From Epiperipatus broadwayi (Eukaryota > Animalia > Onychophora), in NCBI GenBank assembly GCA_028023455.1, contig JAQFVV010000009.1, forward strand, positions 930,001 through 994,000: a stretch of DNA of 64,000 bases, in the 5' to 3' direction. Below, piece by piece: positions 1 through 64,000 of this stretch. A program made the position numbers and the translations under genes. Position 1 is the stretch's first letter, and each line of letters begins with the position of its first letter. The notes beneath the pieces are model-generated. The model was not told where the DNA came from, did not search any database, and saw only the letters and a program-made list of their open reading frames with translations.

Positions 1-230
1 ATGATTACCATCTCTTATGCTAGCACATAACTGTTATTAAAGAGGCAAAACTCAGTGCTCTCTGATCCAAGGCTCCTCACTGGCAAAAGCCACAAGCCAG
101 AAACTAGTCTGGAGATATTGGATGAGTAGGCACTAGATGGGGATTTTATGCACAAGCCTTCTGGCATCCATTGATTACTCTGGTTGGCACAGAGTGGCAC
201 TACTGTATGGAGAGTTTTGCCTGCTTAATA
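1..230. mobile_element. Internally deleted copy of a TIR-bounded non-autonomous element (MITE family A); window starts inside its left TIR
   Basis: 1-53 (ATGATTACCATCTCTTATGCTAGCACATAACTGTTATTAAAGAGGCAAAACTC) matches the reverse complement of the TIR at ~57778-57835. 54-230 matches 58077-58253. The end GAGTTTTGCCTGCTTAATA is inverted relative to TATTAAAGAGGCAAAACTC. Confidence 0.75.
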
Positions 231-546
231 TGTTAAACTATTTTTCGTAAAAAGATATTTTTATTTTATTTTCAACTTTTTATTAAATAAGGTGTACAAA
301 TAATTAGTGATTTATTCACTAAATGTCTAAATTTTAAATTAAATATAGTTTACTATGTATGTAAACAAAGGGAGTACATCATTTAGATTACTTTTGCCTG
401 GGGGAGGGGGTGATTTACTCTCTTTATTCAATATATATTTGTGAGTGCAAATAATCTGAGAGAGATGTGAAAAATGTGACACATAAAAGTAAAAAACTGT
501 TAAACAATTGCAGAATAATAAAATTAACTTTTTTTTTCTTTTTCAG

Positions 547-1190
547 GCTTGAAACAAGTATTTAATAGCACATATGAATTTTGGCAAAAAGATCACAAAA
601 ATGCTCACCATATGAAATGTATCATGTCGCATAAGAAAGTCGATAGTCTTCCTATCAAAAAAAATATATGGTCAATTGATAACCTTCAAGAGACAAAGAA
701 TTGCGAGTTACAACAAATGAAAAACATGTTGAATTACAGGATGGCTAATGCAGAAGTAAATCAATCGAGATATGAAATGGCAAATACTTTGAGAGGAATA
801 GGAACAAATTGTGCTGAGCTTGAAAATGATGCATACGACAGAAGTAGTCATAATTCTGATCAAAGTGACTATGAGATTGAGGACGACGATAATGATTATG
901 TTATGAAAAAATCACAAAGTCTGTACTCTTTGCAAAATATAAATGATTATGAAAAGAATATTAACCCAAAGAAAGAAAATATCACAATACATGTTAAAAT
1001 GCAAATTGCTAACTTTAAATCACCAGGTGGAGACACTGCAATAAAAAGAACTAATTTTGAAAAGAATTTTCGTGACAATTCTGTTATTAAAGATGGTTTA
1101 AATTTTTATGATGATTCTGGAGACAATATAAGATGGGATCAAATTCCAAACGATTATCCAGAAATTGCTAGAAAATCTCGATTAAAATAA
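547..1190 (+). CDS. Terminal coding exon of a host gene (about 214 codons, product not recognised); upstream exons lie outside the window
   Basis: Long polypyrimidine tract plus TTTCAG acceptor (AG at 545-546) directly before a 642-nt stop-free frame in ~75% AT DNA. Ends in TAA at 1188-1190, followed by AT-rich UTR-like sequence. The TTG 'start' in the ORF track is just the first full codon after the splice site. Confidence 0.75.
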
Positions 1191-1599
1191 ATGGAACTGA
1201 AAAGTACAAAAGTAATAATAACTTAAAGAAATTCAACTTTTTTTTTTTTATTGATCGTAAAAGAATATAGTAATTCTTGAGATAAAATTAAATAACAAAC
1301 TTGTCCCATTAAAAATTGTTATAAATTTTTATCATATGTAAAAAATATGAATATCCAAGCACATATATGGGTATATATACAAATGTCGATATTGGTATAT
1401 ATATGTTAATGACAATTTTTTATTATCTATTTTATTTAATTCATCATAATTAAAGTATACTTTTTTATTTATTTATAAAATGTAAAAGTTGCTAAACAAT
1501 ATTTACTTGTAATACTTTCCATAATATTTTTTTATGTACTATTTACCTAACTTAAAAAATAATAAAGATTAGAACATTTTAAGACCACACCACAGATAT

Positions 1600-2450
1600 T
1601 AAACATTGTGTACATATTTAAAAGTGAGATCTACTATTTAAAATAAACATATACCATAAATTAAAAAAAAAAACTCTGGTAAGAACTTTGCTCTTATCAA
1701 TATATTACCAAGTCCTTGTGTTTCAGTAACCATTTTATAATAGATTTCACAGAGATGTTGAGATTTTTCAATGCTAAAAGTAATATTCAAAGTCTCCTTA
1801 TTCAGTTGACTGTATATATATATTGTATTGTATAGAATACATTGCAGCCTTTTATTCTTATTGATATTATGTCTTATAAATATTCCTATTCTATATGCTG
1901 CTCTATCACTGGTAAGTGCCAAATTCAAAGTCGTTCTAACAATGAAATTAAGAAACTATCAGAGAGAGTGAGAGTAATAACTTCACTTACTGGAACACTT
2001 TTTTGTGAGCTCATTTTCATGTTTATTCTCATTTCTTATTTAAAAGTTTTAATAATGGTCTAGTTTTTTGCTTAAGGATGTTATCATTATGCTGCTCATA
2101 AATGCTTTTAATTTCTTTACTGTAAAGGAGCATTCACCTTTATCAATGTTTTTACCTTGTTGGATTATAGTTTCTCTTCTTTTTCACTTATCAGATGATC
2201 CAAGAATTCTATTTTCTGAGGTTTTGATATTTATTTTTTGTTGTTGAATTTAATCCCAAAATTTTTCAATTTTTCACAGACCCTCTTTATACATTAATAT
2301 AACTCTTCTTCTGCATTAGCTGTTATTAAAATATTATCGAATTACAGTAGTTATTACAAAAGATTGTCTGTTATCTCTGAAAAAGCCAAGACTCTTTTTT
2401 CACTCAAAAGAACTTAATAGAAGTGCAGCCAAAACTTTTTTTTTTTATAG
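1600..2450 (-). mobile_element. Highly decayed non-LTR retrotransposon RT C-terminal relic (RTE/L2-like)
   Basis: Minus-strand translation near 2230-2340 gives (F)DNILITANAEEELY*CIKRVCEKLKNFGIKFNNKK, resembling the FADDxxLxAxSEEELQ...GLxINxKKT region of LINE RTs; many stops. Confidence 0.5.
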
Positions 2451-5152
2451 ATAAGATACTATTCTAAGACTTTGATTCACTGTTATTTAAGATTATGCAT
2501 TTATGAAATTACAGAAATTTTAATTGCCATCTTTTATAAATTCTCTTTTAAATAAAAGTTTAAATGTATAAAGTATGCAAAAACCTTGGACTTAAGAATA
2601 GATTTAACTGATTGGAAACCCTTCGTTGTGATCTTATACAAGACAACATAATTAGTGAGACATTTTGGAACTGAAATAATTATATATTTAAATAATTTTA
2701 TTTAGAAATCCTGCTTCACAAATGTGAAAAAAACTTTCTCATTCATTTAAGTAGTAAAAAGTATTGTAATATCAAGGATGGTAATCATAACAAAGCAAAT
2801 GATAATAACAATAATAAATGTACTTCAATTTTTTAATACATATATGTATATATGTTTAACCAGGAACCTTCCTCAGTCACCTCACCACCTCATTCTATCT
2901 TGTAACTTTATATTACTAACTCCAGACCTATGTAGGGTGATATAGATTTTTAAACAGTGAAATCCACAATTATCTTAGTTAAATTCAATACTATAAGCCT
3001 CACATGTGGAGAATCCAAATCAATTTAATGACACATTCACACATAGTATTATCTTAAGCCATTAAAAAAAGATACATTGAACATAAAAATCTATATTATT
3101 AAAAAGGAGATCAAACTAATAATCATTAGTTATATTTCCTAATCATCCTTTTCATATCAATTCCTATAAGAATAAAAAAAAACTTGCAATCAATAAAATA
3201 TCTTTATAAAACCTGAATCACATGAATTTCATGTGCCATTTTTTCCATTCATCAAGAGAAAGAATATTTTAAACAGGTCCTTATAGAGGCATCCATCTAC
3301 TGTTTCCTACAGCATATTCCAAATTCAAGCTCAGTAAACTCTTAAATTTTTAAAATTTATAATTTATATTTACTGTGAAATGAGAGCAGATAAATTGAAC
3401 ATCAAATGCTGACTCTATTTAGTAACCAATCTATTATATTAAATAAATAAATAAAAATCCCAATCATCATTTTAAAGTCAAATGACACATTATAGAATTA
3501 TAATATTATAATATAAGTGAAAAACCTTTTCCCTCTATTCTTCACGTTACATGTAGATATATAATTATATACACACATCTTTAAAAAAAGAATAGTTATA
3601 TGGATATGGACTTTTCAAAAGATTAAAAAATATTGTTATATAAAAGTATGAAATAATTAGCACACATAAGTATGTGTAATTATTTATCAATTGCATTTAC
3701 AATAATAAAATTCAAGTCATAAATTTGGTAGATTTTAAAATACAATTATAGGATCCCACACACATGCTATGCATACACATGTATAAGTATTGCTCATTTC
3801 ACAAATTGTATTAATATATAAGAAAAATAAAGACAATGCTCTATATTAGATAGATTCAAAATATAATAATAATAATAATAATCTTTCTTTCTGGGTGGGT
3901 GTGGTTTTTTCCATTATAACACTTTGATTTGATAAAATAAAAAAAATATCCGGAGCTAAGTTCTCTTCAATAGTTATAATAAAAAAAAATGTTTTACTTT
4001 GGTAGTATATTTTTTCATTTTTTTTTTTTTTTACAAAAAAAAATTGATACATTTGTCCCAGGCTTCTAGCATTCTCTTCAGTCATACATACTATAAACAG
4101 GGGGCATCAGAATTTAGATTAATATTCAGTATAGGAATGTGTTTTTCTTAGACAGGCATTCATAAGACAGAGCAATGGCATACTGTCTTACATGTTAATG
4201 AGGGAAAAAGAAGATTGGTGTACTTAACTGGGGTCTTTACTCTACACTGTCTTTGCCCATTCTAAGGAATAACATTTTTGCAAAACAAGAATTCATAATA
4301 CACTCAATAACAATATCTATTCCCTGCAAGCAATTTATAGCATTTCATAATGATTATAGTTGCAAAGTTCCAGAGTTTCAGGACCAAACTTCTATTAATT
4401 TTTTTTCAGCCAATGTTTTTTCCAGCAATAAAGTATACTTCTCTCACTTTGCTACAATCTGAGAACAAATCTCTAATAACACTATACTTTAGTTTTAAAA
4501 AATAATTTATAGCAGTACACCTGAAAATAAAATTTGCTGACAGCCTATTTTTTTTAATCACTATTTGATTTCTAATTAAATCTGCAGGTAAACCTTTTCA
4601 CTAGTAAACTAAATAAATTATCTAATCAATATATATAATAAATATTTTTTTGAAATCTGTAGCTTCAATAAGAAGAAAAAAAAACAAATTTTTGTTATTC
4701 CTTTACAAAAGAAAAGCTATCAAATGGTAATTAAAGAGAAAAATTATTTTACAATTCTATTCTCTTTTCATTAATTATACTTATATAAGATAAAAGAAAA
4801 AGAACTTAATTTTAAGTTTTTCTTTTTTTAACTTTCTACCGATAAAATAAAATATACAAATTTTTCTTAGCAAAAAAAATAAAATAAGAATAAGCTTTTA
4901 CATATCATCTATGTATATAAAATTATATCTACAAACATCGATTTTTTAAAATACAAATTTATATTTGTTAATTTTAAAATATTTCTTTAGTTCATTTTTG
5001 TATTAATATTTAAAGTGCTAATGATACAAATTTGTGATGGCTTTTGATCATCATCATCCCACCACAATATTAAATTTGAGAATTTTTTTTAATAGGAATT
5101 CAAGACTTGAATATAGAATAATTATTTGTAAAAAAGCTGTCTGAATTATATA

Positions 5153-8100
5153 TGAGATAATAACTCTTATATCTTTAATTTATTTAATATAGCAGTTAGA
5201 AATTGAATAAAATTTCAGTTTCATTAATTTTTTAAGATATAGGTTTATATTATATATGCACTCACATTAATAATGGTCTGCACATATAATTAATTTAGAT
5301 CAATTTTATTTTAGTTTTAAAAAGACAAAGAAATTCTTTATCTTTTTAACTAAAGTTATTTTAAATAACTCTGTTTAGAATAGATATTAAAGGAACAACA
5401 CTTATCAAATAATAATCTATAAAACACATCTCAATTATTTCATATTTTTTAATCAGGTAAAACTCTTGGAAAATCAATTTTTTAAATCTTATTTTTAATT
5501 TTGGAAATGTTGGATTTTAATAATATTTTAAGTGTCATTTTTCAACAAGCAAATTTATTTGATTAAAAAATGTGTAAACTAAATGAATGAAAATAATTAT
5601 TGGCTTATTTAATTAGAGCATTATTAAACAGATAATTACTGGTCTAAATGAGAGAGCTTGTTAATTAAAAAAGTTAATGATATAAAAAGACCAGCTCAGA
5701 ATTATTCTGATATTTGTCATTGATCATGCATACTTCTTGTGATTATTGCTTTTTTCCTGTTTAACATAAATTCTATCAGTAACTGAAAGAATGAAGATAC
5801 ATTGTTAACATTCACTCAAATGAACTTCACTTCTTCAGTATGTAACCTATAGCCATAAGATGTCCAACTTTGCTTTCTGAATTTGAGCTAATATGCCAAC
5901 TACTGTCTTCACATATACTGTTCGACAGATGTGCTTCTCAATATTAAAGAAAAAATTTCATGAAAATTGTCTACAAGATTGAAAACTGGCAAATGAAGAT
6001 TCACATGTAAAACCACTAAGGAATCCATTTGCATTCATATGTATGTATATATAGAATTCAGATTTTTTAGAAAATAATATCAATCCAACTGTATCTTTTC
6101 CCTGGACTTAAGGTAACCTTTTGTTTATGAACTATTTTATAAAACATTTACTTATGAAAAAAATCAGTGATAGTTATAATTTAAATTATATAATTTCATG
6201 TATTTATGCATTTATCTATTTTATTAAACCAATTTTAATATTTATATTTGATAACATCTCATCTAATTTTATGTATATTATAGAGCATAGTAAATTTACT
6301 TTAAGATAGTTAAAATAAAGGAAACCAATTTGTTAGTAACATATTAATTCCCCTCCTCTATAAAGTTTTTTTTAAGTAAAATTGCTTCTGTCATTATTAT
6401 TATGATGTAGTTTTAGATCAATGTTCCTTTTAACCCATTAAATTCTAAGACACCATCTTTAATTTTAAAAAAATAACAAAAAATATAATTTTTGATATAT
6501 TTTCTATTTTATTACAATAAACATATATGCATTGTTAGAAAGAGAAAATATGAAAGAATATAATAAAGCTGATAAAATAGTCATTATCTAATAATAATAA
6601 TTTAATAATGAGATTTTTAACACTTTTAAAAATATTTACTTTTACATTGGTTCACAAATTCTAAATTTTGAAAGATATATGTTAAAATTACAATTTCATA
6701 GAAAGCATCACATTTGTCATAAAATTATGGAAAAATGATATATAATATGTCTTACCTAAAGTAATTTTTCAGTGAAAAAATTATTAAAATAATGTGATTG
6801 GTAATTTCCATTTTTACTAGCTGACACAGATCCTATCCTTCCATATCAGGGTATCTGCTATAAATGTTTGGTTGTCCTTCCATGCAGGATATCTGTTAGA
6901 AATATGTTTGGTTTTTAGTGGGGAATTTGGTTGTCCTTCCATGCAGGATATCTGTTAGAAATATGTATGGTTTTTAGTGGGGAAAAATAACAGTAATAGT
7001 TTACAAGATGTTATGCAAAAAGAATTTTAGTAAATTATAATGTATTATATTATATTATAATACTATTATATATTAATTATTATATTATATTAATGAAAAA
7101 TGGGGTGTGACCTAAAATGTGTATTCTTTTCAAATAAAGTGTACTCAAATAAATATCACATAATAAAAACAACTTATGAGATATTATGCAAAGAGAACTT
7201 TAGTAAATTGTAATATATTTTAATGTATAATTAATTATTATATTATTGGGGAAGGGGGGGGGGCACATAAAACTATGTATTCTTTTCAAGTAAATAAAGT
7301 GTATTCAGAAAATAAATATCAAACAAAAAATTCTTTAAGTATAAAATGAATAAAAATTAAGTAAACTCAACAAATATCAAAATAAACAAATTTATTATGA
7401 GCACTGATTATATGTGTGTGGGGGAGATAATGTATGAAGTAGATGGCTGAGGGTATGTTATCGAGTCTGGATGTGGATGTTTTCATATCATTGAAATGTA
7501 TTGTCTAAAATTATATAGCATATTTATTCTTTTCTATATATATTTAATTATATAAAAAAGTAATAAAAAATAAGTAATAAAAGTAATTGAATACTCACTG
7601 ACTCCTGGCTAGTTAGCATCCGTTTCAAATTAAAATTTCCTGAGGCATTAGATATGATATCTACAGTTGTCATTGTAGATAAAAAATAACTCCAGTCCTT
7701 TTTTTTGACATTACACCTTCCAAATCCTTTTTTTACATTGCAGATTCCAAATAGCTTGAAAATGAACTTCTAGCAAAAGGGTTTACAAATACATGTTGCC
7801 ACTTTCATATCCATATCAAGTAGTAAGAGAATGCAGTTCAGCTGTAAAAAAGATTTCCCATTAAAAAAAAATCTAAAAAAAATAATTAAAAATTGTATTT
7901 TAGAAAAAAAAATCATAAAAAATCCAAATTTTATTGTAGAAAAAAAAAAGCTCATTTAAAACATAATAAAATGGCGGATCGAATGGTCTGAGAGCTGTAA
8001 GGGTACAATTTACTGATTCCATGCAAACTCAGTTGAAACTCTAAATTTTTGAACAGGGGCTTTCAGGGACACAAGGGATTTAAAAGAAAAGTTTTAAATA

Positions 8101-9115
8101 AAAAAAGTTTTTTTAAAAAAATAAATAGATTTTGTTATTTATTTTATAGTTTATATTTAATAATTGATTGTCACTTTGAAGATATTCAAAAATCATTAAT
8201 ATATGTATGTCTAATGTGATATGCATGTAATTATAAATCATTTGATAAGCTGATTTAATTTGTTAGTAGTCTTGCTTGTTTATTTTGTTTGCATCACATG
8301 CATCTGAAGTTAAAAGAATTAGTATATATATATATGCATTGTATATAATAATCCTGGATATTTATTCACTATATTGTTTTCTTGCATTTCATAATATGTA
8401 TAGCAGCCACTTTACATGCTTATAGGTGATTGGGTTTAGTAGACATTTCTCCACATGAATTATATATATTTTGCTTTATAATACAGGTGATTCAGAGGCC
8501 TATTTATTGTCATTCTATATATTTTTTTAGTAGTGTGGAGGTGACAGACATACTGCATTGGACTAATTTTGTAATGGTCTGCGTGTAAATATTTATAGTA
8601 GATTAAGGCTGCTTTATCATGGATTGTTTGTTTAATGCAGAAGTGAAATATACATATGTGCACATCTTGATAAACCATAGAATAATTATTAAGTTTCAAA
8701 GATAATACAGCATTATAAGTAAATTTTTGTGAAGCATAATATTTAAAGTTACAGATATCACATTAACATGAAAAGAGTTCATTATCATTCAAATGCATTT
8801 GTATTCTATTGCATATGAACTCTGAGAAGTTTGAGCTTCATTGTAATTGAACTATATTATACTATATTATAAATATTATTTTGTTGATTGTTAGATTTGT
8901 TTCAGCATTTTGTTTATTGGTGTCTACTCTACCAATTAATATTTGCAAAGAATCTCTTGAGCTCCATGATCTAGAGGCTAATTTTAAATGTCTAAATGGT
9001 GATACAACTGTGGCAAACATTTATATTTCTTATCCTCAACAGTAAACCATCATTTTCTAGATTATATGTCTAGTGGTACCCTCTGGTGAGGGATACTAGT
9101 ATGCCTGCTATTCAT
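5153..9115 (+). repeat. Copy A of an old local direct duplication (homologous blocks 5153-6137 and ~8517-9115, split by a ~2.4 kb insertion)
   Basis: Collinear similarity to 11103-11995, 14270-14342 and 14345-15003, e.g. TGAGATAATAACTCTT, AGTATGTAACCTATAGCCAT, TTGGACTAATTTTGTAATGG, ACATGAAAAGAGTTCATTA. Confidence 0.85.
6867..6985. repeat. Two-copy tandem duplication, 59-bp period
   Basis: TTTGGTTGTCCTTCCATGCAGGATATCTGTTAGAAATATG...GTGGGGAA starts at 6867 and 6926; one substitution. Confidence 0.9.
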
Positions 9116-9214
9116 TACATAGTAAGTTTATTTAATTTTTGGTGTAATCAACTATTAGTATGCCTGCTATTCATTACATATTAAGTTTATTTAATTTTTG
9201 GTGTAAGCAACTAT
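9097..9214. repeat. Two-copy tandem duplication, 59-bp period
   Basis: TAGTATGCCTGCTATTCATTACATA...GGTGTAAnCAACTAT starts at 9097 and 9156; two substitutions. Confidence 0.9.
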
Positions 9215-12200
9215 GGGGCCTTATGGTGATTGAGTTAACACATAATTTGAAGCCAGATTACAAAATACACCCTGAGATATCAAAAAACGTTTGACAGAAT
9301 ATATTATAAATTTAATTAGTTGATGATGGTTGGCACAAAATAGAGCCAGAAATAACAGCAAAAGGAATTGGATGGAGCAAGTGAAGTGACATTCATGGGA
9401 ATGTGGTGATGTTTATGAAGTCCATAAAACCATAAAAGATTTGATATATTTAAAAATAATAAAGTTGAACATAAACAGATAGAATATAAAGTAGAAGCAA
9501 AAAAAGTTAACATATTAGAAACAGATAAGTTTTATATAATATCAAAAGTAAAAGATGATTTCTTTCTCCAATATGGAAGCAGAGAATCAAAATAGAAGTC
9601 TAACACCTGAGAAGGTGTCAAAGGAAGAAGACATCCTGTGTCATTTAAAACCCAGAGGTGATTGAAAGAAAATATAAGCAAGGGAAATGGGCATATCAGA
9701 GAAGCAAGGACAGCATAGAAATCATTTAGGACATGATCAATTATATGATGTAAAAGATGGACTCAATAAAAGAGCTTAAACAAATGTTTAATCAAAATGA
9801 GCACTCAATAAAAGAATTAAAATGAAATCAGTGCTCATTACAACAATGAAGAAAAACTTAAAGAAAATCAACAATCATTGGAGCAAAAATGAGAACAAAG
9901 TAAATGTGACACGATGCGATAATTTAAACAAAGTCTGCATTCAATGGAAGAGAAATTAAAGATCCAAAAGAAAATGGATAACATTAAAGATAAAAAAGAT
10001 GATCATGTGAAAGTCACTAAAAGCGACATTGTTTCAAATGAAAAATTAGAGAAAGATAAAATAAAATTTAAGAGCTTCTTGATGATATTAAGAATATTAT
10101 AGACAGAGATGAAGTTAATATGAATCCCACTAAATGTGTCATAGAAGAGTGTATAAAACAATCAGATAAAAATATGAAACAGGGAACAAATAATAGAAAT
10201 TAAATGAAAAAAGTGGATGTGAGTGGTGATGATTTAAAGTCTGACTCAGAGCATTGTCTGAAGAAAAAGCATAATATATCAGTACATTATTTGTGGATGT
10301 ATCTAATGAACTTTTGTGTTTACAAAAAAATCTGCTTCATATAAGAAACAGATTTTTGATTTTATAAACCTTTGATTATTTATTGCATAGAATAGCAGAT
10401 GCTTCTATAATTAAAAAATCATATTTCTAGAATTGACATGACCAGAAATCATAGTACAAAATGTAATGTGATGAATGATTATATCAACATTTTAGGTGAA
10501 AAATCAGACAGCTTACCATGAATAGTTCAAAGACTTTGGTACAAGCAACAAAGGAATTTTTCAGAATATCTTCGCATATTTATATTACATACAAACTCAG
10601 AAAGAAAATTTTCTATAGAACTTCTATCTATAACAGTTGCAATAGAAAACTGCAATACTTTATAACAAATAGTGGCATTATGTTATAAAACTGGTTTTAC
10701 CCAGCTATTTAAAGAATACTTATATTTTATATTGAAATTATTAAGGCTTGCTTTAAAAGTCATGAAATGCAAATTCAAGATGAAATTTCTGCAGATCAAC
10801 TTGAAAAGCATAATGAAGGTGATGAATTGGTTAAATTAATTGATCATATTCTGAAACAATGTTGAAGAGGACAAATGAAAGAAAGAACCACCAGATAAGA
10901 TCCAACCTGTTAAGAAAACTTATGTATGACCCCAAACTAGAGAATCCAAGTTCTAAAATTAATATTTGAGAATGCATCCAGTTGGCAGATAGCCATTACA
11001 ATGTTAAATAAATTCGATTGTAATTTTAAAAATGTGAATTTCTTTATGGCAATAAGTTAATACTAAATGTCAACTTTTTTTTTGCCTTAAGAAAAAAGGT
11101 ATTGAGATAATAACTCTTCTATCTCAATCTTTAATTTACTTTATAAATATAGCAGTTGGTAATTGTGAATCAAATTTCAATTTCATTAAGCTTTTTTAAT
11201 ATAGGTTTATATTGTATATGCACACACATTGATAAAGGCTTGCATATATATTTAAGTCAATTTTATTTAATTTTAAAAAGATAAAGAAATTCTTTGTCTT
11301 TTTAACTAATGTTATTTTAAATAACTTTGTTTTAGAATTTATGTTAAAAGAACAATGCTTATTAAATAATCTATAAAAAATTTTCTCGATTATTTTGTAT
11401 TATTTTAATCGCTAAAGCTTTTGAAAAATCATTTTTTAAGTCTTGTTCCTGGTTTTGAAAATGTTGGATTTTAATAATATTTTAAGTGTCATCTATAAGG
11501 AAACAGATTTGATTTAAAATTTGTAAACCAAATCAGTGAAAATAATTACAGGTTTATTTAACTAACGAATTGTGTAAACAGGTAATTATTGGCTTTGTTA
11601 ATTAAAAAAAAGGTAAATGAATGTGAAAGTTAATTATATAAAAAGATCAGCTCAGAATTATTCTGATCATTTTGCTTCTTTTTGTCATTGATCATGCATT
11701 CTTCTTGTGATTATTGCTTTTTGCCCATTTAACATAACTTCTACCAGCAACTGAAAGAATAAATATATTTTGCTAACCACCACTTGAATGAACTTTACTT
11801 TTTAAGTATGTAACCTATAGCCATTTGATGTCCAACTTTGCTTGCTGAGTTTGAGCCAAGAACATGACAACAATGGTCTTGAAATATTCCATTCAATAAA
11901 TATGCTTAATATTAAAAAACATTTCATGACAATTCTTTACAAGATTGAAAACTAGTAATTGAAGAGATTTAACATGTAAAACCATTAAAGAATTCTATGT
12001 GCACATACACATACGTTATTATACATCAAAATACATTATTATAAGATTACATACGTAATGATGTTAGGCTTGAAGCATAAAAGTCCATTAGCTGGTTTAC
12101 AGTTGTTGTTTTTTTAAATTTGAAAGTTTAACTTAACACTTTTATCTTAGTAAGACAAAGGCCCATCCTAAACTCTAATTCTTGGAAATTATCTTACGTC

Positions 12201-13389
12201 ATACATACCTGCTGTTATTTGTGTGAGACTTAAATACACAGTTTTAAAAATAAATTTGAAAGAGACCATATCAAGCTACGATATTTCCTGAATAAATTAA
12301 TTTTACTGGCATCTTCTTTACAGTAATAAACCTAAAACCAAATTTAGCCTGAGCGACACCATCCATCCGATTGAGAATGTTGGTAATTTTTTTAAAATTC
12401 TTAAAATATTGGTAAAAAATTACTTAAATAAATGCTAACTGTCTATTATTCAGATTTGTGATTCATTATTATAACTCTTAGTTAGAGGGATAATCCCAAG
12501 TCAAATGTAAAATATTATATTTTTAAAAATAAGTTAATTAGGTTTTTTATTTGTTGATAGTGTTGAAAGTGAGGGTGTTCCCGCCATTTCACATTTACCA
12601 ATTTAATTTTTTAAAATTATAATACTGATTTTTGAGATTTAGTATATACTGTTGAAAGATCAGAGTAATCTTGATAGAAGCATTTATCATTTTTTCTAAT
12701 TATCACTATGTATATATATTTAGGTTTTACGACTTTTTTAAAAATGCCTTAACACACGTTCTTTTTTGATATTTACGATTGCAATATTTGATTTTCATCA
12801 CTATATACATTAGCATTTTTGGTTTATCTTAAAGTATTTTTTAATTTTCAATGTTCACCTCCTCTTCTTTTCCCGCACTTTTTTCCATAGTATAACCTTT
12901 GGCTATTTAATGTGACATTACAACCCAATGTTTGATTTATAGCATTATAGTTTTTAAATATTGTTTTTTTAAAATTATAATACTGATTTAGTATATAGCG
13001 TTGCTAGACCGGACTGAGCTTTTAAAATAAATTTATTATTTTTCTAGTGATCGTATATTTTAAAGGGTTTTTGTAAATATCATTTAGATTTTTTTAAAAT
13101 TTAAATAAGTTAATTTTTTGAGATTTAAATTACAATGTTTGATTATCACTCTATAAATTACGTTTTTGATTTATTTTAAGGATTGTTAATTTTTTTTAAT
13201 TTTCAATATAGCTTCTCTTTTGTTTTTTCTTTCCCTTTTTTCATTGTAGTTTAGGCTGTTTAATGTTGTTAATTCTGATTTATAATTATAGTTTTTAAAT
13301 ATTGTTTTTTAAAATACGATTTAGTATATACTGTTGAAGAAGATAGCTTTCTTTGAAATAGATTTATGATTTATTTTTAAAGGGTAAAT

Positions 13390-13760
13390 AGTTAATTTTT
13401 TGAGATTTACTATTAATGTTGATTTATAGTGTTTTTGATTTTTTGAGATTTACTATTAAATTTGGATTTATAGTGTTTTTGATTTTTTGAGATTTACTAT
13501 TAAATGTTAGATTTATAGGTTTTTAATTTTTTGAGATTTTATAATGTTGATTTATAGATTTTTGATTTTTGAGATTTGTATTAATTTGATTTATAGGTTT
13601 TTGATTTTTTAATTTTTTGAGATTTGTATTAAATGTTGATTTATAGATTTTTAATTTTTGAGATTTGTATTACAATGTAGTTTATAGATTTAATTTTTGA
13701 GATTTTATTAATGTGATTTATAGGTTTGAGATTTGTATAATGTTGATTTATAGTTTATGA
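13390..13760. repeat. Degenerate minisatellite, ~35-42 bp unit (TTTTTTGAGATTT...AATGTTGATTTATAG...)
   Basis: About 9-10 imperfect copies of GAGATTT...GATTTATAG visible in tandem. Confidence 0.85.
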
Positions 13761-13924
13761 TTTTTTTAAAAAGATTGATTAGATAAGTTATTCAAGATCT
13801 TAGCTTTTGGTCTCGTGATTCCATTTTATAAGTGAATGAAAATATAATTATTGCTTAAAATTTTTCATATTATTTTTTAATTTTTAATTCAGATTTTATA
13901 AGTTATAATCTTTTGGCATATACG

Positions 13925-14112
13925 ATTTTGTGTTTTAATATTTTAATCACGTGATTTTTTTTATTTATTAAAATTGCTATTTTTGTGTTTTAATATTTTA
14001 ATCACGTGATTTTTTTATGAAAATTGTGATTTTTGTGTTTTAATATTTTAATCACGTGATTTTTTAATGAAAATTGTGATTTTTGTGTTTTAATATTTTA
14101 ATCACGTGATTG
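13925..14112. repeat. Four-copy ~50-bp tandem repeat, each unit carrying the palindrome AATCACGTGATT
   Basis: CACGTG at 13948, 14003, 14053 and 14103 within the unit TTTTGTGTTTTAATATTTTAATCACGTGAT. Confidence 0.9.
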
Positions 14113-16079
14113 ACTAATATGAAAATTCCGATTTTTGTTTTTTTTTCCCTACGAAAATGGCCATTTTGAGCGATGTCATTTATCGGTTGGATGTTTCAGC
14201 ATGGCTTGGGTGGTTCTTGTAATTCAAAATGGCGGCCGTGAGCGCATACTAAATCAGCACCTCAGTTTTTCTAGAAAATAATATCAAATTAGCTATATCT
14301 TTTCCTTGGACTCAAGGTAACCTTTAATTTATAAACTATTTTATATATTTTTAGTGATGTGAGATCACATGCACAGTGTATTGGACTAATTTTGTAATGG
14401 CCTGTATGTAATGGATTAAGGCTGTTAAATTATGGATTGTTTAATGCAAAATGAAATATATATCTGCACACATCTTGATAAATCAGAATAATTATTACAC
14501 TTTTGAAATAATACAATATAAGTACATTTTTGTGAAGTATAATATTTAAAGTGACCAGTTATCAAGTGCAATCCATGATAACATGAAAAGAGTTCATTAC
14601 TATTCAGATGCATTTGTATTTGAACTCTGATGTATTTTAACTCTATTGTATTTAAACTGATATGTTTGAACTATAGAATCTAAATTCTGATATAATTGAG
14701 CACTGTATTTGAATTCTATTATATCTGAGTTTTGTAGTAATTGAACTGTATTATACTATGCTGTAAATGCACATTGTTTTGTTGCTAGATTTGTTTCAGC
14801 ATTTTGTTTACTGTTGTCTACTCTTCCAATTAATTTTTCCATAAGAATCTCTGCTCTCCATGATCCAGAGGCAATTTTAAATGTGTTAGTGATGATACAA
14901 CCATGATAACCTTTATACTTCATATCCTCACCAGTAAACTCTCATTTTCTAAACTATATGTATAATAGTGCCTCCGGTGATGGTTATTAATGCACCTGCT
15001 GTCCATTTCAATATATATCATTTTTAGTGAAATTTATCTTCTGAAAGTGAAAAGTTTAATGAAATGAATAGATAGCTACAAATTTTTTAAAAAAATAGTA
15101 AATACATAAATCAAAGGAGACTATTTTCAAGGTCTAACTTGGTGTCTTGCATTATTGGAATGTCTAGAGATGTCAGTAAAATTTAATGATATTTGAAATT
15201 AAAAAAAAAAGACTATTACTTTTTCTCAACAGTGTTATTGCATTTATATTATTAAAAAACTTTTTTTTTTTTGGGACTTTAATACGTGTGTAATTTTAAG
15301 CAGGAAACTATAGTCCAGATTTATTAGAAATAATGAGGTTGGGTCTGTGAACTTAATAACCTGTTATTATTGAATTTTTGCTTTAACATGGTGATTAACC
15401 ATCACATTCATATTCAAAACAATGTCATAATATGGATGATAAATATAGTCAGAAGCCAGATGTACAAGAGGTCAACATTATGCAAGTTATTATAAGTAAA
15501 TATTATCAGGCATACTATAGATTAATATATTTCTAAAGTTAATATATATCTAAAATTAGATTGTAATTCAAGCATATCAATAGGAAACTTAATGTTATGT
15601 CTTTTCTTTAAAAGCAATAATTATACATACAAACAGTTTTTAAACATTAAAATTTTCAATTTGAATTTTCAAGATTATCGTGTTTATATGACATGAAATT
15701 CTTTTAGAAGTGCATTATGGACATGAGTCTAAGTCTGCTCTTGAGTTAATAATAAAATAAATATAGAGTTTCACAAGCAATATAGGAATTTAGTGGCAAA
15801 ATTTCACAAATAAGTAAAAAGTCTGGAGAGTTTTTGATTAAAAAGATAGTCATTTTCTGACCTATATCACTATTTCTTTTTTTTGAAGCATTGAAAACAA
15901 CACGTGGTCCTGGGAAATGATATCACAATCTTATTTCATCAGTAAATGACATTTTTTACAAAGGGATATCTCTTATTTTAACTCACTCTTAAATAATAAT
16001 ATAAAAATTTAAATAATCCCTTTTAGTAAAATATTCGAAATCTAAATGAGTTGAATCAAAATAGGCCTTTGTCATCTTA

Positions 16080-16330
16080 AAAAGTGGAAAGCAGCAGATA
16101 TTAAGGAGATAACTGGAGAAGTTTTAAAATAAACTATTGAAAATAATAAGTTATCACTTTATCTTAACGATGTTTCATTTTTCTAATTTTAAAAAAAAAA
16201 CAAAGAATAGAAAATATTGTACTATAGCAAAAATACTTTAATTTTTTTATTAAAAGGATTGCTTCCTGTTATAGATGAGTAGTTAGTAGAGATTGAGCAT
16301 GACTTCAAAAAATCAGGAAATACTATTGAC
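16080..16330 (+). mobile_element. Decayed LINE RT N-terminal relic
   Basis: Translates to KSGKAADIKEITGEVLK and later ...PVIDE*LVEIEHDFKKS, resembling KxGKAxGxDxIxxEvLK and ...QxGFRKGRS motifs; frame broken. Confidence 0.4.
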
Positions 16331-16949
16331 ACTATTCACTGTCAAACAAGTATAAAAAATGACCTGGGCAAAAATGTGATGGGAATATATATATAATCAC
16401 CCCACCCCCCTCCATGGATTGTGATATAATCAAAAAAAATAAGAGATATTTTCATTTAATAACTAAAGACATATATATTAGCAGTATTGTTGCTACATAT
16501 CTGCCAATTGCTTTTGTCAGCCACCGAACTAAGTTACTTGTTGTAGTACCCAACAATTACTTTTTTGTCTTGAGTTTACTTAGAAAATTTCTAAATAAAC
16601 TCCAAAATAAAAAATTTCTAAGAAATCTCAAGACAAAGACTCATTGTTGACTACTAGAGCAAATAGTCACTAATAACTGATAGTTACCTAGAAACACCAC
16701 TGCTAACAAATTTTCTTATTACAGGAACATGTTTCCACTTATTCGTCATTTACACATACACACACAAATATATATATATATTGATTTTATTATTTTTATC
16801 ATGGAGTTTAATTCAACTTATTGAAAAATTTTATGGTGAATTCAAAATAGTTTTTATGAGATACCTCATTCAATCATAAAAATTATCTCAGACATTCTAC
16901 AAATGTGGGTTATTGATTGCTCTCTTCATAACTGGTCAAAGGGGCACAT

Positions 16950-18830
16950 CCACTGAGCCTTTTCATATAAAACCAAAAAATCTATTACTTCTTCAATTGT
17001 TGTAAATCAGAATTTTTGCACAGGTTTTAATATACTGCCTCCTATTTACTATCACTTTAAGATGAAGTTGCAAACTTGCAGTTATCCTGAATTTCCAGTG
17101 TATGCCTTTGGTGAAAGTCATCAAGATCACGGCATTACAAAGTCTGACATTATCCTGGGTCTAACGCAATTCTTAAATTTCTTCACTTGCATCTTCACTT
17201 CTTCACATTATCTGTTATGAATTTCATCAATTTTTTGTCTAAGCAAGTCTATTACATGGATGGACTGTATCCAGTTTCACTAGTTCTATTTCTCAAACTG
17301 AATACTCTTCCCTCCCCTCTATAGACCTTTCATCCTATCTCTCTAAGTCCCCATTGTTTATTAAAATCATTAACTCTGTCACCAAGAATAATATGAGCTT
17401 ATTAACCTGCATTCAATCCCAAACTATCAAATTTACTAAAAAAGTTGCATCCACCTCTGATGCCATTATGCTATAAAAATGTTATTGATCATGTCAGATT
17501 TTTTAAAAAAGCCAACCCTATAGAAGTACAGATAGAAATCTCATCTGCTTTTGATTCTGTACCTATTGACTCTCTCATTGAGTTATTACAATCTCTGAAC
17601 ATACCTTTTCCTATCCCATATATTTTAGCTAACCTTTTAACAAATAGAGTTTTTATCATCCTAAATGGCAAAGTGTCCTTGGGATTTAAGCCATCTAATT
17701 CAATTTCACAAAGTTCTCCTTTATGCGCCTTAATCTTTATTATTTATATTAACCCTCTTTTTCTTGAAATAGAGAAATTATTTGGCATTCATATTCCATT
17801 GATTAATAAAGCATTCCTCCAAGAAGTATCTTCCTTTGCTTATTTCCATTATGAAGATTATACTACTCAGTTTAAGCTTTAATTTAACCATAACAAATTG
17901 TCCACATGGAAATACTCTCTGGCAAGAGTATTTCATCTCCTTTCATTGCACCATCTAATAATTTCCCTGGCTTTCTCAATTACAAATCAATAAATGCCAT
18001 GAGAACATCTGTTCAGAACTCTCTTTTCTCATCTGTGGAAAATATAATTAATTCTCTATCCAGAGCATGCCTTTCTCTGCATGTAAAAACCTCTCTTATT
18101 AACATCTTGATTTTTTGAAAAATTATCTATTATATGCTAATTATCTATTATATGACTACATTTAAGAAAAAGATAAGTTCATCTTGTTCCAAATTGATTT
18201 GGAATAAAAAATCTGTTGCGATCAATATTAGAATCCTGCAAAAACATACCAAGGATAATGGCTTTGCTCTTCACTCAATCCCAAGTTTTATTTTTAGAGG
18301 TCATTTAATTCTGCCTTTAAACTTGTTTCTGAGTACACAGATGCTCTGAAATTTGTTTTTGTTAACCCTACTGATACACAGCCACCCAGTAGTGGTATGT
18401 TTTCAATCTATAATCCAATACATTTCTTCTTATATTGATCTGAATCAGAGTACCTTTTCTGGAAAAATATTTAACTGGCAGGTTTATAATATGACCCATA
18501 GTGATAACCAATCTCCACTTAATCTCACTAATAAACAGGTTTCAGGAATTTAGAAATAATAAAGCAACTCTAGCTTTTATTACAAATCCTCTTAATGCCA
18601 ATGTGAGATAATTAAAATTTTCCCCATTTGATTGATATTGATGTGGATAATTTTTGAAGTACAATTGCTGGACTTGACAAGCAAAGATATATGGAGCTCC
18701 AAATTTGTTCGCCTTGGTATTGAAATGGAAGAACTGGAACAAGAAAAATGTAGTCTGCTTTCACAGAACCAGCAGAGTGCTATAAAAAACCTACAGAAGG
18801 CAGGCTGTAATTTTTATTACCTGGAATAGT
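16950..18830 (+). mobile_element. Decayed non-LTR retrotransposon (RT domain, L1/Tx1-like) pseudogene
   Basis: ORF 17445-17882 contains ISSAFDSVP..SLIELLQSLNIP...LTNRVFIILNG...SISQSSPLCALIFIIYINPL (RT subdomains 3-4: KAFDsV and QGsPLSpxLF); neighbouring broken ORFs continue collinearly. Confidence 0.75.
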
Positions 18831-19367
18831 CTTCCAGATTCATATCATGAGTTGAAAAATTTGCATTTGGTATTCTCAGTATCTTTGGATCTACATACTT
18901 ATATGTAAAATCATTTTATTAAATGTAAATTGAGGAAACATATTACTGATACTAACTTGGAATCATGTCTTAAATTAAAAAACACTAGTTACCAACTGGA
19001 CATGCAGAAACTTTATAAGAAAATACAAGCTCATTGTTCACACTGATTAAAACCAATGCTAGAAATTTTCCACATGATTTAATCTACATTTAATAAAGAT
19101 GTAATTAATATTATAGATTGTTACAGTATTTCTTTAACTTTCCTTATTTGTAAAAATATATTCATAGTTCTCGAATAATTTTTAAATTATTGCGAGTGTC
19201 AGATTTAGCTCTTCTGTCTCAAAAGTTTGCAGACCTAGACTAAAAAATAATAATAATTTGCAAATATTACAAGTTATTTTGATCAATTACCATTGTTAAA
19301 AAGGGTGATTACTGTTACAATATATTATATCGGTCGGAGGTGTAAGAGTCTTACCATATCTGCGCCA

Positions 19368-19481
19368 ATTATAACAGTCGGGGTGATCATGAAAACTCTT
19401 ACATATCTGCCGAACAGGGCGCCACCAGGCTATTTGAACCTGGAAAATTTATAGAGTAGGCAGATATGCGCTGTTAAGATC
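19368..19481. repeat. ~115-bp sequence present in inverted orientation at 29209-29328, with a partial extra copy at 19325-19366
   Basis: CAGGGCGCCACCAGGCTATTTGAACCTGGAAAATTTATAGAGTAGGCAGATA is the near reverse complement of TATCTGCCTACTATATAAATTTTCCAGGTTCAAATAGCCTGGTGGTGCCCTG. Confidence 0.85.
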
Positions 19482-19843
19482 TAACTTTTACATATATATA
19501 TTTTATTCTGACCATCAGCCCATGCCACTAACTCAGAGAGATGTAGAGATTTATAAAATATGAATTCTTATCTAAAAATATTTTCAATGTTAAAAAAAAA
19601 AAAAGAAGCCAATGCTAGTAATAACACACACAAACATTTATTAAACATATATAAATTTGAAATTATTTTACTATGTTGACTTTAATTTTTTTTTATAAAA
19701 CATTAAAATTTTACCTTAGATTTTAATTTACACTTTAACTTTTTATTTAAGAAATTCGCACAGATGAATTTAAATATTTTATTAGTGTCAAGTATGAATA
19801 GACTACATAGATTGCATTTGAAAAGAAAATAGTCTATCCCTGA

Positions 19844-20350
19844 TTTAAACTTAGGCCAAAGTTCACAGTCAAACCAAGCCAATCCATCTGATACATCAAT
19901 GTATTCAATGCAGCATGAATACGACAGCACAATACCATACTGTCAGGAATGCACATCTGAACAGCATGGTTATAGAGAAGAAATTGTCTCTTGTCCAGAA
20001 CAGGAATGTTACATCTGTCTGGTGAGAACAATAAAAAAATTCCATAGGAAGGGATTGCGGTCCTTTTTGCCATCTTACTATCCCATTCCATAGGCTAAAG
20101 GGGTGATCCAAGGAGTAGGGAATACGTCTGCTTCCGATGGTCAGAACAAAATGGGACTTATTTTGCCCAAGTGCGGCATATCATATGATCCTGCATGTAG
20201 TGGACCTTCATACTACATTTACTAATTACACCAATATATCCAACTGATTAACCCAATTTAACTATGAAACAAATAACCTAAGATTAACCCTCCCTTAATT
20301 AAACTAATATAATTTTACAAATCTATGCAGCCCTTCATGCCCAACTTATA
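19844..20350. repeat. ~500-bp interspersed repeat; diverged inverted copy at 23869-24386
   Basis: CCAGAACAGGAATGTTACATCTGTCTGGTG vs CACCAGACAGATGTACATTCCTGTACTGG; CTGTCAGGAATGCACATCTGAA vs TTCAGATGCACATTCCTGTCAG; CCCAACTTATA vs TATAAGTTGAG. Confidence 0.7.
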
Positions 20351-21559
20351 TTTATTAAAAGTTTAGTTTAACAGAAAAAAAAATCATAATAACTTAAAGA
20401 ATGAAAAAAATAACTTAATGGAAATGATTTAAAAAAAAATTACATCAAATAAAATTAATTATTAATAATAATTTATGTTGGTCAGATAGGATTCTATTCC
20501 TGTTAAATACTGAAAAGGTTTTGGAATTAAAGTTCTTACTGTTTTGAAAATATTCATTAGTTATATAGTTCTTACTGTTTTAAAAAGGTCATCCTTAACA
20601 GTTGCTTGCAGTTTGGGATCCAGCATTAATTCCCCCGATGTCCTGTGGTCCGCAATATAGGAAAACAATGTCATTTCTTTTTTTTAAAACTGAAGGAATT
20701 GAAAGTGCATCTTTCAATCCCTTCTTCTTCAACTCTCTCCGACATAACACATATCACCCCTCTCTCTATCACATCTCTATCTTCTCTCTTTTTTTATTTC
20801 CAACTTTTTTCCTTTTATATTAGACTTTCGGATCAAGTGGACATTATGTCATGATGGTGGTCTTTTTGTTGAGGTCCATTTCCTGAGGGATTTCTTTTAT
20901 TGGCTATTAGTTTCTATTGTTTTTTCTGTCCTATCTGACCTTTAATTATACATTTTGAAATGCCCAAAGGCTAGTTCACTTGGACTAATTAAAATAATCA
21001 TTTCCATTTTGCACAATAGAATTAATTAGATTATTGTACATTCTTTTTATCTTTAAATCTTTTAAGTTCTTTTTTTTCTGAAAATTTAATTTTAAGATAC
21101 TTTCTTTTCTTTAATAAAGTTTTCTTTTAATAATTTTTCATCTGTGCCATTTTATATATATATAAAGTTTAGATGACTTAATTTTCAATTTTTAATTCTT
21201 AAAAAAAAAAGAGTTTTTATCTGCGAACTTTTATTTTTAATTTTATTTATTAGAATATATGTTACAATATCATATCAAATCATTTCAAACATTAAGAAAT
21301 TTTCAGATTACAGATATAAATGATATATTTTTTTAGTTCATCCAGTTATAATTTTTATTATATACTGACATTTCAGCTTAATTACTCAAGCCATCAACTG
21401 ACTAGAATATTATAAAAATGATTGTAGAGGTGCTGTAAACAATGATTCGTAGCAATGTTAAAATTTCATCAATGGAAAAAAGAGAGAATATTGGATATAT
21501 TGCTTTCCATCCACTTTTAACATCTTGTGGAGGGAGGTAATCATATACATATAACCAAA

Positions 21560-21990
21560 GCCATGTGAAAAAGATTTATGATCCCAAAGATGCACATTTC
21601 ACAATGAACCAGCACTTATCACCTGAATATATTCTGAAACACTACAATATAAAAATAGCATATACTACTTTCAAAAAAATTAACATTCTATCCAAACCTA
21701 AAGATTCAATCCCTCTTAAGGCTCCGTTTATTAAATTTCATATGGCATTTATAAATCTTATGTAGGTATAAATAATGGTTGCATGACTACTAGAAGAGAT
21801 GAGTATGCTAATGCAGTTAAACATCATTCATCATCATTCTCACTCCATTCTTTGGATTCAGATCACAATATTAATTTCCCTAACACTATGATCCTACCCA
21901 AAAGTGATACCCTTCACCAATGTAAGATCAGAGAAGCTGTTGAGATACTGAAAAAGGCCAAATTTCAATCGACAAACATGATGACACATG
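21560..21990 (+). mobile_element. Old Penelope-like element relic (linker plus GIY-YIG C-terminal half), more decayed than the pair at 31-35 kb
   Basis: ILKHYNIKIAY...ILSKPKDSIP, then RRDEYANAVKHHSSSFSLHSLDSDHNINFPNTMIL...KIREAVEILK, matching the PLE RxxEH...H...H.inf.nt.IL...REaiEI pattern. Confidence 0.7.
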
Positions 21991-23868
21991 CATACGTTTT
22001 CCTATTTGGAAAAATATTTTAAAAAAAAAACGCATTAATCTGAATAGTTTCTGACTTCTTTTCAATTTTATATATCTGTTTTTCTATTGATGGAGCTTTA
22101 ACATTGTTATAAGTCAAAGGTTTACAGCACTTCTGCAATCATTTTTATAGTATTCTATTCGTCATCCAGTTGATGGCTTGTGCGATCAAGCAAAAACATT
22201 GGTATATTTATAATAAAAAGTCATATATGGATGAGTGCAAAAAATATATTATATATATACTGTACCGGGAAGCTTATTCAATATTACTTTTACTAGGCCA
22301 TTTGAATCGCCATTATTTACAGAACAGAGTAGCTATTCAGTATATTCAAACTCTTGTACCATAAAATCTATATTTTGATTTTACTTAAAATTATTCTATT
22401 TCAGGCATGATATGCAGTGTTCACAAATCCAAAATAATATCAAGTATGCAAACGATGTGGAATTATTTCAAGCAAAGATAAATAAGCAGATTTATACTAG
22501 TACAAAATCCTGTCTTATTAAGAAAGAGTTCAAACTAATAATTATTAGCTATATTTCTAGATCTTTTTCTGTGTATCAATAGCTATAATGATCTGCAAAA
22601 TCTATCCTAAATAGAGCATTTTTGTAAGATCTCATTCAAATTTGCCTTATGGCTGCTTTCTTAGAAATAATGCTCTGATAAAGTTCTTACAGAGATATCA
22701 ATTTAAAATACGATATTGTAATTCTGATATATATATATTGTAACGGGATATAGATACGTTACATTTAAATTTTAGTACTTAAATTTTTTTTGTTGGAAAT
22801 ATCTAATAATGAATTAAAAGCACAAACATTCGAAATGCACCAATAATGAGTTATTAATTTATTAATAAGTTTAGTTTAAATATTGAAATAAAATAAGTTT
22901 AAAAAAATTATAGAATCGAAGCAAAGATTCTAATTTTTAAATAAATATAATAAAAACCTTTTAATCTTAAAAATAACAAAGAGAGTTTTTAACAAAAATA
23001 AAATTACAAACAGATCCTTGGGGCAAAATGACCATTAAAAAATTATTATGAAATAGATGAGTCGAGAAATAGAAACAAAAGGCTTGTTTTTCCCACCCAA
23101 GATATACACAGACCACAGAGGAAAATCTACTGAATATGTTTGATGGACCCACACATTCCTAGATAAGATGCCTCAGGACTATAAAAGGAAAAATTCAAAA
23201 AAAATAATTAATGAGAAGATTAGAATTTGGAATTCGTTTGTCGTTGCTGAAAACTAAAGAAATTTAAAAAAGTTATTGTCGCCATTACTAAAAATGTAAT
23301 TTGTTTAATCGCGCTTCCCTCGGACTGGCTGGCCGAAGGCAGCTTTCATCTCCATGAATCCCAGGATCGAACCACTAGTAATGTCTTCAGAAATCATCAG
23401 AAATCTTCATAAATCGTCATCATCCACAAGAAATGGCCCTTGCATAAACTCAGATCTTCGTCACGAAGGAACGAGCACAGAGAAAGGAAAGTATAAATTA
23501 TAAATGATAAAAATGAAATATAAACTCTTCAATTTAAAATCTCCGAACTTTAAATATTTGCAATTTTAAAGTCTTATCTAAAATTTAAACTAATCTTTTT
23601 TAAAATATGTATTATATTTTTTTATATTTATGCTTAGTATACGGTCTGCTTGTAATAGGGCAGGAGTTTGCGATTGCAAACGAATTTAAAGATAAAATCA
23701 AACACGTATCATTATTTGTGCATTATTAGATTTTTTTTTTAAAAAAGGGCAAATCTATTATTTGATGTAAAAATAAGTTGAATACAATGTGTAATTTTAA
23801 AATAAGTTAAACATCCTAAACTAAATATTTTTTTTTTGTAATAAATTAGATTAGTAAATTGACTTAAA

Positions 23869-24386
23869 TATAAGTTGAGTGTAGATGGCCAATTATACTC
23901 GTTTAAGTATGTTAGTTTAAAGGGTTTTTTATTTCAAACTATTTGTTTTGTAGTTGTGTTAATGCTGGTGGAGGGATATATGGATGTTTATATCAATGTA
24001 ATGTAATGTTAGCATTTAGGGCAATGTGCCCAACTGAATGCACGACCCCAAAGGAGTAGTCATGGCGTTGAAATGGACATGGAGTACTTCCCAAGACATT
24101 GACCCCTTTCAGCTCTATGGATAGGGATTATAAGTTGGTAAAATAGACCGCTCTTCCATCCATATGTAGCATTTTCTCTCTATTATTTTATATGCATGAT
24201 TCCTTCACCAGACAGATGTACATTCCTGTACTGGTCAAAGGTCATGTTCTTCAAATAATATCACACTTTCAGATGCACATTCCTGTCAGCATGTTTCTGT
24301 GCTACCATGTTCACATTGTATTGGTTGCAGATATATATTGGGAAGCGAGCATTGGTGTGGCTGCGGATTTTTAGCCTGGAGTCAAA
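23869..24386. repeat. Inverted copy of the 19844-20350 repeat
   Basis: Collinear reverse-complement similarity with several shared 10-25 bp blocks (see 19844-20350). Confidence 0.7.
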
Positions 24387-25079
24387 TGTTTTGAAAATCT
24401 TTTAAGTGTGTTGTCTAGGTAGCCTATCTATGCTCAACATTCTAAGATTAAAAATTAAAGTAATAATTATAAGAAGAATGAAACATAAAGTATAATTTTT
24501 TTTTTGTTGTAGTAATTATTTTTCAAGTTTGTGGGTTGTCACATATATATTGTAACCTTGTGTTATTGACACTTGGTTTATTTGGCATTGTTTCCACAGG
24601 AAAACAATGCTATCCTTTTCTAGGAAATAAAAAAGTAAAATAATAATAATATTAAGTGATTAATAAAGTATGCTATTTACTCACTGTAACGTGTTTTAAG
24701 CAAATAACTAATAAATTTAGTAATTTGATGTCATTTTGAAGAAGAGCATGAATAATTTAATTAAAATATAAACAATAAGAGCAATTTAATATAGTATAAA
24801 AGCACATATTATAAACAGTAATTGATTTTGGATGGGTAGAGGGAGAGTAGATAAATATCTTATCATAAAGCACAATAACTTCTGGTAGTTTTTAAATTAT
24901 TTTAGATAATAATGTATACAGAATTATACATCACTAATAAGCATTGTTAATTAAATATATTTATTATTTTTCATTATTTGTCAAATTACTTTGTAATCCA
25001 TTTAAATCATATGGAAAAATATATGACTATAATAAGTTTTTTTTTTCCTTTCCTTTGTTTATGTATAATTAAATGATTA

Positions 25080-28000
25080 TTTTTCTGTAAGAGGTCGCTA
25101 AAAGAAGACCGCCAAATTTTGAAGAAAGTTTAGTCTGACATTAGTTTTACAAGGAGGAAGCAGTACTGAAATTCGGTAACAAATTTTTTTATATTTTTTA
25201 TTGCAGAAATAAATATAAGTCCAGTAAATTTTTAATAATATCATGCGTGGCTAATCCTATTTGATAAGATATTCTGTTTTCTGTGGCCATCTACCTATTT
25301 TAAAGCTTTTTATACGCAAAAATGTACTATCTTATGCTAAAGTTCAAAATGACCGTATTAACTACAGCAATCACGGAAAGTGTCATTATATTTAAATTAA
25401 GCAATATAAGTAATTTCCAGGAAATCATCAATTATTTGTTAACTTTACCTTATTTAATAATCTTTTCGTGGTATAAAAGAAAAATTATAATTAAAAAGAC
25501 ATATTAGAAAAGCCAAGGAAAGTTAACTAGAAAATTTTGCGCTCTTTCTAAAAGAAATTGTCTGCTTTTGAAAATAATGTAAGTTCCCCACGTTAAAATA
25601 TGTTTTATTCACTGAAAATTATCTAGAAATAATATTAATGATAAAGGATATTTACTTATGCACCTGTATATTTTTAACAAAGAAAATATAAATTTTCTCA
25701 AGGCAAATATCGGAAAATTTGTATGTGTGCATTTTACGGAGAATTCCTTATTAAAGAAAAATTACAATTCCTAGAGTAGGAATAAAAAACTACAAACATT
25801 ATTGACTTAATTATAACCATAATATAATATGTTATATTATACATCAATTGGAGTCGTTAAAACTTCATATCCACGTAAGTCAGCTGCAGTCCTTATAATA
25901 ATAGTAATTTTGGAAAATTAGCATATTAGTTTTATTCCTAAGCCAGCTAGCTAAAAATGATACGTATCACCAATAGTAAAAAGAAAAGAATTGTATATGT
26001 GATCGTCTATCGTCAAATATTCGTCATGTTAAAATATGTATTGTTTCTTGGATCCCAAAATTATATCAGTTAATTCAAGGAAGAGTTAACATCCAACGCT
26101 GCTATTTTTTCTTTGCCTAATTTATTAAGTGCACCAGAATGGAGGCAACTTTTATAGAAATGAAATAATAAAATGTTTCTTATTTTAAAATTTTGCTTCG
26201 TGAACTACGAATGGATCAAGTTCTTCATCTGGATAAATTGCCCAACGGAAAACATTTTTCTAGTGAGACAATAAGCACTTGTTAAGTAATGATTTTTTTT
26301 TTTACTAATTTGTAAAATTATGTGTATATTTTTTTTATATCAACAGGTTAAAGGCTGTATAGTCAAGTAATATTTAAATGACCTTGTAATCATAAAGGTA
26401 TGTTTTTACATAATTATTCTAGGTTAAATTTATATTCAACATGAAAATTTTTTTTTATAAAATGTGTTTACTTATGATATGCATTATGGGTATAAATTTA
26501 TATGTTAGATGCGTAAAAGAAGAAAAATTCAGATACTTAATAGGTAAAATATTTAGTTAAAATTATCAGAAGTAATTAAAGAGAAGTGCTATACAGGATA
26601 TTACTTATTTAAAGTTTGAAACAAATTTATACTATGTTAATTGAAGAACTTATTCCCAATTATTCTTTATTAACGCATTCACTTGATTTAGTTCAAGATA
26701 CTATACTACCAATTACTTATTGAATGTTTCTTTGGCAAAGGTGAAAATGATTATGTTTTATTCTGTGTTATCCATTGATTTCAGACGTTGATCTAAGTAT
26801 ACCCCGGAACATAAATTTAGAATAATTAGTGTATTTGCTTGTCTTGCCCTGATATAGCATCAGTATATGATTAATATTCGCATAAGTAATAATTGTAATG
26901 TATCTTTATTTTGTGGGATGGAAAATGATCTCCCCAAAAGCTTGTTTTCCATGAGGGGAATAGATAAAACTAGGATTCGGGTATGTTTATAACCCAAGTG
27001 ATCGCTTCTCAGAGTTAGGACGATCAGTAATTTATATCGTATTTAGTGTATTTCATTCGTTAAAATCCCAGGAGAGGATTATATTTGGTGTGTGTTCCTA
27101 TTATGCCCAAGTAAGAGGCAAGGACCCACCAAACTATTTTAATGTAGTAGTTAATTCTACAGACCTTCAGTGTTATTCCATATTCCTCATGAGAAAATAG
27201 AGATAATTCCACCACGGAAGGTGTTGAATATTGTGTTTTGTTTAGAAAGTTATGGCAAGATAACGGGTATATTGGAGGTTAATTCCTCAAGATCCATTTA
27301 GTAAAAATAGCGTGCTAGTATATATGATCAATGTCTGGATTGTGCGGCGGAATAGTGCTGGTAATCCACCCGTAAGTCAATGGAGAGAGTAAGTTTAAAA
27401 TTGCGTGATTTAGAAATTTTTATTTGCCAATGGAGGGTTCAAATACTAGGTTTAATTCGGGTTAATGATTAAGTAGCACTCACAATATAACTTATACTGA
27501 GAAATACAATGTGTATAACAACTTCAGTGTTATTAAGGTAAACATTATAATAATAAGTGTAACTTCTGATAAATAACCCATAAATTATAATAAGTTATCT
27601 AAATAAAAACTATCATTTAATTAAAGATATGATAATAAAAATCGTTTGTACGTCTTGCCTAGAATCAAATTGTTTTGTTTTAAAACAGATCGTTAGTCAA
27701 TAAAGTTAAGTAACCGTTCATATAAGATACACTAAACGGATGAGTTGATGTATCGATAATAATATTTATTTTGTTATATTCAATTTGCATAAATGTAAAA
27801 AGAAGATGAAGAAGTAGTTCGAATCCAGGTCTAAAAGCATAGACGAATTGTTAGTTATATTTTGTTTTATCCATATGGGATCGAATAAATTGTATATGTT
27901 TGTTTATTATGTTAATCATAAAGGATAGTTTTGTTAAACTGTAATAATAAATTAGAATCTTGTTAAAATTTAATAATAAATTATAGTCTTGTTACAAGTT

Positions 28001-28600
28001 GTTTTGAGTCATTTTTCTTGTGTGCTAAATAAAAGTGTATTTGCATAATACTTGCAATACGTTCTTGAGTCCAAAATCATTTATGAAATCTTAAATTCAA
28101 TACACCAGATAGACAATTGTAAGCAGATCAGAATATTTCAGTATATTTTAATTTAATAAGAATTATTTATGGAATTGAAAACTTCAGACCAACACATTTT
28201 ATTTTATGTGTGTGTAAAATCACTTTCTTCCCAAACTACCAACTTTGGTTGCACATTGTTAAGTACACCTTTAAGTGAAGTGTCTAAGTAATAAATCTTA
28301 GTGAAATTATTGTGTTGTCATGGATAATGGAAGGACACAAAAGCACCCTTGTCTTTTCATCATTCCGACTGAGATTCTGGATTAAAAGGGGCTGTATTAT
28401 TCAAAATTATGCGTTGTTATTGAATATGGTTATCATCTCGTTAAATATTATAATAGTTGATATGTGGATGAAGACACCTGGAATTTAAGTAAAGTAAATG
28501 TTTCCTATAGCCGACCAGAATGTCAGTCATATGCGACAACACAATACTGCCGAGCATTTTATTAAATATAACAGAGAACCCTGAGATTAGTGTCATTATT
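25080..28600 (-). mobile_element. Heavily decayed APE-RT non-LTR retrotransposon relic (tentative)
   Basis: Minus-strand fragments in LINE order: TDILVG/(Q)ETF (~28510, DILxLQET-like), DFINDFGLKN...YTF (~28080), DIDHIY (~27330, xIDYI-like), LNKLGKEKIAALDV..NFGIQETIHIL..IFDDR (~26000-26130, RT-like). Many stops and frameshifts. Confidence 0.45.
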
Positions 28601-29208
28601 ATAAGTGCTCTTAAATTAAGAATTGATTAATTATGATCAATATTACAAGTGTGGCATGGCTTAAGAGATTGAAACTTCTAATTGTATAATAATAAAATAT
28701 TGAGAGCATATTGGCAAATTAATAAATGTTTTGTTTTAGTCAGTAATATTAACAATGACATGAAATCATCATCATCATTGTCGAACAGTGCAAGTACTTA
28801 CAGCTCAGAGAATGTGTTTTGGATAGAGAAAGAATATTAGTTTTTTTTTTTTTTTATTTTATTAATGATAAATTTTTTTTAATTCTATCTCTGTCTGAAC
28901 TGCATATCGCTGTAGCTGAATTATTATTATAACTAACCACACGTCGAGCTATATTAGGTAAAATATACGAATTCTCTTACCATTCCTATAAGGAAACGGA
29001 TAGGCTTCCGAGTGGATTTCATAGAATTATCGCTTCGTTTTATTAGATTAGAATATACACGAATAAAATCTTTTGTGTTATTAATACTGGCAGTGATCTA
29101 GTTTATTTTTTTAATCTTTATTAAAGATATATTTTAATAAATATGTTTTAAACCTCTGCTACTCCATGAGCTAGTGGCAAGGGTTGATGGTCAATAAAAT
29201 AAAAATTG

Positions 29209-29328
29209 GATCTTTAACAGTATGTATCTGCCTACTATATAAATTTTCCAGGTTCAAATAGCCTGGTGGTGCCCTGTACAGCAGATACGGTAAGACTTAA
29301 ACTTCCAATTCACCCCGACCATTATAAT
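29209..29328. repeat. Inverted partner of 19368-19481
   Basis: Ends TCACCCCGACCATTATAAT, the near reverse complement of ATTATAACAGTCGGGGTGA at 19368. Confidence 0.85.
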
Positions 29329-31237
29329 ATATATATATACACTTGCTCAGTACTATTTCTCAGGGTAAGTGGTGAACAAAAAAACAAAATCAATAATTCA
29401 AATTTGTGAGAAGTGAGATATGGAGATAACTGAACTAAATAGATTAGAACTTAATATAATTTATTCATAACAAATATATTATGTCAATAAAAACTCAATC
29501 ACAAATTTAAAACAAAATAATAAAAAAATACAGGAAAATAATATATAAATATAGATGAAAACCTTCTCCCCCTTTTTTTTTTCTATTTACAAAAAGATAT
29601 ATGTTTACTTACATATGTACACACAGCTATTTGAAAAAGAATTTAAAATCAAGATTCTTTTAATAAAGTTTCTACAATACACATGTATATTCATATAATG
29701 AATTCAACAATTGTATTTATATAATTAAAATATGAAATCAAGAGATTAAATATATTTCCATCAAAAATTTAAAATGTCACTACCTATACACATATTTATA
29801 TTAATTCAAATTTTAGATGTAAATTACAAGGGACTTAAATACAGATTTTCAACCCTCAGCCATCTGCCCTATTTCATACAATTCAAACACACCACCACCC
29901 ACATGTGAAAAAGATAAATGATCTTCAATATATGTATTTCATGCTGAACCAGAATTAATTAGTTGGTCCAGATCATCTCCCACAAACATATATAATAAGT
30001 ACTCAGTTTATATTAAGATAGCAAATCTAATTTTAATGGACAGGCTTCAATCTACTCCACCCTCTAACTTTTCCGCCATCCATACCATTGAAAATCTGAT
30101 GATGAAATCCCAAATCCTCCAAAACATATAAATTATGCTTGTATTCAATCAAATATTAAGTCAAATTTCGTATTAAAAAAAAAATCTTATTTCCAGGTAA
30201 ACAGTTTTTTTTGACACACATTTAAATGATAAAAGTGGATAAATATCTATAGTTAGTTTGTTTTAAAAAATAAATAAATTCCAATCCATTCTGCCTCTTT
30301 TACTCTTCTCTTTTTATTGATGACAGGCTCAGGACTTCAAGCATCTTCTTTACGGGTAAAAATCATAAAAAACAGGCTTCTGATGGTGCAAGGATTTCCT
30401 CCATTTATACAGATATCTTCATAGCGTCTTTTCAACAGTCAGGTATTTTTTTAAGCAGGCAGTCAGGAATAGAATCACATGATTATGAGAGGGATAAGGT
30501 ACTCTAGAAATCCTTCCATATGGTTTTCTTTTATTAACTTGTTCATCAGCATTCTGTCTATGTAATACTTCACATTCCACATAATAATAAAATTTACTCC
30601 TTGGGGTTGATCCTGCAATGATTAATTATAGTTATAAGTTACACTACCAATGATCTAGAGTTTTTTTTTAGAGCTTCAACTGAAACTCTTTCTTATCCAA
30701 ATTTCTAGTAAGAAGCACATGTATTTTAAGAGTTAAAACACAATCTACCATTTTCTCTCTGGAAAAAATCACCAAGAAATATTTCTATCTTGACTAAAAA
30801 AATTTCAAAAACCAACTCAATTTTTATTTTTTTAAAATCCTATTATAACAACATGAAAAAGATACTTGCTGCCCTTGTTTTTATCTATACTTTTTATATG
30901 TTTACTTACCTAATAAGTTATCTAAATAATAGAATGACAAATATGTTACAGGTCACTGAAAAAAATAAACTAATCAATCAATATTTTCAAAATCATTGAC
31001 ATAGTTAGGAGAAAAACAAAATTCCTTTCTCTCAAATAAAGTAAAAAAATCCTCAACAATTTTTACTTTTAAAACTTCTAATCAAATTCTGACATTATTT
31101 AATAAAAAAAAAAAAAAAATTTTTAATTGTGGATTGATTAAAATAGTAATAGTTTTCTGTAAATCACGGGCAACACACATACATACAAAATATATTTGAG
31201 TAATACATTTTTATTATATTAACAAAAACTTATAAAC

Positions 31238-31250
31238 ATCATGTGTGTGT
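31238..31250 (+). repeat. Left copy of putative 13-bp target-site duplication of the composite PLE insertion (right copy 35614-35626)
   Basis: ATCATGTGTGTGT occurs at 31238-31250 and immediately after the end of the plus PLE arm at 35614-35626. Confidence 0.65.
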
Positions 31251-31487
31251 TTTTCTGAAGGTTTGTGATGCTGGTGTTCTAGCTGTATTTTAATATTGGA
31301 CTATTTCCATCATCTAATTTGTGTGTTGAATGTCTTAAGAAAAGTTTAATTTTAGTTAAATATTCCAAATGCATTCAACTATTAGTAATATCACAGCAAA
31401 CAGGTTAGTATATGCACCAACTGTTAATAATATCACAGCAAACAAATATTAGTAATATCACAGCAAACAGGTTAGTATATGCACAAT

Positions 31488-31519
31488 GTTTCGAAAGATA
31501 TTTTTTCCCTCTTCTTCAG
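31488..31519 (-). ncRNA. Hammerhead-ribozyme-like core (partial) in PLE tail
   Basis: Minus strand CTGAAGA-A-GAGGG-AAAAAATAT-CTTTC-GAAAC: CUGANGA and GAAA cores around a weak helix II. Helix I and the cleavage triplet could not be resolved by eye. Confidence 0.45.
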
Positions 31520-31545
31520 GTGTTGCTGGCCTGACCAGTGACAGT

Positions 31546-31630
31546 ACTAGCATGGGATTCGAACCTGGGTCCTTAGAATCTTGATAATTGAATTTTAAGG
31601 TAATGCTCTAACCAATTGAGCCATCCTGTC
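31546..31630 (-). promoter_or_regulatory. tRNA-like Pol III internal promoter (A box + B box) in the 3' tail of the minus PLE copy
   Basis: Minus strand reads GACAGGATGGCTCAATTGGTTAGAGC...GGTTCGAATCC; A box at 31612-31623, B box at 31555-31565. Confidence 0.7.
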
Positions 31631-33632
31631 AAAGGCAACAGTATGTAGTAATTTCATATACTTATCTATGAGGTTCCTCCTGATTTCTCCACTTTTTCCT
31701 CAGAGCAAAGTTGATTAGCGGTTTCCATACATTATGTATAGTCACACTAGGTTGGCTTATGTGATTTTTTGCCATTATCATGTGAGCAGCTTCTTTAAAT
31801 TTTCTTCTTTGTCCAATATTTTTGTATTTTCCCAATTGAACGTATGTTCATTGGTCCATACATGGTCTGCTACCTTAGACACATCAGTTTTTTTTCTTCT
31901 AATCATCAGTTTATGTTTTTGCAAGCACTTTTGAATAGGATGGCTGGTTTCACCAATATATGTTCTTCCACATTCACATGGTATTTCATAGATGCATTTT
32001 TTTCTTTGTAGCAATTCAAGTTTAGGCTTTGTAGATGTTAGAATTCCTCATAGTGTGGTATGGCTCTGGAAAGCTGTTCTGATGTTATACTGTTTGCAGA
32101 TTTTCCTTAATTTGTCTGCTATTTTTGGAATGTATGGATACACTACAGTACCAATAATAGTCTTTTCTCTTGGTGGTTCTTTTTGTTGTCTATTTAATGT
32201 TTTCTTAATAACAGCTGATGGATAACCATTTTTCTTAAGAGTTTGTTCTATATAGATCTTTTCTTTTTCCAAATCGCCAGTTTCTGAACAAACTTCTTTT
32301 GCTCTGTTCCACAGTGATAGTATAACTCCATGTTTTGTGTTTCTGGTGTGATTAGATGTATAGGCTAGGTATTTTCCTGTATGTGTAGATTTTTGGTAAA
32401 CTGTAGTTTTGATTTTGCCATGAGGCAGTCTTGTCACAAGAACATCTAAGAATGCCAATTTTTGTTCTTGTTCTGGTTCTATTGTAAATTTAATTGAAAG
32501 GGATATGTTGTTGATGTGTATCCAGAAAGTTTGTAACAATATGCTTCACCATGCAGCCATACAACAAATGTATCATCCACATAGCAAAGCCAAACTTTAG
32601 GTGGATAAGGAGTACTATTTATGGCTGTAGTTTCCATGTAAATATTGCTAATCATGGGAGACAATGGTGAGCCCATAGCCATTCCTTGATTTTGTTGGAA
32701 GAATTCTGTGTTATATTGAAAGTAGGTTGTTTTTATACAGAATGTTAATAGTTCCATTATGCTATCAATAGGAATAGCTGTTCTGGTTTGTAAACTATTA
32801 TCATCATTTAATCTTTTCCTTACAATAGACAATGCTTCTTCACATGGTACATTTGTGAATAAACTTTCCAGATCAAAGCTTACCAGTAAGTCAGTTCTTT
32901 CAATTTTCATGTTCTTGATTAATTCTACAAAGTGTCTAGAATCCCTGACAAATGATTGGGTCTTGAATGCCAAGGGACTTAGAACTTTGAGGAGAAATCT
33001 TGCCAAATTCTGGCAAGGTGAATCTCTAGAACTAACAATAGGTCATAATGGAACATGATCCTTATGGATTTAAGGTAGACCATAAAGATGAGGAATTTTG
33101 CTGAAATACGATGTTATTTTACTCTTTTCTGAATCCGTGAAGTACTTGCAATGCTTTCTGAGTAATGCTTGTAATTTTGTTTCCGTACTTGGTATTGGAT
33201 CTTTTGCCACTTTTCTATATTGGCCTGCTGTGAGGAGTTCTTGTATTTTGTTGTCGTAATCAGTTGTATCCATTACAACTGTTGCATTGCCTTTATCAGC
33301 AGGAAAAATAATTAGATTTATCTGCTTTGAGAGATTTAATTGCTTTCTTCTCCCCATAGAATATGTTTGACTGCAATTTTTGTTGCTTGTCAAGTGTTCT
33401 TTTTATTCTCCAGCATAATTCTGCTGCTTCTTCTAAAGGCAATTTTTGAGTGACTTCCTCAGAGTCTGCCATAATAAGAGGATATTAGATGGTGTTATAG
33501 CAAAGTTTAAATCTCTTTCAAGAACAGAAATTTCAGTATATTAGATGTTTAGAACTTAGATTTTTACCAGATGATGCTGTTACATTGCTTGGTACATTAT
33601 TTTTGATATGCCCATGTAGGTTAGCAAGTTTC

Positions 33633-33869
33633 TTCTTATGACATTCTTTTATTTTTTCATGTAATATAGAACATGATCTTCTTACTGCTTGAAAAACTCT
33701 CATGTAATCATCATCAGTAAGTTTATTTTTTAGAAGACATTCTACATTATTTCTTATGACATTCTTTTATTTTTTCATGTAATATAGAACATGATCTTCT
33801 TACTGCTTGAAAAACTCTCATGTAATCATCATCAGTAAGTTTATTTTTTAGAAGACATTCTACATTATT
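33633..33869. repeat. Two-copy tandem duplication inside PLE, 118-bp period
   Basis: TTCTTATGACATTCTTTT...GACATTCTACATTAT starts at 33633 and 33751; essentially identical. Confidence 0.9.
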
Positions 33870-35250
33870 AATTGAATGCATTGTTTGATACTTAGAATGA
33901 GCATTTATTCTTTCTCTTAATAGAGCTTCACTTGCTGAGTAATTTTCTCAGCTCTCTGAGAGTGAATTGGAGGCTTTAGTTGCAAACCTTTAGGAATTAT
34001 CTTTGGTGTGGAAAGTTTATTCACAAATGTACCATGTGAAGAAGCATTGTCTATTGTAAGGAAAAGATTAAATGATGATAATAGTTTACAAACCAGAACA
34101 GCTCTTCCTATTGATAGCATAATGGAACTATTAACATTCTGTATAAAAACAACCTACTTTCAATATAACACAGAATTCTTCCAAAAAAATCAAGGAATGG
34201 CTATGGGCTCACCATTATCTCCCCTGATTAGCAATATTTACATGGAAGAACTTGAAACCACAGCCATAAAAAATACTTCTTATCCACCTAAAGTTTGGCT
34301 TCGCTATGTGGATGATACATTTGTTGTATGGCCGCATGGTGAAGCATTGTTACAAACTTTCTGGACACACATCAACAACATATCCCCTTCAATTAAATTT
34401 ACAATAGAACAAGAACAAAAATTGGCATTCTTAGATGTTCTTGTGATAAGACTGCATCATGGCAAAATCAAAACTAGTTTACCGAAAACCTACACATACA
34501 GGAAAATACCTAGCCTATACATCTAATCACACCAGAAACACAAAACATGGAGTTATACCCTCACTGTGGAACAGAGCGAAAGAAGTTTGTTCAGAAACTG
34601 GTGATTTGGAAAAAGAAAAGATCTATATAGAACAAATTCTTAAGAAAAATGGTTATCCAGCAGCTGTTATTAAGAAAACATTAAATAGACAACAAAAAGA
34701 ACCATCAAGAGACTATTATTGGTACTGTAGTGTATCCATACATTTCAAAAATAGCAGACAAATTAAGGAAAATCTGCAAACAGTATAACATCAGAACAGC
34801 TTTCCAGAGCCATACCACACTATGAGGAATTCTAACATCTACAAAGCCTAAACTTAAAATGCTGCAAAGAAAAAACTGCATCTATGAAATACCATGTGAA
34901 TGTGGAAGAACATATATTGATGAAACCAGCCATCCCATTCAAAAGTGCTTGCAAGAACATAAACTGATGATTAGAAGAGAAAAAACAGATGTGTATAAGG
35001 TAGCAGCCCATGTATGGACCAATGAACATATGTTCAATTGGGAAAATACAAAAAGATTGGACAAAGAAAAGGTACAAAGAAAATTTAAAGAAGCTGCTCA
35101 CATGACAATGGCAAAAAATCCCATAAGCCAACCTAGTGTGACTATACATAATGTATGGAAACCTCTAATCAACTTTGCTCTGAGGAAAAAGTGGAGAAAC
35201 CAGGAGGAACCTCATAGATAAGTATATGAAATTACTACATAGTTGCCTTT

Positions 35251-35335
35251 GGCAGAATGGCTCAGTTGGTTAGAGCATTACCTTAAAATTCAAGTATCAA
35301 GATTCTAAGAACCCAGGTTCGAATCCCACGCTAGT
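35251..35335 (+). promoter_or_regulatory. tRNA-like Pol III internal promoter (A box + B box) in the 3' tail of the plus PLE copy
   Basis: TGGCTCAGTTGG (35258-35269) within a perfect D-arm GCTC-AGTTGGTTA-GAGC; GGTTCGAATCC (35316-35326). T-stem and acceptor stem do not pair, so this is not a functional tRNA. Confidence 0.75.
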
Positions 35336-35361
35336 ACTGTCACTGGTCAGGCCAGCAACAC

Positions 35362-35395
35362 CTGAAGAAGAGGGGAGAAAAATACCTCTCGAAAC
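35362..35395 (+). ncRNA. Hammerhead-ribozyme-like core (partial) in PLE tail
   Basis: CTGAAGA-A-GAGGGG-AGAAAAATA-CCTCTC-GAAAC: conserved core boxes with a 6-bp helix II (one G-U). Helix I and the NUH site are unresolved. Confidence 0.5.
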
Positions 35396-35397
35396 AT

Positions 35398-35538
35398 TGT
35401 GCATATACTAACCTGTTTGCTGTGATATTACTAACAGTTAGTGCATATACTAACCTGTTTGCTGTGATATTACTAACATTTGTTTGCTGTGATATTACTA
35501 ACAGTTGGTGCATATACTAACCTGTTTGCTGTGATATT
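35398..35538 (+). repeat. Composite tandem repeat in PLE tail (4 copies of TGTTTGCTGTGATATT; 3 copies in the minus arm at ~31381-31485)
   Basis: Units GCATATACTAACCTGTTTGCTGTGATATTACTAACA(GTTAGT) read directly from sequence. Confidence 0.9.
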
Positions 35539-36849
35539 GAATGCATTTGGAAAATTTAACTAAAAGTAAACTTTTCTAAAGACATTCAACACACAAATTA
35601 AATGATGGAAATAATCATGTGTGTGTATACCTATATAAATCTACAGACATAAATATTATTTCCACTTTATATTCTGATTCTTTATTTACAAAAAAATCTA
35701 GATGCATTTTATGAATGTAGGTAATTTTATGGAAAGAGCAAGATGGTAACAAACTTGTGGAGAAATTTGATCAACATCAATATGAAGGAATCATGGATAT
35801 CTTAATTTTATATTATAGAGATTTCAGGGTCGAATGAAACATATTACTATATTATTTTCTTATGGAAAATTTATCTACTAGGCTATATCACAATTGTTAA
35901 ACCACTGTCTCAGAAAGAAAAGATTTAATCATTGGCATAAAGATATTTCATCAAGAATCTACTGATATTCATTGCAGTAAAGTAGTGCAACCTTCACATC
36001 ATTACAATAGATGTAACCTTGCCTATGAATAATTTGAAGCTATTTAGCATCAACACAATAAATGACTTATCCATCAAAAACCATTAGTTTTGCCAACTTT
36101 CTTGGTTGTTGCATGAATGCAAGATGAGGAACTAAGCCAAATGAGCTTTGCTCATTTTAGATTATATGAATAATGCCTATGAATAGAGAAATGATGGAAA
36201 ACTTGCAACAGTGCCACAGAATATTCTGACTACAAATGGGTCTCAAACCAATTACAAAATCCTCATTAATTTATACAGGAAGTATACAAGATCCAAGCAA
36301 ACATAACTCTGTTTTCCTAAATATCCCATTCAAACTTATTTCATTGCTTATTATAGATTAGTATCTATCTAATTAATCACACAACCTTTTAGTTTCTAAT
36401 AATTCTTTTAATCTGAGATGTAGTTGTATGTTTTATAGTGACAATTATTATTCTGTTTGAGACAATTTTTTTTTCTTTATTACCTTAAGTCACAAGAAGT
36501 AGGTGATCATATCAGAATTTTGAAACACAGGAAAATTTTACAAAGACACTGTGATACTCGTAAGATGTTTTACAACACTTGGGTATTGGTAATCAAGGCT
36601 CATTTTAACTATGTCTACTTAATTATTACCCTTTCGTTTTCTTTCCATTAATAGTTATGGACTTGACTTCTTCTAGCTCCTTTTCTAATAGGCCATTTCA
36701 TTATTACCTCTTTTTTCCACATTTCCATAGCATTGATACTAACAATTTATTTCACTTTGTGTGATGGTTTATTTTGCTGACTCTGAAAGCTTATGCCTAC
36801 AACATTTAATAATTCTGCCACTTGTTCAGTACTTTTTATCTATGGTTAA

Positions 36850-38100
36850 CATCTATTCTATTCACAAAGGCAAAGTGTGCCTATCTGAATAATCTAACCA
36901 GTCATATTACAGATATTCGACATTCTTTGACTGGCCACTCATCTCCTGAAAAACTGAATAATTTTCTCCAGAATCAGTTTTAATTTTTTCTTGTATTATT
37001 TGGTAGCAGATGATCTCTTGACATTCCTCAGTCCAGAAATTGCTCAACAAAACTTCTCAATAACTTTAAGAAGTTTTTGATCTGTTAAACAGTGTCCCAT
37101 CAAGATTGAGCTTTCTCTTGCAAATATTGCATGCTATTGTTCTCTTTGAACCTAGGATTAAGATGGAAATAGTTTCTCTAACTTTTTAGATGTTCTGCAG
37201 GAGCTTCATCAGATTTGACCTTCGAATATCCCATTTTTAAAAACTGTTTCATATTGGGATGTTTGACATAACTTTCTTTCTTTCCTTAAATGGCTCTAAG
37301 TTGTAATTTTTAATCATTTCCTTCCCATTTTGACCCAGAGTTCATTTTTTACTTTCTGAATTTCTTCACCCCATCTAGTCAGTCTTTTTGCTTCTGTTAT
37401 TTCTTTTTCTCATGCTGTTATTCTCAACTTCATCTTTTCTTTTATGAATTCCTGCCATACTTCCATCATTTTTCCTTTCATATTCTAAAACTTGGATTTC
37501 AACTTTTTCCATCCTCCCTATTTGCCCTTCTTTTATCAAAGTTACAATTTGACATTTTGTTAATGATTGTTTTTCTATGCCATGAATTTTCTTATTGACT
37601 CTTTGCATTTCCATGAATTTATCATCATTCTTCAACACTGTCTCATTAATTTCTTTTAACTTAACAACAAAGCTTTGTTATCTTTCTTCCAGGTTCTGAA
37701 TTTTTTGGTTCATGCTTTCCTGCATATTCTTAAACACTTCATCCCTCTTGTTCTTTATATCTTCAGTATTTTGTAGCCTGTTATCAATACTTTGTTTCCA
37801 TATTTTGAAGTTTTCTATCCACATCACTCATATTTTTCCCGCGTATTTTGGGGTTGTGAATCCATATTATTCATATTTTGGAATTTTGTGTCCATATTTT
37901 TGATCAATACACACATTTTCATATCAAATGTGCCTGGCATCTATTCTGACACTTTTTGTAATGTGTGAATCTGATTCTTGATTTCTCAGCTCTGGTACCA
38001 TTGGCTATACTGGATCTTGTATTTCAACTTATTCCATTTTTGGAAAATTAAAATTCTGATATACTCTGATTTTGCTCCATTCTTTTTGAATGAACTCATT
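36850..38100 (-). pseudogene. Old, decayed Ty3/Gypsy gag relic related to the gag at 44617-45186
   Basis: Minus-strand ~36925-37065 gives Y*EVLLSNFWTEECQEIICYQIIQEKIKTDSGENY/IQFFRR*VA, which aligns with YEKALKKTFWNEEQQENIKMRIINQKFSEKGKDNHIRFFRRQVA. An upstream coiled-coil-like ORF lies at 37375-37638. Confidence 0.7.
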
Positions 38101-39378
38101 ATCATTTAAAATATATATTGTCTCTTAGATTTAATATCAGTTTATATCTTAATTTTGATTTATTTTTAAAAATACACCGATATTTGAAAGATTGTGTTAT
38201 TTTTATTGATTTTTTTTCATTTTTATATATTTAAAAGTATTTTACAATAACCTATATAAACTTTTGGTGATTTGTGTAGTTTATATAAATTCAGAGAAAT
38301 AAAACAAACTTTGAAAAAACTCAACAATTCTGAATTAACAAGTATTAAAAATAACATATAATTAATTTTATTAAATATAAAATTATTAATAATTTATTAT
38401 TTTTTTACATATAAAGTGTCTGTCTTTTATCTCAAAAACAAATAAATGATTTTTTTTTTAATGTACAATATAATTGTAAAAATTTCAGATTACTGAATTT
38501 CTTTCCTTTACCAGCAGGAGTAATCCTGTAGCCAAAATATTCTTCAAAAGGAATAAACATAAAATATTTAGATAATAATTTTATTGCAGCTTTGATTAAA
38601 CTTACCAAATTGTCACTATTGGTAAAAAATTCAAAACTTTGACGTTTTTTTATATAATTCAGATAATCTATATTTGATCAATGATTTTTGAAAGAATCAA
38701 TGTGTGATAAATCACTTCTAGCAAAAACTTTTAAACCAACATGAGGCATGATTAAATATTGATCAACTTCCTGTATATAGTACTATTATATCAAGTATTC
38801 AAGAACAACTCAGAAAGATGTTCTTTCTGGAAGTACTAGCTAAAGTAAAACATTTTCATTAATAAAATGCGTTATAACTCAGAACAAATAGATATTTATA
38901 TAAGTGTAGAAGTTTTATGCCACTTTATTGCTTTACCAGGAAGAAAAACTCTTAAAACCAAAATATGCATTCAATGTACACAATTTTCATAGAAAATTAA
39001 AATTATAAAATATTACAATCTATGTTTGATCGATTGAAATTAATTTAATACATATCCCACAAACTGACAATCCATCAATAGAAAAAAAATACTGTATTTT
39101 ATCTTATCATAAGAAATGATATTATATAAAGATATTTTGCAAGCTGTAAAATTATTTGTATTAGAATGCATTGTAAAATGTTTTGGAATTTGTAGCATTA
39201 TCTCTTTATGAAGGCATAAGTTTAATATCAAAATTGTGGCTTTATAGTATTAAATTTACAGATCTATTACTGATATTAATTTTGTTTTTAAATACGATAA
39301 AATTTGTCCAATATTTTAAATGTGATGTATTGTAACTACTTCTTAATGGGCATCATCCTTAATAGATATTATTGCTAT

Positions 39379-41204
39379 TTTAACGGGCAACCCCTTTCTC
39401 AGGTCTTATCCGACGTTGGTGAACTTAAACCAAATAATATAGATCTCAAAAAATGGACAAGTGAGCCTAACCGAAGACTAGATGGAATTTCTATGGCTGT
39501 CTAGTCGCCATAACACCTGTAGGTAATGTTTAAATATTACCCACCAAAGAAAATTTCTGATACGAATTAGTTATACCAGTATTGTTTACTTGATGCAAAT
39601 TTTAAGTGTTGCATAAATAGGATTTAAGATAAATGAATAAAAGTTTCCGGTTGCCCTTGTATCTTGAATAAGATCTAAATATAAAAAAAATCTCTATGGG
39701 AGAATATATCTATGAGCGTCAATTTATCGATGACCTCAAGCGCCAAACTCACTGTTACGATGAGAATTATATTTCCCGATTAACGAGGTGCCTGACCCAA
39801 GCTAACTCACTCCCAGGGTGGTGAGGAAAACCTATTGGATGAATGGAGATAATAACACACAAAAAAATAAAGGTTTGTAATTAATTTATAATGCACTCAT
39901 AGACATATCCACTTACCTCGGACATATTTGAATCATTGGAATTTATTTGGCAAATGAAGTAATTAGAAAATGTAAATGATAATTACTGAATAACTCTAAC
40001 GCAAAGGTAAATCTGTACTAAATTTTATTATTAATATCTAAATGCTATCTATGTAAATCAATTCTTATCCCTCCCATTTAAAATATATAATAAGTTCCCA
40101 AATCATAAATGAAACAATAAAACATTTAATTTAGAATAAATACATATTTATTTATATATATAAGAAAAAAAAAATACTATACAGTTGTACGCAATAATTT
40201 TGTTATGAAATAATTTAAGAAAGTTTGTTATTTCGAGGGTAGCTATAAGCAGTTCTGAGTTATATAAAAACATAGTTCACTTTACCTGACGAAACACCGG
40301 GGTATAGGATTAGAATGTAATGAAGCATATCAAGTGGATTTCCGTGATCTAGTAGTATTTGAAGTTGCCTTATGAAAGCGCAATATAAATTTCTTTCTAT
40401 AGAGTCCGATATTTAGATGTCCATAAGTGATGGCGGAGCTGTAAGTGGAGTCTTGTCTAATATAATTTTCAAATCAAATAAATTCATATTTTGGGACGTA
40501 CGATTCTATTTCATTTTATGTTCAGCGGTCACAATCTAACTGAATCTGTCTTTTTCCTTTCTCCAATTCTCATTAATTAATTTTTTGTCTAATTAATTTT
40601 CATTTCTCAGACAAAGGAATTTTTTTTATCGGATCTCTAATCTAATTCTTTTTCTTTGAATAGGTTTTCCTTTCCAAATTACTTTTACTTCTTTAAATTT
40701 ACATTTCCATTGTTTTGGTGGTGCCGTCATTCCTGGTATCTATTCTTTTTGGTCAAACATTCTTTGGCTTTTTCTTGGAATTTTATTTTTGCAGTAATTA
40801 GCGATTGTGATTCAAACACAGAATTTCTTGAAGACACAAACAATACTTCCTTTTCGCTACCCTCGTTAATTTGAAATATAATTGAAACTTAAATCAATAT
40901 TCTAAACAATATATAACATATTTGCACACAACTGTAATTTTGTCAATTTGTAATATTTTAAAAGTAAAACATTCTAAATAAATAATGCTTACTAATCAAT
41001 CCCTTCCCCATTTATTTTCTAACAAAAAAAAAAAGAATAATAAAGAAAAAGAGTTTAAAATTTACTTCATGCATGTATATATATGTATAATTATATATAT
41101 ATTTTAACCCTTTATCGCCCGCTTGAATATATACCTGTATTGAGGGTAATGCGTATGCACTTTTCACTTTCTTGTAACAGGGTTTGAACCCAGTTACTGT
41201 TACA
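39379..41204 (-). repeat. 3' LTR (~1.83 kb)
   Basis: Collinear with 45572-47531; begins TGTAACAG on the minus strand at 41204 and ends GTTAAA at 39379. Confidence 0.92.
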
Positions 41205-41220
41205 ATGCCCCCCTGTCGGA
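41205..41220 (-). promoter_or_regulatory. Polypurine-tract-like site
   Basis: Minus strand ...CCGACAGGGGGGCAT directly precedes the TGTAAC start of the 3' LTR. Confidence 0.6.
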
Positions 41221-41271
41221 AAGACTTCAAAATGGGATTTCCCTATTTTGAGGTCTAAGATAATAGATTCA

Positions 41272-44200
41272 TTATAGTGCAGGTTTTAAAGCCCTAGCAT
41301 TGTAGGATCCTTTAATCTCTGACCCAGTGTCCACCCAAAATGCATTATTTCCCTGTCGCCGTACAATAGTGAATGGACCCTCATATAAATTACAGAACTT
41401 GCGACAGATGAATTTTCCGGGGTCGCTAACATGTGGTATCTCCCATTTGGAATCGGTGCCGAGTGCCTGATGCTCTTTTATTTCTCTTTGACTTCTTTTC
41501 ATTAAGTGCCTGGTAAGCTTGAGTTCTGTCAGCTTCTACATCTATTGGGTGCTCTCCAGCCCAGATAAGGGTGTTTTTATCAATCGAGGAACATGTCTTC
41601 CTAAGTGCAGCTGTATTGGGGCAAACCCGGTCGATTCATTGACAGACCAATTAATATAGTCGACGACTTGTGGAACTTGCTTGACCCACCCTCGATGATT
41701 TGTTGGGAGATGTTCTGAACAACCAACCCGGTTCCCGCATAACCTTCTCACATGGTTTTGATTGTGGATTACGGATGGATGTCAATATGTGCTTAATTCC
41801 TTGTCATTGTATCCACCTACGCCATTCCCCTGATATGAAGGGAGGGCCATGATCGGACAATAAAATGTTTGTTTTTCCCACCGTTGGAAAGTGTTTATTC
41901 TCTAACATCTTTATGGTGTTCTTAGTATTGGCCTGTGATATCGGGTACGTGGCTAAAAATTTCGAGAATAAGTCATAGACCACAATGAGATACTTATTAA
42001 AAGCTGGCAATGGGCCATAGTAATCCAATGCCATCATTTCCCGAGGAGATACTTCTTATTAAAAGCTGGCAATGGGCCATAGTAATCCAATGCCATCACT
42101 TCCCGAGGCTTAGTTGGAATCATGGACGTCATAGGTGTTACATAACTCCTATTAGTTGGCTTTGCCTTTTGGCATATTTCACATTGATTTATCACAAGCC
42201 ATGATTTTAGTGTGCATTCCTGGCCAATAAAACCATTCCTGGAGCAAACGCTCCGTTTGGGTGTGCCATAAAGTTGGTGTACATGGGTGATAACCACATC
42301 CCTAATCTGACATGGTAAGACAGGTTTCCACTCCTCTTGAATTTTATATTGCAGTATCGATTGTCTCATTCGATAGCCCCTGCCTTGCTTCCCACCCAAC
42401 CTAAGTCTGTTGTATCCTTTTCTTCTAACTGTTCAATCAGCGTCTTCAGTTGTCCATCTTCCCACTGGTGGTCGGATAGTTGGGCCAGGTCCCATTCCAC
42501 TGCTTCATTCACCTTCAGGCTTACACTGGCGATATACAAGTTCTCCACTTAAATGGCATGGCTGGGATCAAGTGGGATTCCGACTCAATATGTCTGGTAC
42601 AATGTTCTCTGACCCTTTGCAATATTTTAGTGTAATCATATTCCTGGAGGTATAGACTCCATCGAATCAGCCGGCTATTGGTGAGGTAGCTATGGTTCAA
42701 AAACTCCAAGCTTTGATGGTCAGTAATGACAACCACTTTTGATCCCAACAATAGCATCCTGAACTTCTGGAAGGCCCAGACAATCGCAAGGGCTTCCTTT
42801 TCACTAGTAGTATAGTGATGCTCCAGTCCTTTAAGCAATCGGCTTATAAAGTACAGTACTTTTGGATAGCGTAACTCCTAGACCATACCCACTACTGTCT
42901 GTTTGTACAATGAATGGCCTCTCAAAATCTGGAAATGCCAACATGACTCGTTTTTCGAAACCTCTTTTTATATTCTCAAAGGCTTCCTCTTGTTCCTGAG
43001 CCCATTTCCATGGGACATTCTTTCTTGTCAGCTTGACCAAAGGCTCCATTTGTCCTGCAAATCCCTCATAAAATCTGTTGTAGAAATTACAGAGGCCCAG
43101 GAATGATCGAATTTGTTTCCGTGATGTAGGTTGAGGAAATTCTCTAATAGCCAAGACTTTGTCTGGATGGGGTTTCATCCCCTGGGATCCCTCCACATGG
43201 CCCAAAAACGTAACTTCATCCTTACATAACATGCTTTTTTTTTTTAATTAATCTTGATTCCTTTCTCTTGGCATTCTTTAAGAAATATCTCTATATCCCT
43301 AAAATGTTCTTCGGTGGTTGCCGATGCCACTAATACATCTACATACACAGTGACCAATTTTTTCACTTCCTCAGACAACACTTGGTCCAAACATCTGAGC
43401 AGCCCTGCACCGCTGTTTATTACGCCAAATGGCATACGGTTAAATAGATACGAATACCCGTCATATCTAAAGGGGGTATATTTGCGGTCTTCAGGATGGA
43501 GTTGGATCTGCCAGTAACTGGCCGTCAAATCAAAGGTAGAAAATATTTTCTTTCCCTTAAATCTTCCTAACAGTTCTTGCATAGGAGCGGGAATAGTACA
43601 ATCTGGGATAGTTATTCGGTTGTCTCGCGTTGGATCTGCCAGTAACTGCCCGTCAAATCAAAGGTAGAAAATATTTTCTTTCCCTTAAATCTTCCTAACA
43701 GTTCTTGCATAGGAGGGGGAATAGTACAATCTGGGATAGTTATTCGGTTGTCTCGTGTCCAAACACAATCTGACTGACCCATCTTTCTTTTTGACAACCA
43801 CTAGCAGATTACAATACGGAGAGGAACATTTTGAAATAATTCCCCATTCTATCATTTGGTTGATTTGTTCCTTCACATCATCCTGGTATTGATGCGGAAC
43901 AGGGTATGACCTAGACTGGAACGACTGATCCTGATTTATTTTAATTCTTTGTTCGAATCCTTGTATTACACCCGGTATATCTGAAAAAATGTGGCCATAC
44001 CTTTCCAATACTCTCTGCAGTGCCTGCTCTTCTTCTCGATTGGCCACACCCGCCTGCTTAACTTTATCATCTATTATTCTATCCATTGGATCTTTCTCCA
44101 CTTTCATGACCCCAATTGAATGGTATAGGTCTGGCACCAGAAATTTAATTACTTCTTCCCAGGTAACTGTTTCCATTTCGTAGTCCAAGACGCATTTGTA

Positions 44201-44330
44201 TTTGTGAAGGAAATCTGATCCCAATATGGCCTCGTGAATCAGTCCTTCATAATAAGGAACACATGAGCAAAAGATTTTCCATTTATCCATAGGTCTACCC
44301 ATATCTGCTTAGGTTCTACTTTGGCCCTAT
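41272..44330 (-). pseudogene. pol (protease, RT, RNase H, integrase), frameshifted and with internal tandem duplications
   Basis: PR: EAILGSDFL. RT: KKKDGSVRLCLD, FSTFDLTASYWQI, RMPFGV, VYVD-VLV. RH: FIVQTDSSGYGLG, YTTSEKEALAIVWAF, VITDHQSL. INT: CEICQKAK, ALDYYGPLP, YDLFSKF, LSDHGPPF. Confidence 0.93.
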
Positions 44331-44616
44331 TATTATTTGCCATTGTCATTTGTGTGGCCTTCAGTGGAAGGGTCCATATGCCAGGTTGTTTCCTAATCAA
44401 TTTATATCATGTTTCTGACATCACAGAGATTGGACTCCCCGAATCGATGAGTTTCTATTTCTATTTAATTGATTTCCATATGAATATTTGGGCATTCCTG
44501 TTTGGCATATTGAGGAACCCTATCATCCCATGAACACACCAAATTTCCTTTTTCTCATGTGTCATTTCTTCTTCCTCTGCCATATACGTTTGACATTGAT
44601 CCCTGAATCTTTTATC

Positions 44617-45186
44617 TTAAATCTCCCTTATTTGTTCATCTACCTCAATTTGATTTAACATTTTGTCAACTTCTTTGGTTGATCTACTTTTAATCCCTAT
44701 TCGGTATCTTATTTCTAATGGCAAATTTCGATAAATGATTTTTACTATCTGATTCTCAGATAGCTTCTCACTCTCTAATGTCTTCAGTGTGGCCACTTGT
44801 CGTCTGAAGAATCGTATGTGGTTGTCCTTCCCTTTTTCTGAAAACTTCTGATTAATGATTCGCATTTTGATATTTTCCTGCTGTTCCTCATTCCAAAACG
44901 TCTTCTTCAGGGCTTTTTCATACTCTTGGTATGTTTGGGGTTGGTGTAACATAGAATCCCACCACATTTTTGCATATCCTAGAAGGTGGACCTGTGCTAA
45001 GATTATTTTGAATTCCTCCAGTATCCCATATCTCCTAAAATATTTTTGTAAGCTATTTATATGCTCCTTTGGGCTCTCTTCCTTCTTTCCTCTAAATACC
45101 TTCATTTCCATCCCCTCTATCTCCTGTAATCTTGTTATTGTCATATCTATACTGACTGTCTCTCCTACTTTACCTTTGAGATACAT
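44617..45186 (-). pseudogene. gag (capsid-like) fragment
   Basis: 189-aa ORF with F.G...SP.EHI..LQKYF.......I.LA..HL.GYAKMWW...Y.EYEKAL...FW, typical of Ty3/Gypsy retrotrans_gag; located between PBS and pol. Confidence 0.85.
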
Positions 45187-45552
45187 AAATTGTTTTCTAT
45201 ATATATATATGTGCCGGGCTCCTCACCCCAGCTCACAAAATACTATGCTGACCGTTACCTGCCTTACTATCGAACCTCTACCTCTCATTCCTATTTTCTC
45301 CCGTCTGGTGCTGAGATACATAAATTGTTTTCTATATATATATATGTGCCGGGCTCCTCACCCCAGCTCACAAAATACTATGCTGACCGTTACCTGCCTT
45401 ACTATCGAACCTCTACCTCTCATTCCTATTTTCTCCCCTGTCTGGTGCTTTATTTTCTAAAGCAATATTTGCGAGGCACAATAATTAAACTCACGCAAAA
45501 ATGAAACAAATACAATTTATTTTTATTAACCTGCCATTCTCCTACTTTTGTA

Positions 45553-45570
45553 GCCCCACGTTGGGCACCT
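45553..45570 (-). promoter_or_regulatory. Primer-binding site, tRNA-Lys (Lys1,2/CUU type)
   Basis: Minus strand AGGTGCCCAACGTGGGGC, 16/18 match to TGGCGCCCAACGTGGGGC, one base from the 5' LTR end. Confidence 0.85.
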
Positions 45571-45571
45571 T

Positions 45572-47531
45572 TTTAACAGGCAACCCCTTTCTCACGTCTT
45601 ATCCGACATTGAACTTAAACCAAATAATATAGATCTCAAGAAATGGACAAGTGAGCCTAACCGAAGACTAGATGGAATTTCTATGGCTGTCTAGTCGCCA
45701 TAACACTTGTAGGTAATGTTTAAATATTACCCACCAAAGAAAATTCTGATACGAATTAGTTATACCAGTATTGTTTACTTGACGTAAGTGTTGCATAAAT
45801 AGGATTTAAGATAAATGAATAAAAGTTTCCGGTTGCCCTTGTATCTTGAATAAGATCTAAATATAAAAAAAATCTCTACGGAAGAATATATTTATGAGCG
45901 TCAATTTATCAATGATCTCAAGTGCCAAACTCACTGTTATGATGAGAATTATATTTCCCAATTAACGAGGTGCCTGACCCAAGCTAACTCACTCCCAGGG
46001 TGGAGAGGAAAACCTATCGGATGAACGGAGATAATAACACAAAAAATATAGGTTTGTAATTTATAATGCACTCATAGACATATCTACTTACCTCGGACAT
46101 ATTTAAATCATTGGAATTTATTTGGCAAATGAAGTAATTAGAAAATGTAAATGATAATTACTGAATAACTCTAACGCAAAGGTAAATCTGTACTAAATTT
46201 TATTATTAATATCTAAACGCTATCTATGTAAATCAATTCTTATCCCTCCCATTTAAAATATATAAGTTCCCAAATCATAAATGAAACAATAAAACATTTA
46301 ATTTAGAATACATATTAATTTATATATATAAGAAAAAAAAATTTTTACTATATAGTTGTATGCAATAATTTTATGTTATGAAATAATTTAAAAAAGTTTG
46401 TTATTTCGAGGGTAACTATAAGCAGTTCTGAGTTATATAAAAACATAGTTCACTTTACCTGACGAAACCCCGGGATATGGGATTAGAATGTAATGAAGCA
46501 TATCAAGTGGGTTTCCGTGATCTAGTAGTATTTGAAGTTGCCTTATGAAAGTGCAATATATAATTTCTTTCTACAGAGTCCGATATTTAGATGTCCATAA
46601 GTGATGGCGGAGCTGTAAGTGGAGTCTTGTCTAATATAATTTTCAAATCAAATAAATTCATATTTTGGGACGTACGATTTCTATTTCATTTTATGTTCAG
46701 CAATCCAGAGTATTCGCGAGGTTCCTAGGTTCTTCGGCGGCAGGCGGTTTATAGTCAGTTCACATCGGCTGCGGGTGATGAAGCCCTTTACGTATGGTCC
46801 TTATCCATCATGTTAAATTTTTTTTTTTATATATCTTATAAGTCTGTCTCACTCAGCGGTCACAATCTAACTGAATCTGTCTTTTTCCTTTCTCCAATTC
46901 TCATTAATTAATTTTTTGTCTAATTAATTTTCATTTCTCAGACAAAGGAATTTTTTTTATCGGATCTCTAATCTAATTCTTTTTCTTTGAATAGGTTTTC
47001 CTTTCCAAATTACTTTTACTTCTTTAAATTTACATTTCCATTGTTTTGGTGGTGCCATCATTCCTGGTATCTATTCTTTTTGGTCAAACATTATTTGGCT
47101 TTTTCTTAGAATTTTATTTTTGCAGTAATTAGCGATTGTGATTCAAACACAGAATTGCTTGAAGGCACAAACAATATTTCCTTTTCGCTACCCTCGTTAA
47201 TTTGAAATATAATTGAAACTTAAATCAATATTCTAAACAATATATAACATATTTGCACACAACTGTAATTTTGTCAATTTGTAATAATTTTAAAAGTAAA
47301 ACATTCTCAATGAATAATGCTTACTAATCAATCCCTTCCCCGTTTATTTTCTAACAAAAAAAAAATAATAAAGAAAGAGTTTAAAATTTACTTCACGCAT
47401 GTATATATATATGTATAATTCTATGTATTTTTAACCCTTTATCGCCCGCTTGAATATATACCTGTATTGAGGGTAATGCGTACGTGCTTTTCACTTTCTT
47501 GTAACAGGGTTTGAACCCAGCTACTGTTATA
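45572..47531 (-). repeat. 5' LTR (~1.96 kb), containing a 156-bp segment absent from the 3' LTR
   Basis: Collinear with 39379-41204; extra segment at 46702-46857. Confidence 0.92.
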
Positions 47532-47869
47532 CTATATATCATATAAAATATCAATTTTAATTATATAACTTGCATATCATTTTTCAAAAATTTTGGTATT
47601 TTTTCTCTTACTGTTTTAATCATAATTTCTTGATTATTTCTCACCTATTGTAAAATTTCTCTATACACTCTAAACGTGTTCAACTTTTTCTACTCTATTC
47701 CCACACAAATCACATGCCAAATTGCAATCCTTTCTACATTTATAATCTTCAATAATAAATACCTTCCTCTATGATTATTATATTTTCAATTCAATATTAA
47801 TCTTATTTTGATATAGGTGATTTTTACTGACAATTTTAATTTTCATAAAACTTCATTTTTTTTACTTAT

Positions 47870-48600
47870 TAAAATAATTTTATCATTTTCTAAGACACTA
47901 TCTGTCTAATATTCTATGTATTCGTTTAGTTTAATTTTTGTATTAGTAAATTGAATTAAAGCTTCATCCAACTCTTTTGCATTCTTTATGTTTGCTTCAA
48001 TCAATTTATTTAAAACTGTTTCAATTAAAAATTCTTTTTTCATTAATCAATTATAATCTTACAAACATTTAAAATTTGATCTTGGAATTTCTCTTACAAA
48101 ATGACTATCCCATTTCAACTTACAGAGTTTCATTTGTTGTCCATGTTTCACCTAATGTACATTTTCCCACTTCTTTTTGCATTTTATCCAAAGGTTTAAT
48201 AAGAAGTGTATCATTTCTATAAGTGACACCAAATGGAACCACTCCTGCCATAAGATTCTAATTGTAATGTGCATATTATAAGCAAATAATGCCAATTTCT
48301 TAATTCATCTGTTTTTGTTTTTTACTTTTATCATCTCCTACTCTAATGAGCATTCTTTTTTATTGTTAATTTTTATTCCCAAAATTATATATTGCTTCAA
48401 TCCTATTATTAATTATCAATATCTTAAGAATTTCTCTTATTAAATTTAATACCTACTTCTTCTTTGCTATACATTTTAAGTAATATATTTATTTCTTTGT
48501 CAATAACAAAAAGAATATCATCTGCAAAACTTGAAATTGCTACCAATTGGATTGTAACCATATCTCAATTTTAAATAATAAATGAGCAACACAGAATCAA
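47870..48600 (-). mobile_element. Decayed LINE RT relic
   Basis: Minus strand VAISSFADDILFVIDKEINIL with FADD at 48517-48528; downstream broken frames resemble an RT thumb region. Confidence 0.55.
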
Positions 48601-50307
48601 CTATACAACATACATTCAAATAATTTTTTAATAACATAATAATTATATAAGGCATTTTATAATTAAAAATAAATTTTATTATGAAAATTGTATATTTCTG
48701 GAAAATATGTTAAAAAATCTAAAAATGTATCCAATATAATTTTTTGTATTTTACCTAAATACAAAATCATTTCTTTATTAAAATTATATATATAAATTTA
48801 CAAAAAAAACAACAACCTTGAATTAATCCCTTTAGAATTTTAATAATATTGTGATAACTGATATCTTCATTATTTTGTTTTATGAAATAAAAAAGTACAT
48901 TTTTACATATTCCTTTCCCTGCATATACACATACATATATAATTAAACATATATAAACAAATTTATAAACAGGATACATGCTATCTAAATATCAGTTTAA
49001 TAAAATTCCTATAAAATAACTGGATAATTTACTGTTACTATGCTATTTATTTTCTTATGAGATGATCAAAATGAAAATAGTTATTTTTATTAATCATCTT
49101 ATCACTAACCATATTTATATAAAGATAAAATAACTTTAAATAACTAATCATCAGATGCAGGCCTTTCTAAATTCATACATGGAGAAATAATAAAGATAAT
49201 ATTTGCTAGACTAATGAACTGTCAAATTATGTTTTTATATTTTTCTTCCTCCTTTTATTATATAGTAATATCTATTTAGTGACCAATAATTGAATAATTA
49301 GTTAGACTGGCTATCAGAAAAAAAAAAAAAATTCTGAGCCTAGTTAAAAATCCTTAGCTATTAAAAAATTTCGAAGTTCTATATTGATTTAATCTGGTGG
49401 TATGGACTGGCAGATGCTCTAACTACTATTTTAAGATTTCACCCTATCAGAATATTACAATTTGTATTTAAATATTCACTTTTTTTCCTTCATTTTTTAT
49501 ATTCTGATAAATTGTTTTAAAAGATAAAAAAATCACCTTTGAAAAAATTGACTTATGTACTTATAAGGACTGCAAATTATTATATATTTTTTTACTTCCG
49601 CAGTCAATTGATTCTTTTCAAAAAAAATTTTTAGCAGAAAATAAATATATGAAATCATAAATCCACTGTTTCAAAATCCATTGATTCATTTATGCAAGAT
49701 TTAAAAAATAAATAAAAAAAACAATAAAAAATTATAAATTTATTAATAACAAGATTTTAATTCTCAAATTCATAATGCAATTTCTAGACAGGATTATCCC
49801 TTTTGTATTATTCATTTCTTGTCAGACATATTTTATTTGAAACATTTTTTAAAAATGAAAATTTAGAAGTAATTTTTTTGCTAGTTGTTTTGGATTTCTT
49901 AATGTTCACTACCTAATTTTTTTATTTGGAATTTATATCATAAATACATACGCATGTACTATATTAGTTTGAACAATGTATCTGTACAGATATTGCTAAT
50001 GAATTATATATAGCATTTGATACTTTCCATGAATTTAAATTATCCAAAGTCATCTCAGAATCAAATGCCACAGTACAATAATCTTAGTCTTTTAAATCAC
50101 ATAGTAAATAATCCCCTTTTTATCAAAAGAAAAATAAGAGTATTAATTACCCCCCCCCCCAAGAAGAATGATAGTAATTTATTATGATTTAAAAATTTGC
50201 CATTATAGGAAAAAATGCATTATAAAAATTATTTCCTACAAATATTTTTTTTAAAAGTATTTCTATTATAAATTGTTTATTGCAAATTTTTGTTTTCATA
50301 TGTCAAA

Positions 50308-50378
50308 TGCGTTGACCAGAAGCGAATCCGGGCCAGCTGCTTGGAAGGCAGTTATGCTAACCGCTAGGTCACCAATGC
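50308..50378 (-). pseudogene. tRNA-Gly(TCC)-derived pseudogene / short SINE-like copy
   Basis: Minus strand GCATTGGTGACCTAGCGGTTAGCATAACTGCCTTCCAAGCAGCTGGCCCGGATTCGCTTCTGGTCAACGCA closely follows metazoan tRNA-Gly-TCC, but has an A-C mismatch in the acceptor stem and TTCGCTT in the T loop. Confidence 0.75.
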
Positions 50379-50639
50379 TTGACATAATTTTTTTTTTTTT
50401 TTAAAAAAAAAAAGACTGAAAACGTTTTCGTTTATAATTAGGTATGCTTAATTTGATAATCATTTAAAAATAACATACACAATATATATATAAAAGAGAA
50501 TTACAAACAGAATTTTAAAAAAAATAACATTACTTTCAGAATTTTAGTGTAATTTAAATAAAATTATATCAAAATAAAATTTTAAAGTTTCGTTTGTTAT
50601 AAATGTACTAACTATATGTATATATAAAAATAATAATAG

Positions 50640-51069
50640 CTTGAGTCAGCCTATAGCGACAGTTAAAATTAAAAAAAAAAAAATCTTATTAAAGTCACAT
50701 AACATTAATGTTCCCACAGGACAACTTTCAATAATTTATGCATATTACAGTCATATTGTTTATTTAATAAATTATCTGTCATATTTATAAAATATGCCTC
50801 TTTGCTTAATTTGTCTGTCAAATTTATAAAATATGTCTCTTTGATTTTTTTCCCCTTTGACTGGGTCTATTTAACATATGGAAAATGACTTGAAGAAATA
50901 AATATCAAAGAGGCATATTTTATAAATATGACAAATTATTAAATAAACAATATCGTGTTAATATATATAAATTATGGAAAGTTGGCCATTCAAGTGGAAA
51001 TGTTAATGTGTGACTTTAATAAGATTTGTTTTTTTTTTTTCAAATTTTAATTATTAACGGCTACTCAGG
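50640..51069. mobile_element. MITE family B, ~430 bp, long imperfect TIRs (~160 bp)
   Basis: ATCTTATTAAAGTCAC / GTGACTTTAATAAGAT; GTCATATTTATAAAATATGCCTCTTTG / CAAAGAGGCATATTTTATAAATATGAC; TTGAGTCAGCC / GGCTACTCAG. ATAG on both flanks (50636-50639, 51070-51073). Confidence 0.75.
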
Positions 51070-52333
51070 ATAGTATAGTTTTATATTTTGAGTATTGTAG
51101 ACTTTACTGCAGAGTCGTTTGTTTAATATATATAAAGAATGGCATGTTAAATGCTTTTATTATAAATCTAAAAATACTAGCATATTTTAAAATCAGTTAT
51201 CCTTTTAACTTGCAGATTATTATATAAATATGGCTTTAATTAGTAGAACTATTAGAGCCTTTTATATTTCACATTTAACATAATAAGCAGTGATAGCTAA
51301 ACCTAGAAAAGTAAAAAGTTGATATCATTTATCCAATCAAAACATTTTGACAAATATCTACTTTATAGTTAACTGATTCAAGCATTAAATGACAACAAAA
51401 AATTATTTTATTTAGCTTCACAGCCAGTATAAAAAAACAAATTTACCTAAAATATTTTTTTTAAAAAAGTAATTGAACAGCTTTATTGCTTATTAAAACA
51501 GTATGAGATTGGAAACCAAAACAAATCTATTTCAAATGTATAGCAGAACTGTTTTGAGGCTATCTGCTGCCATAAAAATCCATATGAAAATACTATGAGA
51601 AATTCTTGAAAAAAGATCCATTATACTTTTGAAACAGAAGGTACTAGAGTTGTAGAAAAAGACTGTTCCAAATAATATTCACATATTATATGGGTGTCTA
51701 TAATTATTCATTCCATATTGTCTTAATAATTTTGTCATTACAAAGGCTATTTATGATAATTATCGAAATGCTTCAAATTTTTTTCCTATTTTACAGAACA
51801 TAATCAAAATCACAAGAAAAAAAAAACCCAATGTGTCTGTCTGTTGTGACTAAGTTAATTTACCACATCCAATACAGATGGTCATATAGTTGAAGGTTTT
51901 AATATATAAAATTACATTATGTGCTTTATTCATCCTTTACTATCAAATATGGCATTAATATAGAACATGATCGTTGTATATCATGGAAGATTTGCATCAC
52001 TCAAAGCAGTGGATGACCTTATTCTTGAAACATATGTCCTGCAGAATAATTGCTTGCCATTTTTATATACATACAATATTGTAATAAATATGTAATTTGT
52101 GATCTGTCTATTAGAATAGTTATTTTTACATGGTACAATTGTATTTATGTAACTTTACCAAACAAAATAATTTTTCAGGCAATAATTTAATTTTTTTTTA
52201 AAAAAAAAAAAACAATATGCTACATGAGAAAGATTTTTAGTCATCCAAAGATGACCAACTGAGAAAATTTATGTTTTTCATTCTAGCTGGAATCTGCTGA
52301 AATTTATGAATTCATTTTTTTGTTAGACCTGTA

Positions 52334-52923
52334 CTCTATAAGCCTTAATAATTTTGTTACAAATAATTATCATAAATTTAATTTACAGTAATTAATAATA
52401 TAGCTCGGAAATTTTTGATTTATTTAAAGTGGATTATCACAATATTGTTATTCCTTTATTAATTTGAAGTTTGATAAATTTTCACATAAATCTTGTTGGT
52501 AGATATCAAGGCAATAAACACATTTTATGAAAGAGAAGCTAATAATAAACTTAGACTGCAAATATCATATTCAAATGTGTAAGTAAGTGGTTTATAAGAA
52601 GTTGAAACTAAATCTATAAATTAAAATGACAAATTCTACCAAATAACAAATCTCAATGAGTAGGTTTTTGATGAGGCTATTAAAGAACAAAAAACACAAA
52701 AAAGTTTTATAACATCATTAAGATTAAAAAGACATTAGCTTCTCTCTCATAAGATATGTTTATTGCCTTGATGTGAGAATTTATCAAATTTCAGATTAAT
52801 GAAGGAATGACAGAATTATAATAGTCTAATTAAATAGATCAAAAATTTCTAAGCTATGTTGTTAATTACTGTAAATTAAATTTATGACCGTTATTAGTAA
52901 TAAAATTGTAAAGCAATTTACAG
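52334..52923. mobile_element. MITE family C, ~590 bp, ~200-bp imperfect TIRs, TA TSD (Tc1/mariner-type)
   Basis: CATAAATTTAATTTACAGTAATTAA / TTAATTACTGTAAATTAAATTTATG; ATCAAGGCAATAAAC / GTTTATTGCCTTGAT; TA at 52332-52333 and 52924-52925. Confidence 0.75.
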
Positions 52924-53644
52924 TAGTCTCTCTTTATCTCTACAGGTTTGAAAAAAAAATTGAATTCATAACTTTCAGCAGACTCCAGCTAGTATGAGCA
53001 ATATCATAAATTTTCTCAGTTGGCTACTTTCTTCATCACATACACGTATTACAATATTCAGTCATATGATTGCTATCAAATTGAAGTTATTATTTTACTT
53101 TGTATTGCTGCTGTATATTAGTGCAAAGTAAGCTTAGAATAAATCTTGAAGTGCTTTCCTTAAATTAATTATTTTCAAATTGATTTAGTAATAAAAAAAA
53201 ATCATATGCAAACATGACTAATGTTCAATGAGAACAAATCATCATCTCATAAAATAATAATGACATAAGAAATTTGTACTAATATTAATTGTGCTCATAA
53301 ATTTGGTAAAGGTAAATCCACAGTGTGTAACATGTTTAGTGAATTTTGAAAAAACATTAAATTTGTAACTTTTTGAAGACATGAATAGAATATTTTGGTA
53401 CATAATAATATATTACATCAAATAACAATGATACAATACACTGAAAAGAGTGCATTAAATCATTTACTTTAAGTAAGGAATGGTTACTTAGATTCAAAAA
53501 ATTGCTATACATTTATTGCATCTTCCAATAAGGAAATTACTGCCAGAATTAAAAAAAAAGGGATATTTTCAAGAACTGAATTGTTCTGTAAAAGAATGAG
53601 AAATTAAACATATATTCACAAAAAGGTAAAACAAGCAAAAGATT

Positions 53645-54310
53645 TTGAAATTATATGAAAATGCTGCAGCACATGTGACTACATCAAAAGTCCTTTATCA
53701 ACCTAAAAATCTTTCTCTCTCAAAAATAAAAAAATATCTGTTCTACAATTATTTAATCTCAGAAGTTAAAAAATATTTGTGGCTGAAATGGTTAGAATTT
53801 AAAGTCCGATTAATAATAGACACACACAATACACCTAATTATTTTAAATCTGTTCACTATAAAGATAAAAATGTTAAAATTGTACTTTTGCCTTATTTAA
53901 ATCTCTTGATCAAAGTGTCATTCAGTATGTCAAGACCACATCTCCATCAATTATTGGATTAGATTCATTGAAACCCTTGGAGCTAAATTCAATGTTCAAT
54001 TGATGAAAAGTTGGAAATCATTCACTATTGCAAATGTAATATTTATAAAAGTAGTAGTGACTGAATTAGTATCCAAAACTAAAAATACAAGTTGAAAAAT
54101 TATATAAAATAGGTCATCAATGACTTTAAAGGCTTTCTGAAGATTGAAGAAGTTAAAAAAATTATTCAAGCAGAATATGAACTTTGGAAAGATGAATTTG
54201 TAAAAATGATTGATGAAGGAACTGAAGAAAAATATATTGAAGATCATAATGAGGCTTTAATAGATAAAAAGTTACTAGCATTTACGAATTCATCAGCAAA
54301 AAAGAAAAAA
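53645..54310 (+). mobile_element. Decayed pogo/Tigger-like DDE_1 transposase relic
   Basis: YLISEVKKYLWLKWLEFKVRLIIDTHN..KNVKIVLLPYLNLLIKVSF matches FxPEVKKYL...FKVLLILDNAPxHP...NVxVxFLPPNTTSLxQPLDQ; downstream KSWKSFTIANVI and NDFKGF pieces are typical of Tigger C-termini. Confidence 0.75.
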
Positions 54311-55717
54311 GGATAAAAAGCATCATTACACAGAATTTATAGTAAACCAATAAAATACAGAATTAAAGTCATACATTTGATCACTAAACAATATATTAGA
54401 GAAAAAAAAATCTAGCGGCCTGGTAATGTTATATCGCTCTGTTTTTAACTAGAAACAGTGCCACCAAAGGCTGTACAGTGAATACTTTACAAATACCAAC
54501 TATTTTGATGAGTTAAAAAAGAAGACATATAACTTATCACAATGTTTTTCAAAAAAGTACCATTACAATGAAAAGAGAAAGAAAAAAATATTAATTTTGT
54601 CTTCTTCAAATATTATTCAAAATTGCTTAAAAAGAGAGAAAGAAGCTGGGCAGATGATCCTTCTGGCATATCATCAAAAATTCACAGCTTAATTTTTAAG
54701 TCACAATGCCTATATTATTCATTTTACTTTATCTCAATATGTAAACAAGATATTTGAAAGCAAAAATACAATCTTAACAGCTTTATCTTCATAATGAACA
54801 AATTTAAAGTAATTAGGTACAGTCTATTATTAGCAGGACTTTAATATTCCAACTCCCCCTCACCCCCCCAAGCCTCAAGTTATTATTATATTTTTGGAAC
54901 TAAACAATTGTGAATACATTTCAAAAATAGAATAACTATGATTAAAGATTTTAATTTTCTACATTTTATTATCATCAATTTTTGTTACTAGAAGACAGTA
55001 AACACATTAATGTACAATGATTTGAGATTATGTGTATGTAAAAGTCCTTTTTCTTTTTTTAAATTTATTATTGTAGTATCTTTTCCATCACCATATTATT
55101 TTATTTTTGAGTTCATTATTTCAGTTAATGTCTAAAGGTATATAATTTTTAAATGAAATTGTATTACAGGCATTGGGTTTACTATTATCCATGATATCAG
55201 GTATCCATACAAAGGATTGGAATCAAATGGCTATGAATATGAGAAGATTACATGGGTGAATAATTTATTAACATCCTATATATTAAATGATACTATTTTG
55301 AATCAGTTAGACTTAGGAATTAATAATACTCATATCACATGAATATACATATAATATAATAATTTCTAGAAGCCGATCTTAACTTCTAGCACTGACTTTT
55401 TATTAAATTAATCAATTATCTCATAATACATCATTATCCAGCAAATTCTAATAGACAAAAATGGAATAAGATAGATAATTAATTTAATAAAAAGATGGTG
55501 CTAGAAGTTAATATTAGTTTCTAAAAATTATTTTATATTAAATGCCAATATTAATATTCTATTATATATATATTTCAAAACACATTTACATGTACTCAAA
55601 TGTATTCCATACAATAATCAATTCAATAATGTAAATTCAGTAGACATTCAAACTTAATATATTTCAGCCTTGTAATTATTTAATTAGCTTGGTCCATTAT
55701 AATTTTGCTTGTTCTAG

Positions 55718-55780
55718 TCATTCAGCACTATCAACAATTGGGTCTGTCACAGCAATGGCTTCAATTTCAATGCGAGCTCC
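55718..55780 (-). CDS. RIDA: Last coding exon of RidA/UK114-family 2-iminobutanoate/2-iminopropanoate deaminase (GARIEIEAIAVTDPIVDSAE*)
   Basis: TATATTTTAG acceptor then phase-0 GARIEIEAIAV, matching the family C-terminus (human GSRIEIEAVAI); TGA at 55718-55720. Confidence 0.92.
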   Translation of the reverse strand, partial: GARIEIEAIAVTDPIVDSAE

Positions 55781-56559
55781 CTAAAATATAATATAAAAAA
55801 TATCAAAAAATATTAGTTAACTAAAATGAAAAAAACATAAGCATTATCAATTCATAATTAATAAACAGAATGTAAAATAAAAGTTTTAAAACATTTTATT
55901 TATAATTTCACATGAAGTTAACCCTTATTTACTAAATTTAACAGCAGTCATCTCTTTTTATAAAAGAGCTACAACAAAAATTTTGTAACAAAATAGTAGT
56001 GTTGGAATCTGATTATGTGTAATGGGTGATAATTAAAGCATAAAAAAAGAAATAATTCACACACAGATATTTATTACAAATAGTAACATTACACTTTATT
56101 AGATATATTATACTATAAAACAAAAACCAACAAAATAATGCCATGTATGTAGTGGTTTTGATTTTCTAATATCTCATATCTGATGTTCCTGTTTGTAAAA
56201 AATTATATAAATAGTGATGTGTGGCCTATGAAATTTAGTAGAGTAGAAGAATGATGAATTAAAATACTTGGATGGAAAGGCAATGGTGTTACTTCTAGTG
56301 CTCTAATACCACATGATCTTCCAAGCGATAAAAAAATTTGATTATTTTCAGCAGTGTTCATTTTAGCACAAGGATAGAGTAATGGATTTGGGAACTAAAC
56401 ATTCTCTAGATCAAAGCTCAATTTATCATCTCTGGCATTCAAATGTTACATGACCTTGTGAGTGACTAATCATTCAATTTCTTTTAATGCTAATTTGCCT
56501 GACATGATCAAATGTTTGATTGAATATATACTATCTATTTTTTTTTTTCATATGTCATA

Positions 56560-56645
56560 GCATCGGCCGGGAGGCGAACCCACAACCGTCTGCAACCAAC
56601 TACTTGCTTGCAAGGCAGCTGCAATGACCTCTCAGCTAACAACGC
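56560..56645 (-). mobile_element. Second, more diverged tRNA-Gly-related SINE-like copy with an internal insertion
   Basis: Minus strand GTCAA-GCGTTG...CAGCTGCCTTGCAAGCA...GGGTTCGCCTCCCGGCCGATGC-TATGACATATGAAAAAAA; shares the 5' GTCAA leader and 3' TGACATATG-A-rich tail with 50308-50378. Confidence 0.6.
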
Positions 56646-57337
56646 TTGACTACTATATATTTTTGTAGCAAATTTTTTATTTATTTTGGAAATTCACAAT
56701 ATCACAAATGAATTGAAGTAAATACTAAATTCAAAAGGAATAAAAAATTACAACTAAAATTTGATTATATGAATATCAAACTAATTGTTGTTTTCCTTGA
56801 AATGTCAAAATATAATACTAATTAAACTTTAACTTTACTATTCATTGACTGATATTCCTAGATTCTTAATTCTACCACATTCATCTAAACAATCAAGAAG
56901 ATAAGAGAAGCCATGTTCAGGTGAAATCAACTCAAGTCCATTAGTCATAGAGGAACTAAAATCATTCTATTTAATATAAATAACAGGTACATAAAATGTT
57001 TTAAAAGAATATTTAAACATATTAAAATTATACTAAGTTATTTTATGGAATATTACCAAAGCAATCAATGTCATAAAAAAATTTTCTATAAAATTTTGAT
57101 ATGCAAATTTTAATACAATTTGCATCATATCATGGATACTGAATAATTGTCAACCCAATTTTGGGGACTGAATCCAGCTTTTGGACCGTAATTTGAAAAT
57201 CCTTGGATACAGACAACCAATAAATCAAAGACATTCTAGTTAAAATATTACAATTATTTTAAAAATAGATTAACATAAAAAAAAAAATTAATTTAAAGAA
57301 TACCACAGAAATAAAATTATCTTTATATTTTATTACT

Positions 57338-57846
57338 AAACATTACATGATCACTATTATCTTATACTTGCTCATAACGGTTATTAAAACAGGCAAAACT
57401 CTATATACAGTAGTGCCACTCAATGCAAACCAGAGTAATCAATGGATGCCAGAAGGTTTGTGCATAAAATCCCTACCTAGTGCCTACTCATCAATATCCC
57501 CAGACTAGTTTCTACCTTCTAGCTTTCATCAATGAGGAGCCTTGTATGTGAGCACTACATCTACATCTTAGGATCTAATGCAACCCTCCAGCAGTCACCT
57601 TTTATCTCTACTTAACTACAAAACTATGAGAATAAAATTGAAAACAATAATATTTTCAATCCAAGCTCATTAGCTTATATAGTCATATAAGTCTGAATTC
57701 AGTTCATTACCCATACATTTTGGCATTTTTGGTTCTTTAATAACCATAGCCACCACTATCCTATTAGGCAGGATTGCATGGAGAGTTTTTCCTATTTTAA
57801 TAACAGTTATGGGCAAGCATAAGAAATGGTGATCATGTGATGGTTA
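57338..57846. mobile_element. Complete MITE family A copy (~510 bp) with ~70-bp imperfect TIRs, inside the RIDA intron
   Basis: Left ACATGATCACTATTATCTTATACTTGCTCATAACGGTTATTAAAACAGGCAAAACTCT vs right AGAGTTTTTCCTATTTTAATAACAGTTATGGGCAAGCATAAGAAATGGTGATCATGT. Confidence 0.75.
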
Positions 57847-57858
57847 ATGGTTTAATAC

Positions 57859-58253
57859 CAATCCTCCCTAATAGGATAGTGGTGGCTATGGTTATTAAAG
57901 AACCAAAGACACCAAAATGTATGGGTACTGAACTGAGCTCAGACCTACATGACTAAGCTAATGAGCTTGGATTGAAAATATTATGGTGTTTTCAATTTTA
58001 TTCTCATAGTTTTGTAGTTAAGTAGAGATAAAAGGTGGCATCTGGAGAGTTGCATTAGATCCTAAGATCTAGATGCAGTGCTCTCAGATCGAAGGCTCCT
58101 CACTAATGAAAGCAACAAGCTAGAAACTAATCTGGGGATACTGAATGAGTAGGCACTAGATAGGGATTTTATGCACAAACCTTTTGGCATCCATTGATTA
58201 CTCTGGCTTGCACTGAGTGGTACTACTGTATGGAGAGTTTTGCCTGTTTTAAT
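57859..58253. mobile_element. Adjacent inverted partial copy of MITE family A
   Basis: Near reverse complement of 57383-57776 over ~395 bp. Confidence 0.85.
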
Positions 58254-59318
58254 CTTTTCTAAAATAATGCAAGTGTCAGGTTTATAGGCCCTTTGAGAGA
58301 TATAAATCTGGATCACAAATAAAAAAACCTATGCCCAAGCCTCATTTGCTAGTTTGAACAATCTTAACCAGATATTAGAATTGAGGCACATTAATCAGCA
58401 AATGATATTTGCAGAAAACAATTTGAAGAGAAAATTTAAAATTCACACAAGATAGAATGTATTTAAATCAAGAATAAAAATGTTTACTTTAAAAAACTAA
58501 AAACTTCATTTTCTCATTGTCCACAAGTGCTACTATGACTTTCCTATAATTCTTCAGTGCAAAAAACAAAATTCTGAGACAATGTATATCATTAAAAAAA
58601 TCAAAAATAAGATGAAAGCATAAAAATTGGCTGAAGCAACTAACAGCAAAAAAATAATTGCTTAAATTCTACTAAAGTTCAGATGTTTGAATGAAAAATT
58701 AAAAAATATATACTTATGCATGTACTAAAAAATATTAAAAAGTCTTTTATTCCAAATCTAATCAATCCCAAATCACTTTGAGAAAATATATTTGAGATCA
58801 AACTTGGTCTAAATGCCTATATTCACAATATTAAAAGAAATGAAAACAAATAATAATTGCTATGTTCACAGTAACCTTTTCAATAAAACAATTTAATGGT
58901 TTTAAAAACTGAGTCAACAATCTCATCAGACATAGTATTAAGAAGCTTCATCAGTCTATCCATTCTTAGACAGCAGCACTATTTTGTGCATATAAATTCA
59001 AAAAATGTTAACAATGAATATGAGTTTTTAAAATCTATTGTATAATTTATTTCAGTAGTAAAACAATAAATTATTACAATTTAAATGCAGTAATATTTTT
59101 GCAAATGAATAAAAACTTATACATATTTAAGAAAAATCTGCAACAAGTTTTTAATTTGAATTTCATAATATGCTGTAATGTATTAAACTGTCAGTCATTT
59201 CTGATTTTAATCCATGTTTGTCATTGTTTTATTTTATCCTCCATTAATCTTTCATTAATCCAAATAATTATTTTGCCATTCTGTTTGATATAGTATTAAT
59301 CTCCACAATATTGTTCTT

Positions 59319-59549
59319 TCACTTTTTATTTATAATAAATTCCACAACATTTGTGCTTCCAATATTTGTGCCTTTAGTAAAATACAAATTCATTTTTAAA
59401 TCAATTTTTTCATTTTTTCTTCTAACTTCACAATATTCAACAATGACCCATTTAATATTAGATAGTTCTTCCAATTCAGGCAATCTTTCTTCACTTGAAA
59501 GAGATCTCCAATAGTAGGTACCCAAATAAAAAGTATCATCGAATGGCAA
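59319..59549 (-). mobile_element. Decayed LINE apurinic-endonuclease N-terminus (RTE-like)
   Basis: YLGTYYWRSLSSEERLPELEELSNIKWVIVEYCEVRRK resembles the IGTYNVRTLSxxERLxELxxELxxIKWDIIGLSEVRRK motif at the start of RTE-clade APE domains. Confidence 0.65.
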
Positions 59550-61958
59550 CCTAGGTCTGAAATCAGGGGATTCTTACTACCCTCTGTCTTAGACTATCAA
59601 CCACTGCCTTGACTAATGATTTTATAGCCTCCTAGGAATAAGGTACATAATTTAGTTTTGTCAGTCATGATTTATTAAAAACTAAAAAATATCATTTACA
59701 TATACATTTATCTTGCTTTCAAGAAAACTTAATTGATATTTCAGTTAAGAAAGATAAGGCAATTGAGAAAAAAGACCTTGGCGATGCTTTATCTTAAACT
59801 CAGAGGTATAAAGTTAGTAAATTCGCTATGCTGGTTGATGCATATTGGTAATCAATCCATCTATATTTGTTTACTAAATGAGTAATCACACAATAATAAC
59901 AGTTGCAATAACAAAACCATAAAAAGTGAACATTAGGAATTTGCTGTTTGGTTCTTCTAAAGCTTCAAAAAGAAATCATGTGTTTCCTTTTGGTTAACAG
60001 CAATTTCTTTTTGGCAGTCATTTATCATATGCTAGTTTTTAATCTGTTTACCTGATATTTTATGATGCTAACTTTTCTTTCTAAAAGACTTTAACATCTG
60101 CATATCCACAGTCAACAATCTTACATCTCATAAGTGCTTTAAGATAATTTTTATAATATAGAATAGTTATTATGTCTTATAAAATCCATGTTCAAGTTTA
60201 GCATAATATATTTTTTTAGGAAGACTTTTATTGTTCACTTGCTTCATATGAAGACCAAGCCATTACAGTAGCAGATACAATATCATTACATCCAGAAAGC
60301 TGAAAAACATATGGAATGATTTCATAATTTTGCCAACATATTACTATAAAGTATTTTTATGTTACATTGTTGAAAAGTTCATGTCTTGATTCTACAAAAT
60401 AAATTTGGTAGATTTAGTGAAAGTGATTATATCGTTAAGAAAAAAATTTTCTAACTCTTAAGTGCAGTACTCAGAGTTAGTGCAACATTCAAGTTCAAAA
60501 TATTTAAATTGATTTCCAATCCTTAGCTGATAATCAGTGAATTAAAAGTTGATAAAAAATTTTCTTCCATTATGGACTGATAAGTGCTTGAATTTTTGAA
60601 GATTGATAACTAAACAAAAATCATTATCTAAATTCCCATCCAAAATTAGTTTTCATATAAAGTATATATATATAAAAAATGTAAAGAAATCCAGAAAAAT
60701 GATAAGAAATAGAATAGTATCTTTTAAAAAAGAGGTGAAAAATAAAGAAACCAAGATTCTAGTATCACAACTTAATTTAAAATTAAAAGATATTGCATTA
60801 TGGCATAAAACATAGAACAATTTTTCATTAAAATTGATTTAATACAGATTGGAAATAATATGCCATTTGATGGAAAAGATTCATATTTTATAAGCACTAA
60901 AAAATTAACAATAAAAAAAATAGTTATACTGTTAGCGTTATATTCTGTTTATGAAAAGACACAAAAGATTAATTTATGAATCATACTAGTAAAATGTTTC
61001 ACAAACAATTTCTCTTCTCATATGTTCTTAAACACATCAAAAAATTATAAAAAGGAAATGAAATAATAGAATAAATCATAATAAACAGCAAATAATATAT
61101 TAAATAAAACACCAGCTTAGGAAAGCTATGAATAATAAGAATAAATTTATAAAAAATATATTCCAAATAATATATTCATGTGAGAAATGTTTTGCAAAAA
61201 TTAATAGCAATTATGTAAAATCAATATTGGACATTCTAAAGATTAATGAACTTATGTCAAAATGAGATCCCATCATAGAGAATGTGTGAAGACTTATCAA
61301 TAATAAAATTAAATGAAAAGTGTAATTAATTTCAATTATTGTAACAAAGATATGTCAATAGATAGCATAACTTTAATCAATTTATAAAAAAAGAGAACAC
61401 ATAAAAAACCATGTTGATAAAATATATAAATATTCTATTATTTTTAATATTTTATTTTATACATGCACACACAAAATACATACACATTTTCAACTTTACT
61501 TCTAAGAAACTTTTCCAAATATTATAATTTTTTAAAAGTAATGTTTTCAATTTTGTTTTTTATCATCAACTGCCTAAATATATTTATATTTCCCCATTCA
61601 ATTATTACATTGAAATCTTGGGAAATTGCCCAAATTATTTATTTGCAACTATTATATGGAAAAAATTCTTTTTATCACAAAGTTTTATATGGCTTCACTA
61701 CAAAACCACTAAATCAGATGATTAATATGGCAAATAAAATACAGGTAGAGCTTATAAAAAAAAAAAAATAATAAAATTTGAAGATAAAAATATGGACTTT
61801 TATTACATATTTTTAAAAATTCATCTAAGCAAAAATTTTTACATTAAATAAGAAAAATGCACGATAACTCCACTATCAAAACTGCACATATATAGATATA
61901 CACACACATATATTAATACACTTAAGAGACAAACACATATATTCATTAGGTTTTTTAC

Positions 61959-62014
61959 CTTAGGCAAATTAGCGACCTGATAAGCTGCACGAGCAGGAAA
62001 TTTGTTTGAGAAAT
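61959..62014 (-). CDS. RIDA: Penultimate coding exon of RIDA ((Y)FSNKFPARAAYQVANLPK)
   Basis: 56-nt exon bounded by TTTTAG and GTAAAA; encodes the FPARAAYQVAxLPK signature; phase 0 end joins the 55718-55780 exon in frame. No upstream exons were found in the window. Confidence 0.93.
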
Positions 62015-64000
62015 CTAAAATACATATAGTATATATTAAAATAATCATTTCAAAATTGTACAATTTTAACTCTTATAATATCAATTATATATATATATTG
62101 AGGCAAAATGATCATTGATGATGATAATGCCTTCATAGTTAAACATAGTTATTAATAGAAAGATGATTTAAATAAATGTGATAGAAATATTTAGTTGTAC
62201 TAAATTTATTTTTTTATATGTCTTTACTTATATGTAATAGACACGATAGAAATTTATTTTATTTGTAAATTAATTTACTTATAATAAAAAGAACCTAGAA
62301 AAACATATTGAAACTAGTTTTAAATTTGAAAAAACACATTTTTCCAAATTTAACTATCAAAAATGGTGAGTAATGTTTTTAAAAATATATGTGCTACAAA
62401 AAAAAAAAAGTACAGCAAAGTAATTGAAATAAAATGGTTTGTTTATTCAAAAAATATTCTGTGATGTTATATAAGATCAAAACAAAGAATAATAGTAACA
62501 GTTAATGAAACGATGCATTTAAATGTTTTCTTCTATCAACAGAGGACAAGTACTTGATGTAAAGTTTAGAAGCCATGAAACATATAACATCGAGCCATAA
62601 ATTATGGTAAAAGATCAGTGTTGGAAAAAGGTGCACAAAATGATCACCAATAAACTTCCAAATACTTGCTAATCAATTCTATCACTGTCATAACTATTTC
62701 TGTTGTGAAGTTAAATTCTAATGTCTTGCTAAGAAATGACTGCATTCTACTGTGCAAGTGCTTCTTTTGAATTATTCTCTATCTAAAATATATTGATATT
62801 TATGTATATTTGAATTACAGAAAAAGTATGCATATAAAACCAAACAATTTTCATGTTTACAAATAAAATCTATAGCAATCTATCTGAGCAAGAATCAACA
62901 AATGAAAAAAAAGCAATAAAGATTATGAAGACTATAAATCTGCATTTTATATAAAGAACTATGGAAAGATTGTTTTTTGAAAAAAAAAAGAATTTTGTCT
63001 GAGATTTATCTTTCTTTCAAAATAATTAATTCTAAAGCTTGCCATTTTATTATTTATTTATTATATTGTTAAAAGTTTTAATTAATTTAAAACAAATTGT
63101 TTTATTTTAACAATTTAAGAAATTGTCTATTAATAATGTTGTAATAACTGAAAACTGCTTATGCCATTATTCTTACAGTGTTAGAGGTTATAAATCAAGC
63201 TGATTCCAGGCTAAGATGAGAATATTAAAAAGCTAATTAATGCTTTCTTATAATTCTAAGACACAGACATATTTGTAATCACAACAACATTGCCATAATC
63301 TTTACAAAGAGAAATGTGTTTATTTCAGTCCTTCTTTGTTCATTTGAGTAATAGTTAAATTTTTTATATGAAATCTATGACTGTGCTAGTTAATATTTCA
63401 TGATTTAAAATAATACTTTCGTTAATTTTTTTTTTTTTAAATCAAAACTATCATAAAGTAGCTTTTTTTTATATACTTATGCTTTTCATTTCAGACTGTT
63501 ATTATTATTATCATAAGTTTATGATAAAAAGGAAATATATTTCATTTTTTATTTACAGGTAAATATTTAAAAAGTGGCATAATTTATATATTCTAATTAA
63601 GAATTTCATTACAATGAGAATGATTTATAGAAAATAAAGTAATAAGATCTAAATATTAAATGGTTCATAATAATGGTAATAGAATATAATCTAGTGTTCA
63701 AATTTATAATCTCAATAAAGTTTAAAACATTTCTAACATTTATTTTTAATTATGATGAAAACACCACCTCTGTAATTAGTATAGAAAAAAATGACAGACT
63801 TTAAAACTAAAAGTTCTTGAATTAAAAGTTCTTTACTATTTTGATGCTTCAATATCTTAAGATTCTTCTCTCACTGAGAAACTAATCATTCAATTATCAT
63901 TTATATCTGTGCAGCTTAGAACAGTAGAAAAATAATAGGATCAAGCTAATGGTTTTTGGATCAATATTTCAGCTATTGTGTTCAAACTGCCTGGTACTTG

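Follow-up and report, generated by a model that had tools for sequence, protein, structure and literature searches.

A Penelope-like element insertion in Epiperipatus broadwayi with a tRNA-derived A/B-box block between its stop codon and a minimal hammerhead motif

A 64,000-nucleotide stretch of the Epiperipatus broadwayi genome (contig JAQFVV010000009.1, positions 930,001 to 994,000 of the forward strand, termed the window) contains a Penelope-like element (PLE) whose 3′ tail displays A and B boxes of the tRNA type close to a hammerhead-like core. This raises the question of whether the tail is a Pol III module that makes its own short ribozyme RNA, as proposed in a preliminary description of the locus, or a PLE 3′ end that carries a block found in one lineage only. 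The second reading is probably the correct one: an inverted-dimer insertion of a PLE with a lineage-specific block, whose copies arise by the ordinary PLE route, with Pol III not their main source.

Window positions 31238–35626 are a single insertion of a PLE inverted dimer with its arms head to head. Direct comparison of the flanks shows a TSD, ATCATGTGTGTGT, at 31238–31250 on the left and 35614–35626 on the right. The last 3 nt of the left copy are shared with the element end, thus the true TSD length is 7–13 bp. The minus-strand arm (31248–34000) is a near-full-length PLE of about 2,753–2,754 nt, as delimited by self-BLAST, locus BLAST, open reading frames and Pfam. Its open reading frame is interrupted by frameshifts, and its 5′ end is at the same point as the 5′ end of an independent copy (L028:1916, locus BLAST). 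The plus-strand arm (34001–35616, self-BLAST and alignment) is truncated at the 5′ end and also shortened at its 3′ end, at ~35616. The two arms are 91% identical across 1,643 nt (self-BLAST).

The true 3′ end of the family is at ~31248 on the minus arm, and only this arm has an extra 36-nt “tail” (31248–31283, minus strand, 3′-end alignment). The limits previously given, 31302–35613, do enclose PLE sequence but are only the bounds of similarity between the arms, not the element ends. Among 98 aligned 3′ ends, about half end at ...AAAAATACAG and about half have the tail extension. A PLE tail of 30–40 bp has been described (Craig et al. 2021, PMC8557442) and the 36-nt tail of the minus arm matches it. 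An inverted pair with a TSD is also found at L047 and L054, and the architecture recurs at L028. The insertion is old, and the family is very abundant in the genome (~80,000 arms).

The coding sequence shows the element to be a PLE, probably of the canonical EN+ kind. An RT open reading frame piece at 32479–33006 (minus strand) matches Pfam RVT_1 with 42 bits, and RVT_1 scores of 42–55 bits in Pfam indicate an RT related to those of PLEs and TERT. A GIY-YIG piece at 31778–32014 (minus strand) lies slightly below the Pfam threshold (PF01541, 22.2 bits vs a cut-off of 22.6, E-value = 1.8e-4). Its motif CIYEIPCECGRTYIGET is kept in an alignment of relatives (A2), where the segment ..IYEIPCECGRTYIGET.. 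lines up with the conserved VYxIPCxCxxxYIGET of the relatives. The frameshifted C-terminus of another copy, L012, gave no GIY-YIG match in Pfam. In the plus arm the C-terminal (GIY-YIG) open reading frame piece, with its stop codon, is at 34859–35224 (plus strand, open reading frame list). A HMMER search yielded 42,907 relatives, the best of which has 52% identity and a length of 834 aa. The RVT_1 matches and the relatives bear out the earlier assignment to the Penelope-like elements.

The element shares with canonical EN+ PLEs, as described by Evgen'ev and Arkhipova (2005) and by Craig et al. (2021, PMC8557442), the RT, probably the C-terminal GIY-YIG, and the signature of insertion, i.e. 5′ truncation, an adjacent inverted 5′-truncated copy at the 5′ end, a one-sided tail of 30–40 bp and a TSD. 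The window family differs from these by the A/B-box block between stop codon and hammerhead. The sections of the 3′ UTR (part of the pseudo-LTR) are, in order, ~35 nt after the stop codon, the ~92-nt block, the hammerhead, a 42-nt tandem array, and a terminal segment of ~110 nt.

The hammerhead-like core is on firmer ground than was first supposed. A covariance model (R1), built from 29 foreign PLE relatives only, matches the plus arm at 35354–35406 (plus strand, 34 bits, E-value = 3e-5), as also supported by a 50-copy consensus and variants, and matches the minus arm over its full length at 31477–31527 (minus strand, 33.3 bits, E-value = 4e-5). The next best R1 match in the 64-kb window has 16.2 bits, and only the two arms were matched as hammerheads. 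A search of the genome with the pattern B box-N(10–40)-CTGANGA-N(12–30)-CGAAAC gave 2,363 matches vs 0 for a reversed control. These counts, together with R1 matches at only two window sites, place the motif beyond chance. Rfam hammerhead models, a check suggested with the original description, did not score these sequences, and it was the model from relatives that did.

In the plus arm, the predicted structure has a helix I of CAC/GUG, the core CUGAAGA at 35362–35368 followed by an extra A at 35369, a helix II of GAGGGG/CCUCUC (6 bp), and GAAA at 35391–35394 within CGAAAC (35390–35395). Helix I has only three solid pairs and helix III is absent. Cleavage is predicted after U 35398. The preliminary description could not make out helix I or an NUH site; helix I is in fact the short CAC/GUG, and the family consensus displays a GUU cleavage site, of the U16.1-H17 form, together with a palindromic ACGU. 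The NUH site is blurred in the window because of CpG decay. ACGU has become ACAU in both window arms, a loss of the C15.2-G16.2 pair that is due to the same decay, and it is intact in many other copies; position 35396 is A in the window and G in the consensus of 50 copies.

The consensus and the list of variants show all features of the PLE minimal hammerhead given by Cervera and de la Pena (2014, PMC4209133), who described the minimal type I hammerheads of PLEs; minimal hammerheads were also treated by Lunse et al. (2016, as reported in PMC6765202). The shared features are the position in the 3′ or pseudo-LTR region, the core boxes, a long helix II, a short helix I, no helix III, the palindromic 15.2-16.2 pair, and the G10.1-C11.1 pair and one extra base after A9 (between 9 and 10.1). 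Nothing essential differs, except that the window copies have lost C15.2-G16.2. Judged by sequence and model score, the motif belongs to this published class. The motif CUGAAGA-A-G...C-GAAA of the window and consensus is the same in 32 relatives. Among 80 loci of related PLEs on metagenome contigs it is on the sense strand in 32 and on the antisense strand in 5, and the extra base is present in all relatives with the motif. In the 27 loci where this was measured, it starts ~0–567 nt past the stop codon, and in one of them it overlaps that codon. Among the relatives, covariation is seen in helix I, in helix II and in the 15.2-16.2 pair (score 0.742 vs 0.185 for shuffled alignments, with 0/500 shuffles as high), the 15.2-16.2 pair being CG in 17, GC in 5 and UA in 4. 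If the hammerhead acts at all, it would do so in dimeric form like those of other PLEs, the palindromic 15.2-16.2 pair allowing a dimeric helix III. In RNAcofold the hammerhead dimer is not favored above the pairing that the palindromic GUGCAUAU can form, a result that says little either way.

The tRNA-type motifs are present in the plus arm where they were first reported, together with CTGAAGA...CGAAAC, and they are also found in the minus arm. The A-box and D-arm sequence TGGCTCAGTTGGTTAGAGC is at 35258–35276 and has a D stem of GCTC/GAGC. As read from the sequence, the A box TGGCTCAGTTGG (35258–35269, plus strand) overlaps the D-arm at 35260–35276, and the B box GGTTCGAATCC is at 35316–35326 (plus strand). 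Both match the consensus perfectly and are 58 nt apart, start to start, a workable spacing for a SINE. The block, ~92 nt at 35262–35353 (plus strand), is delimited by a BLAST gap against the L002 copy discussed below and contains the D-arm, a degenerate anticodon region, the B box and a spacer. The minus-arm block, from alignment with the plus arm, is at 31528–31623 (minus strand), with its A box at 31612–31623 and B box at 31555–31565. A 5-bp hairpin (TTGCC-TTT-GGCAG) lies exactly at the block boundary.

A functional or foldable tRNA gene was considered and rejected, as there is no cloverleaf. ARAGORN made no tRNA calls in the window and ~70 copies, and the Rfam tRNA model gave 11.5 bits on a CpG-intact copy vs a gathering score of 29. 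In the alignment to that model a 25-nt stretch replaces the anticodon arm, and the T and acceptor pairs are broken.

In all of the copies sampled that extend to the open reading frame end, the block is contiguous with it and lies directly upstream of the hammerhead. Genome searches count 17,986 heads and 16,055 open reading frame ends at a fixed offset of 69 nt. The 21 nt between head and open reading frame end have only 5,213 genome matches and are far less kept across subfamilies; the better preservation of the two flanking segments hints at constraint on the block.

Related PLEs elsewhere lack it, as do two other PLE lineages of this genome, those of L002 and L091. A B box, with one mismatch allowed, occurs between stop codon and hammerhead in 0/27 related PLEs elsewhere, and the block is absent from a PLE of 36% identity at L091. 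It is also absent, by BLAST, from L002, an older PLE copy: L002 position 983 aligns to window position 35261 and L002 position 985 to window position 35354. R1 gives 18.4 bits at L002:936–988, and this block-free junction is spanned by only one or two other genomic matches. The block thus appears to be a lineage-specific gain; deletion in L002 alone is an alternative for that copy, and the other support for a gain comes from the foreign relatives. The block would have been captured once, in this lineage, between stop codon and hammerhead, most simply through insertion of a piece of some putative tRNA-derived SINE or tRNA copy, and would then have been carried along through expansion to ~80,000 arms.

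Genome coverage is 16,055, 17,986, 32,835 and 80,331 at positions −64, +6, +83 and the 3′ end, respectively, a smooth profile that is the ordinary gradient of 5′ truncation. The copies would be made from element transcripts by the PLE RT, accompanied by much 5′ truncation and by fold-back. The 5′ ends of 110 arms are scattered, however 9 of these arms start at −10 to +4 of the tRNA-like +1, where the density immediately upstream predicts ~1.5. Such a local excess is not what plain random truncation would give.

The excess lies where Pol III would start, and it is one of the points in favor of a working internal promoter, whose ~320-nt ribozyme RNA would serve the element or be retrotransposed as a SINE/retrozyme-like offshoot. 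In addition, the A and B boxes are perfect at 58 nt while the tRNA stems have decayed, as in SINE heads, and the head is kept across subfamilies as well as the coding end is. These points argue weakly for Pol III or SINE use, and the explanation is unlikely in view of the following. Starts near the tRNA boundary account for at most ~11% of head-bearing arms and ~2% of all arms. The 5′-end hazard per nt peaks inside the block and not at its start (~0.008 between +26 and +83, vs 0.0016 upstream and 0.0035 downstream). In inverted dimers, the promoter of the upstream arm faces away from the full-length copy. Downstream of the A box, the first TTTT (35572–35575, plus strand) is kept in the consensus but lies ~75 nt before the full 3′ end of the family, and all sampled copies read through it, running 40–75 nt past.

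The run without TTTT that was offered as a sign of Pol III transcription is real in both arms (on the minus arm it extends from the A box, at 31623, to the first TTTT, at 31343), but it characterizes the sense strand as a whole. In the near-full-length copy, TTTT occurs on that strand only at element positions 187, 305, 693 and 2658, and among 315-nt windows drawn at random here, 6% are without TTTT. The run is not special to the tail because the sense strand is poor in TTTT throughout.

As a tRNA-derived SINE, the unit has the A and B boxes; a fixed 5′ end at the Pol III start and an end at the first T run were not found, and short units do not outnumber the autonomous partner (17,986 heads vs 16,055 open reading frame ends). 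A non-LTR retrozyme is likewise rejected. The 42-nt array (unit GTGCATATACTAACC...ACAGTTA, 35398–35538, plus strand, TRF, period 42/25) begins at the predicted cleavage site and differs in copy number among copies, but its units are without a core; each copy has one hammerhead, and there is no tandem hammerhead unit. The earlier proposal of a Pol III ribozyme RNA, SINE or retrozyme is not upheld by these results. Pol III factors may bind to the block, yet its Pol III transcripts do not appear, from the sequences compared, to be the main source of copies.

Less probable still is a role for the block at the level of RNA or chromatin, as an RT stop or fold-back point, an RNase P/Z-type signal, or a TFIIIC boundary against silencing. 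The pile-up of 5′ ends inside the block and at its edge, the hairpin exactly at its boundary, and junction L090, which is a fold-back at that boundary, speak for such a role, but RNase P/Z needs a cloverleaf, which is not formed, and unequal decay of probe words may account for part of the counts. An unrelated SINE that landed only in the window copy or a small sub-lineage, for which L002 is the one older related copy without the block, is refuted by the presence of the block in both arms and every sampled copy reaching it, with ~18,000 blocks beside ~16,000 open reading frame ends at a fixed 69-nt offset and no TSD of its own. Thus the caution raised at the outset, a SINE inserted in this lineage only, holds insofar as the gain has no counterpart in related PLEs, but not as regards family members, from which the block is not missing.

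An A/B-box block derived from a tRNA in the 3′ region of a PLE was not found in the literature searched. The inverted-dimer PLE with its lineage-specific block can be compared with three further known systems. The Sm-alpha/Sj-alpha SINE-like elements of Schistosoma have a Pol III promoter and a hammerhead and are reported to be transcribed by Pol III (Ferbeyre et al. 1998, as cited in PMC6765202 and PMC2770079). In both, one short unit joins a hammerhead to a Pol III-type promoter; as described in these sources, however, the Schistosoma elements are short non-coding repeats with canonical hammerheads, whereas here the unit forms the 3′ terminus of an autonomous element, with solo units a small minority. 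The TRIMp3 elements Cassandra, Helenus and Ajax have a small-RNA-derived Pol III promoter in the terminal repeat, proposed to have come by SINE insertion (Kojima 2024, PMC10886601). They are alike in having a small-RNA-gene Pol III promoter built into a retrotransposon terminal repeat, but are non-autonomous LTR elements, unlike this autonomous PLE family with its adjacent ribozyme. Animal non-LTR retrozymes (Cervera and de la Pena 2020, PMC7229834; Li et al. 2026, preprint 10.64898/2026.07.22.740005) also bear hammerheads and are related to PLE pseudo-LTRs. These consist of tandem units, each with a canonical type I hammerhead, whereas the 42-nt repeat here is without a ribozyme.

Canonical type I hammerheads are present elsewhere in the same genome (L061–L064).

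Positions 31238-35626 contain two copies of a Penelope-like element (PLE) joined head to head, a minus arm at 31248-34000 (-) and a 5′-truncated plus arm at 34001-35616 (+). Identity between the arms is 91% over 1.6 kb; they encode a reverse transcriptase and a GIY-YIG-like C-terminus. Alignment of the non-coding tail from 94 loci of the same 5.6-Gb genome shows that full family ends read ...GATGGAAATAGTCCAATATAAAAATACAG, and about half of the arms add a 36-nt extension after this end, terminating in ...CCTTCAGAAAAACA. In this alignment the minus arm has the long family end (at ~31248) and the plus arm has an early 3′ stop (at ~35616). The limits of 31302-35613 given in the preliminary description are too narrow, as the aligned family ends extend further. 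The sequence ATCATGTGTGTGT is common to both flanks (31238-31250 and 35614-35626); therefore the whole stretch, both arms included, is a single insertion. Two other loci (L047 and L054) show this arrangement with reverse-complementary flanks, and the majority of sampled copies are inverted pairs with variable 5′ truncation. The window pair and most sampled copies have the structure published for PLE insertions, with a truncated copy in inverted orientation at the 5′ end and a tail of 30-40 bp on one side only (Craig et al. 2021, PMC8557442).

The 5′ end of the minus arm matches that of an independent copy (L028:1916), so the minus arm is close to full length. It measures ~2.75 kb, including a 119-bp internal duplication. 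This duplication (33633-33869) is a perfect (100%) 118/119-bp tandem in the 5′ coding part, and is younger than the rest of the decay of the minus-arm copy.

The motifs previously reported in the tail are present in the window sequence. The A box with its D-arm, TGGCTCAGTTGGTTAGAGC, is at 35258-35276 and the B box, GGTTCGAATCC, at 35316-35326. The core motifs CTGAAGA and CGAAAC are at 35362-35368 and 35390-35395, a tandem array follows at 35398-35538, and the first TTTT after the A box is at 35572. The minus arm has the same motifs. The boxes belong to a stretch of ~92 nt (35262-35353 in the plus arm, termed here the block) that lies between the stop codon and the hammerhead.

The block is tRNA-derived yet not a tRNA. 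A copy with intact CpG sites scores 11.5 bits with the Rfam tRNA model, vs. a gathering score of 29; in this model it has a 25-nt stretch instead of an anticodon arm, and the T and acceptor stems are unpaired. ARAGORN called no tRNA in ~70 block copies, and neither ARAGORN nor Rfam at its gathering threshold reported anything in the window. Below that threshold, at E<=10, the sole Rfam match in the window, the tail and the CpG-intact copy is the sub-threshold tRNA. ARAGORN did call one tRNA-Gly(tcc)-like sequence, flanking another PLE copy (L085:1629-1701); this probably represents the head of a separate tRNA-derived SINE in the same genome.

The block is integral to the family: in every sampled copy long enough to include it, it adjoins the open reading frame end without a break, and the exact B box-spacer-hammerhead pattern occurs 2,363 times genome-wide (0 for a reversed control). 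Genome counts were made with 21-mer probes allowing up to two mismatches, with positions relative to the tRNA-like +1. These gave 16,055 for the open reading frame end (-64), 5,213 for the untranslated stretch just after the stop (-32), 17,986 for the tRNA head (+6), 32,835 for the spacer (+83) and 80,331 for the 3′ end. The family is thus very large, with ~80,000 arms having the 3′ terminal word. The contig has a GC content of 28% and is rich in PLEs.

The hammerhead-like core was compared with the minimal hammerheads described in PLEs. In these, a base between positions 9 and 10.1 is unpaired, the G10.1-C11.1 pair is conserved, helix II is long and helix I short, helix III is missing, and the palindromic 15.2-16.2 pair allows a dimer of two copies (Cervera and de la Pena 2014, PMC4209133). 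The family consensus, CAC/CUGAAGA/A/GAGGGG-loop-CCUCUC/GAAA/CGU/U^GUG, has exactly these traits. The lack of helix III and the additional base following A9 might seem disqualifying; this reading was rejected, both being described features of PLE hammerheads. In a 50-copy alignment the consensus at 35396 is G and both window arms have A; the C15.2-G16.2 pair is broken by a CpG transition in the window copies. In RNAcofold the hammerhead dimer was not favored over pairing of a palindromic sequence, a result of little weight either way.

Eighty PLE relatives from metagenome contigs (protein identity 30-51%) were also scanned. With a simple descriptor, 32 of the 80 show a sense-strand motif, vs. 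5 with one on the antisense strand, and the extra base is present in all sense-strand matches. The motif starts from ~0 to 567 nt after the stop in 27 measured loci, and in one it overlaps the stop codon. The descriptor did not contain helix I or the palindrome. In an alignment of 29 of these, strong covariation is seen for helix I, helix II and the 15.2-16.2 pair (score 0.742 vs. 0.185 shuffled), and 83% of cells are paired, vs. 27-37% for slid partners.

The 29 foreign sequences were used to build a covariance model (R1), which matches both arms, with 34 bits at 35354-35406 and 33.3 bits at 31477-31527. Run without filters, it gives no other match above 16.2 bits in the whole 64 kb. The hammerhead-like core therefore belongs to the ordinary PLE ribozyme type. 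Rfam shows no hammerhead family match at the gathering threshold or at E<=10 (window, tail and CpG-intact copy) because its models do not cover the PLE type, which the purpose-built R1 does match. Weak R1 matches at 21359-21408 (-) (16.2 bits) and 44796-44855 (+) (13.6 bits) are chance matches or very old remnants; the tRNA-like head was not found upstream of the former.

The array of 42-nt units starts exactly at the predicted cleavage site (35398/35399 and 31484/31485). Each later unit follows ACAGTT(A/G), a sequence similar to the AACGTT ahead of the first, and unit number differs among copies. Many 5′ ends seemed to coincide with the cleavage site (reference position 2517), but this apparent clustering was mostly an artefact of tandem-array alignment; the true junctions are 2-6 nt into the unit.

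Canonical type I hammerheads were seen at other loci (L061:1507 and 1926; L062:1507(-) and 2237(+); L063; L064; L030:2138). These have the form CTGAAGA-GACC-loop-GGTC-GAAAC..GTC^TGGGG and score above the Rfam cut-off, and at some loci two occur within a few hundred nt of each other. Their appearance is retrozyme-like, and they are unrelated to the motif in the PLE tail.

No B box (one mismatch allowed) was found between stop and hammerhead in any of 27 foreign PLEs, and the block is absent from a PLE of 36% identity in L091. In an older paralogous copy, L002 (68-70% identical), ...GGAAGAAT runs directly into AGCAACTGATGAAG... BLAST places L002 position 983 at window 35261 and position 985 at 35354; these coordinates were used, as a three-way MAFFT alignment misplaced the gap. 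R1 finds a decayed ribozyme in L002 right at the block-less junction. The simplest reading is that the block represents a single gain of ~92 nt in this PLE lineage. It is possible that L002 sustained a deletion in that single copy; a genome search with its block-less tail yielded almost no further copies spanning the junction. In one metagenomic PLE locus (L101:2193-2247), 44 nt separate an A box from a B box, both upstream of the open reading frame match. These are probably a real tRNA gene or SINE adjoining the element, outside its tail.

It was proposed earlier that the boxes are used by Pol III to produce a short ribozyme RNA or a SINE. Of 110 arms, nine begin within -10..+4 of the tRNA-like +1, roughly six times the number expected locally, and a small hairpin, TTGCC-TTT-GGCAG, is found there. 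In addition, conservation across subfamilies is as good for the head as for the coding end, but not for the 21 nt between them. The 5′-end excess, the hairpin and the head conservation stand in favor of the proposal, but all sampled copies read through the tail TTTT, which is ~75 nt short of the family end, and genome coverage shows a smooth 5′-truncation gradient. Arms starting between -44 and +6 are at most 11% of head-bearing arms. Copy loss is steepest within the block, not at its start; in the genome counts, 5′ ends are commonest at +26 to +83, at about five times the rate just upstream. The TTTT-free run, described as a feature of the tail, is found on the whole sense strand, which has four TTTT sites in 2,754 nt and none for 1,964 nt upstream of that in the tail. 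TTTT is so scarce throughout that the run is not a tail-specific adaptation. The evidence for Pol III use is thus weak. Weighing the points against it and the three observations in its favor, we therefore consider use of the boxes by Pol III unlikely. It is similarly doubtful that the block is a live Pol III promoter in an autonomous PLE, with a short hammerhead RNA occasionally recopied by the PLE enzyme and the family spawning tRNA-headed hammerhead SINEs.

PLE hammerheads and PLE insertion structures are both well described, which makes most of these observations ordinary. What stands out is the tRNA-derived block with its perfect Pol III boxes, fixed between stop codon and ribozyme in an autonomous PLE family that numbers tens of thousands of copies; none of the relatives examined has it. 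Sm-alpha SINE-like elements of Schistosoma combine a Pol III promoter and a hammerhead (Ferbeyre et al. 1998, as summarised in PMC6765202 and PMC2770079). Retrozymes have been described as PLE derivatives (Cervera and de la Pena 2020, PMC7229834), and Pol III promoters are found inside the LTRs of the non-autonomous elements Cassandra, Helenus and Ajax (Kojima 2024, PMC10886601). No description of a tRNA-derived block in an autonomous PLE was found in the literature searched on PLE hammerheads, Sm-alpha, retrozymes and Pol III-promoter LTRs.

Should the boxes be in use, the family would illustrate the budding from PLEs of ribozyme-bearing SINEs (Sm-alpha) or of retrozyme-like non-autonomous elements, and the Pol III promoter within a terminal repeat (Cassandra, Helenus, Ajax) would extend to a third retrotransposon class. 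Were the promoter live and its RNA recopied, PLEs, Sm-alpha-type SINEs and animal retrozymes would be directly linked in evolution. If the boxes are not used, the block is a clean case of a captured passenger sequence. Because ~18,000 tRNA-like heads belong to a PLE, the family is also a warning for tRNA and SINE annotation.

Elsewhere in the window, 39603-40821 and 45785-47152 display four collinear direct-repeat blocks with 94-99% identity, ~6.2 kb apart. They may have arisen by tandem duplication, or may represent the terminal repeats of a different element.
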